A stretch of DNA of 62,966 nucleotides, the filler included, from Guillardia theta CCMP2712 (lineage: Eukaryota > Protista > Cryptophyta), in NCBI RefSeq assembly GCF_000315625.1. It is 6 parts of 6 records of this genome, joined end to end, with 100 filler letters (N's around TTAATTAATTAA, not from the genome) between each part and the next. Parts side by side here need not be neighbours in the genome. Positions count along the whole stretch, not along the records: positions 52,222 to 61,421 come from NW_005434602.1; 5 more parts are not named here. One strand, 5' to 3'. Position 1 is the first letter of the stretch. Every line of letters begins with the position of its first letter. A program made the position numbers and the translations under genes. Of this stretch, positions 1 to 62,966 are shown piece after piece. The notes below the pieces were generated by a model. The model saw only the letters and a program-made list of their open reading frames with translations, made no database searches and was not told where the DNA came from.

Positions 1-201
1 AGAGCAGAGCAGAGCAGAGCAGAGCAGATGGGAGGTGAACGGAGACGGAAAAGGAGAGGTAAAGACCAGGGATATTTTCTTGGTTCTCAATCGCTCGTGT
101 TGACTCAACTCAGCAAAGGCTTGTGCGAAGAATTGAGGGAGAGGCTGCGAAAATTATCAGAGGGGAAGAAGAATGGGGGGAGAAGGGTAGGAAGGAGGGA
201 A

Positions 202-276
<75 letters not shown>

Positions 277-325
277 GGGAAGAGCAGGAGGAGGAGGAGG
301 AGCAAGAGCAGGAGCAGGAGCAAGA

Positions 326-1674
326 TCAAGAAAGCAGGAGGGAGAAGGTTTTTATGTCGCACATCAAAAAGTTCCCAGCATCGACCTGGTATTGTGTGAT
401 CAGAATCATATCACAATGATTTGTCTTGTTACCAAAGAAGTTGGAGAAACTATCACTCTGTGCTGAGATTTGCACCTTGGGCAAAGTCACGAGATTAGCA
501 CTTGTATGATCAGATGCATTTATCATCAGATGTAATGTGATCTATTCATAATTGGACACATGTATCAACACTGGCGTACATGATAACAAGCATACATCAT
601 ATGATGCATGTTCCATCAGAACAAACTTCCTCTAACTGCTGCTGACCTGCTCTCGAAGTTTTTGCTCCTCCTCAAAGGCGGCTTTGGGAATCCAACATTT
701 TGAAATGAGTTCACAGGCTGATCGCAAAGTTAGCATGTCGTTAAGAGTTGTCATATTGTAATCTACTCACTGATCACTTCTGACAAGTGCAACATCTTTC
801 CAGATGGACTGCATACGAACAAGTGAGCACAGAAGAACAATGCAATATGAAGACTTCATCTACCTTCTTTCGTCATCTGCGTTCTTCTTGGCTGCAAACA
901 TGTGCAACATGCTCTGTTGAGAACAATCAGCTACGTTTCTCATCTTCTGTTTGGCTACCGCGTGGAGATTCTTCATGTCTTCAATGCTCAACCTGTTCTC
1001 TGTTGATTTTGCAGCCTGCACTTTGGTCTTCTTGTCTTTGACCTTGCCCTGAACAATGATTGTGATGACATCAGAACACAATTGAGTGCTTGTCTTACCT
1101 TCTTGTCAGATTTCTTTTCAGATTTCTTGTCTGATGTGAAGAACTTTTTGACGTCTTCTTCAAGGTATCCTTTCATGCAAGAGTCAGACAACAATCGAAA
1201 AAGGATTCGAACAATTGAAAGAGATTGAAAAACAACTGTTGTTACCGATGATCATGGTTTGACAACCATGCTCTACAGTGTTGACGCTCTGTTATGTTTC
1301 GTCAGTTCTGAATGTGTATATCTTTCAGTTCTTCTTGCAGTTCTCACCTTCTTCAGCTCTTTTCTCCAGCATCTCCATCTCCATCTTCATCTTCAACCTC
1401 ATCATCCAACCAGTGGATCCTTTCTATCGCAGCCTTCTGCTGGGCTACAAACAATTCGTCGACACGTTCCTTTGCCATGGTTATGATCTCGTTCAGAGGT
1501 CGATTTCCCTTCTCGTGCTGCTTCGCAATCTTTGTAGATGTAAATCTCACATCCTGATTGCCGTGATGTTCCTACCTGATCGAGAAGTTTCACTGACGCT
1601 TGTCGGAGCCTGTCAAGATTGTCAAGGACACACTGAAAAGAAGAAAGAAATTGAATTGAAGTGAGAATGATAAC

Positions 1675-1724
<50 letters not shown>

Positions 1725-2558
1725 CAAGATCGATGATGAGAGTGATGCTGGAGACGATGAGGAGTAGGAGTAGGAGCAGAAGGAAGAGGATTAGGTTGGG
1801 GAATAGGTGCATGAAAATAAAACACGACGATGATTGTAATGTCAATCATTTTCAAATTCATCAACTCACCTTTCTATGTATGCGGCGATTGTTTCATCTC
1901 GTCTCTGCAAAAACTTGTTACGCGCAGAAGCAGAAATGAAATTTGCAATGACAACTTGAAGTATTGTCGGAATCGTCGTTGTTGGTTGACTTGTAGTTTG
2001 AACATGTAGTAATGTGTCAAGTAGCTGCAAGCACCACAAAAATCATTCGAGAGAAAAGGAAGACGATCAGAAAACTTGAAAAAGTTGTAAATGAAACTCG
2101 AACATGCAGAAACTTTGCAATGACAATCGGCGAGCAACATAATGAATACAACAAACCATATCACGACAGCAGCAATACAATGGATAACACTTACCATCTG
2201 TCTTCTTTCCTCCTCTTCATACTTTACGATTGCGATTTTCTCTTCCATGTCTGAATTTGCCTCAACTTGCACTCTCTGCCAAATCTCATCAACCCGAGAA
2301 ATAATGTCCTAATTGTTTGTAACAGTTGTGTTCTTACCTGTTTCATGTAGTTTCTCTGCATCTCTTCTGAGTTTGCTGACATCTAAACCAGATTGTCATA
2401 TCGTCACACATGCTAACAAAGATTGACATGTTGTTGTTCACCTTCTTTCTAGCATTCTCTCTGTTCTTTTCATTTTCAAGTTTCCGTTCTGCCGCATGCG
2501 CTCGTCTAGAAGACACCTGTGATCAGCAACATGCTGCTTCTCCTCCATCTGCCCATTC

Positions 2559-2596
<38 letters not shown>

Positions 2597-2604
2597 CCAT
2601 CACC

Positions 2605-2650
<46 letters not shown>

Positions 2651-2660
2651 CAATTATTCG

Positions 2661-2711
<51 letters not shown>

Positions 2712-2717
2712 AAATAT

Positions 2718-2749
<32 letters not shown>

Positions 2750-4457
2750 GTATCAATTTGTTTGTTCAGGTCTTCTCCCATAACAAACATCCCATGGAAA
2801 CAAATCTATATCCTCACCTTGTCACCTCCTGCAGCAACCTCGACATGTTCTCTTCGCGCACATTTGCCTTCTCATACATATCACAACTTGGCGCATGAGA
2901 CGAGATCAGCTCGCCTTTGCCAGAGCATCTTGCAAAGATGTAATCTGCAAACAAATGTCGATCAGTGATAATTCATCTTCATCTCATTTCTGCACCTCTT
3001 CTCGCTGACTTTGCACTTTTTTCCTGTCCTCTTTTGTTCAACATGTCAAGATTTGCGATGTTGTTGTCAATATCAATTCACCTCTCGACGAATCTGCTTC
3101 TTTTTTAGCTCGTTGACCTGCAGTGAAGAAAATGAACAAAACTATGTCATGTCATGTCATGTCATGTCATGTCATGTCATGTCATGTCATGTCATCTCAT
3201 CTCATGTCATAACAAGGTCGAAGCTGAGTACAAACAAACCTGAGCAGCAAGTTGTTCGATCCTCATAATCCTTACAATCTCTCTGGCCTGATGGTAAACA
3301 TGAATTGACAGTCTTGACATGTCAAAAGTTTCACCTTTGCATTGCGAATAGATCGATCTCTTTCCTTCTCCGCCTGCTCAACCTGACGCTCGCACCTGGA
3401 AACCTTGAGAAGGCAGTAGGAAGAGAGGAGAGGAGAGGAGAGGAGAGGAGAGGAGAGGGAGGAGGAGGGAGGAGGAGGAGGAGGAGGAGGGAGGAGGAGG
3501 AGGAGGAGGAGAGGAGAGGAGAGGAGAGGAGAGGAGAGGAGGGGAGAGGGGAGGGGAGGAGGGAGGAGGAGGAGGAGGAGAAAGGAACGAGAGGAAAGAG
3601 ACGAGGGGAGGAGGAAGGGTGTGCAGGATGCACTTACCAGCTCCATCAGCTCATGCTCAAGGACAAGTTTCTGCAAGGAGTCAGATAGGCAAGAGGAAGC
3701 CCGAGGAGGAGGAGAAGGAAGAAGTGGTGGTGGGGTTTGAGGAGGAGCAGGAGGCTTTACTTCTTCTTGTTCCTTCAGTCGCCTCCTCTGCTGCTCGATC
3801 TCCGCTGCCGTCTGCTCCCTCGCGTCAAGTAGCTCCCAGCCTTCACTGTCCTCACCTTCTTCTGCTGCAGGTATCTCTCCTCCTCCTCCCGCACCTGCCC
3901 CTCATTCTCACCACTAGCCTCCACAACCTCTGCCACCTGCTCAAAGAGCGACGCGAGATGTCCGACCGATGCCTTGGGGAAGTTGGCGAGCAGTGGGTAG
4001 GCGCCTCCACCTCCCCTCTTCTCGAGGAACACTCTCTCCTTCTCTGCTCGCTCCTCCTCCTCCTCTCCCACGCTCGACTGCATCTGAAAGCTCGTTATCC
4101 TCGCCTGCGTCTGCCTGCCTGCCTGCACCTGTCGGAGCATGCGAGCGAATCGAAGGTCTCCCGCGATCGAGCAAGCAGAAACAACGACCGCCTGCTCCTC
4201 CCCGTCAGCTCCTCCGACCTTCATCACAACTCTGCCTCGCCCCCCCCCCCCCTNNNNNNNNNNNNNNNNNNNNNNNNNNNNNNNNNNNNNNNNNNNNNNN
4301 NNNNNNNNNNNNNNNNNNNNNNNNNNNNNNNNNNNNNNNNNNNNNNNNNNNNNTCCTCCTCATCTCTTTCCTTCACCTCAAGATCCCGCGGGTCCGCTGG
4401 TCCATGTCCTAAAATCATCGTACTAGAGGGAGTGAGAAGGAAACAAAATCAACTGAA

Positions 4458-4494
<37 letters not shown>

Positions 4495-4601
4495 TCCTCC
4501 TCCTCTCGCTCTTCAGACCCTCTTCCTCTTGCTCCTTCCTGCTAGTTTTCTCCACCTTCTTTCCCTCTCTTTGAACCTCCACCCAGCTATCTTGCCCTCG
4601 T

Positions 4602-4643
<42 letters not shown>

Positions 4644-4649
4644 CCTCGT

Positions 4650-4684
<35 letters not shown>

Positions 4685-5167
4685 CCCTCGCCCTCGTCTT
4701 CATCCTCCTTGCTCCTTACCTCGGATGCTCTGCAGCATGCGGGGATATCTCTGACAGGGAAGCAGCGATCGAGGGAGCAGAGGAGGTACGAGAGGAGATA
4801 GAGAGCTCTTCCTCCCTGTAACCCAGCATGCTAGGATGGTAACCCTGATCCTCCTGATCGCGAAGCTTGAAGGACAGCTGATGAAGCTGCTTCTCAAGGT
4901 CTTCAACTTCCTTTCCTTGTAGCTGTTTGCACTTGCTGTCAGTTGTTGCCATGATCGTGATGCTAGCAACGGGACCTCTTGCACGTTCTTGACTGCTATT
5001 GACCCTTCTTCAGGGAGTATGAAGGCAGATCCCCAGTTCTTGCCTCCTCCCAGGGAAGAGTGGTGGCAACCTGTAGCAAAGACAAATCAGGGATGCGATG
5101 GAAAGGTATGGTGATAGAGGTGATGATGATGATGTTGATGTTGATGTTGATGATGATGATGATAACC

Positions 5168-5211
<44 letters not shown>

Positions 5212-6636
5212 AATGGGAGTGGTGAAATCTTGTTGATTTTGTTGGCTCTGATGTCAACATATGATGAGTTACCTGGAATCATATGATATGCTATCTCAGA
5301 TGTCGGACGATGAAGTATCGAAGCAAGGTTCCCAACCCGTTCAGAAATCGCCTCAGCCTGACAATACAATTGAGAAGATCCAAGCAACATGAAGATGTAA
5401 GAAGAGAGTGTAGAACGGAGTAGTGATGATGAGCTGGAGGAGGAGCATGATAGAAAAGAAGAGAGCAGGAGGAGGAGGAGCAGGAGCAGGAGCAGGAGCA
5501 TGGGGAGCAGCAAAGAGCAGCAGCAGGATGGGAAGGAGGATGGGGAGGATGGGGAAGAGGATGGAAAGGAGGAGCAGGAGGAGCAGGAGGAGCAGGAGCA
5601 GTAAAAAGCAGCAGGAGGATGAGCAGCAGCAAAGAGCAGCAGGAGCAGCAGGAGCAGCAGGAGCAGGAGCAGGAGCAGGAGGTCAAGAGGATTACTCGAG
5701 CAAGCAGATGTCCCATCTTTTCAACGTTTGTCATCGACATCCATTCCTCAGGTGCGCCAGGAAGTTCTTGAACCTCAAGTTGTCTTGCAAGTGCAAACAT
5801 TACTTCACAGCACAGTTCAAACAAAACGATAATGACATGACATGACATGACATGACATGACATGACATGACATGACATGACATGACATGACATGACATGA
5901 CATGACATGACATCAGGCTGTGATATTTCATCTTTTGAACAGAGATTCATCTTACTTGAAGCAAGTTCTGCAAACAAGATTTCCTGTTTGTATATGTCAG
6001 GATGTTGGGGGTTGAGAAATGTACAATGATATGAATGACTTCACCTTTTTCCAAAACAACGTTTGGGGACTTGCAATAAGTGCAATTCAGCACACTCGAA
6101 GCAAGGATTGAAGCATTGGTGGCCAGTTCCAACATTGTCTGCTCAACAAACTTCATCTTGTCATGTGTGTTGAGATGTTTGTGTTAACCTTTTGCATCTG
6201 ATTTGTGTCTGCATTCCCAACAGATATCCTTCTGCAAATACAGTGACAGTTCAGTGACTGCAGGGTTGGAGCAAAACCCTCTAGAAATCATCATCATCTC
6301 CAAATTATCCATTTCCCTCTCCAATCATGAGTCATGATGCAAGTAGATGATTCAAGTACACTTTTTCAATCATGATTCATGATTCATGCAATCGTAATCA
6401 CCATCATCATATCCACGATCTTCCTCTTCATCATCATCATCATCATACCTTTGCGTCTGACTTCTCCCAGCAGAGCTCAGGTTTGTTCTGCTCGAAAGGA
6501 CTCGACTCGTCACGCTTCTGCCCATGCTCGAAAACTTGGGAGGCACAGGATGGGAGCGTTTGGATTCTGACGGAGTTGAAACGTTGGAGCTGGAGTGTGC
6601 GAAGAGACTGACACTGGATCCAGGGCGAGAAGACAA
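326..6636 (-). CDS. Multi-exon predicted coiled-coil protein(s) of unknown function; boundaries approximate, may be more than one gene
   Basis: Successive minus-strand E/K/Q/R-rich segments (e.g. ITMAKERVDELFVAQQKAAIERIHWL, QLQGKEVEDLEKQLHQLSFKLRDQEDQ, QKLVLEHELMEL) separated by GT-AG introns, many filled with microsatellites; Ser-rich N-terminal segment at 6370-6636. Confidence 0.4.
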
Positions 6637-6801
6637 TCTGCTCGAAATCCTGTTCCGGTCTGACCGAGTAGATGTCAGGAGATAAAAAAGGGGGAGGAGA
6701 TACCGAAGGAGAAGGAGAAAAAGAGAAGATACTGATGATGGTGACGACGAAGCAGGAGGAGGAGGGGGAGGGGGGGGGGGGGGGGGGAAAAAGTTGAGGA
6801 G

Positions 6802-6838
<37 letters not shown>

Positions 6839-7235
6839 AAAAATTTTTAAAAAAGGGAAATTTTTTAAAAAAAGAATAAAAAAAGCACAGAGTTTGGTAA
6901 CGGAAATTTTTTTTGGGAATTATTTTGGGGCAATGAGTGAAAAAATTTTTTTGGGGGAGAAAAAAAATTTTGTCTCTCCCCAAGCTGTAGAAGAACCTTT
7001 GGGGGGTGAAAGAGATTCTGGCGAATTTCTCCAGTTGGTGGGGGGGGAATTANNNNNNNNNNNNNNNNNNNNNNNNNNNNNNNNNNNNNNNNNNNNNNNN
7101 NNNNNNNNNNNNNNNNNNNNNNNNNNNNNNNNNNNNNNNNNNNNNNNNNNNNNNNNNNNNNNNNNNNNNNNNNNNNNNNNNNNNNNNNNNNNNNNNNNNN
7201 NNNNNNNNNNNNNNNNNNNNNNNNNNNNNNNNNNN

Positions 7236-7295
<60 letters not shown>

Positions 7296-7564
7296 TGAGA
7301 GGGAGAGAGTGTGGTGGGGGGGAAGAGGTAGAGGAGGAGGAGGAAGAGAAGAAGGAAGAAGAGGAAGAGGAAGAGATGTAGAAGAAGGAGAAGTATAATA
7401 GAAGATGATAAGAAGATCAAAAGGATTGTGATAGTAATATCATTGTTGGATATTATGTGTGACGATGAGTGAAAGAGATTTCTTGTGGCAAGTAACAGAT
7501 ATTGATCTCACCCAAGTCTGTAGACGATCCTTGACGGGATGAAGGAAGTTCTGGTAAGTTACTC

Positions 7565-8899
7565 ACGTTGTTGGGGGTGAATTCATCCGCTTCCTCTACA
7601 ACTGCCATCTTGTCCTCGTTCTCTGCGTTTGAACGCTCGGCAGGTTGCTGAGAGGAGAAGAGAGGAGAGGAGAGGAGAGGAGAGGAGAGGAGAGGAGAGG
7701 AGAGGAGAGGAGAGGAGAGGAGAGGAGAGGAGAGGAGAGGAGAGGAGAGGAGAGGAGAGGAGAGGAGAGGAGAGGAGAGGAGAGGAGAGGAGAGGAGAAG
7801 AGAAGAAGCAAAGGGTCAGCAGGCGCACATCTCCAATCATATCTCACAGCTTCTTGTTGCTCATGCTTCTTCTTCGGAGTCGATCTCAAGGAGGGAGGCC
7901 TTGCGCTGTTCCTTATCAGGGAGATCTCTCTTTTCATCACCTCCGCATCCTCGTCGATGCTCTGAACCAACTTGTTGATAGGATGAAGGTCCTTCTTCAC
8001 TGACAGTGGGATGGCCTGGAAGGGAGTTTCCCGCAAGGAGACCCACTGGTCAAACTGTTTACCACGTTGTCAACTGCGTTCACTCACAAAACTCTGACAG
8101 TCTCGTACCTGTGAGCTCTCACCAACACAGTGCAGCCTGACATTCTCTCCGGACTTTGTCAGTACCTGCGTCAACCTCCACTTGCCCCGCAGGAAAGCCC
8201 GGACGCGCATCCCAACTTCTACCTGCTGTAGACCGCTCTCTCCCCTCCTCTCCTCTCCAAACTTCGCCAGCTTGCTCTCCCCGGGAACATCTTCGTTTCC
8301 TCCTTCTCCCTCTTCCACTTCCTGCCTCCCAAACGCCTCTTGCACCTTGGTCGCGCGCTTGTCAAGCGTCTCCTCTGTCCCTACTGCGAGCATAGAGATT
8401 CTCGACATGCCCTTCACCCTGAGCTTCTTCGCCCCCTGCTCCCTCATCGCCGCTCCTGGTCCCGTCTTAGGACTTGATGGGTCAAACGCCTTGACGGAGC
8501 TCCCGGACGAGTTCTGGACAGAGAGCTCTCCCATCTCCTTGTCGGCTACGACGCTGTTCCCTCTCGCCTTCGGGCTGGCCTGCAGCTTCGAGAACAAACT
8601 CCGACGACGAAAGCTCGGCCTGTCCGTCACTGCCCGCATTGCCATCTCGTCCATGGCGCGCTCGAACGCTGTGAAGCCCCCCTTCTTTGGCGCGCGACTG
8701 CTCTGCATCACAAACCTTGTGCACGCGGGAGGTGCTCCCTGCCAGAGGGCAGGAGGTAGAACCTTCCCCCCTCCTTGTTCTGCTTGCTGCATGACAGTGA
8801 TGTGGTGGATTGCTCAACTCAATGTAGTTGGAGGTAGCAATCTCTTGTCTATCTGATCATGAAAGCACCTTTCTCTCTCTTCTCCTTTCCTTCCAACAT
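7565..8899 (-). CDS. Multi-exon protein with a Tudor-knot/chromo-barrel-like domain
   Basis: ORF 8070-8792 plus the next exon give VEVGMRVRAFLRGKWRLTQVLTKSGENVRLHCVGESSQ/FDQWVSL, which resembles the Tudor-knot/MBT pattern (V.xHY.G....DEWV); an (AGAGG)n intron lies at ~7650-7800. Confidence 0.4.
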
Positions 8900-9077
8900 G
8901 TTTCAACGGCACACGGTGAGTATCACCGGTGGTGGTCAAATCGTTAGGTTTTTTTTTTTGACAAACAGACTCTGAGAGAGACTCCGAGGCTCCGGGCCCC
9001 CAGCTGCCCGCAGCCCCGGCAGCCCGGGCCGGCCTGGGCCGGCGGCCCGGTTCACTGTCATGGATCCAGACATGAGA

Positions 9078-9128
9078 CCGCCCGATACAAGTGAGGGGTG
9101 GTCCTTGTTTATAGGAAAGTTTTCACTG
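9078..9128. repeat. ~50-bp dispersed repeat, copy 1 (CCGCCCGATACAAGTGAGGGG..GTGGTCCTTGTTTATAGGA.AGTTTT.ACTG)
   Basis: Near-identical to 11405-11458; each copy lies 3' of a CEHGR gene. Confidence 0.8.
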
Positions 9129-9370
9129 ATTTTTACATTGTCACACCATCGGTTGTTCCAACCCCGAAGGTCGACTACCCCCGAATAGCAACTTTTACAC
9201 CCAGCGTTTACCACATGAGCATATGCTCCCGACTGGCTCGGGTAGTTATCAAAAACCTCCGAGTGCTATCTGACTAGTACGAACCCAACAAGCCCCCGGC
9301 GCCCACCTCCTCCTCCTGGGCCTGCAAGCCAGTCATCTTTGCTACACAGCTACATCTTGTCCGCACCTGA

Positions 9371-10228
9371 TCAGCTCCTCCCCTGCTTGTACCTGCTGCT
9401 CCCTCCCCCGCATCCCTTGCATCTCGATCTCACCCGCCCGTGCTCGCATATGCTGCTGCCCCCGCATCCCTTGCATCTCGATCGCTCCCGCCCGTGCTCG
9501 CATATGCTGCTGCCCCCGCACTCCTTGCATACTGATCGCCGCCGCCCGTGCTCGCATATGCTGCTGCCCCCGCACTCCTTGCATCCCGATCTCACCCGCC
9601 CGTGCTCGCATATGCTGCTGCCCCCGCATCCCTTGCAGACCGATCGGACCCGCCCGTGCTCGCATATGCTGCCCCCCCCGCATCCCTTGCATCTCGATCG
9701 CCGCCGCCCGTGCTCGCATATGCTGCCCCCCCCGCAGTCCTTGCATCCCGATCGCTCCCGCCCGTGCTCGCATATGCTGACCCCCCCGCATCCCTTGCAT
9801 TTCGATCGCTCCCGCCCGTGCTCGCATATGCTGCCGCCCCCGCATCCATTGCAATGCGATCGGACCCGCCCGTGCTCGCATATGCTGCTGCCCCCGCAGT
9901 CTTTGCATTGCGATCTCACCCGCCCGTGCTCGCATATGCTGCTGCCCCCGCACTCCTTGCATCCCGATCGCTGCCGCCCGTGCTCGCATATGCTGCTGCC
10001 CCCGCATCCCTTGCATCCCGATCGGACCCGCCCGTGCTCGCATATGCTGCTGCCCCCGCACTCCTTGCATTTCGATCGCTGCCGTCCATGCTCGCATGTA
10101 CTTCTTCGTGTTGGCGATCTCTTCTTCGCTCTCTTTGCGTTCATTTCTTCTCCTCCCTCCTCTCTCGCCTCGTCTGATCCCTCCAGCCTTCTCCTCTTGC
10201 TCGACCTGCTGCCGCCGGCAGCCGACAT
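9371..10228 (-). CDS. Intronless tandem zinc-binding repeat protein: 13 x 18-aa CEHGRxRSxCKxCGGxSI units with a basic NLS-like N-terminus
   Basis: ORF 9371-10306 with ATG at 10228 (MSAAGGSRSSKRRRLE...AKRAKKR); 54-bp DNA repeat; invariant C-x-H-x6-C-x2-C. Confidence 0.85.
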   Translation of the reverse strand: MSAAGGSRSSKRRRLEGSDEAREEGGEEMNAKRAKKRSPTRRSTCEHGRQRSKCKECGGSSICEHGRVRSGCKGCGGSSICEHGRQRSGCKECGGSSICEHGRVRSQCKDCGGSSICEHGRVRSHCNGCGGGSICEHGRERSKCKGCGGVSICEHGRERSGCKDCGGGSICEHGRRRSRCKGCGGGSICEHGRVRSVCKGCGGSSICEHGRVRSGCKECGGSSICEHGRRRSVCKECGGSSICEHGRERSRCKGCGGSSICEHGRVRSRCKGCGGGSSRYKQGRS

Positions 10229-10276
10229 GTCACTGATTCCTTTTTGTTTTTTTGATCTCTTTTTAAAAGTTTTATT

Positions 10277-10666
10277 GACTGAAAATGGAAAGGCAAACCG
10301 GAGCAAACAAGGAGGAAAAGGAGATACCCCTACAAACCCGCCTCAAGAAAAAAACCAGGAAACGGAGGAGGCAGCAAAACCGCTACTCCAACCACGCAAG
10401 CGACGGCAGGCACGACAAGCAGGGGAACAAGGATCAGGACAAAGAGCAGTAGCGCAAGGCTACTGCCGAAACAGACGAGCACGCAAATGGTGAACTTGTG
10501 AAGCCAGGGTCCCCATACACCGCCTCCAAATGCCACGGTGTGGTTCTGTACTTTTAATGACTGAAAAAGCGAAGGCAAACCGGAGTGCAAACGAACCGGA
10601 GAAGCCCCTACAAACCCGCCTCAATAAAATACTAGCAAACGGAGGAGGCAGCACGGCAGGCACGAC
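10277..10666. repeat. Imperfect direct duplication (~100-bp matching blocks, ~283 bp apart) upstream of the first CEHGR gene
   Basis: GACTGAAAA..AAGGCAAACCGGAG...CCCCTACAAACCCGCCTCAA..AAACGGAGGAGGCAGCA at ~10277 and ~10560. Confidence 0.7.
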
Positions 10667-11404
10667 CTGCAGCACGCACTGTCCAGCCGGGGGGAAAGTC
10701 GGGCCGTCCCAATACCAGCAAAACTTCCGAAGTTCAAAGACCCGGTGGCACCCCTTCGATAAAAGGTACCCCAAAGATACCCCACAATCATACCGGTTGT
10801 AGAACCTCAGCCGTTATTGCCACCAACTGACTCTCACTGACTCGGATGAGACCCGGTTGAAGGCCCGGGCTAGAGTGCTCCTTGCTGTACGGGCAGACAC
10901 CCGCTGGCCCTCGCGCGAGCTCAGGCTCAGGATGAGGGAAGCCACCCGTGCTCGGAAGGCGCTGTCGGGCTGATGGATTGTCATGATGCAGTAGCGAAGT
11001 GAGCCTCGGAGAGCAGGTAGGTGATTGACTTCTGAGATAAGAGTGTTTACATAGTACCGTACCGTTCCAGAACGGTTACAATTTCTAAGTTTAGGGCTCG
11101 GCAAATCTGGGCTCTAATATAAGATCCATTATAAGATCCATGTGATCCAGCGGGGCCGTTCAGCACTCGAAGCTACACGGGCTGCTGACGTCTACCGTAG
11201 CGAGTGCTCAAGGCACTCGGAGTCCGCTGGATCGCACACAGAGGTGAAGAGTAGAGGTATGAAGTTACTTGAGATGCAACACAAACATCAACGCTCGTGG
11301 CACACACAGCAAGGGAAGGACAGACCCCCTCAAGGGGTTGTTGACGATCCTGCCGAGGCTAGAAATGCTCTTATCTTCTTCCCTGCCAGCATTGCGCTAC
11401 ATTG

Positions 11405-11458
11405 CCGCCCGATACAAGTGAGGGGAGGTGGTCCTTGTTTATAGGAGAGTTTTGACTG
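11405..11458. repeat. ~50-bp dispersed repeat, copy 2
   Basis: Near-identical to 9078-9128. Confidence 0.8.
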
Positions 11459-11477
11459 GAGTTATTCACCTTTAATC

Positions 11478-13041
11478 TCGCATATGCTGCCCCCCCCGCA
11501 TCCCTTGCAGACCGATCTCACCCGCCCGTGCTCGCATATGCTGCCCCCCCCGCATCCCTTGCATTGCGATCGGACCCGCCCGTGGTCTCATTCTCTGTCC
11601 CTTGGTATTGAGAAATAATAATCAATGCAGCACGTGCTCGCACATGCTGCTGCCCCCGCACTCCTTGCATCTCGATCGCTCCCGCCCGTGCTCGCATATG
11701 CTGCTGCCCCCGCATCCCTTGCAATGCGATCGCCGCCGCCCGTGCTCGCATATGCTGCCCCCCCCGCACTCCTTGCATGTTGATCGCTCCCGCCCGTGCT
11801 CGCATATGCTCCTGCCCCCGCATCCCTTGCATCCCGATCGCCGCCGCCCGTGCTCGCATATGCTGGTGCCCCCGCATCCCTTGCATACCGATCTCACCCG
11901 CCCGTGCTCGCATATGCTGCCCCCCCCGCACTCCTTGCATCCCGATCGCTGCCGCCCGTGCTCGCATATGCTGCTGCCCCCGCATCCCTTGCAATGCGAT
12001 CGCCGCCGCCCGTGCTCGCATATGCTGCTGCCCCCGCACTCCTTGCATGTTCCTGCCCCCGCATCCCTTGCATCCCGATCGCCGCCGCCCGTGCTCGCAT
12101 ATGCTGGTGCCCCCGCATCCCTTGCATACCGATCTCACCCGCCCGTGCTCGCATATGCTGCCCCCCCCGCATCCCTTGCAGACCGATCTCACCCGCCCGT
12201 GCTCGCATATGCTGCCCCCCCCGCATCCCTTGCATTGCGATCGGACCCGCCCGTGCTCGCATATGCTGCTGCCCCCGCATTCCTTGCATCTCGATCGCTC
12301 CCGCCCGTGCTCGCACATGCTGCTGCCCCCGCACTCCTTGCATCTCGATCGCTCCCGCCCGTGCTCGCATATGCTGCTGCCCCCGCATCCCTTGCAATGC
12401 GATCGCCGCCGCCCGTGCTCGCATATGCTGCCCCCCCCGCACTCCTTGCATGTTGATCGCTCCCGCCCGTGCTCGCATATGCTCCTGCCCCCGCATCCCT
12501 TGCATCCCGATCGCCGCCGCCCGTGCTCGCATATGCTGGTGCCCCCGCATCCCTTGCATACCGATCTCACCCGCCCGTGCTCGCATATGCTGCTGCCCCC
12601 GCACTCCTTACATCCCGATCGCTGCCGCCCGTGCTCGCATATGCTGCTGCCCCCGCATCCCTTGCAATGCGATCGCCGCCGCCCGTGCTCGCATATGCTG
12701 CCCCCCCCGCAGCCCTTGCAGACCGATCTCACCCGCCCGTGCTCGCATATGCTGCTGCCCCCGCAGCCCTTGCATACTGATCGGACCCGCCCGTGCTCGC
12801 ATATGCTGCTGCCCCCGCAGTCCTTGCATCCTGATCGGACCCGCCCGTGCTCGCATATGCTGCCGCCCCCGCACTCCTTGCATCTCGATCGCCGCCGTCC
12901 ATGCTCGCATGTACTTCCTTGTGTTGGCGATCTCTTCTTCGCTCTCTTTGCGTTTGCTTCCATTTCTCTCTCCTCTCTCGCCTCGTCTGATCCCTCCAGC
13001 CTTCTCCTCTTGCTCGATCTGCTACCTCCTACAGCCGACAT
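11478..13041 (-). pseudogene. Paralogous CEHGR repeat gene with ~25 units, frameshifted near 12050 and interrupted at ~11585-11630
   Basis: Same N-terminus (MSAVGGSRSSKRRRLE); 16 in-frame units, then a fused/deleted unit shifts the frame; repeats continue in another frame (ORF 11622-11897) and resume after a ~46-bp non-repeat insert. Confidence 0.75.
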
Positions 13042-13224
13042 GTTGCGCTGTCACTCATCCCCCTCATACACCAGTACCTTTGGTACACCATCGTACGTGG
13101 CTCACGCCCAGCGAGCCTGTAATAGGGTGAATGCCCCGATGGGCACAGCAGGCTGGAAAGTGGGCATGAAGAGACGAGAAGGAGGAGGTGGGGAGGAGGA
13201 AGGCACAGGAGTAGAAGGAAGGCT

Positions 13225-13350
13225 GAGTAGTAGTAGTAGGAGGTGGAAGGCGTGGAGTAGTAGTAGTAGTAGTAGTAGCAATTGTAGTAGTAGTAGTAGT
13301 GGTAGTTGTGGTGGTTGTGGTAGTAGTAGTAGTGGTAGTGGTAGTAGTAG

Positions 13351-13386
<36 letters not shown>

Positions 13387-13559
13387 TAGTAGTAGTAGTA
13401 GTAGGAGGAGGAGGAGGAGGAGGAGGAGGAGGAGGAGGAGGAGGAGGAGGAGGAGGAGTAGGAGTAGGAGTAGGAGTAGGAGTAGTGGTAGTGGTAGTAG
13501 CAGCACCAGCACCAGCACCAGCACCAGCACCAGCAGCAGTAGTAGGAGCAGGAGCAGGG

Positions 13560-13641
<82 letters not shown>

Positions 13642-13642
13642 A

Positions 13643-13681
<39 letters not shown>

Positions 13682-13682
13682 A
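13225..13682. repeat. Compound microsatellite (AGT)n/(AGG)n/(AGCACC)n/(AGCAGG)n
   Basis: Direct reading. Confidence 0.95.
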
Positions 13683-14052
13683 AGGCAGAGGAAGAAGATA
13701 GGTGTTCTAACCTTGTGTTCACTCCGTTTCATCTCATTGACACGACTTCGCTTGCTTCCCTTCCTCCTCCATCCTCGTCCTCATTCCACCTCCATGCACA
13801 ACTCTCAGCCTCAAAATTTTCACAAATCAAAGTTAGAGCGAACGGAGAAAGGAGGAGCGTATGTTGGAAGATGATGGTGGGGAGAAAACAGACAAGGACG
13901 ACAACGGGGGCCTCTGTTGACGTTGCTTGCTGCAGGTCAAATGTGAAGAGTTCAGGCCAGTCAAGGTGCTCTTGAATGCCAGTGTCAGTGCTCGACGTCA
14001 TCTGATCTCGAAGATCTCCCGCTCATTCGGGGTTTGAGGACGCACGTAGACG

Positions 14053-16053
14053 ATGGGAGGAGGGGAAACTGACTTGAAGGTTCCTCTGTCACTAAGGCAG
14101 GTTATCTACCTCCTCGATCGCTACGGTCTCTCCTCCCTTGACGACCCCACGAAAAGGCCCAAGACAACCGCTGGGACCCTCGTCACCCTCGTCACGGCAT
14201 TCGTCTCCCTCACCCTCCTTGCACTGACCATCTCGACCTGGGCGACTCTGCAGTCATCTATCAGGCTAGGGGGACATGCTCAGCTCAACGGGTTGTACAT
14301 GAACAGGAAGGTTGGCAACAGCACAGGGCAGCTGTCAGTGCAGACATGGCAGCAGTTCTACAACCCGTCGTTGGTGCTGACGTTTGACGAGAAGATAATT
14401 TCCTTCCAGAGAACGACTGACAAGCGCGCAATCTTCAAAGTTGACATCACTGACCTCAACGGTTATCACAAGACTTTCACTTCCGACTTGTCAAGCACGC
14501 CCGTTGGCTTCGCCATCTCTACCAACCATGAGGTCCCGCTCAACAGTTTTGACCAGAGGGTGCAGAAGACTGTAGCGAACGATCGCCCCGACGTGCAGTT
14601 GAACTTGCAGGCTACCAGACTCTACTCACAGGTTGTCAACTCAGTGGAGACTTTGCAGATCGTTCGGTTGTTGCAGTCAGGCAGTCTGCTGCAGACAACA
14701 GCATTCCAGGATCACTCAGTGATGCTTCTTCTCAGGTTTGATCCAAGTCAGATCAAGACATTGAAGAGATGCCAGCTTTACATTGGCCTTTACAACGAGG
14801 GAGAGTTTCAAACCCTTGCCAACAACGGTCTCATCACTTCTGCAAAGTACAGGTCCAAAGATTTCTTCGATGCGCAAGCCAGTAGCGACATCATATGGAT
14901 TCCACAGAGTTTCGGATCTGACGGAACTTTCAAGTACAACATCAACCTCGTGACAGTTAAGAAGAATTATACGAGGTCGTCTCTTGACGGCTTTCTGAGC
15001 AAGCAGATTTCACCAGGAGTTCCTCTTGTGGTCTCGGACAAGACAAACTTCATGGATTGGAGCTATGTGATCAACTACGTCAACAACTTCAACTACACTG
15101 TCCAGCAGGCAACATGCGATGGATCTTCGAGCTTCACCTCTACCTACATCCGCGGTGTTCCTTTCGATCAACTCAACGACACTTGTCTTGTCTTGCCAGG
15201 TGTCTTCACATGGCCTGACACTCCTTTTGACATCTTGATTGAGTGTTTTGCTATCTACGAAAGGGTTCGGGTCAGGTCAGTATCTTCTTCAGCGGACCGC
15301 AGACAACAGCTGTTGTTCATTGACAGAGTCTCCAACCTCTCAACTCAGTCTCGCATCCCGACTGACCTCTCCTCTCTCCTCTCTCCGCCTCCCAACTCCT
15401 CCTCGGGCTCCTGGGTCTGCCCGTTGGAGTGGTACGGCGACGGAGCATGCAACTGTGAATGCGGGAGCGTCGACGTAGACTGTCTTGCTGGTATCCGACA
15501 GGGCCCGAGCATCGCTGAGACAGGATGTGACAGCAGCTATGCCTATGGACCCTACTGCTCCGTCATGGGAAGGTGTTGGAAGGATTTTTTAGTCACTCTC
15601 ACTGTCTCCTCTGGCTGCCCTGCCGGCTCCCTCCACCTCCCTGGAGACACCGTCCTCCTCGGCTACCAAGGGGACATGGCGGAGTACTCGTCCTCGTCCT
15701 CCTCCTCCTCCTCCTCCTCCTCTCCAGTCTGCGAACAGTGCCCAGGGGACACGCTGTTCGGAGGACGCGCGTACATGATGGGACCGGACCGAAGCATCTT
15801 GTGTAACCCTCCAGCTCTAGCCTGGATCCCCTCGGACCTCAACTGTCAGGATCAGGAGATGGGATGGGGGAGGGTAAGAGAGGAAGGGAACGCTAGCTCA
15901 GTGCTGCTGCGGGGATGGGTGCGGCAGGAGCTGAAGTTTCCCAGCCCGCAAAAGCAGGGCGATATGCTTCTGGCAGTGATGAGGATGGGGAGATGGTCGG
16001 ATGAGGTGAGGAGGAGGATGGAGGATGGAGGTGCTTAGGATGATGATGATTGA

Positions 16054-16117
<64 letters not shown>

Positions 16118-16170
16118 GAGATGATGATGATGATTGAGATGATGGAGATGATGATGATGATGATGATGGA

Positions 16171-16237
<67 letters not shown>

Positions 16238-16290
16238 GAGATGATGATGATGATTGAGATGATGGAGATGATGATGATGATGATGATGGA

Positions 16291-16357
<67 letters not shown>

Positions 16358-17990
16358 ATGATGATGATGATTGAGATGATGATGATGATTGAGATGATGG
16401 AGATGGTGGTGGAGATGATGATGATCGAAGACATTCACTCTCAACCTTCAGGTCTTCATCCGCAGTGTCTCACAAACTCCCGAAGGACTCGCAACTTTCT
16501 CACTCAGCCCCGGGCGAGCAACAACTTCCTCCATCATCTTTCCTCGAGGAGACCTCACCTTTGCTCTTAACCCTTCTCGCTCCTGTCCTTACGGTCTGGT
16601 CGGTGAACTTGCCAGTGTCGTGTCAACTTCCTCTGTCAGTCTTACAGTCCTCTTGCCAGTCAATGCCGAGCAGATTTTCCCTGACGTTCTTCGTACTGGT
16701 TTCTATTTCCCCACCATCAGTGAGCAGGGTGGAAACAGTTCGGGTTACGACGTGCATATCAGTGGACGTACTTTCCACATCTCTCAGGTCAGCAGGATGC
16801 AGCGAGTTGATTGGACAGGAACAGACAGGTATGTTCAGACGCTGTTCATGAAACAGCACGCAGTGGTCAACTTGGGGCAGACAGCTTTCTTGTCTTCAGA
16901 TGCGATGCAAGGGTCGATGGTCTTGAACGTCACGAGTGCAAGTTTGTTCCGAGGGTCGAGAGACTTCGTTTCAAGTTGCAACGCCTCTTGCTCTGTCCCG
17001 AGTCTGCACGTGCTGTCAAGGGGAAAGCACTTTGTGTACTCGGTGAAGTCGTTTGACAACTCGACGCGGGTAGTCGAGCTTGTTGAGCAGATCAGAGAGG
17101 ATGTGTACCAAGGAGATGAAGTTTATGTTGTTGCTACACAATCATCGTCCACAACCAAGAGATTCATCGGATGTGACGATGAGTTCAGTGTCAAGGTGTA
17201 CTCTGTTCAAGAGCTCCTCGTGGTAGGCAGCGGAAACCCGTACAACCCGCGTGACAGGAGTCAAGGAACTTTCCAGGAGCCGGCGGCGAACGTTGACAAG
17301 CTCAACTTACAGGCTTCGCTCTTCTTCAACCCCCTGAGCAAGCAGCAGGAGAGGCCGCTCTGCCCAGACATCGTCTCCCCCGTAGCCCCCAAGCCCTCGA
17401 AGCAGTACGACATGAACGACTGGGATCAGTGGACCATATTCAGACAGGCCAACGTCAGCTCATGTGCGGAGACGACAGACCTGACGAAAGTTTGTGCGAT
17501 GGTGATAGAAGACTACCTCACAGCTCGACAGTCTTGCTCGACTCTGATGCCTCCGACGTCCATCTCTTCGTTCAAGTACAACTTCCCTGTGAACAACAAG
17601 TGGATCACGAAGTTCCCTCTCAACGACAGGAATGTTTTGAACGACCCAGGTTGACGATATTTGTACTCTCTCCGCTCTTACAATGGTCATTTCTCTCGTT
17701 TCCTCCTGCTCCTCTCCTTCTGTTGATTGTCTTGCTATTCCTCTCCTCTCCTCCTCTCCTCCTCTCCTCCTCTCCTCCTCTCCCCCTCTCCTCCTCCTCT
17801 CCTCCTCTCCTCCTCTCCTCCTCTCCTCCTCTCCTCCTCTTTTCTTCTTCTATCTCAGACTTTCTTACTTTTGCCTCCCAGAATTTCTCATGGACATTGC
17901 ATTCGACTATCACTTCATCTACGACTCTTCCACCATCACCACTGACCAAACGTTTAATCAAGATCAACCAGCCGGAGGAGACAAAACTCT
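14053..17990 (+). CDS. Large multi-exon membrane-anchored/secreted protein of unknown function with a Cys-rich LNR-like motif; 3' end runs into a gap
   Basis: Long coding-like ORFs 14053-16038 and 16620-17654; N-terminal hydrophobic helix (TLVTLVTAFVSLTLLALTI); motif WVCPLEWYGDGACNCECGSVDVDC; N-glycosylation sequons. Confidence 0.65.
16040..16424. repeat. Intronic (GAT)n microsatellite with a 120-bp higher-order duplication
   Basis: 16081-16200 is identical to 16201-16320, including the GATTGA/GGAGAT interruptions. Confidence 0.9.
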
Positions 17991-18107
17991 CTCCTCCTCC
18001 TCCTCCTNNNNNNNNNNNNNNNNNNNNNNNNNNNNNNNNNNNNNNNNNNNNTTAATTAATTAANNNNNNNNNNNNNNNNNNNNNNNNNNNNNNNNNNNNN
18101 NNNNNNN

Positions 18108-18224
<117 letters not shown>

Positions 18225-19588
18225 ATCTTTGATATCATGACTGAAATTTCTGTCAAACAGATCAAACAACCAGAAGATGACAAGGTGCTGCTGCTGCTGC
18301 TACTCTTCCTTCGTTCCTCCTCCCCTCCCTTCCTCCTCTTCTTTCTCCTTCCCTCCTCCTCCTCATCCTCCTGCTTCCTCCATTCAGGTACTTATCTTTC
18401 TCTCAGTGGTTCACTGGGTCCGTCGAGCTGTGCGGAGGAACACATCTCTCAAACACCCGACAAGCTGAAAGTTTCGCGCTAGTGCAGGTCAATCCCTCTC
18501 GCCTCCTCTTCCTCCTCCTTCCTCTCCAACTCTTGCTCCCTCCTACTTCCTTTCTCCTCCCCTTGCTCCCCCTTCCCCTCTCTCCTCCCTCATCTTGTCT
18601 CTCTCCTCTGCCCTCTATCTTGTCAGTTCCTTCGTTTCTTCCTCGCACTTTTGTGCCCTCCCCTTCCTCCCCTTCCTCCCCTTCCCTTCTCTCTCTCTTC
18701 TACCCTCCCCTCCCTCCCTCCCTCCCCTCTCCTATCCCTCATCCTACTGCATTTTCTTTCCCCCACCTTTTCCTCTGCTCTGCTCTGCTCTGCTCTGCTC
18801 TGCTCTGCTCTGCTCTGCTCTGCTCTGCTCTGCTGTCTCCTAATCTCCTCTGATCCTTCTGCAGGAGGAGGCTGTTGCCAAAGGAATTCGTCGCATCACG
18901 GCAGTTACCAAGGATCTCGCAAAACAGGTGAGCAGCTTATCCAACAGACTTCTTATCCTCTTCACTTCTTTTCCTCTCTTTTCTTCTCCACTGTTTTCGC
19001 CTGTCTTTCCCTCTTGACTCTTTTCTCCTTTCATCTCATCTTCCTTCTCCTTCTCTTCCTTTCTAATCTTCCTCTACAACAATCTTCCTCATCCAACAAC
19101 AAACAATTACGCATACATGGTCTTGTTCTCGTTCATTTTCCTCCTCGTTCTCTCCTTCTATTTTCTACCTTCCACTTGTATGACAGTACTGGTGACCAGG
19201 CCATTGAGAAAGGGCACGATCTAGAGGTAAAGCTCCTGTCTCCTCGCGTCAATTCTCTCCTCTCCTCTCCTCTCCCTTCTTTTCTCTTCCCCCTTCCTCC
19301 TCTGCTTCCCTCCCTCATGCTCCTCTCAGTCGCGTGTCCGCGCTGCTGGCAACGGAGAGTCTCTAGATCAGCTCGGCGTGACGCTCAACAACCTCAGACA
19401 GGAGCTCGACGCTGCTGTGAGTCAAACTCTTCTCCTGCTCCTCCTGCTCCTGCTCCTCCTGCTCCACCGCCTCTTTCTCCTCCTTCCCCTTCTCCCTTCC
19501 TTCTCCTCTCTCCTTCTCCTTCTCCTTCTCCTTCTCCTTCTCCTTCTCCTTCTCCTCTTCCTCCTCCTCTTCTTCCTCCTCCTCCTCC

Positions 19589-19633
<45 letters not shown>

Positions 19634-20971
19634 TTCCTGTTCTTCTTGTTCTTCCTGCTCCTCCTCCTTCACCACCGCTACCGCCATTGCGTCCTCTTTT
19701 CCTTCTCCAATCACATTCTACCTTGACTTTGTCCCCTCCCCTGTTCATCCTTGTGCTCTTCTTCATGTGCAGCTCCTGGTTGACCTGATGCCCTGCAGGT
19801 CATTTCGGCTCCTCTCAAGTCGCAGCTGAGGGGCGAGCTGGAAGTGAAAAGCAAGGTGACCAGGAAGAGAAGAGGAGGGGAAGAAGCGAAGAGAGGAAGG
19901 CAGGGACAGGACAGGACAGGACAGGACAGGACAGGGACTGACAATGATCGCAGGCTTACCTTGCTGAGAAGAAAAGCTTGCTGCCTCGATGATCAACAAG
20001 CAGATCGAGAAGGTGAGGGTCGGGTGAGGGGAGGCTGCCAGAGGAAGAAGGGAGATGGATGGAGGGACAGGGGTTGGAGGGGGACAGGAAGGCCGAAGAT
20101 GGTTGAGCAGGATGGCGAGCAGGAGGACTTATGTCATGAGCAGGCGACGGCAGACCTGAAGATGGTGGGAGATGCGAAGTTTGCGATCTTGAAAGTTGAA
20201 GGAGGTGGAGACGCGAAGCAGCTCAAGAGCATCATGCAAGCCCTAAGCAAGTCGTCGCCTGGTCAAGCTTTGCTGCTGATCGCTGAGGTAGGACGAGGAG
20301 AGAAGAGAAGAGAGAGGAAAGGGACGAGGAGAGAAGAGAAGAGAGAGGAAAGGGACGAGGAGAGAAGAGAAGAGAGAGGAAAGGGACGAGGAGAGAAGAG
20401 AAGAGAGAGGAAAGGGACGAGGAGAGAAGAGAAGAGAGAGGAAAGGGACGAGAATAGTAGGACGAGGAGAGAAGAGAAGAGAGAGGAAAGGGACGAGGAG
20501 AGAAGAGAAGCGAGAGGAAAGGGCAGAGAATAGGAGGAGGAATCAGGGAAGACAGATCCATGAGAACGAGGATGAGAAGGGCAGAATGAGAGGAAGGGAA
20601 GAGGAGGAGGAGCATCTGACTGGGGAGCAGGAGGACGGGAAAGCTTTCTTGCTTGCACAAGTCCCGGCAGAACTTGCCAACGTGCTCAAGGCCAACGAGT
20701 GGCTGTCGGAGGCCCTCGCTGTGGGAGGAGGACGAGGAGGAGGAAAAGCTGACTCCGCTCAAGGCCAGGTGAGAAGATGGAGGACGAGCGGGGAAGGGTA
20801 GAAGAGGAGTGGGGAGGGGGATAGATAGAAGAGTAGCAGGAGCGGGAAGAGGACGTGGAGGAGGAGGAGGAGGAGGTGTTGAAATGGTGACGATGAAAGC
20901 AGGTTGACTCGAACAAGTTGGAGGAAGTCAAGAAGAAGGCGGAGGAGGTGGCGAGCAGTCAACTCAAGTGA
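18225..20971 (+). CDS. AARS: Alanyl-tRNA synthetase, C-terminal exons (SAD/editing domain and DHHA1); 5' part lies in or beyond the gap
   Basis: Spliced exons give SVELCGGTHLSNTRQAESFALVQ/EEAVAKGIRRITAVTKD and LKANEWLSEALAVGGGRGGGKADSAQGQ, both hallmark AlaRS motifs; TGA at 20969-20971. Confidence 0.9.
20290..20525. repeat. Intronic ~31-bp purine minisatellite (GGACGAGGAGAGAAGAGAAGAGAGAGGAAAG)
   Basis: About 7 tandem copies inside an AlaRS intron. Confidence 0.9.
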
Positions 20972-21153
20972 GAACTTCAGCAAGTCTTGATAGGAAAAAC
21001 TTTATCAAACGACTTAACAAGATTTACAAAAGATACAAGTGGAAATCTCCTCCTCCTCCTCCTCCTCCTCCTCCTGTTATCACTTTCTCCTTTCCCGTTC
21101 GCCCCTCCAACCTCCCTCTGCTCAGCCCTTTACATTCTGACATAAATCACTCC

Positions 21154-24100
21154 TTAGCATTCTTCTCCAGCACAACCATTCACACGTCTCTCCCCTGCTG
21201 CTGGATTTCTTTCCATCGCTTCCTCCACCTGCTCCTCCCCCTTCTCCACGTCCACCTTCTCACCCTCACCCTCGTCATGACCGTTGCTCGCATCCCCTGC
21301 TGGATCGATTTCCTTGTCCCTTTCGTTCCAGAACTGCAGCGCTCCTAGAACAAGGTCACTCTGCAGCTCAGGAGCTTCAGGCTCGGGTGCGATCTGCTTG
21401 AGGGGAGTGGGAGGAGAGCTGATGATGATGTTGTTAGCCGACGACGTCCTTACGAGATCCTTCAACAGCACAGTGAGCGGAGACCAGAGCGAGGCTGGAG
21501 GTGGAGTGGGGAGGAGGAAAGTGATCGGAGTGGGTTAGGAGAACACAGGGAAGTGACCAAAGGAAGCAGGACCGAGGAGGGCAAGGAGAAGAGAAGAGAG
21601 GAAGGATGGTAGCGGTTAGGAGGTGGAAGTGGGGGGAGGGGGTCATACATGTTCTCCTGTGGGACCATCATCGAACAGCAGACCATGACCGAGTGCCTTC
21701 CCCTCGATCCAGAAGGTTTTCATCAAACCCTTCCCCTTGACCTCGATGTCTCCTCGCGGTAGGAGCACAATCTCCTTCGCCCAGTCGTAGTTCGAGTTGG
21801 CTGCTTGCACCTCAATGAGCTTCGCCGTCCTCTGAGAGCCCGTCAGACTTCGAAAGAAGGAAGAGGGGGGCAGGACAGAGGCAGAGGAGAAAGGTGGTAG
21901 AGTGTGAGGAATGGCATGTGCTGAGAGGACACAACTTAGCAAGTAAACATGTAAAGAGGGAAGAGGGGAGGGGAGCGAGGCAGAAAGCGGAACTGACCAA
22001 AGAGCAGTGGATTTTGCTTGGGAGAGAGTTCGATTCCATCCTCGACGCAGTGTTCACCGTGTCCCCAAAGAGAGTATACTTAGGCCGCCTCGTCCCCACC
22101 ACGTTGGCCACGATTGGGCCCGAGTGGATTCCGACGCGGATCTGGACGTATCCTTTCTCAGGTGCTTCTGTGTCGATGAGGGTCGAGTTGGCGGCATAGA
22201 GAGCTTCGATAGCAAACCTGGCGATGAGGAGCGCGTGCTGATGTTCCTGCTCCTCGACGAGGTTGGTGATGGCCATGTAGGCGTCGCCGATAGTTTCAAG
22301 CTTGTAAATGCCGAGCTCATGTGAGAGACGGTCAAACACGGAGTAGAGTCGGTCAAGCATGTCAGAGATTTTCCCAGGCGCGAGATCGCATGACATAGTG
22401 GTGAAGCCAACGATGTCAGAGAAGAAGATGGTGACTAGGTCCTTGTGCTCAGGCTCAACCTTTCTGCCCTCCTGCAGAGCCTCAGCGATGTGCTTGGGGA
22501 AAAGGTCGTAGAGCAGCGCGTTTGACCGATTCTCCCACTCCTCATTCGAGTCAACGGAAAGGAGGCGAGAGACGCTGTTTGATCGCGACCTCCTGAGCTT
22601 TGAGCGCGACGAACGAATGCTTCTGTCCGTCGCCAGCGAGCCTTGAATCTGTCCATGCACGTCAAACTGCTCCTCCGCATCCAGAGCTCGCAGCCTCCTC
22701 TCGATCTCGTCAAAGTGCGGCCGAGCTTCCGCATGCTTGTTCCAGCAGTCCTTCATCAAGCTCGCTGCGTCCTTGGGAACAGCGGGCGGAATGTAAGGCC
22801 TTTTCTCTACCTCTCTGTCAACATTTGCGACCTCCTCCAGCACCTTCGCTATGTCCTCCCCTTCGTACGGATCCTTTCTACTGTAGACTTCTGAGAGGAG
22901 GATGCCGAAGGCGTACACGTCCGAGGCTGGCGTGCTCTGCCCTCCCCTTAGCAGCTCCGGCGCCATCCAGAGAGGAGTGCCGAAGGTCGACTTCGTCCGC
23001 CTACCAAATCGCTTCTTCTGCGTGAAACCGAAGTCTGCGACCTTTGCGCGAAAGCTCGAGTCCACGAGCACGTTCTGTGCCTTTAGGTCTCCGTGTATGA
23101 TCATCGGACGAGCCGCATGGAGGAAGCGGATCCCTTGCGCGATGTCGCAGAGGATGGGGAGGATGAGCTCTCCCTCTATCACAGCTGTGTCGTTGTGGAG
23201 AAGGTCGTAGAGGGATCCGTACTCCATGCACTCCATGACAAGCATCGGCTCTCCGTGTCTGTCAACCACTGCTCCCATGATTGTAGTGATACAAGGATGC
23301 CTAAGCTTCGAGAGCAGGCGCATCTCCTCTATGAACTCATGCTTCATCTGAGTGTGCTTGTCGCCCATCAGCAACTTCATCACTGAGCAGCCCAGCTTCT
23401 GTGCTTTGCTTCCTCCCGAGCCCGACGATGGAGGTGAACGGTTCGAGGAGAACGATGAGTTGAAGGATGACATTCCTGTAGGCGTCATGGGGCCGGCAGG
23501 ACAATCCTGCAACGCCTGCACTGTTACCCCAACCAGGTTGTCCGATCCACGACGAACGATCCCTTCTTCCTCTGTCTTGTTCAAGCTGCTCACCCGGGTT
23601 AAGGATCCAAAAGAATTCGATGACATCGGCCGGAAAAATCCACTCTGGGTACCGCTTTCAGGTCGAAGCAAGCCGCTACCGCCCGAGGAGTAAGGGTCCA
23701 TACTTCGGAATGCAAAGGCTGCGTCGCCCGAGGCAAAGATGGAGTCGCGTTTCCTCCCTTTGCGAGGAGGAATCACTCTCTTGACTGCGACGTTCGTCCC
23801 TCTGTACTCTGCCTTGAGCACGATGCCAAAGGTTCCTCTTCCAAGCACCTCAATAGGCTCTGCAAACTTGAGCTCATCTCTCCTGACTTCCCACAATGAG
23901 TCTGACTGTTTCCTCTTGATCCCGATGTAGGTCCAGCCGAGGAAGATGAAGATAAGGATTGCTGCTCCAAATGTAGAACCAGTAACCATCACAATCTTTC
24001 CAGTGCTCCAGGACGTGTCCACTGGTGGACGGACGCTGCAAGGGCAAGGACCATCGTAGAGGTTAGGATCGTATTTGGGAGGAGGCCAGAGCGGGTCGTT

Positions 24101-26140
24101 AGAGCAACGAAAGACGTTGTACTGACATCCTCCACTGAATGACGCCATGGCATGCGTGAAAGTCTCAGTGGTCCCACTCGTACCAGTTCGAACTGCACGG
24201 AGCACGGGCTTTCTGGGAAGATTGATCCCAGGATTGACTGCTTGCAGCCTTGAGTCATTCCAGCAAACAATTTCCCCAGCAAAAAGACTGCTAATCAAGT
24301 TCCTCGTGACAAGGAAAGACGAAATATTGGCTTCAGCGAGGTTGGCAAACATTACGACAGAGCTTGCTAATACTGGCACAAGAGTGAGCCCAAGGTCCCT
24401 ATCATATGTCAGAACACTAAATGATCGTTTTACAGCCTCTTACTTGGAGCATGGAGTCAAGAAGTGCAGAATGTCTTGGTCGTTATAACTCGTCGCGTCG
24501 GACCCCGCATAATCAACTCTGCAGTTTAGCATGTCTTGCAACCCCACGCCTGACGATTCGAATAAGATAAACAGCTCGCAAGGGAACAAGCGTCAACCTG
24601 AACCACCACCCGCATAGTCTACTTGAATTTGCTTGCTGTAAATTTCTTCCCTACTGTTGTATGCCGCGTTCATGGCATCATAGACACCCTTGGCCAGCGA
24701 GCTCCCTGATCCTCTCAAGGTGATCGGAAAGTCACCACTGAGTGTAATGTTGAGAACTGAAACTCCGTTGCATTTCATGGTGCTTAATCTATCCGTGACC
24801 TGGGATCACAGTAACTTCAGTTTGAAGGATGAACAAGCAATCAGCATGTTCGCATGCAAAACTTACATATCTTTGTAGTTCACTGGGTATGACTCCGAAA
24901 TGATTTGAATGCGCAACCTGTTTCACGATAAGAAACACTTAGGAGCAGTTCACCTTAGGATTTACCGCAGCCGCTGCATCGCTACTGACGACCCACGTCA
25001 AGTAATCGTAGAGGGCCCTCACTTGCTGACACCGCAAATTGTCTCCTTTGACGTTGGTCGGGAAAAAGATGTACCTGTCAATTTTCAAAGAGCAATTTCC
25101 AAGTGATGCATGAGTTGGCTTACGTCAAAGTTGTGATTGGCCAGGCGTTGGGAATGTTGGGGTCAAGGATACTAGAGCATATTCCGACATCTGGACACTC
25201 TCCTAACGATTGGTTCTTGAATACTCTCTTCGGTTGCTCTGCAATGAGTGCCTCCTGAATCGTCCGCACATTTACAGAGACCTGGACAACAAGATTCAGA
25301 GCGACAACAAGATTTAGAGCGACAACAAGATTTAGAGCGACAACAAGATTTAGAGCGACAACAAGATTTAGAGCGACAACAAGATTTAGAGCGACAACAA
25401 GATTTAGAGCGACGACAAGATTTAGAGCGACGACAAGATTTAGAGCGACGACAAGATTTAGAGCGACAACAAGATTTAGAGTGACAACAAGATTTAGAGC
25501 GACAACAAGATTTAGAGCGACAACAAGATTTAGAGCGACAACAAGATTTAGAGCGACAACAAGATTTAGAGCGACAACAAGATTTAGAGCGACAACAAGA
25601 TTTAGAGCGACAACAAGATTTAGAGTGACAACAAGATTTAGAGCGACAACAAGATTTAGAGCGACAACAAGATTTAGAGTGACAACAAGATTTAGAGCGA
25701 CAACAAGATTTAGAGCGACAACAAGATTTAGAGCGACAACAAGATTTAGAGCGACAACAAGATTTAGAGCGACAACAAGATTTAGAGTGACAAAAAGATT
25801 TAGAGCGACAACAAGATTTAGAGCGACAACAAGATTTAGAGCGACATGAAATTCCAGGTGCACAGCAGATTCCGAGCACACGTTGAGAGGTGATTACCTT
25901 TTTCCCGTCTGCTCCGTCAAGGTCGGGAACCACTAACCTACCATTCATGACCTCGGAGTGGATTCTACTATCGTATCCTTGATATCCAATGGAGTAGGGA
26001 TTCTCTAAGACATAATTGATCACGTCCCCCGTCGTGGCCTTGAGAGTCAGAGCTTCGCAAGTCGTCGGTGCTGTGGCAGATTGCGCCGACGCAACTTGCG
26101 AGGCGAACCAGATAATGCATGTAAGCATCCAACGCTTCAT
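21154..26140 (-). CDS. Single-pass receptor: signal peptide, PstS-like phosphate-binding ectodomain (permuted), TM helix, TKL-type protein kinase, class III (guanylate-type) cyclase
   Basis: Signal MKRWMLTCIIWFASQVASAQ; PstS motifs (LRGSGSS, YAGGGSG, DYAGSDA, WNDSRLQAVNPGINLP, RTGTSGTT, SIGY, AWPITTLTY); TM GAAILIFIFLGWTYI; kinase GRGTFG/VAVK/HGDLKAQN/DFG/GTPLWMAPE; cyclase FSDIVGFT, YKLETIGDAY, LFGDTVNTASRMES, RGDIEVKGKGLMKTFW. Confidence 0.92.
25285..25846. repeat. 18-bp minisatellite (AGCGACAACAAGATTTAG) x ~31 filling a minus-strand intron at 25282-25897
   Basis: Near-perfect tandem array; GT donor at 25897 and AG acceptor at 25282 join DGADGKK|VSVNVRTIQEA in frame. Confidence 0.92.
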
Positions 26141-26781
26141 GGTGCTTTGACTCAGAGGATGTCGAGGTGTAAACGAAGATAGGATCACTCTTGAAGCATG
26201 CGCTATCGGTTCAAGCAGAAGCTCGTCCTGGACCTTCCGACAACGCTGCCACCAGGGAGGTCGGCTCTCCCTACATTCACCATGTCGTGCGCTGGCGTGC
26301 GGTATCCTGCAGACGCCTTGAGTTGCAAGCATCATTAAGATCAAAGAGACTTCACAAGGACATCGCAATATTGTTGAGGAAACCTTTGGCATGCGGAACA
26401 AGAACTAGCGCACACCTTCATTGACATATCGAATGAAGCCCTCAACAACAATGAATGCACTATTATCTTGTCATGGGCCTAGCAAGTCACCCCTCACTAC
26501 GATCTTTTCATGGCAACGCTTCAGAAGCCGAAATAACAACGTGCCATACTGAAAAGGACACTTTTCTTGACTGTGCTCTCCAGTCCATCCAACTACAGTG
26601 TGCACGACTTTGAAGCTCGTGTGCGGCCTGGAATGCCTGCTCCTTGCTGTCTCTCTCTCCCTCTCTCTCAAAAGCATCTTCTCTCTTTCCTCCATTCTTT
26701 ATCTCCCCGTCCCCCTCTCCTGTCCTGCCCTCTACCTCGGTCAAGTCTTTTTCTGTTCGCAACGATCCCGGCATGGCAGGG

Positions 26782-27266
26782 ACGGGGGTTTGTGGGGTCG
26801 ATCTGACTGAATGAGGTAGGTGGGGTGGTGATAGCAGTCAAAACGAGGGGTTAATTTCCGGATTGTCTAGATCACAGGGGTGGTTTTGAGACACTGGTTG
26901 GTGGGTAGTCAAAAGAAGAGGTGGGGGTGGGGAAGAACGACCAAAAGATAGAGATTGGAGGCGAGCAGGCAGGGGTGGTAGAGAGACGTAGAGGAACGGG
27001 GGGTTGAATCAGTGAGGGGGTAAGGGGGATCTCTAGGGGTGGTCAAGCAAGGAGCATGAAAAGGGTAGGTCCTCGTAGGGGGTGTGGTACAGTCATCCGA
27101 CATTTGGCAGTCACCCACAGGGGTAGGGAGGCCATGAAGGTGAGTAGAGACAGGTAGGTAGTGGTACTAGGTAGGTGGGGGTACTGGGAAGCATACGGGT
27201 GGTAATGGTAAAGGCGTAGAATTATTAGGACAACCCCGTGAGAGCTGATGACCCCAGTACCCCTGT
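26782..27266. mobile_element. Possible non-autonomous TIR-type element with imperfect ~22-bp inverted ends and GGGGT subterminal motifs
   Basis: Left ACGGGGGTTTGTGGGGTCGATC versus reverse complement of the right end ACAGGGGTAC-TGGGGTC-ATC; no target duplication seen. Confidence 0.3.
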
Positions 27267-27414
27267 AAATACAATCAAAATGACGGGTGCTATTGAGGGC
27301 TCTTCATGCGAAAACAGCTCTTTTTGGTTCTGTTGTACAGCGAATGGACCAGAGAGGATGTAGTGGCAGCAAGTCCGCCTCAGAATCTTGGTGCATTTTG
27401 CTAGAGTCCGAGTC

Positions 27415-27497
27415 GCCGTGACTGATCATATCGGACCCGGTCGGTCACCGCCGTTCCGAGAGTCCGAGCGGCCCGGTCCGATCCGATCAGTCACGGC
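27415..27497. promoter_or_regulatory. GC-rich inverted repeat in the divergent intergenic region
   Basis: GCCGTGACTGATC (27415-27427) pairs with GATCAGTCACGGC (27485-27497); inner ATCGGACC pairs with GGTCCGAT. Confidence 0.5.
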
Positions 27498-28273
27498 TGA
27501 GTCGACTCGCCCGGAGTCGCGGCCCCCCGATGCCGGGCCGGACGGAGTCCGGACGAAAAACTTGAAAGAAAGAAAAAGATCACTAGGAGTTTGAAAGCTG
27601 ATGTGAGGAGCCGTTTCAGAGACTGAATTTGACTGCCGGGCAGAGCCCGCTGAGCCTGCGCTCCCCCGCCATGATCGGATGACTGGGAACCGGGCGCGAC
27701 GACTAGCTGAGCGAGTGAAATGAAGTGACGCATGAGTAACGCCTGTAGGAAACTTTCCTTGCGCCATCAGGCAGGCGACATGCAACATCGAGAGTCATAG
27801 ATTAAGACATCACTGTTTCTAGCTTGTTGACTTCTCACACTGAAACTGTTCCTCTGCTGTTTTAGCTCCCCTTCGCACCATCTCAACTCTGTCAAGGTGC
27901 AGTTGAGGTTACTCTACAACCTCGGAGCATGGGCTCACTGACACGGCACGCCTTTAGCCCGCCTTCGCTCGGACAGCCATTCAACGTGCTGGAGAAGAAT
28001 CATGGGAAATGCAAACTCTTCTCAAGACGAAAACTTCGGTACATGCAGACAAGCATACAAGCAAGAAAAGAAACGAGAAGAGAGAGAGAGAACGAGGGAA
28101 GCAGGACGAGGAACCAGAAGAGAGCAAAGGGATATCGTGACATCACATTCACTGTCGTGCTGACAGGGATTCTTCAATGTTGCTCCGAGAGTAGGGAGAA
28201 TACTCGCTTTATCGGGTCACAGCCTGTGAGTCAAATTGCACCTTTTGCTCTGCTCATTGCCTTCACTCTGCAG

Positions 28274-29584
28274 GTCCAAGCAGCTTCTTCCTGCGGCATC
28301 GGCGTTGGTCTGGACCCAGTCATGATAGCAGAGAGGAAGTAGGAAGAGTTCTCTCCTTCTCTGCTTCTCCTCCCTGTCGTTGTCTCTGCGTGACGTGCGA
28401 GCAGAGGCGCGTGGGTGATCGCTCTCGCCGAGGGAGGCTCCGCACATGTGGAAGGTGAAGAGCAACGAAGGGAGAAGGTTGTGGAGTGCAGAAGCTGACG
28501 TGCAGGTGGTAGGCGGCTTGCGGATCGGGGATCAGATAGTGAAGATTGATGACCTTGATGTTCACATGCTAATGAAGAATGTAAGAGAAGCGAAGACAGG
28601 ACAGGACAGGACAGGACAGGACAGGACAGGACAGGAGGACAGGAATTGAACAGAATGGCAGGGCAGGGCAGGGCAGGGCAGGGCAGGGGCGGGGCAGAGG
28701 GAGAGGCAGTTGGTAATCAGAGCTGGGCAAAGAAAAAGAAGAGGAGAGCAAGTTTCAGGGCTCGTTTTTCTTATTCTTGTTCAAGTCTGCGAATGACAAC
28801 GGCACTCAATGCGCGTTTGCTTTGGCTAACGCTCTCCTCGGCGACTATGGTCTTGTCTTGATTATCCATTTACGTCCTTCTCCTCTTGTCGTTCTTGTTG
28901 CTTGCTCCTTCCATCTTCTTGTCATTCTTCTTATCCCTTCTTCCCATTTCATACCTCTCATCGGCCTCTTTTGCTGCAGGAACGCCCGTGAGAATCGAAG
29001 TACTCCGGCAAGGAAAAGTGATGCGATGTGCGATGCACAGGGCCCCTCTACCCAAACAGTGCAAGGTAAACTCAAGCACTTCTGCTGCGGCTGCTGCTGC
29101 TGCTGCTCCTCCTCCTCCTCCTCCTCCTCCTCCTCCTCCTCCTCCTCCTCCTCCTCCTCCTCCTCCTCCTCATCGAAAGGACTTGTCCGTTTACACCTGT
29201 ACTGTCATGACATTACATGACTTTGATCTTCACTTTGTGCTTGTTGTTTCTTGTCTCACTTGTGGTGCAGTGGATCCGGACGTAGGAGAGGAGGACAAAA
29301 GAGTACTCTTGTCTCTTTATTTAAAGACAGCACAACGCCCTTGCTCGCCTTCACTCGTCTCTTTATTCAAAGACAACTCTCCGTCTCTCCCTCAACTCCG
29401 CAGCAGCGCTCTCCTCTCCTCCGCCAGCGCTCTCCTCCTGCTAACCGTCATCTTCACAAGTCCCCCGCGCATGCAGCACCTGCGTAAGCGAGCGATGATG
29501 CAGGCGAGCGGAGCGATACAGATCTGTGAGGAGAGGCCAAGTGTGAGGGGAAACAAAACAGAAGATGTTGAAACGGAGCTTTGA
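28274..29584 (+). CDS. Multi-exon PDZ-domain protein (5' end uncertain)
   Basis: Exons give CGIGVGLDP...GGLRIGDQIVKIDDLDV...LLGDYG/TPVRIEVLRQG, a PDZ signature. Confidence 0.65.
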
Positions 29585-29586
29585 CA

Positions 29587-29635
<49 letters not shown>

Positions 29636-29642
29636 CAGAAGC

Positions 29643-29681
<39 letters not shown>

Positions 29682-29785
29682 AGGAAATCAATCTACTGAC
29701 ATATAGAGGGGATGGGCGGGGTTGGATGTAGGGGGGTAAAGAAGTAGATAGTGCATGTGAAGATATAAGGTAAGAGGGATCAAAT

Positions 29786-29871
<86 letters not shown>

Positions 29872-32800
29872 GCGAGTTTGCGTCAAGGGAGCCGAGGGCG
29901 AGGAGCGGGGAGGTGTCGTACGAAAACAGCGAAGAAGGCGACGAAAGTCCACACTGAAGTCTCTTGGACGATCTCATCCGTCCTGTCCTGAGGAGGATAG
30001 AGGCTACTGCCTCGTCAGTTCCCCTTCTTCTCTCCCTCCTTCCCTTCCTCTGTCTCTACTTCTATCATTTTCCCGCAAACCCCCAGCATTCATCCCCTCT
30101 TCCTCTTCCTCTTCCTCTTCCTCTTCATCGTCACCTTTCAATGTCTTTCTCCCTCGCTTGTTGCAGCGTCACTGACGTGGTTGCAAGCTGAAAGCAGAGC
30201 TGGGGCAGGCAATGTCAAGTTAACCCCTCCTTTCCTCCATCCTCCCTTCACTCCCTCCCTGCTTCCTCCTCCATCCAGCCTCTTTCCCGTTGCTTCCCTT
30301 CCCTCCCTGACCTCCTCACTGAAGTTGCTCGGCAAACCCACAATCGGCTTTCCCCTGCACCATAGTTAGTTCCCTTCCTCCTCCCCTCGCTCCCTGTTTC
30401 TTCCACCCCATATCCTCTCCTCCCAAACTCCAAACCCTCCCTTCATCTCCTCCTCTTTTCTCCTTCACTCCCTCGCTCATATCCTCCCCTCCTTCCCATC
30501 CCCTCTTTCTCAGACCATTTCCCCTCTCACATCTTTTCATATCTTTCCTTCATATCTAGTTTGCTGCTTCCTTCCCCTTCAGTCTTTATCCTCACCCGTT
30601 GATGACAAATGTCGGCGTCATTCCTATCCCCATGTAAGATGAAAACGCGTAAGACGACGCTACGAGTCGCTCCCCCTGCCGCAATCGTTCAGTTCCTCCT
30701 CTCCTCTTTATCGTCTTCCCCCCTTCTCCTTCCCTTCCTCCTCCTCTTTCTTCCTCTTTGTCTCTCTCCCCCTTCCCTTTCCTCCCCTTGCGCACATTCT
30801 CTGCCGCCTCACCTCCATGTTCGCACATCCCACCAGCACGTTGAGGTCCATCTCCGCTTCCTCCGCACACTCTGGCGCCTGTCATGCTCATCAGACCAGC
30901 CAGCAGAATCTGAGGGAGTTGGGGGTAGAGAGGGATGAAGGAGAAAGAGATGGAGAGGGCATGGACACAGCAGAGGGGAAGATCAGCAGAGGAGACAATC
31001 AGAGTAAGAGAGTAAGAAAGAGAAGCGATAGGGAGGAGGGAAGGACCATCATCGGGATTTTCTTCACGTCCTTGTCCATGCATTTGAAGAATCGGAGATA
31101 TCTGCGTGACATTTAGAACGACAGCATCTCAACAAGAACGAGAGACTGATGACAAGACAAAACCAATATGATAGCAATAAGATCAAGAATGAAGCAAGGT
31201 TTGTGATAAGAATCAAGAGAGGGATCATACTGATAATTCTTGGGATAGTGTTGCCGAGCACAGAGTTCAAGCCTTTCACCTACAAGCTATTTTCCTGTCA
31301 TCACAATCCTCTTCTCATACTATTCCTCTTGTCCCCCCCCCCTCCTCCTATTTCTTGTCGCCTTCGCGTACCTCGGAAGGGCCGTGAATCGCCTTGAGCC
31401 ATGGGTGTCGATAGGTCCCATTGTTAAGCCCCACCTGCTCCTCCTTCAGCTGCTAATCTCAACAACCCCTTATTTCCTCCTCTCCCCTGTTCCCCAACGT
31501 CTTCCCCCTTCCACTCTCTCTGTCTCTCTCTCTCTGTCTCTCTCTCACGCACCATGTGAATGCGAAAGTCCATTCTCGCTTCCAGCGCCTTCCCGCGGTA
31601 ACTGCCGCCCGACTCAGGTCTTCTCCCGACTCAGGTCTTCTCTCGTGAGTCACTCACGAGCATTGAAAGTCGCAGGTGATGTTGTCGGCGAGTTTCTCCA
31701 TCGACTTGGCGCACCTGAAGCCCATCAGCAGAAAGAGGAGGAGGGGGAAAGGAGGGGAGGAGAAGGAAGAAGAGCAGAGGGAGAAGGAGATAGAGGCTCA
31801 GGTAGAAGAGGATGACAATCAAGACAGAGGAGATACAAGAGCAAGAGGGAGTGAGACAGGAAGCAAGGAGTCGAGCAAGAATGTGGTAGTGGAGTCCTTG
31901 TGGGGTCGAGAAGGATCATCGAAAGAGCAAGGAAGGACGTTACACAAGCGCTTACCACGGGCATTTCCCCATGACGTACATGTCAAGTCGGAGAATCTTG
32001 AGGGAGGGAGTGGGAGGAGGGCAAGAAGCTTCAGGTTGTCAGTCGAGCTGTTGCGGTTTGAAGCTTCACCTGGAGCTGAGTCTTCTAACGGCTGATCGAT
32101 CCCTCCCTCTATCTGTAGCATCGTATCATCGCCCTCCTCCCTCCTCTCCCTCCCTCTCTCCCTCCTCTCTCTCCCTCCCTCCCTCCCTCCCTCCCTCCCT
32201 CTTTTCCTACCTCCCTCCCTCCCTCCCTCCCTCCCTCCCGTTCCTCTGCTCGTGTTTCTGCCCTCCCCGTTTCTCTCTTGACTTTCTTCCTGACGCTCGC
32301 ATGCTCTCTGAGCTACTTTTCTTGCTCCTCGTCCTCCATGCTAAATTTCATCCTCTGCTCTCATCCCCTGTATTTATCCCCCCGCTTCTTGCTCCGTCCC
32401 TCTGGTCTTCCTTCCTCTTCGCTCACCTGCCAGCGCGCCTGCACGTCTGCGATGACTTCGTATCCGTCGCGGGAGGAAAGGCAGGTTGCGGAGCTGCAGG
32501 GACGTGAGATTGAGGAGGAGGAGGAGGAGGTGTGTGTGTGGGGGGGGACGCGCCTGTGCTTGCCCTTGCAGGGAGAAGTGATCCTGAGCTGATCTTGCGC
32601 AGAATGGGGAGAGGGCTGAAACACATGCATTGTAAGAAGGAGCAGGAGCAGAACATAGATTTGACAAAGAACGCATCAAAACGGATATTACAAGAAACCA
32701 ACAAAGGGGGAACAAAGAAAGAAGATTGTGCTAGCAAATGATGGAGAATGAATGGAGAAGGAGAAAAACAAAAGGACAAAAAGATAGAAAGGTAGACAGT

Positions 32801-33146
32801 GAAGGGTTCAGGACCACAGAAAATTGAGAGAGATTGAACTTCAGATGTTTTTCTTGTGGGAAAATCTTCCTGCAATCAAGCAAAATTAGATCAGACTCTT
32901 TGTGTATGTTTGAAAACAAAACACTGTTTGTCATGTCTATTCCCTTCTTTTTGTTCGATGTTTCTAACCTTGTCAATCAGTTTATCTCCATATCTTTCTC
33001 TTGCTTCCTGTTCGTCTTCCTCTCTGTTCCTCTCTGTTTTCAACGGTCTTCTATGCCTTGCACACCTACCTGCTGCTGAACCCCATCCCCTTCTTTCCAC
33101 CTCTCCAGCTCCTTCTCCAACCCCCGCATCCTCGTCTTCGTCTCAC

Positions 33147-34307
33147 CTGTGCGGCCAGTCTCCTCGCCGGATGCCGTCGGTGGTCACGATGTTGTGAAGC
33201 TTCCAGACGAACATGATGGCGCCATGCTTGGTGTCCACAGCTGCAAGCTCCCGCTGCAGGATTGGGTCATGATAGAAGAGGTGGAAGTGCCCTGAACAAA
33301 CGTGAGCGAAAGCGAACAGTCAAGAGGATTAAGGGAAGCCGGAGGTGTAGATGAGCGAGATAGACGAGCAGGGTAGTGAAACACCTCTGAACAAGAACTC
33401 AAGGACGGTGGAAGGGAAGGGAGGTAGACCAGAAAAGAGCTGGGAGGAAGGCATTGATTCTAAAGTGGGAGGGCAAGAAGGGGGGGGGAGAGGGGCAGGA
33501 GGAGGAGATCCAACCTCGGCAGACAGGGCAGGGGAAGATATGGTAGATGGCATCGAAGATGGCGCGGAAGGCGGCGAGCTGGTGGGGGGTGGGCCGTTCA
33601 GGCAGGTAGACGGAGACGGTGTGCATGTAAGTCCAGTAGGCGTGTCCCAGCATCTTGCGGTCGGGCGGGAGGTTTTCAACCTCCTGCTTGTTCCAGTGCT
33701 TGCGCGTGACCTCGAGGCCCCCGGCGATGACCCAGCGCGTCTTGATGGCCCTCAAGATCGTCTGCCGCAGCTCCCCGGAGAGATGCTTGAGGCGGAACTG
33801 CTTCAACCCGCGGGAGGGAACAAGGTCGAAGTAGGCGGCCTGCAGGTCCAGCAGCGGGGGGAAGAGAGTCTTCTGACGCCATAAATGCGCAGTCACACAG
33901 TTGTGAAGCTTCCATACCACAAGCTGCGCGTCCTCTGCCGTCGCCATGGCTTCGATCTCCTCCTTCATCGTCGCGTCCTGCACGATGGCAGCAATCAGGT
34001 CTCGTCCTTCGCCGGGGTAGAGGACGGTGACGGAGAACACGAGGTTGCGAAAGTTGTCTGCGTCCGAGGATGAGAGCCTGTCAGGCAGGTACGCAGCTGT
34101 CGTATGCAGAACCGTCCAGGTCTCTCTGCCCAGGACGCGGGCGTTTGGAGGGCGAGAGGATTTATCGAGCGAGGGGACGTTGCCGTAGTCATGGCAGACG
34201 CCCTTGTCGCAAGCTGTTGCTGCTTGCAGACACGCGAGGAGCAGGAGGACGCGAGGGCTCAGCAGGCTCGACGGGATCCCAAGGGTGTGGGCATGCAGAA
34301 GCCACAT
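33147..34307 (-). CDS. Secretory-pathway Erv1/ALR-family FAD sulfhydryl oxidase with two tandem Erv domains; further 3' exons likely toward ~31400
   Basis: Signal-like N-terminus. Domain 1: LGRETWTVLHTTAAYLP...LYPGEGR...WKLHNCVT (no CxxC). Domain 2: LGHAYWTYMHTVSVYLP...FPCPVCRG/HF...WKLHNIVT. Confidence 0.85.
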
Positions 34308-34712
34308 CGCTGTCAACGTCCTCGTCTTTTTCTCCTGCTTACGCAACCAAGTCAATCAAAGACATGGTTTTTGAAGAACAAAAGAACAAAAAGCTCTTGG
34401 GGAAGCTTTTCTCCTAGCATCTGTCTGACCTTTCCTGAAAATTCGTTGTGTTGCAACAGCACCTTAACACTCTGGACATGAACATGAGCTTCGATCACCA
34501 TCTTGCCCACATTGTTTCTTATTCACAACATTCAGGTCCCTCCGTCTCTCAACTCCTCTATCCTCCTCCATGCTCTACGTCTTCATCAGGAGTTGCTGAT
34601 GTCACCCATGGACACGCTCTGAACCAAACTCGCCTCAGGACCACGGCGGTTTAGAGTCTCCTGGTTGAGGGTTTAGGGTCGGGTTTTAAGGAAGGCCAAG
34701 GTGAGGAGAGGC

Positions 34713-34744
34713 TTAGGGTTTAGGGTTTAGGGTTTAGGGTTTAG
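34713..34744 (+). repeat. Interstitial telomeric repeat TTAGGG(TTTAGGG)3TTTAG, left flank of retroelement
   Basis: Direct reading; degenerate units also at 34648-34690. Confidence 0.9.
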
Positions 34745-37700
34745 TGCATGTTTTCCGACGCTGAAGGAATGGGCGGAATCATCTTCGGCAACCCAGGACG
34801 ACGACATGCAAGTTTTGAAGAGTAAGATTGCAAGAGTAAGCGAGCAGCATGCGTGGGAGACGGTAGCATCAAGAAGACGCCAGGGAGCCTTTGCAAAAGC
34901 AACAGGGAGAGGAGGGGAGAAACAACAAAAAGAATTTCGAACTGACTTGTTGTTTCTTGACCTGAATAAATTAGTTCTCACAGCCACGCTAACCTACCAA
35001 GGCAGCGTAGGCTCGGGAGACGAAATTGAGTTTCTCTTGAGCAAGGCAGAGGAGGAGATGGGACTGGAGATGGAAGAGGAGAGTGGCAACCAAGACTCCC
35101 GGGAGAGGTTGCCTCTCAACTCTAAAACCGAATCATGACAGGAGGAGGAAGGGAGGAGGAAGGGGGGAGTGCCGGGAGTAGGCAAGGGGGGGAGAGGGAA
35201 ACGGTTTCAAAGGAAACGCAACATGTAGATAGAACATTGTATTTTTTTGATTGGATCGAGGAGATCCCATGGTCAGACAAACGAGGCGACAAGGAATTTG
35301 GCATCACTGCCCTGAACAATCGAGGAGTAAGCGGATTTTTATGCGAGAACATGATCGAAGTTACTCTCAATGAGATGAGCAAGGCTCTTCAAGGAGGAAG
35401 AGCAATACATATGGTACGCAAAGGGAGAGCTCGTGAGGACCAGCATTGAACGCGGAACATCATCTTCTTGCCAAGGGTAATATCCAGTCTGCGAGACGAG
35501 GCGTCCCGCTTGAGAGTCGGGAACAGATTTCACCTCAGCAGCTTGAGAGATGAGCAACACACCTTCCTGTTCCCAACTCTCATCCACAGCAACCACTGGA
35601 TTCTAATTGCATTAAGATATGATCGGCGATGCGCGTACATCTTGGACCCCCTCTGCGAGGACAGAACGAGCACAACGAGGGACCCACGAGGGATCGAGGG
35701 AGCGAGGAATCTTGTAACAACGGGGGAGCACGCAAAAGGAGCAAGAGAAATGGCTGAGCTGACAATCGGAGTGATCGAACACATCTTTGACGATCAGACC
35801 AATGCCCCATGGCAGATACAGTGGTGCTCAGCCTTCCAACAGGAAGATAACTTCAACTGCGGAGTGTTCGCTATCCTTCACACCCTACTGCTCTGCGAGA
35901 CAAATCAAGATCGGACTGGCTAGCAACGATGGAAACGAGGACAAGACTAAGACTTCCGCAAGAATGGCTGATGCAAACCAGAACACAACTGATTGCAGCT
36001 CTCACCCATCTGGAGAAGATGGAGGAAACGGCCCAGGTAATTCTGCGACTCTCTGCCGAAGGAGGCGAGGGTGCAAGAGAGCTTGAAATCGACGACAAAG
36101 CCGGAGGAGGAGGTACAGCCGAACGCAATCCAGCGGCTGATGACCTCGACGACAAAGCTTGTGGAGGAGGTACAACCAAACGCAATCCAGCGGCCGATGA
36201 CCTCGACGGCAAAGCCTGAGGAGAAGGTACAGCCGATCGCAATCCAGCGGCAGGCGACCACCACGAAGCCCCAACCAAGACTTTTTGGTGAGGAAATGGA
36301 GGAGAATGCACACTCAGGAGAGAAAACCTCCCAGAGAGGGAAGGAGCGGAGGGGGAAAAGGCAGGAGGAGCAAAGGGGCAATGATTGGGCGCAGATGCAT
36401 CGAAAAAGCTCAGACCCAGGTTTCCTCATCTCACAAAATGTGAATGGTTGCAATCACTTTGTTCTCAAGCACATCCTCGCATACTTAATCCAGTCCTTCC
36501 AACCTGGGGTTGTGCTACTACAAGCCTGAGAGGTAAGGGTCTCGGCCCGCGACGAGAACAACTTGATTAAGGAAGATGATCAAGGAGAACTGGGCCTGCT
36601 ACAGAATCTTCCTGGGGCCTGCGAAGATCGATGCCAAGAAGGGGAAAGGAGACCTGAGGTTGGTAACGCTGGTCCACGCTTCCCTCTCGCCTTCCCCTTC
36701 CCATGCCGCTCAGGCGTGCAACAAAGAAAAGAAATATCGAAACCGAGTGTTTTCGATCAAAGTCGGAACAGGGAAAAATTCTTTCGTAGTCACGAACCTC
36801 CATCAGGTACCGGCGGAAAATGCGATTCGAGAGCAAGGGGAACTGTGGGCAGAGCTGCTACACCTCGCTCTGGGAACGAGAGAGACACACATCATAGCCG
36901 GAGACTTTAATGCAGCAAGAACCAACACAACAACACCAATGCGGAGAGGATATTCCCCCTCATCTATCACCGCAAAAGCAGATGAGAGATTCGAGAAATT
37001 CCTGGCAGACCTTTCCGCACACCGTACACTCTCATATGAACAGATCAGCGGGACAGGGACGCCATTTACCTTCTCAACATGGTACAAACAAGAATTGATA
37101 GAAGCCAAACTCGACGCAGTCCTCGCTATCCACCCCCCAACTAATGAGGACAACTTCCCCAACATCTCCCTTCAATCGTGGACGGTCGACGGCTGTGTGA
37201 TAGGGGGAGCAGTTGATCACAGAGCCCTGGTGGTGCAAGTGCACACCAAGTTCACATCCGAGGAGACGCAGCTAATCCCACGAGTGGAAGTGCATCAGAT
37301 GAATACACGACAGAAGAGGGGGGAAACCCCTAAAAGCAGGTCAACGTGGACATGGGTCTGAAGGAGATCATCACCAAGCCTTACACCATCCCGGAAGCCG
37401 ACATCACACTCCAACCCCTCTGCGGATACAAGGCCCCCGTGTTCTTCAAGGCGATCGACAGCACCGTCATCCCAAACTTCCTCCGCGGTAGGCAGCCGTG
37501 AATCCCAGAATGCAATGGGACGCAAGAATGATTTCACTCCCAAAGAACCGATGATAAGTCAAGACATCAAGAAAAAACACCCTAACTCCCTTCGTTGCCA
37601 CAAAGGCTTGGCTCTTAGACTGCTCGGCAAGATAGTCGACAATGCCGACGAGCTCACCAACCAACTCGAAGCAACCCTATCTAGCGAAGACACGAGGGGT

Positions 37701-40700
37701 GTTAGAGCATTTTGGAGTGCAAACCAGCAACTGATGATTGGGATCGAGCGAGAGGGGACAGATGACTGGCTCTTTCTATCACTGCTACCTGCAAACACAA
37801 TCACGAAAGCAATTGTAGCACTAGAAGAATCGGATAAAACAACATGGGAGATAGCAGGATACCGTGATCTCACGGATCATCTCCCAAGGCAGAAGGTTAG
37901 AGAGCTTGAGGACGCGGACCATACACGATTCTTCTTCAGCGTCAACGCATGCACGAAACAAGGGACCTGCTCAAAATGCTCAAACATCGGATGTATGCTC
38001 CCCTTGGCTGACTCAAGCGACGAGACCATCGGAGGGGGAGGGATGACCCCGTACTGCACAAAATGTAAGTCGTTCACAACCGTGGCCCCAAGACGGATCA
38101 CACCGCCTGAGGGGGTGCAGCTTTCAAGGAGACAACAACAGGAAATCACCAGACCCCTGGCACCGGGAGAGATTGATGTCTGGCTCGCCTCGGCGCCGAG
38201 ACGAAAGGCTGCAGGACTTGACCTCATTTCGAACGAAGTGCTGCGGGCGCTGCCACCAGCATGCCGAGAGGAAGTTGGCAAGTTAGTCAATGCAGCCCTA
38301 GAAGGCAAAGCTGAGGTTCTCAACAAGACAGCGAGAGTACGCCTCCTGCCAAAAAATCAATTCTGTCACATTCTCGAAAACATGCGGCCTATATGCGTCA
38401 TGTCAACGCTTACTCGGCTGGTTCAGGCAATCCTGGCGCATCGTCTGAGTAAGACAGTAGAAGCAAACAACGTCCTCACAAACTTCCAGGAGGGGTTCCG
38501 TCCAGGCAGAAGCACAAGTCGGCAGGCTCATCGACTGATCTCGATCGTAGAAGAAGCAGAAGAGGCCAAAACGTCCCTCATTCTCTTGTACCTGGACTTT
38601 GCGAACTTCTTTAACAATGTGGCAATCGAGGTGGTCGAGCAGGCAATGAACAGCCTAGGCTTCCATCCTGAGGACATTAGAACTGTGATAGCCTGCAACA
38701 GTGGAGTCGAGCTGCAAATACAAACAAACGAGTTCAACACAGGGAAAATACCTCTAATGATCGGGCTGCCTCAAGGTGGAGCAAGTAGCCCACAACTGGC
38801 CAACTTGGTGCTATGCATCCTCTCTAGGCAATTGGATAAGTGCAGCACAGGAACAACAAACAACCTGTCCTTCGCCGATGACATGGTACTCATCGCACAC
38901 ACGATGAAAGAAATGCGAGAATTGGTAGCAGTGGTGGATTCCTTCTGCAAATGGTCAGGACTGCAAATCAACAATAAGAAATCAGAGATAACCAGCTTCG
39001 ACTATGCTCGCAAGGGAGAGGTTCCTGGTGCGAACAAAATAACGGTCATGGGGGAACCTGTCGAAGCCCTACCGGCTACTAAACCGTTCAAATATCTCGG
39101 CTATCGCATCTCTCTGTGGAAGGAAGAAAGACGAAGAATAAAGGGCTGCCCTTTCACTTGGGGAGAACGAGCATACGTCTTTGAAAAAACCAAAGAACTG
39201 ATCAAAAACATCAGCTCGTCGAGTTATACTCCTGCGCAAAAATTCTACCTGGTGAAAGTTGGAATTCTCAACGTCTTTCGCTACTCCGCAGTCATGACTG
39301 GATGGACTTGGCGAGATCTACAAGAATTAGATCAACTGTGGATCAGAGCTTTTAAACAAGCGTTAGGACTGAGCAAAAGTACAGGGAATGGTATATTCTA
39401 CCTGCCAACAGAGAATGGAGGGCTGCAGGTCCCTCATCCTGCCCCAATCCTAGGGCGAGCAGCGCTACGATACATCGAACGAGAAGTGAATAGTATGCAA
39501 GGTGGAGACATCCAAGATAGACTGATATCTAAACTCAGAAACTGGTTTGCGGAATGGGGATGCCAAACAATCCTCGAGCTCCAAAGAGAAATGAATTTTC
39601 GAACTATGGAGCGGGATGTGGTGCGGGGACCCGAAGCTTTAGCAGTCTGGCTGGCGGAAAAACTAAACACGAGGATCAGCTGGGCCCATATAGAAGCAGG
39701 TCACCTACCTGGAAGCATCTCCCTCCTTCATAGAATGGAGGAATATGGTGGCAAACTTGAACGACAGCGACAGACCACAAGGCTGGACGACCTTCCAAGC
39801 TTTATGGAGGCAACTCCCGAAACTCCAATTCTCCTTGCTACGCAATATACGACCTATCGCTGACGAAGAACTGCATTTGCCAAGGAAGCTCTGGCCTTTC
39901 CCAAGGCAACGCGAGGAGGCGGAGGGGATCGTAATGCAACTGCTACAAGAAAATGTCATCTGGGTAAGCAGCGTCAACAGAGCATCAGGAACAAAGAGGA
40001 AAAGACGAGAGGTTGCCACGCAGGATAGTGCTACAACCCGAAAACGAAAGTCACACCCGCAATCAGAGGAGGACCGGGAGGAGACATCCAAAAAGCATCG
40101 GGAAGCAGCAGAAGAGAGAAGGCCACACCCAGCTCATGCAAACACAAGATCCCTCATGGCTAAACTACTAGGCAATCTGGATCAACAGGAACACCTAATC
40201 CTAAAAGGTAAGGAAAGTTTCAAAATCAAGGGCGACATAGCAATTATCATCACAGTGGACCGGCCCAGAAGTCACACGGGCCAAGAACAAGACATCAAAG
40301 AAGCTGAACCTTCCCTTCGCTCGGCGCCATTTGCGAGGAAAGAAGATGACGATGGAGCCAAGAACCCAGAGAAGACAGAGATCCTACTGCAAATTGCTAA
40401 GTATATCAGCAAAACACATAACAGCTCACTCAACTCGCAAGCTTGGTGGGAACATCTAACCACCGCCATGGCTGAAATTCGAGATAGACAACAAGGCCTT
40501 CCGCTGTCGTACGAATTTCTAGAACACTTGGGGATGCTCGCTGAAACAAAACAGTTCAGCAACTGGCCCACCCTCTATCACCCGACAATCCAGGCCGCAA
40601 CCGATAGCTTGCAGGAAGACGAGGTTCGACGTGAAATAATATGGATCGACCAACAGGAACAATACCTCAGCTACGCCGCATGCGAGTCTGGAACAATCTT

Positions 40701-41564
40701 GATCGGATGGAACCAAACTTGCTTCAGGAAAGAAATCCCTGACGGCTTCATGCTAGTCGGTAAGGTACCTAAAGGATCAGAAATATGCTACGCTGCAAAT
40801 TTTTGGAGGACGGGCGATCGGAGCCTCAGGAAGTCACATGACGACCTGATTGTCTACTGCAAGGAGTCGGAACAAGAGAGAATAATTGTCCAACTCACAG
40901 TACACCTGATCCCTGAACAGGAGGAGCTACAAGAATACCGAAGGAAGCAAAACGAAAACTATCAAGCCTCGGCCAAACAGGAGAAGAACAGGAACCAAGT
41001 GTGGTCCGCAATCCACGGCGACATATCACGAAACAGGAAGGGTCGATCAATGTCGATAGGATACAGCACGCAAGACAAGGAAGGAGAGCAGGAACGCGGA
41101 GCGATCAAGATACACGGAAAATGCAGCGTCATCAGAGCACATACCATCGCACTCTGCATACTCCTACAAGCGATTTGGGAACAAAGAGGCAAACAGAAAA
41201 CAATCAGGAAAATCTTCGTCCTCTTTAAATCAACCCGAATGCATCGCTTTCTTACGGACACCCTCAGATGGTCTACCATGCAGTATGAAGACGAGCTCGT
41301 ATACGACTTGGCAGGAAGACTGCAGGAATGCCTGAGCAAATTTCAGCGGGAGGGCATTGAGATCAACCTCTCTATGATCGCAGACCACACCGTAGTGCAA
41401 GAAGCTGCAGAAGAAGCCCGCAAGGGAAAATCCTCCTTCTCCTCCACGTGGGAACGGGCCCTCATCGACAGCGACTTGGGATTCTGCATTGCAGACGAAG
41501 ATAACTTCAAGCCGGGGATGGATCGATTGAAAATATGGGATAAGATAATCAGAGAAGAACAACT
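34745..41564 (+). mobile_element. Decayed non-LTR retrotransposon: Ulp1/C48-like protease, APE endonuclease, Cys4 finger, RT, degenerate RNase H-like domain
   Basis: Protease HSNHWILI...ILDPL...QQEDNFNCGVF; APE ISQNVNG/VVLLQ, IIAGDFNA, LDAVL, DHRAL; RT QEGFRPGRS, YLDFANFFN, GLPQGGASSP, FADDMVL, FKYLGY; intronless; several stops and frameshifts. Confidence 0.92.
36091..36250 (+). repeat. 57-bp tandem repeat x ~3 in the retroelement linker
   Basis: GACG(A/G)CAAAG..GGAG.AGGTACA.CC.A.CGCAATCCAGCGGC at 36091, 36148 and 36205. Confidence 0.8.
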
Positions 41565-41583
41565 GGTTTAGGGTTTAGGGTTT
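41565..41583 (+). repeat. Interstitial telomeric repeat GG(TTTAGGG)2TTT, right flank of retroelement
   Basis: Direct reading. Confidence 0.85.
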
Positions 41584-41587
41584 TGGA

Positions 41588-41650
41588 AGCGCCGGTTATT
41601 TCAGGCACAGCGCCGGTTATTTCAGGCAGAAGCGCCGGTTATTTCAGGCA
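41588..41650. repeat. AGCGCCGGTTATTTCAGGCA x3 (21-22-bp period)
   Basis: Direct reading, immediately after the telomeric tract. Confidence 0.9.
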
Positions 41651-41824
41651 CCATGGCTGCACGCGTGGTGTAGGGGAAGCTGCCAGGGCGCCAAGGAAGC
41701 TGCAAGCGAGAGGTTTGTATACGTNNNNNNNNNNNNNNNNNNNNNNNNNNNNNNNNNNNNNNNNNNNNTTAATTAATTAANNNNNNNNNNNNNNNNNNNN
41801 NNNNNNNNNNNNNNNNNNNNNNNN

Positions 41825-44800
41825 CGACACCGCACCGACGTCTCCGACTCCCACTCCGTCCCCTCGCACCCGGTCCCTCCCGCCCGTACCGCCCCCGTGT
41901 ACCCCGACCGTCCCCCTAGCCCCCCTCCCTGTACCGTCACGCTCGTCGACCCCGTGCCCCCGCCTCCCTTGTTCGACCCCGTCCCTACGCTGATCCCGGC
42001 CCCGGCCCCTGCCGTCCATGATTCCGTTATAGTATTTCTGTTTCTGTCCGCAATGCTGACACTTATTTTTGTGGATTTTGCTATCGAGGAGCTGGTTCGG
42101 CATTGAACTGTTGTAGAAGAAATCCAATCAGTGTTTTCACACGCAGTGAGTTCTATTCTTGTCTTCATTGATGAGCTATCGGGACTAGTTGTAAACGATC
42201 CATGAATTGTTATGAAGCTGCTTCCTGTCGATCCGGCCAGATTTCCTCCAGCCTTGAATGTAGAAATTTTTGAATTATCAAATGTCAATGCCTCTGAAGC
42301 ACTTCCTGTGACTTCGTGTACTGTCATGATAATCAAAATTGTTGATCTTGCTCCTTGGCACGAATGGGCTTGAACACTTGTATCAGATATCCAAATCGTG
42401 TTCTCTGTATCTGATGATGAAAATCGCAGCCTTGAGGTTCTTTCCTTAGTTGAGAAAGATAATCCTGAAAGCAAAGCTTTTATGCTGCCTGTCATCGGCA
42501 TGTTGTGAAATGCCGTCGAAGTCATGCTTGGAGCGTCTACAGAATGCATATTTGATATTGATCCCATTGCCAGGGAAGTGGTGATCTGAATTGCGGCTGT
42601 TCGAACATTCATTTGAGAACATATTGCTTGCAATGATGTATCGGAAATCCATGTTGTGCTCTCAGACGAAGTGAAAGAGAATCGTGCCTTATTGCTGGAG
42701 GTGGCCAGGCCATAATTGGACCCAGCTACAGTCATCAAGACAGTGCCTGTTGTCGGAGTATTGCTCCATCTTTGAGTACTTCTTAGAGCCTATAAAGGAA
42801 GGGTTGGAGCTGATTCAGAGAACTTCGAATATTGCATACCTTTACGTCTCCAAATCGTGCTATTCTTGTTGTAAGATTCGCACCACTGCCAATGTGGGCT
42901 TTCAAACTCACATTTTGCGCTCGCCGTGAAAATAAAACAGCCCCATTAGCCCTCCGGGCGAAAACTCTATGTGGACAATTTACCATTGAGCAAGAAATCT
43001 CAAAACAATCAAGTTTACCTTCCACCAGTAGCTAGTATCACTTCAATGCATCCATCCATCCCTCCAGGTATGTCTCCAGCCTGAAAAAAACACCTCAAAC
43101 ATCAACCCATTATCAAACATAGGTTGAACCTCAAGATTGCATAGACAACCAGCATCATTGACAGCAATGGAAGGAATGGTTGTGTATCCGAATCCATGAT
43201 TGGTTATATTAACATTGGTTATCTGACCATTTCGAGTGTTGCTGTAACCAAGGTAAGCGAGTGTTGTAGAAAGCAAGTGAGAATTCTTTTGCCGTGGCAC
43301 AATTGTTTGCTGATACCTGATTTTTGCTGTGAATCCAAAGCCTCCTCCTCCAACAGCAACAATAATAGAATTGATCCGACAGTTGCTCGTGTTTCTGATG
43401 AAATCATTAGAAAATGTTGACAAAAAAATTGGATCGAAAATACTCGGTTTTGATAAGAAGCCCCGTGATTGTACCCGTCTGATGAAATGAATTATTACAA
43501 TAATTGTTCAGATTGAAGGTGACCTGATCTATCAAGGTATCTTTGTAACAAAGCAAAGCCTCCATTGGATCCAACAGATAGCCCAATCCATGTGCTTGGA
43601 TGTCAACTTGAACGACAGAACCTTCAGACGAGATATTGAATGATGCAAGAAATGGTCTAAAAGCTTCTGAGATGGAATTGTTCTGCAAAAGCAAACAAAT
43701 TTGTCCTGGAACATATCCAATTCCTAATGAACGCAAACTAAGGCAGTATAGACCAAATCGTGAACTACCTTTGTCCAGAATCTCGATTTGTGTGATGGTG
43801 CCATTCTGAAGGAAACAATAAACGACAAAAATGCATAGACGAGATACTCAGCCATGCCTGGAAATAACAATCTCCACTGGCATTAATAGTAGACTCATAA
43901 CAGATATCCACTGAAATAGGATCCTACAAAAAAGCATTATCACATGGCCAGACAGGATAGAAGAGATGTATGCATGACTAAATGATGAGACAAAGTGTAC
44001 CTCCAAATAATAGGAACCATGATCAAAGTCTGTAATTTCGATACTGCAGGGTATTTTAAAACTCTTAAGTATAGGAGGTCGTGACCGACCTTCGAATGCT
44101 TCCATTGGCAAATACGCTGAAATTTGCCAAAAATCCACTCCCACTAGTTGACGTTACTTTTAGCTGTCCAGGTAGAAAATTGATTCCACCATCACGTATC
44201 TCGATAGAAGTAATTGAATTCGTCTGTTTTGTAAACATTAATCGATTTTGATTGATTGTTTTCAAAACATACCTGGGAAATGTTTGTACCCGCATAGACC
44301 ACATTGAGTGAAACTGTATCTGTGTATCCTGAACCATGCTCTAGAGGAGAAATATATACATTCTTGATTTCTCCAGCTGTGTTGACATCAAATGTACCAA
44401 ACAGACCGCTTCCCTTGGCTGCCGTAGCTGTAATCCATCCATCTACGTAGTATAGACCCGCAATCTTAATTTCAATCCATGTGATTGCAGAGTCCTGACT
44501 CTTATTCGTTTGATGAAACACAAGAGTAACTGCAGTATCATCCGATGAATAACCCTCTCCATGATCATTTGGAGACAGGAAATCATAGCTGGAAAGTGAG
44601 AAGTTTGTTCATTTCCTCCGGAAGAACAGCAAAGATAAAATTACCTTGCAACAGATCCGAAATCGTCTACATTAAACCTTGCTATAGCCCCTGAACCGAA
44701 CTGGTCTGATTGCAGAGACAATGAATCCATGGCTTACCTTGTCCGCCTCCTCCACTCACAAGTATGTCCCCTGGTATGTAGTTCCGTCCGGCTGAGCGAA

Positions 44801-47800
44801 TGAGCTCAGAAGGTTCATGAACCGACTTAGTAATACGTACCCTCAACAATGTTAAATCCGCTAACAGTCTCATTTTGCTCTTTTGCAGAACCAGCATAAA
44901 AGATTAGAATTGTTGGATCAGATTTATAATATTGTCCGGCGCTTGGAAAAAATATGAGCTTGATATCAAAAAATAAACCAAGCACTTACTATATGATGGT
45001 CAAACTGCTTATTTGACCAGTCATGGGCTCTACTGCAAAGAGGCCATGAAAGCCATATCCACTACCACCAACAGTTCCAAGAAAGCCATCGATATAAAAG
45101 CTTCCATTGTTCACAACCTCTAGCAGTCCCACACCTCTGTTTGAAGATGACAAAGCTCAGTGAGATCTCAAAAAAGAAAAAAACAATCAATCAGGAACCT
45201 GTTGAGAGCAGGATTGAAAAGAATTGATGAATCTAAGCTCAGTTAGTAGTCGAATCCTACAAACGGATGCACTTTACCATAACTGTTGAAGGATGAAATC
45301 GTTCCAACATTTTCAAAATGAGTAATTTTCAGAAGCCTGGAACCTGCAACACCTCCTCCAAGCCTGGCACAAACTGACGATTCTGAAATCCTGTAGAACG
45401 ATTCAAATGAAATTGTCATCTTCTTATCTGCAGGTACCATTGAGTCATTTCAAAGGTTGTTAGTCCGATACCCCCCTACTGTAGTTTCAATACAAATCAA
45501 AAGTACTGATTTTGAAGCAACCTTGAGTGTGGAATCTCTTGCCCCAAATGAATTACTGAATAAAGTCAAACTTCTTGCACCAGTGGTAGGGAGATTTGAT
45601 CTTGAAATGGAGCTGATTGCAAGATGTATTCTGTCATAGCTGATACTCTCGGTAAAAGTTGAAGCCTTCAGGTCATATCAGATCGAAGCAGATAGTTACG
45701 ATTTGTTCTGAAGTACCTTTACTCCAACCGTTGCAACCAGATATTTTGTTGCCGCTAACGATGCCTCATAGAATCTGGAAAACAAAATCATTTCAAGCAA
45801 GAAATTTGGTGAATTACAACAGTCCATACATGCAAGTAACGCTAGTGTCTGATGTCCAACTCGTGCTTTGAACAGTCGTTCCGCTGATTGAGGACATGCA
45901 AGACGTATCATAAATTCCAAAGTTGAAGCCATAGAGAGTAAATGGAGACACTGTCTCCAAAGGATATGCTGATGCATTCCTTACTGCAACACTGGAGATT
46001 GCAGGAGTATCAAATGACATCGATTGACTTAACGTCTGAGCATCTGCTAACATCATAAGGAAGGTGCAACAAAACAAAATATTTAAGACCTGTGGAAATC
46101 GTCAACTGAACCGCGATAGACTGACGTGTTCCAGAGACAGCAGCGCACAGGATTGAACTGATTGAATTCCATACAGTTGCCGGCGATTGCGTTCCTTGTA
46201 TTCGAGCTTTGAATGTATATTCTGTGTCGCCAAGATTTGTTTCAATATATAGTGAAGTCCCTGCTCTTGGAGGAATATTTGATGAGTTGTAAAGCTTTAG
46301 AATAGAATGTCCATCATAGGTCATCAGCTCTGTTGTAGTAGCAACCAACAACCCTACCGTGTGCACCAAACTATGACTTTTTCCGACCCCTGACGATACA
46401 ACAACACCAATGACAGAATCGGAAACCCAGATTGTAGCCTCACACGCACTGTGGCCGACCCGAAACACATCAGACGCGTCCTTTCCAATCAATGCTTCGC
46501 TGGTCACATACAATATCATGGCCTGCACATCAAGAGCTAAGTTTGAAGATGGTAGTGACGTAAAAATGGAAAGATCAAACGATATGATTTGCGTAAGTGA
46601 ACTTGTAACAGCACCGGTCGTCAGAACGATTGAGCTTGATCCTACAATGCCATTACCAATTTTGCACAGCAATGAACTGTCCGAAATCCAACTAGAACTT
46701 CGACATGTCGATTGGGATATTCTTATCTGATGGGATCTTGGTAAGACTGTGGTCAGATTCCCAAAAACCTTCAAGCTTTGGACTTCGCTGTGAATTAGAT
46801 TGGAGGGCGATGTGAGTGATATTTCACCATTGTCATACGTCGATGTTTCCGATAACGAGCCTACCCGATTTGCAAGTGAAATTATCATTACCCGTGATTT
46901 CTCCAGTCCCTGTAGTGCTGAACAGAAAAGTGCTGAGAAGGAAATCCACTGCGTCTTCTGGCTAGCAGTTGAGCGTATACGATGAGACAAAGAATGGTCA
47001 TACATCGAAAAACGGCCAAACATTGTGAAAAAGCTGACACCTGATACAGCCAAATTTCTGAAACGCACACTGGTCAAATCACCATTACTGTAAGATAACA
47101 GCATGGTAGAAGTACTTGGCCTGCTGAGATGCGAAACGTGAATTGACCTGGAAAAGGAACAACCAGATACTTTTCTTGCAGTGACTGATGTTTGTGAGCA
47201 CCAGATAGTTGATGGAGAGCTGGATGGTCCAACGGCACTTCGTGCAGAAAAATCAGACTGCCCAAATCCAGAACCAAGTACACTGATACGAATTGAACCT
47301 GTACAAGGACCATTTGCACTAAGAACCCCAGAAACAACTTCCCGATCATACGTAAAAAAGTCAGATAAACTTCTGAGGGAACTTGAGACCGTGAAAACAA
47401 CCCTTTTAGAGGAACTTCCCCCAGAAGCAGACAGACAATGTAAGCTCGATAGCGAATTCCACAACTGACCTTGTGAAGAGGTACCATCTATACGAACGTG
47501 CATCGAAACAAAAACACTGCGAATGGAGGCACCAGATATAAGGAAAAATGAGCTTCCAGTTGAAGCTGAGTTCAGCAGACCTAAAGAATAAATCGAAAAC
47601 ACATCATACGAAAAAAGTGAGGTCACACTGGCACCCCAATGGGAAACGGAAGAAGCAACCCTGCTAGACGCAAACAGTGAAGTACGAGACAACAAACACC
47701 GCACCGACGTCTCCGACTCCCACTCCGTCCCCTCGCACCCGGTCCCTCCCGCCCGTACCGCCCCCGTGTACCCCGACCGTCCCCCTAGCCCCCCTCCCTG

Positions 47801-47826
47801 TACCGTCACGCTCGTCGACCCCGTGG
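41825..47826 (-). CDS. Internal part of a giant Ser/Thr-rich repeat (IPT/TIG-like) surface protein; both ends in gaps
   Basis: Many ~88-aa units ending W-x-S-x-T/S-S-x-x-C (ORFs 46010-47809 and 41773-42738); middle multi-exon block with I-x-I-x3-G-x-G-Y repeats. Confidence 0.75.
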
Positions 47827-47926
47827 NNNNNNNNNNNNNNNNNNNNNNNNNNNNNNNNNNNNNNNNNNNNTTAATTAATTAANNNNNNNNNNNNNNNNNN
47901 NNNNNNNNNNNNNNNNNNNNNNNNNN

Positions 47927-48605
47927 CGAGACCCCCTGGAGGCCCGCCAGGAGGCTAAGTGTCCGGAGATTGGCCGGGGGCCTGATCTCTCCGGGCGGCC
48001 GTGACCGGTCAGCGGACCGTGTCAGCAGGCCCGTGACATGTCAGCCGGCTGACAGGGTCCGTGACCCGGCTGACAGGCTCACCTGACCGGTCACGTGACA
48101 CATCACGTGACCGAGACAAGACTTTTTTATATCGCAGATCCAAAAACCCATAGGACATTTCTCCCAGGGGGAAGAAAACCTCCCTTGACCCCCCTGTTTC
48201 TCGACGGATCCTGCCGGCCGGGCCCGTCAGTAGACCGACTGCAGCCTTCAGCCCCGCCTCAGACCCCCTGGAGGCCCGCCAGGAGGCTAAGTGTCCGGAG
48301 ATTGGCCGGGGGCCTGATCTCTCCGGGCGGCCGTGACCGGTCAGCGGACCGTGTCAGCAGGCCCGTGACATGTCACCCGGCTGACAGGGTCCGTGACCCG
48401 GCTGACAGGCTCACCTGACCGGTCACGTGACACATCACGTGACCGAGACAAGACTTTTTTATATCGCAGATCCAAAAACCCATAGGACATTTCTCCCAGG
48501 GGAAGAAATCCTCCCTTGACCCCCCTGTTTCTCGACGGATCCTGCCGGCCGGGCCCGTCAGTAGACCGACTGCAGCCTTCAGCCCCGCCTCAGACCCCCT
48601 GGAGG
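47927..48605. repeat. 331/332-bp tandem repeat, two or more units (continues into the gap)
   Basis: Unit start GAGGCCCGCCAGG at 47939 and 48271; a third start (GAGG at 48602) is interrupted by the TIR element. Confidence 0.95.
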
Positions 48606-50900
48606 CATTCTGGGGTCTTTTGTGGAAGTCGTTTCTTAACAAATCGACGATATTTGTATTTCGTTTCTCAGGGGAGGGGTGGATACCGACCCCTCCGTTT
48701 TTGCGGGGTATTAAGCTGGTTTTCGGTCGGTGGGGGTACTTGTAGAATTCCCGGGTCACCTCGAACTTGAGCTAGCTCTGGGTAAGTCGAAAAGACTCCT
48801 CTTGGATTACCGTTACGATTCAATTTGAAGTAACGAGTGGTCAAAAAGTACCCCACCCCACAACTTACAATCCATGAAGGGGGTTCCGAGCCCAAATTTC
48901 GAATCATTGTTATTTGACCTGAATCACTACCCCCTACCCCCAATCCACATGAAATCGCTGGAAAAAATAAGGTAGAGGTGGTCTTATTCCTCTACTCCAC
49001 AGGGCGACACCACAGGCCAGGGCAAGAGGCGATGGGGAAGGCACCTTACCAACGCGCTAGATACGATTATGCAAGCTTAGAGACTTCGAATCTTGATGTA
49101 GTCTAACATGATTGAAAGCAGAACTATGAAATTGTTGCCATCTGGCATGCATGCCTCGATTTACGGACAGCCGATATCCCTCACAGTGGTGATAAAACCA
49201 TTCAGCGTGTGGTGGATACAAAATTACGTTGCAAAGGCGTGCTGCAACTTGCTACATTGCTTGATAGAACATATGCGTTCGACTCGATGACGATAGAGCG
49301 ATTCAAAACCATCATGATTTTGTGGATAGTTTGACAGATTGATCACTTCTTGGATACACAGCAGAGCTGGCTTTTCGCATCCTTGTTCAAAATCCTTGTT
49401 TAAATCAGTTTCCCACAGAGCGGCCTTTAGGTAAGATAGCCCTACAACTTGCATCATCGGACTATCGCTTTCTTCCGAAGTCCAGGCTCTTCATGCCCCG
49501 CGTGAACTTAATGCCGACGTCGTGTTGGGCGACACTTCAAGTTTCACATGGATACGCCATGTTCTCGCCAAAGTGCTCAGGAAGACTTGCAAATGCTTTG
49601 CAATGTTTCATCTCGTTCATTCTTACTGAAATATACCACCTTGAAGTGTGCTTGTGCTTGTGTTGTTCTACATCCTGCACCATGCGCTTGCAGCACTGGA
49701 TTGAATTGAATACATCAACTGTCATTTCTCATGTCTACACCTGAGTGTATGCATGCGTGCATATCATGGAAAGAAACATGTCATCTTACGATTTCCAAAT
49801 AGTGATGCATGTTAGCGTTGTAAATGCTAATGCTAAACATCACTGGTTTTGCTTGTCAATGACAACTTGAGCAAATCAAAAGAGGTTTGACTTTACAAGA
49901 AATTCACACAAACATTTGTTGGTTCATTTCTGTGCATGTCTCCTTTATGTATGGAACGCATCATTAGGACTCTAAGCTTACGGTTGAACATGATTGCAAT
50001 GAAAGAAACCTTAATGAAACGATGAAAGAATCCTGAATGAAGGTATGATTGTATGCTAACATCACAAAAAGTGAAAGCTCTCAACAAAATTAACCATCCG
50101 TGAAAGTTCAAGATTGCACGCACTGGCTGCAATGGACTTCGCGAAGCAAACCTAGAAAGTAAGACATATTATAATGTTGAATTGAACAATGCTCACTGTC
50201 ATGCATAGTGAAACCCTTAACTTCAAAATGTCACAACCATCGAAGGTGTTGGAGCTTTGAATCATCGAATATTTCCATGCTTTCTGTTCTTTGTCACTGT
50301 CCGAAAATAAGCCTGAGACTATTCATATCAGCATTTTAACCCATTGCAGCAAGAAAATTCCAAGGCTGTCGATCACTGTTGCATTCGTCGCTCCTAGTTT
50401 CCATCAAACGACGAAACAAACCTTCTCCCGGTAGATCTACTGGCAAAGTGCCATGTAGGGCTTGACAACGGTCTTGCATGGCACGGTACGAAGAGCTTCC
50501 TTGTCAAGATGCGCCATGTTGCAGTTATCTGTAACTCAACCTTGCACAGGCCGTGAGCGTGTGTAAGGCATGAAACTCAGGAGGAAATAAATTTCGGAGG
50601 AGAGCAGAGAGATCCAGAAGCGTTGTGACTGAGGGAGCTGAAGAATGGAGAGCGAAGAGTACAACTTGCAAGGGCAGGCAAGGCCCGAGGGAGGAGGGGC
50701 AGCTCAGGGGGAAGCGTGGAATGGGGGGGAAGGCGTGTGCCCCGGCTTCAAAATTTAAAAAGCCATTAATAAACAGGATTTGGACAAGAACCTGAAATAT
50801 TACTAATTAGATTTCAGGTATAGCTAAAAATCGTCGTATGACCCCCCTTTCCGCACCCACCACCCTCCAGACTACAACTTCCACAAAAGACCCCAGAATG
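48606..50900. mobile_element. 2295-bp DNA transposon-like element with perfect 24-bp TIRs and a 4-bp GAGG target duplication
   Basis: CATTCTGGGGTCTTTTGTGGAAGT (48606-48629) and ACTTCCACAAAAGACCCCAGAATG (50877-50900); GAGG at 48602-48605 and 50901-50904; removing the element restores the satellite junction CCCCTGGAGGCCCGCC. Confidence 0.88.
49224..50571 (-). CDS. Putative micro-exon gene carried inside the TIR element; no recognisable transposase motif
   Basis: ATG at 50571 followed by a series of ~45-50-nt GT...AG segments and short coding-like exons; ORFs 49537-49725 and 49224-49457. Confidence 0.3.
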
Positions 50901-51567
50901 GAGGCCCGCCAGGAGGCTAAGTGTCCGGAGATTGGCCGGGGGCCTGATCTCTCCGGGCGGCCGTGACCGGTCAGCGGACCGTGTCAGCAGGCCCGTGACA
51001 TGTCAGCCGGCTGACAGGGTCCGTGACCCGGCTGACAGGCTCACCTGACCGGTCACGTGACACATCACGTGACCGAGACAAGACTTTTTTATATCGCAGA
51101 TCCAAAAACCCATAGGACATTTCTCCCAGGGGGAAGAAAACCTCCCTTGACCCCCCTGTTTCTCGACGGATCCTGCCGGCCGGGCCCGTCAGTAGACCGA
51201 CTGCAGCCTTCAGCCCCGCCTCAGACCCCCTGGAGGCCCGCCAGGAGGCTAAGTGTCCGGAGATTGGCCGGGGGCCTGATCTCTCCGGGCGGCCGTGACC
51301 GGTCAGCGGACCGTGTCAGCAGGCCCGTGACATGTCAGCCGGCTGACAGGGGCCGTGACCCGGCTGACAGGCTCACCTGACCGGTCACGTGACACATCAC
51401 GTGACCGAGACAAGACTTTTTTATATCGCAGATCCAAAAACCCATAGGACATTTCTCCCAGGGGAAGAAATCCTCCCTTGACCCCCCTGTTTCTCGACGG
51501 ATCCTGCCGGCCGGGCCCGTCAGTAGACCGACTGCAGCCTTCAGCCCCGCCTCAGACCCCCTGGAGG
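50901..51567. repeat. Two further 332/331-bp satellite units
   Basis: Unit starts at 50901 and 51233; nearly identical to 47939-48605. Confidence 0.95.
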
Positions 51568-52121
51568 CATTCTGGGGTCTTTTGTGGAAGTCGTTTCTTA
51601 ACAAATCGACGATATTTGTATTTCGTTTCTCAGGGGAGGGGTGGATACCGACCCCTCCGTTTTTGCGGGGTATTAAGCTGGTTTTCGGTCGGTGGGGGTA
51701 CTTGTAGAATTCCCGGGTCACCTCGAACTTGAGCTAGCTCTGGGTAAGTCGAAAAGACTCCTCTTGGATTACCGTTACGATTCAATTTGAAGTAACGAGT
51801 GGTCAAAAAGTACCCCACCCCACAACTTACAATCCATGAAGGGGGTTCCGAGCCCAAATTTCGAATCATTGTTATTTGACCTGAATCACTACCCCCTACC
51901 CCCAATCCACATGAAATCGCTGGAAAAAATAAGGTAGAGGTGGTCTTATTCCTCTACTCCACAGGGCGACACCACAGGCCAGGGCAAGAGGCGATGGGGA
52001 AGGCACCTTACCAACGCGCTAGATACGATTATGCAAGCTTAGAGACTTCGAATCTTGATGTAGTCTAACATGATTGAAAGCAGAACTATGAAATTGTTGC
52101 CATCTGGCATGCATGCCTCGA
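51568..52121. mobile_element. Second copy of the TIR element (left part, truncated by gap)
   Basis: Matches 48606 onward at a 2962-bp offset, with the same GAGG insertion site. Confidence 0.9.
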
Positions 52122-52298
52122 NNNNNNNNNNNNNNNNNNNNNNNNNNNNNNNNNNNNNNNNNNNNTTAATTAATTAANNNNNNNNNNNNNNNNNNNNNNN
52201 NNNNNNNNNNNNNNNNNNNNNACATCCTCGTGCTCCTGCTCTTCCTCCTCCTTCTCCTGCTTCTCCTTCTGCTCATGCTCCCACTTCTCTCGCGTCAT

Positions 52299-52340
<42 letters not shown>

Positions 52341-52489
52341 ATGCTCCTGCTCCTGCTCTTGCTGCTCCTACTCCTCTCGCTCATCCTGCTGCTGCTGCTG
52401 TGCTGCTGCTGCTCTCGCTACTCTTGCTGCTGTGCTGCGGCTGTGCTGCTGCTGCTGATCTTCCACGTTCTCGTCCTCCTCTTGCTCAC

Positions 52490-54187
<1,698 letters not shown>

Positions 54188-54405
54188 GCCCACCTCGCTC
54201 TCCCGGTCTTTTCTCTTCTTCTCTCCTTCGCTCCTTCTCTCCTTCTCTTCTCCTTCTCTTCTCCTTCTCTTCTCCTTCTCTTCTCCTTCTCTTCTCCTTC
54301 TCTTCTCCTTCTCTTCTCCTCCCTCTTGTTTCCACTGAACTCAAAGATTCCGTTGACCCTCATCCCCACCACATCCACATTTTGTTTTACAAGCTTTTTT
54401 TAGCC

Positions 54406-56082
54406 ATGGGATGGCAGCGACTGCTCCTCCTCTACTTGGCCTGCTTGGTCCTCCCGCCCTCCTCCTCGTCATCCTCCTCCTCGCCCTCCTCCTCGTCCTC
54501 CTCCTCCTCCTCCTCCTCCTCCTCCTCTCCCCACTCGTCGTTGACTCAAGCTGCTCCTTCCTCGCTTTCTGCTTCCAATTCATCGCCAATCCTCTCGCAC
54601 GCTTCGTCCACCTCCATTCACGCTCTGTGGCCGGCCAATGGAACAAGACTGCTTCCTGCCTTACCTGTCACGTTGCGGTATGTGGTGAGGCATGCCGAGC
54701 TGGTGGGGCGGTATCAGCTGCTCGTCCTCGTCGACGGGGTCGAATGGGCTCACTCGTGGCTGCATGTCGTGAGTCAGGTCGAGCAGGCAGGGAACGTCAC
54801 TCTCCCGCCGATGCGAGAAGGAGAGCACGAGGTCATGCTCGCCTTGCAGCTTGAGTGGGAAGACATCAACCAGCCTTCCTCCATCGAACTCCTCCAGGTG
54901 CTCGTCCACGGAGAGCATGAGCGAAGAGATGAGGGGAACGCCCCTGGCCTGCAAGGGTGGAGGAGGAAACTGCAGTTTGAGCCTCGAGATGGGCTGGAGG
55001 AGAAAGGATGGCAGTCTGCTGGTTTCTATCAGTCCAAGGAGGCAGACGGGAAGGAGAATGTGCTTGTGCTTGTGGTTGCCAACGAGGGGTATAAGGACCT
55101 GCTCCAGCATTGGATCTGCCATGCGGATCGTCTGGGGCTCAAGTACATGGTCGGGCTGGCTGACCCTCAGATAGGAAGATGGATGGAGGAGCATCACCCC
55201 AAGGTTCGGACGCACGTGCTGTTCGAGGGGCGAGCATGTCGGAGGAAGGCTCGTTCATGAGCGAGATCTTCTACCGCATCGTGTGGCGGTGCATGGAGCT
55301 GGTGCGAGAGCTCTTGGATCGCAGCCTCTCCGTCCTCTTCATTGACATCGACGTCATGCTCCTCCGCGACCCCGTCGACTTGGTGGAGCACAACTGCGAC
55401 CTGGTCTACCAGCAGAACCACTGCGCCGAGATCCCTCCGAGAGAGGCGACGGAGGAGGGGGAGCCGAACGCTGGATTCTACTTCGTGCGGGCAGGACAAG
55501 CAGGCAAGCGCTTCCTGGACGAGGTGCTGCAGGGCAAGGTGCCTCCTCCTCCAGGTGACGTCAGGCACAACAAGAATCGATTCTACTCCCACGACCAGCG
55601 AGTGCAGGTGAGAGGCAGGAGCAGGGGAGCGGCGAAGAAGCAAAAGCAAGGGAGGGGGGAGCGAAGAAAGCAGCAGGGGAGGGAGCGGGAGAGGAGAGGG
55701 GCAGGACGGGATCAAATGATGGTGAGGAGCAGATTCACTTCTGGAATCGCCTTCGGGCTTGGCTGGCGGAGGGGCGAGCGCGACTGGCTCAGGTGCCCCG
55801 GCAACGCTACGAGCATCGCGACTTGTCGCCCTCCAAGTTCTGCGCAGCTGACGCGCGTGCGTACGCAACTGGCTGGGCGTTGGACAGGTGAAGGAAGCGA
55901 GGAGAAGGAAAGAGACTGAGCAGAACACAGAGAAAGGTTCGAGCAGGTGAACTCTTCCATCGTAGCTCTTCACGCGAACTGCATCATAGGCAAGTCGAAG
56001 AAGGTGAGAAGAATCTGCGAGGGTTGGAATGACAAGCGCACAGGTTGAGCTCATGAGGTCGCTGGGGGTTCTCTGTTTCTGA
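54406..56082 (+). CDS. Nucleotide-diphospho-sugar transferase (GT77/Nucleotid_trans-like) with an apparent 1-nt frameshift near 55230
   Basis: Signal/anchor MGWQRLLLLYLACLVL; VVANEGYKDLLQHWICH; VLFIDIDVMLLRDP (DxD); PNAGFYFVR; DQ; HANCIIGKSKK. Confidence 0.8.
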
Positions 56083-56359
56083 GCATCGACTTCTTCTCGT
56101 TGTCGTTGGCTGCCAATGGACAGCAGGGAGTTAACGTCTCGTACCAGACGAACAAGAAAGATCGCAGCCATCTCGATCACGCCAGTAGTAAGAAGCCTTG
56201 AAGCAGCTGCATGTGGTGTGTCTGTTGGTCGTCGGTGACTGACTTGATCGCCTGAGGCTGCTCGTGACTTGAAAGTAAACGATCAGATGCGCATGTACAA
56301 CACCTGCCAAGAATTTAGCGACAAGCGACAAATACACAGCACTCAACAGAGGCCAGCGG

Positions 56360-56820
56360 CCTTACAGGCAATACCCGTAGGCGTCCGACTGACCGTTAGA
56401 GCTGGCGTGTGCCGACTCGACACCCTCCGCTTCACTGTCTGGTATCTGGCGCAAGACAATGGCATTGCCTTGCTTCTTCCTGCTTTCTTCTGCTTGAGGC
56501 TCCTGTTGTCTTGTGTGTTTGCACCGCCTTTGTTCCTCATGCATGACTAGGTGAGTTTTACTCGCACAAGGTAAAACTTCAAGTGCCTCCAGCAGAAGAA
56601 GCAGAGACAAGCAAGACCGTCCTGCTTTCTTCTGCTTGAGGCACTTTTTAAAGCCTAGAGTTCTACTCGCATAAGGTTAAAAGTGCTTTTTACCTTGTGC
56701 GAGTGCTCAGAGGTATACTCGCAGAAGGTAAAAAGTGTCTCAAGCAAAAGATTGTTCCTGCTTTCTTTTTGCTTGCTTGTCTGCGCGGCTTTGCGCTTGG
56801 GCTGGCGATGCCGGGTCTGC
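56360..56820. mobile_element. Older, diverged fragments of a related RLE-element subfamily (terminus ...TTTTTACCTTxTGCGAGT)
   Basis: Matches to ORF (CACCCTCCGCTTCA..TCTGGTATCT) and 3' UTR modules; tail-to-tail termini form an inverted repeat at ~56685-56735. Confidence 0.65.
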
Positions 56821-59337
56821 CAGCAGTGGCTCGTCCAGCATGGCTTCATGTTCAAGACGCTGGTGAGGGCGAGCCATCTCCAGAAGCTGCGCTTCTTCCT
56901 CCAGGGGTCATCTCCGTTTCTCCCGCGGGTCCAGTCACAGATTCGTCGCTTTGACCTCTCTGTCCACCTGGCGCTTGAGAAATACCACCGCTGGCCTTCC
57001 TCGCAGTACCTCGCCGCGCATCCCGACCTGCTAGAGTTTGCGAGGTTCAAGCGGGAGCTTCCGCATAGTCGGGGAGGGGACGAGTTCACGCCCTCTGAGG
57101 GTCTACACCCCGCTGTTTACTATACGGCTATCGCTCGCTTCCTCGCTTGGTACTCTGACCAGCCCATGTCCCGGATGTTGCCCTCTCCTCATAGCCTGGA
57201 CGTTCACTGCTCGAGATCTCTCCGTGCCCAGAAGCATCCTCTGGCGACCTTCTTCGTTGAGGCGCACGACTTCGTTCATAATGCTGGAGCGATCCTCTAC
57301 CGTCGTGTGAAGGCTCCTGCACCGGCTGCAGATGGCGCGGCGATCCCACCTGCCCCGGCTGCTGTGCCTGATGACGCAGGACGCCCCCCGGCATCTGTGG
57401 TACACATCCCTGGTTTGCGCGCTCTCGTCGACTCGTCTCATGAGCACTTCATTCCTCCGCCTGCGCAGCGAAATGTGACCCCTCTTGTCATGCGCGTCTT
57501 CCCTCGCCATGTGCATGCTCGCGCTGCGCTGACCGATCAGCAGCGTGATATCCTCACCTTGCACAGCCGCAGGACACACTCGCTCAAGTCGCAGGATAGG
57601 GTCTTGCAGTCTACCATCTTCGCTCATTTTCCTGAGCGAGACCTGAGCCACTCTCCGATGCGAGTCTCGAGCTACTACCCCCTCAAGGCCTTCCCGCACC
57701 GCTATGCTCAGATGCTCGACTGCTATCTCCATGGCATGCCGATCTGCCAGTGTCCGACGGAATGTGATGGATGTCAGCGCGAGCTCGATCCCTCCGTTGC
57801 TGCACATCATCTCCAGACCTGCAAACGCCGATCCTCCAAGCTTCCCACGGCGCATGACAACCTTACTCGTACGATTCGGTCGATGCTGAACGAAGCTGGT
57901 CTTCAGAGCGTCATCGATACAGTGGGGGATCCTCGTTCTCGACGGCAGGTACCCTCCCATCCTCATGGCCGCAAGATGAAGGGCGATATCCACATCCCTG
58001 GAATCCGCGATCGAGGGTCCGAGCAGTACGAGGGCTTGATGGCGGACGTGACGTTGGTCCACCCTTACATTGGTAGCTCTGCCGACCTGACCAAGTGGGG
58101 GGAGGTCAACCTCGACGCCCTCCATGTTGCAGCGTCTGAGAAGATTCGCAAACATCGCGCTGCATATGCTATGACTACTCCTCCTCGAGCGTTCATCCCT
58201 CTTGCCATCTCGACGGACGGTACCCTGCATCCTGACACCCTCCGCTTCATCTGGTATCTTGCGGACATCATTGCTCAGCGCTCAATGCCTCTTGAGGATG
58301 CGGCGTTTGGTCGGCACTTCGTGCCTGATGACGGACCTGCTGCTGAGGTCTTGGCTCGCAAACGCGCCGCCACCTATCAGCGCCTCACTATGCAGCTGAC
58401 GCTGGAGGCGCTCTTGTCTGGTGCGAGGCGCATGACGCCCTTGCGGGCGCAAGCACTCCTCGAGCCAGAGGACAGCTCCTCCTCGGACTTTGTCGAGTCG
58501 CCCGAGGAGTCTTCGCCGGAGGTCTCCGACTCCGATGGGGGAAACCCTTCGAGTGGCCCCGACGATGGGCGCGGAGCTGGCGACTCGGAGGCGTCTCCGT
58601 CCCTCACTGTGACGTCGGGTGCCTCCGGAGAGCTCGACACCACTGGGGTGCTTGCTGCTGGTCCGAGCTCGCCTGCTTCCTCCCCGGCATCGGTCGGGTC
58701 ACGCCGGTCCTTGGGCATTGCCGCGGCGTCGCCGCCGTCACGGGCGGCTACCGCTGACTCGGCTACCGCTGACTCGGAGGCTAGCGAGGAGGACTACCTC
58801 GAGCGGTACCGTGTTCATGTGTCCAGCCTCCCTCGGTTTAGCTTGTTCCTGCTTTGTTTTGCTTGAGGCACTTTTTACCTTCTGCCAGTAAATCCTATAC
58901 ATGTTTTCTCCGTCCGCTGCCCCAGGCGGACCCCCGGGCATCGCCGGCTCCTTGTCGGCGGCTGCCCTTTCTCCGTCCGCGGCCGCCCGCTTTGTGGCGG
59001 CAGCGGACGTCTCGACTGACAGTGGTCAGTCGGCTGCCTCCGGGTATCGCGTGTAAGGGATTTTCTTCCTCCTGCATGCTCCTGCTGCTTGTTGCTTGAT
59101 TGCCTGACCCTGAGTGATCGGATTTACTGGCAGAAGGTAAAAAGCCTTAGGCTGCTTGTCTGCGCGGCTTCGCGCTTGGGCTGGCGATGCCGCGTCTGGG
59201 TGCCAGCAGTGCTGGTTGTTTTCGGGCTTGTGTTTTGTGTGTGTTTGTGCAGCTTTCTCGCTGTGGACTGTGTGGTTCAGCTTGTTCCTGCTTTATTTTG
59301 CTTGAGGCACTTTTTACCTTCTGCCAGTAAATCCTAT
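56820..59337 (+). mobile_element. 5'-truncated CRE-like non-LTR retrotransposon (CCHC knuckle plus restriction-like endonuclease); true stop 59054-59056, 3' UTR ending ...GCCAGTAAATCCTAT
   Basis: CDGC...HHLQTC...AHDNL...KMKGDI...LMADVTLVHP...AASEKIRKH...FIPLAISTDGTLHP. The uninterrupted 3' end is preserved as an inverted copy at 60912-61388, which shows the ORF continues past the 58835-58907 insert. Confidence 0.85.
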
Positions 59338-61388
59338 GATCGCTGGTTCTTTTCGGGCTTGCATGCAGGTTTAGCTTGTTCCTGCTTTGTTTTGCTTGAG
59401 GCACTTTTTACCTTCTGCGAGTAAACCTCTGATCATCCAAGCTAAGACTGCATGCACACAGCTCTTCGGCCAGCCCACGCGCGAAGCCGCGCAGACAAGC
59501 AGGAAGGGCCAAGCAACAGTCTGTAGGAGGGTTGGAAGATTTACTGGCAGAAGGTAAAAAGGAGGGGACCCCTCGAGCGGTACCGTGCTCCTCCGCTTCA
59601 TCTGGTATCTGGCGGACATCATTGCTCAGCGGCGCTCGACGGCAAGCCTCGATGCCTCTTGAGGATGCGGCGTTTGGTCGGCACTTCGTGCCTGACGACG
59701 GCCCTGCTGCTGAGGTCTTGGCTCGCAAACGCGCCGCCACCAAGTGTATGGATTTACTGGCAGAAGGGAAAAAGTGCCTCAAGCAAAACAAAGCAAACAA
59801 GCCTATCAGCGCCTCACTATGCAGCTGACGCTGCAGGCGCTCTTGTCTGGTGCGAGGCGCATGACGCCCTTGCGGGCGCAAGCACTCCACGAGCCAGAGG
59901 ACAGCTCCTCCTCGGACTTTGTCGAGTCGCCCGAGGAGGGCATAGGATTTACTGGCAGAAGGTAAAAAGTGCCTCAAGCAAAACAAAGCAGGAACAAGCT
60001 GAACCGGCAGGCACACAGTCCACAGCGAGAAGCTGCACAAACACACACAAAACACAAGCCCGAAAAGAACCAGCACTGCTGGCACCCAGACGCGGCAGCG
60101 CCAGCCCAAGCGCGAAGCCGCGCAGACAAGCAGCCTAAGGGTCAAGCAATCAAGCAACAAGCAGCAGGAGGAATCTTTGCCGGCCCGGGAGGTCTCCGAC
60201 TTCATCTGGTATCTCGCGGACATCATTGCTCAGCGCTCGATGCCTCTTGAGGATGCGGCGTTTGGTCGGCACTTCGTGCCTGATGACGGACCTGATGCTG
60301 AGGTCTTGGCTCGCAAACGCGCCGCCACCTATCAGCGCCTCACCATGCAGCTGACGCTGGAGGCGCTCTTGTCTGGTGCGAGGCGCATGACGCCCTTGCG
60401 GGCGCAAGCACTCCTCGAGCCAGAGGACAGCTCCTCCTCGGACTTTGTCGAGTCGCCCGAGGCAACGGGGGCATAGGATTTACTGGCAGAAGGTAAAAAG
60501 TGCCTCAAGCAAAACAAAGCAGGAACAAGCTGAACCGGCAGGCACACAGTCCACAGCGAGAAGCTGCACAAACACACACAAAACACAAGCCCGAAAAGAA
60601 CCAGCACTGCTGTTACCTTCTGCCAGTAAATCCTGTAGGCTGGCACCCAGACGCGGCATCGCCAGCCCAAGCGCGAAGCCGCGCAGACAAGCAGCCTAAG
60701 GGTCAAGCAATCAAGCAACAAGCAGCAGGAGCATGCAGGAGGAAGAAAATCCCTTACACGCGATACCCGGAGGCAGCCGACTGACCACTGTCAGTCGAGA
60801 CGTCCGCTGCCGGCACAAAGCGGGCGGCCGCGGACGGAGAAAGGGCAGCCGCCGACAAGGAGCCGGCGTTGCCCGGGGGTCCGCCTGGGGCAGCGGACGG
60901 AGGGAGGCTGTATAGGATTTACTGGCAGAAGGTAAAAAGTGCCTCAAGCAAAATAAAGCAGGAACAAGCTGAACCGGCAGGCACACAGCACACAGCGAGA
61001 AGCTGCACAAACACACACAAAAAACACAAGCCCGAAAAGAACCAGCACTGCTGGCACCCAGACGCGGCAGCGCCAGCCCAAGCGCGAAGCCGCGCAGACA
61101 AGCAGCCTAAAGGTCAAGCAATCAAGCAACAAGCAGCAGGAGCATGCAGGAGGAAGAAAATCCCTTACACGCGATACCCGGAGGCAGCCGACTGACCACT
61201 GTCAGTCGAGACGTCCGCTGCCGCCACAAAGCGGGCGGCCGCGGACGGAGAAAGGGCAGCCGCCGACAAGGAGCCGGCGCTGCCCGGGGGTCCGCCTGGG
61301 GCAGCGGACGGAGGGAGGCTGGACACATGAACACGGTACCGCTCGAGGTAGTCCTCCTCGCTAGCCTCCGAGTCAGCGGTAGCCGAGT
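59338..61388. mobile_element. Nest of 3'-anchored, 5'-truncated fragments of the same RLE element in both orientations
   Basis: Element terminus (or a variant of it) recurs at ~59368, 59538, 59750, 59942, 60473, 60613 and 60912, joined to pieces of ORF 58235-58508 and the 3' UTR. Confidence 0.85.
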
Positions 61389-62966
61389 TCTAAATCATGT
61401 ACAATGATCAGAACAGACGACNNNNNNNNNNNNNNNNNNNNNNNNNNNNNNNNNNNNNNNNNNNNTTAATTAATTAANNNNNNNNNNNNNNNNNNNNNNN
61501 NNNNNNNNNNNNNNNNNNNNNACATAGCAGCAGGTGTAACATCCAGCTGACAGGCTCCTCCTCCTCTCCCACTCTCCTTCCTCCCCGTCCTACCCTAACG
61601 CGCCAGTTTTGCCTTGCCCCCTCGCCTCCTCCATGCTCTGATTTTTTGCTCGTTCGCCTGTAAAGTGTGTTTCTTCTCCTGCTCTCACTGTAACCTCACC
61701 ATGCTCAAACAATAAAATTCATTCAAACGCAATCTTGACATCCTTCCTCTGAGCCAGCTGGGCGATCTGGTGGGAGAGCGAGGGAGGAAGCCTGCTCGCC
61801 ACCTGCCGCACCCAGTCAGATGGCAGCTCGAGAGCACGCGCAACTCCAGCCCCTCTCCCGAAGGCCCCTCTCCCGAAGGCCCCTCTCCCGAAGGGTTGTT
61901 GCTGAAGTCTTTCCTATGCTTCCTTTCTGTCCCGCTGCTTCCTCCTCTCTCCTCTCTCCGCCCTCCTTGACTTTCTTCCTGCCTGCTGCCAGCAGCATGC
62001 TTCCGTTCTAGATGCGACGTTTCCCTCTCCTCTGCCAATTGATTTCCTGCCCTCCTGCCCTCGTGCTCTCCTGCCCTCCTGCCCTCCTTCCCTCGTGCTC
62101 TCCTGCCCTTCTGCCCTCCTGCCCTCGTGCTCTTCTGCTCTCCTGCCCTCGTGCTCTCCTGCTCTCCTGCTCTCCTGCCCTCGTGCTCTCCTGCCCTCCT
62201 TCCCTCGTGCCCTCGTGCCCTCGTGCCCTCTTGCTCTTGTTGCGTCATGGCGTGGTTTCCGATGCGCCTCAAAGCGGATGAGATGCGACCGTTCCCTTTA
62301 CGAGGCTCGAGGGGGAGGAGGGGAGGGGAGGGGAGGGGAGGGGAGGGGAGGGGAGGGGAGGGGAGGGGAGGGGGGAAGGGGAGGGGAGGGGGGGAGGGGG
62401 AAGGGAGGGACGGCTGCCGTGAGTATAGTGGTGGAGGACGGAAATTCTCTCAAGAAGGGGAGGGAGGAGGGGATGAGACGCTTCCTTCTCGAGGACATGA
62501 AGTTTCAACCCGAGGATGCTGAAAGCTCTGCAGGAAGAGGCGCTCCATGGCGGGGGCTGCCGCCTTGAGTGCAGCCATGCTCCTGCTGGCGCTGCTGGTC
62601 AGAGCCGCTCATGACGAGTCCTGCGAGGATGGCGGGATGGATCGGACATGGACGGAAGAGCGCAGCGCCATGGCATGTCAGGAGGAGCGGGCCATGAAGC
62701 TCCTGTCCTCGAGGAGGCCAGACATGGCGGAGCTTCAGCGGTCGTCGCTCGCGGCATCAGCCATGGATCCTGACAACGGGTGGACCTGCCTCGTCGATGC
62801 TCTCGTTGCTGTTGCGCGGAAGCAACACGCTCGCGCGTCTGCAGAGTATGCAAAATGCATAGAGAGGTTGGAGAGTCCTCCTCCTCCTCCTCCTCGTCCT
62901 CCTCCTCCTCCTCCTCCTCCTCCTCCTCCTTTTGATGATCGGGCTGCGGTATCTAGTTTCTATTTT

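Follow-up and report, generated by a model that had tools for sequence, protein, structure and literature searches.

RLE-type LINEs, non-LTR retrotransposons with a restriction-like endonuclease (RLE), serve as the model of site-specific target-primed reverse transcription; in the cases known, N-terminal DNA-binding domains read the target. GilM and GilT of Giardia form head-to-tail arrays, and Zepp carries an APE nuclease and a poly(A) tail. The usual target of an RLE element is a single site in a host multicopy gene or a microsatellite (PMC4640811); efforts are under way to engineer R2 for gene insertion (PMC11331408), and GilM and GilT are placed with the CRE clade by their RT (PMC10088271). 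Self-nesting is already known. Zepp, a member of the L1 clade, inserts in nested fashion into existing copies, so that its clusters consist mostly of 3' ends because of 5' truncation (PMC8226300, citing Higashiyama 1997), and Cnl1 of Cryptococcus is described as preferring insertion within itself, which yields nested arrays of mostly 5'-truncated copies (PMC9942834). The element described here is a further variant, in an RLE lineage.

Positions 56360-61388 of the window (the whole 62,966-nt stretch of Guillardia theta CCMP2712 DNA analysed here) are a nest of one non-LTR retrotransposon in nuclear DNA. We put at roughly two in three the probability that this nest is one among many islands of the nuclear genome, all built by this single family through target-primed reverse transcription of a fixed RNA 3' end, nearly always into the family's own older copies. 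At a length of about 3.9 kb, the element has one ORF and lacks poly(A), and the 64-100% matches to the ORF in the nest are G. theta CCMP2712 gene models and two ENA/JGI sequences. Host DNA, with transferase and DUF4200 genes, starts left of 56360, and the non-element flank begins at 61389. Self-BLAST and a segment map on a 4220-nt reference element (ref) recovered every feature listed in the sequence-only reading, and the nest is made up as follows:

56360-56451, left edge of the nest: fragments that are old and diverged, an inverted one of about ref 3975-3930 followed by a direct one of ref 3217-3252, read from the sequence; 56419-56451 matches the reference weakly by BLAST (88%)
56452-56827, both strands: patchwork of very short terminus-like pieces, variant CTGCGAGTA-type motifs among them (self-BLAST, segment map), including 56620-56650 (+), 56716-56749 (-) and 56749-56775 (+)
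56774-56819: 3'UTR fragment in the patchwork, ref 4036-4081
56828-59337, plus strand: main 5'-truncated copy, ref 1817-4220, starting just after the RT; ORF from the ATG at 56848, original stop a TAA near 59054
57763-57822, plus strand: CCHC zinc knuckle, C-x2-C-x11-H-x3-C, conserved in alignment A1 and aligned to the R2 zinc knuckle
57853-58260, plus strand: predicted restriction-like PD-(D/E)XK endonuclease core (A1 conservation, R2 profile matches, AF2/Foldseek)
58835-58907, plus strand: insertion 1, 64 nt of the 3' end (ref 4157-4220) plus filler ACATGTTTT; CTC duplicated
59112-59144, minus strand: insertion 2, 25-28 nt of terminus, inverted, with filler; CCT duplicated
59338-59589: scrambled short pieces 3' of the main copy (segment map), namely ref 4094-4113 (+), a variant terminus at 59368-59432 (+), ref 4068-4035 (-), a 24-nt terminus at 59538-59561 (-) and ref 3775-3802 (+)
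59590-59938, plus strand: ORF fragment with insertion 3, ref 3228-3498 (self-BLAST, segment map)
59742-59801, minus strand: insertion 3, 52-58 nt of terminus, inverted, with filler; CC duplicated
59942-60170, minus strand: inverted 3' fragment, ref 4220-3995, its terminus joined via filler GGC to the ORF at ref 3498
60194-60462, plus strand: second ORF fragment, ref 3229-3496 (self-BLAST, segment map)
60473-60907, minus strand: inverted copy with insertion 4, ref 4220-3820
60613-60638, plus strand: insertion 4, 20-25 nt of terminus plus GTAG; GCTG duplicated
60912-61388, minus strand: inverted, uninterrupted 5'-truncated copy, ref 4220-3746, which defines the intact 3' end

From 56828 onward the main copy is 99.4% identical to an RT-bearing contig (L001), and it is broken by insertions 1 and 2. 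The first of these disrupts the ORF, and the uninterrupted state is present in the copy at 60912-61388. The terminus junction of the second ORF fragment lies 2 nt off the junction at 59938 and has a different filler, which indicates either independent events or divergence after a duplication. The segment map also contains several internal fragments that do not include the terminus; simple nested insertion is thus insufficient and other rearrangements are needed. Rfam returned no rRNA match in the nest and only sub-threshold miRNA/lncRNA noise, and its miRNA-like hairpins at 56452-56827 are formed by the inverted terminus pieces there. The inverted terminus motifs at 56540-56760 made us consider a TIR/DIRS-type element, which we rejected because the motifs are short inverted insertions and the RT/RLE architecture is clear. 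A resemblance of the inverted terminus to the 5' end of U1 snRNA was considered and dropped.

The sequence-only reading had guessed an RLE element and proposed looking for a full-length copy with an RT. The full-length relatives P0006 and P0013 carry RVT_1 upstream of the part that corresponds to the ORF in the nest, and the C-terminal domain comes nearest to solved R2 proteins in both its profile and its AF2 model. The RT is absent from the nest because the main copy is truncated just after it, at 56828. Pfam found no domain in this ORF alone, and the RT emerged only via longer relatives (RVT_1 in P0006, P0013 and P0037, 27-33 bits, near the cut-off); a single-sequence phmmer search of P0006 against the PDB gave no match, so that profiles were required, and a protein atlas feature search gave unnamed clusters only. 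With the RT profile (A2), R2 proteins scored best (E 3.8e-14), and L1 ORF2p reached 5e-7. The ORF thus reads, in order, as a short N-terminus, a LINE-type RT, a CCHC knuckle, a putative R2-type restriction-like endonuclease and an acidic/Ser-rich tail.

Conservation in the C-terminal domain is concentrated in the motifs CCHC, AH(D/E), GD, DxT and K. In alignment A1, which comprises 15 distant relatives, the knuckle residues C32, C35, H47 and C51 between RT and nuclease are at least 90% conserved. The core residues of the predicted RLE follow as AH(D/E) at H62, GD at D106, DxT..HP at D126/H131 and K..KH..Y at K158, with D106, D126 and K158 conserved as in PD-(D/E)XK nucleases. The domain profile matches the R2 proteins 9nl3_A and 9dou_A (E ~1e-4). 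A Foldseek search with the AF2 model (pLDDT 81, pTM 0.81) placed R2 proteins in all of the best seven positions (R2Tg, R2Pm, R2Bm), followed by other PD-(D/E)XK nucleases, including cap-snatching enzymes, MspJI and MunI. Together, sequence and model support an RLE-encoding non-LTR retrotransposon of the R2-like supergroup with a predicted nuclease. The N-terminus contains neither zinc finger nor Myb domain: the first 200 residues of P0006 hold no Pfam domain and only 2 Cys. An APE domain is absent from P0006 and P0013.

The uninterrupted copy at 60912-61388 ends in ...CTGCCAGTAAATCCTAT with no poly(A), as had been read from the sequence, and the roughly ten junctions noted with this end number ten in the nest, each with ...CTGCCAGTAAATCC plus three more bases. 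In plus orientation, three have their ends at 58898, 59337 and 60637, and a variant one lies at 59432; those in minus orientation start at 59117, 59538, 59745, 59942, 60473 and 60912. Each is attached, in either orientation, to 20-473 nt of upstream element sequence. The terminus proved fixed only in part: ...AAATCC is invariant, and the next three bases vary by subfamily (TAT, ATT, ACT, GTA, ATC). Sister RLE family B was rejected as the source of the variant CTGCGAGTA terminus, since its 3' end differs. After the three subfamily bases come 1-9 further untemplated, G-poor bases. A base-by-base check against uninterrupted copies bore out the four clean insertions in the nest, in which 2-4 bp are duplicated and the 3' junction carries additional bases.

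This picture extends well beyond the window. Across some 115 kb of sequence from seven sources, the 16-mer terminus core is present 69 times, far beyond chance, and all 69 cases are 3'-anchored, 5'-truncated copies with small duplications and extra 3'-junction bases; they share the 3' end, vary at the 5' end and have neither LTR nor TIR. Eighteen are clean insertions with duplications of 1-8 bp, once 16, by the same check. Because every insert is anchored at the same terminus, we rejected templated repair of the Pol-theta type. Metagenome scans with the terminus gave no match for the 25-mer and four chance matches, in unrelated contigs, for the 20-mer. RNA support is very weak, with 60 raw reads that are too few to define the 3' end.

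A nest of this kind could also be an assembly artefact of a high-copy repeat. Logan unitigs break at repeats, so no independent contig spans the nest in the window, and one other nest (L006) has an N gap. Yet the 25-73 bp insertions with their duplications would fit inside one Sanger read, and the same nest architecture and junction types recur in five other G. theta scaffolds, all of those fetched, and in the independent MEGAHIT contig L001; further joints of the terminus to internal positions, with short fillers, appear in two independent DNA runs. We therefore regard an artefact as extremely improbable.

The proposed preference for the element's own copies was upheld by the junctions. Among 67 termini in genomic loci (110 kb, 41% of it element DNA), 59 abut element DNA (binomial p 1.4e-15), and most of the other 8 also lie inside nests; all sampled loci were found via element proteins, which leaves room for solitary insertions in other parts of the genome. 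Element copies are present on at least 30 scaffolds. A target-site logo of 53 junctions yielded no motif, and the insertion targets are scattered over ref 570-4220 of the element rather than lying at one site of a host repeat. They are not evenly spread, with 14 same-orientation junction pairs within 2 nt of each other, against 1.8 expected. At some of these hot spots, ref 4090 and ref 3958 among them, events that differ in tail and length share exactly the same nucleotide, and L006 carries at 15330 an independent insertion at the same nucleotide as insertion 4 (ref 4090). The site of insertion 1 is also occupied by a terminus fragment in an old L005 copy (1932-2029), so that part of the junctions may have been inherited and not newly made.

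Could the same distribution arise by random insertion, with survival only in dead element islands of a gene-dense genome? Nests do adjoin genes, such as the transferase and DUF4200 genes here, and two unrelated TEs lie within the L005 nest, so that tolerance of insertions plays some part there. However, inserts of 25-64 nt should often be tolerated in introns and spacers, whereas about 87 kb of non-element DNA (some 65 kb of flanks plus 22 kb of L009) holds at most two termini, against about 1.5 per kb of element DNA. The nests contain almost no host DNA and no host islands, and the terminus is absent from the two foreign TEs in L005. Sister family B in the same genome survives as a plain, linear, solitary copy (L009) with no terminus insertion. 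With hot spots repeating at the identical nucleotide as well, we find random insertion very unlikely.

A more serious contender explains the scramble largely by RT template jumping and later recombination, not by targeted nicking. One target-primed event would make a chimeric cDNA by passing from the 5' end of a broken RNA to the 3' end of another, adding a few bases per jump, and unequal recombination and repair would then shuffle the pieces. End-to-end template jumping with untemplated additions is established for the R2 RT, and many junctions here are head-to-tail, with a terminus, 1-9 extra bases and a 5'-truncated co-oriented copy; 38 of 61 downstream flanks are co-oriented. Jumping accounts equally well for these, in which case the hot spots there would be RNA 5' ends rather than DNA targets, and it fits the internal fragments that are not anchored at the terminus. 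It does not fit the 18 insertions that interrupt a continuous copy, because jumps make no duplications such as the 1-16 bp ones seen there, nor the 23 inverted junctions, six of them clean. Even with the co-oriented junctions set aside, the remaining events are still all in element DNA. Hence jumping as the main source appears distinctly unlikely to us, and we retain insertion into existing copies.

The very short cDNAs that had been suspected are the rule: fragments range from 15 to more than 1300 nt over the 69 termini, mostly 15-150, with a median of 60 nt. Their 5' ends peak at ref 4157, where about 10 of the 45 fragments shorter than 120 nt begin (in different targets and three subfamily variants), with smaller peaks at ref 4193, 4180 and 4169, and the last 64 nt are conserved across subfamilies while the sequence upstream of ref 4157 differs. 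Both observations would suit an origin of the shortest pieces as full copies of discrete short templates, such as a 64-nt 3' module RNA that behaves as a mini non-autonomous element. By contrast, the 5' ends are for the most part spread across all positions, the 3' UTR and the 64-nt module folded no better than shuffles, no processing signal was found, and the 60 raw RNA reads contain no such species. Short templates are thus an unlikely source, and we favor abortive reverse transcription.

Under target-primed insertion into existing copies, the RLE would nick DNA and the RT would begin on the fixed 3' end of the RNA (...AAATCC plus three bases), in many cases once it had added a few untemplated bases. 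Synthesis would mostly stop after 15-150 nt, and a frequent stop would be ref 4157, where the conserved 64-nt 3' module has its upstream edge. The DNA that is nicked would nearly always be a pre-existing family copy, at many positions and with recurrent hot spots that may include the point just past an existing terminus. Insertion into own copies lets islands grow from within, leaving old fragments at the edges. Every long copy seen is riddled with insertions, and no intact full-length copy was seen among the sampled loci.

Although the element has no N-terminal DNA-binding domain, its insertions fall almost exclusively in its own sequence, at many sites, which points to another route of target choice. 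The lack of both such a domain and a target motif also counts against this reading, as it gives self-recognition no evident basis. A tentative suggestion, against which we would still bet, is that the element recognizes its own copies by homology, for example by its RNA pairing with copy DNA and presenting it to the nuclease. It would then be self-homing and self-destroying, its abortive 15-150-nt insertions inactivating every long copy and confining the family to discrete islands, from which the host could seed heterochromatin or centromeres. The element breaks up its own genes and builds scrambled islands, and it offers an extreme natural example of abortive reverse transcription. If self-insertion limits the family, it would be a simple case of a self-limiting transposon.

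How does this element compare with those described? With R2, NeSL/Utopia, CRE/SLACS, R4 and Genie/GilM/GilT it shares one ORF in the order LINE-type RT, CCHC and PD-(D/E)XK, the lack of LTRs, 3'-anchored 5'-truncated copies and extra bases at the 3' junction. It is very distant from this group in sequence, and it targets many positions within itself. Unlike the R2 clade sensu stricto, it has neither an N-terminal zinc finger/Myb nor a 28S rDNA target. GilM and GilT are telomere-associated, whereas no telomere repeat was seen in the Guillardia nests, and we know of no report of short intra-element insertions with duplications for them. Cnl1 builds tandem, subtelomeric arrays; the Guillardia nests are internal to gene-dense scaffolds and mixed in orientation, with inserts mostly tens of bases long. 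Zepp differs in having an APE nuclease and poly(A), where our element has an RLE and no A-run at its terminus. The Guillardia fragments are also far shorter (median 60 nt) and in both orientations, and the scaffold distribution does not evidently follow one cluster per chromosome. Like Zepp, the element inserts in nested fashion into its own copies and forms clusters in a unicellular alga, which shows that the self-nesting, island-building lifestyle of Zepp and Cnl1 arose independently in an RLE lineage, in a cryptophyte.

The open reading frame (ORF) at 56848-58833, within the nest at 56360-61388, has no Pfam match by itself. A word search returned 37 relatives, and those sharing 64-100% identity with it are gene models of Guillardia theta CCMP2712 from about 30 scaffolds, together with two ENA/JGI sequences; the stretch is accordingly nuclear DNA of a cryptophyte. 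In three longer protein relatives, P0006 (947 aa), P0013 and P0037, a reverse transcriptase (RT) lies directly upstream of the window-type ORF. An RT-region profile built from 12 distant relatives matched solved R2 proteins best (E 3.8e-14), followed by L1 ORF2p. Among 757 relatives from an exhaustive representative search, mostly metagenomic proteins, we aligned the C-terminal domain of 15 and found C-x2-C...H...C, AH(D/E), GD, D-x-T..HP and K..KH..Y conserved; the resulting profile aligns with the R2 endonuclease region with each motif matched (E about 1e-4). In a Foldseek search with an AlphaFold model of this domain (pLDDT 81, pTM 0.81), the top seven matches were all R2Tg, R2Pm or R2Bm, and other PD-(D/E)XK nucleases came next. 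The upstream RT, the C-terminal motifs, the R2 profile match and the Foldseek ranking thus all back the restriction-like endonuclease (RLE) that the sequence-only reading had proposed, and by its RT, CCHC and RLE, as judged from profiles and a predicted fold, the element (family A) belongs to the RLE group. Pfam detected no zinc finger or Myb domain in the N-terminus of the element ORF, and no APE domain was found in family A proteins. In P0092, a distant metagenomic RT-RLE relative, the N-terminus holds a ubiquitin C-terminal hydrolase (UCH) domain, reminiscent of the cysteine proteases in NeSL/Utopia elements.

To place fragments on a common scale, we stitched a 4220-nt reference (ref) from natural segments, namely positions 1-1816 of L001, an independent MEGAHIT contig that bears the RT, and the window copy minus two insertions. 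The 5' ends of two long copies fall at ref 336-347, so the full element should measure about 3.9 kb and contain a single ORF. None of the sampled loci held an intact full-length copy, an observation that bears on the suggestions that the element may limit itself or may contribute to heterochromatin or centromeres. Self-BLAST and mapping onto this reference recovered the nest layout as first described, with the common 3' end used at ten junctions. The features in and beside the nest are:

53657-54193, minus strand, DUF4200 coiled-coil gene, left of the nest
55179-55916, plus strand, exon of a nucleotide-diphospho-sugar transferase gene (PF03407), left of the nest
56828-59337, plus strand, main copy
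60473-60907, minus strand, inverted copy
60912-61388, minus strand, inverted copy

Both are ordinary host genes. No more than a few hundred bases separate the transferase gene from the start of the nest, and long low-complexity CT/CTG-rich runs occupy 52222-52460 and 54200-54320. From 56828 onward the window copy is 99.4% identical to L001, so it is truncated just after the RT. Comparison with uninterrupted copies confirms the four clean insertions: all are bordered by target duplications of 2-4 bp (CTC, CCT, CC and GCTG), and each has extra bases between terminus and target. Internal fragments that are not anchored at the terminus, 59342-59361 and 59469-59502 among them, require some additional rearrangement. 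In independent read data, unitigs end at repeats and none spans a window junction. A hairpin-forming region at 56477-56607 gave below-threshold miRNA-family matches in Rfam; these hairpins are short inverted terminus-like pieces and probably have no meaning. No Rfam family matched in the nest.

The terminus core of family A is CTTCTGCCAGTAAATC, and it lacks a poly(A) tail. The 3' terminus, at first taken to be fixed throughout, is constant up to ...CTGCCAGTAAATCC, and the next three bases vary by subfamily: TAT accompanies a TTCAGC variant, and ATT, ATC, ACT or GTA a TTTAGC variant. Because they go with subfamily, these three bases are probably templated; the 1-9 G-poor bases beyond them look untemplated. 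At many different targets, fragment 5' ends pile up at ref 4157 (window 58835 and 59274), giving a recurrent 60-64-nt unit, GGTT[T/C]AGC...AAATCC plus three bases. This position is the edge of a conserved 64-nt 3' module, upstream of which the subfamilies differ in sequence. The pile-up could arise because the RT tends to stop at this point, or because a discrete short template was copied. Folding tests of the family A 3' region found no RNA structure.

The same scrambled architecture, by reference mapping, recurs in L001 and in all five G. theta scaffold regions (L002-L006) that we retrieved via element proteins, a route by which solitary copies elsewhere in the genome may have been missed. 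There are 69 termini in 115 kb, on fragments of 15 to over 1300 nt (median 60), 36 of them no longer than 70 nt. A base-by-base check identified 18 clean insertions into otherwise continuous copies, 12 co-oriented and 6 inverted, with duplications of 1-8 bp and, once, 16 bp. L001 has two short terminus pieces within its ORF, and the near full-length copy at L004 11014-16415 contains six or seven short terminus inserts, every one in the orientation of the receiving copy.

Across the six genomic loci, element DNA comes next after the terminus in 59 of 67 cases, against an element share of 41% (binomial p 1.4e-15), and most of the other eight termini also lie within nests. Two foreign transposable elements apart, both in the L005 nest, the nests hold almost no non-element DNA, indicating that their growth does not spill into adjoining host sequence. 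Neither foreign element contains the family A terminus:

L005 7806-9322, 1.5 kb, 325-bp direct terminal repeats, 100% identical (LTR/TRIM-like)
L005 11654-14083, 2.4 kb, terminal inverted repeats CATTACGTTCGCTT... / ...AAGCGAACGTAATG

Junction positions also recur far more often than chance would allow, with 14 pairs lying no more than 2 nt apart where a uniform model predicts 1.8; at ref 4090 and ref 3958, events share the identical nucleotide and differ in tails and lengths. Many more cases of a terminus joined to internal positions through short fillers were present in other DNA runs. We found no target motif at the junctions. End-to-end template jumping explains the head-to-tail junctions equally well; if it made them, the positions that recur would mark 5' ends of RNA. 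Some junctions may also be inherited, since the site of the first window insertion is also occupied by a terminus fragment in an old copy in L005. The 59 of 67 termini, the near-absence of host DNA, the foreign elements and the sister family (below) that lack the terminus, the recurrent positions and the further joints in other DNA runs together support a genuine preference for the family's own DNA, as the sequence-only reading had it, beyond mere tolerance.

A sister RLE family of G. theta (family B; protein P0194, 1468 aa, 38% identical to the family A protein) occurs at L007, L008 and L009:9068-13574 and has a different 3' end. Its sole genomic copy seen, in L009, is linear, unscrambled and not nested, and contains no family A terminus. 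L001, L007 and L008 come from ENA ERZ930071 / ERZ930064, filed as metagenomes; their DNA matches G. theta nuclear elements at 99-100% identity, which places Guillardia or a very close strain in those samples. A terminus scan of metagenomes gave no useful match.

Zepp has both an APE nuclease and a poly(A) tail. Family A behaves like Zepp in nesting within itself, and unlike Zepp has neither feature. The literature collection that we searched yielded no paper on Guillardia non-LTR elements. RLE elements are known for inserting site-specifically into host repeats, and the N-terminus of family A lacks the zinc finger or Myb domain of R2, NeSL and Utopia (PMC4640811). The family thus departs from typical RLE elements both in host-repeat specificity and in N-terminal DNA-binding domains. 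Green-algal L1 elements, Zepp and the Zepp-like ones, have been described as nesting within themselves and thereby producing clusters of 3' ends (PMC8226300), and the same is described for Cnl1 of Cryptococcus (PMC9942834). Self-nesting is therefore already known from Zepp and Cnl1, and here an RLE-bearing family shows such behavior.
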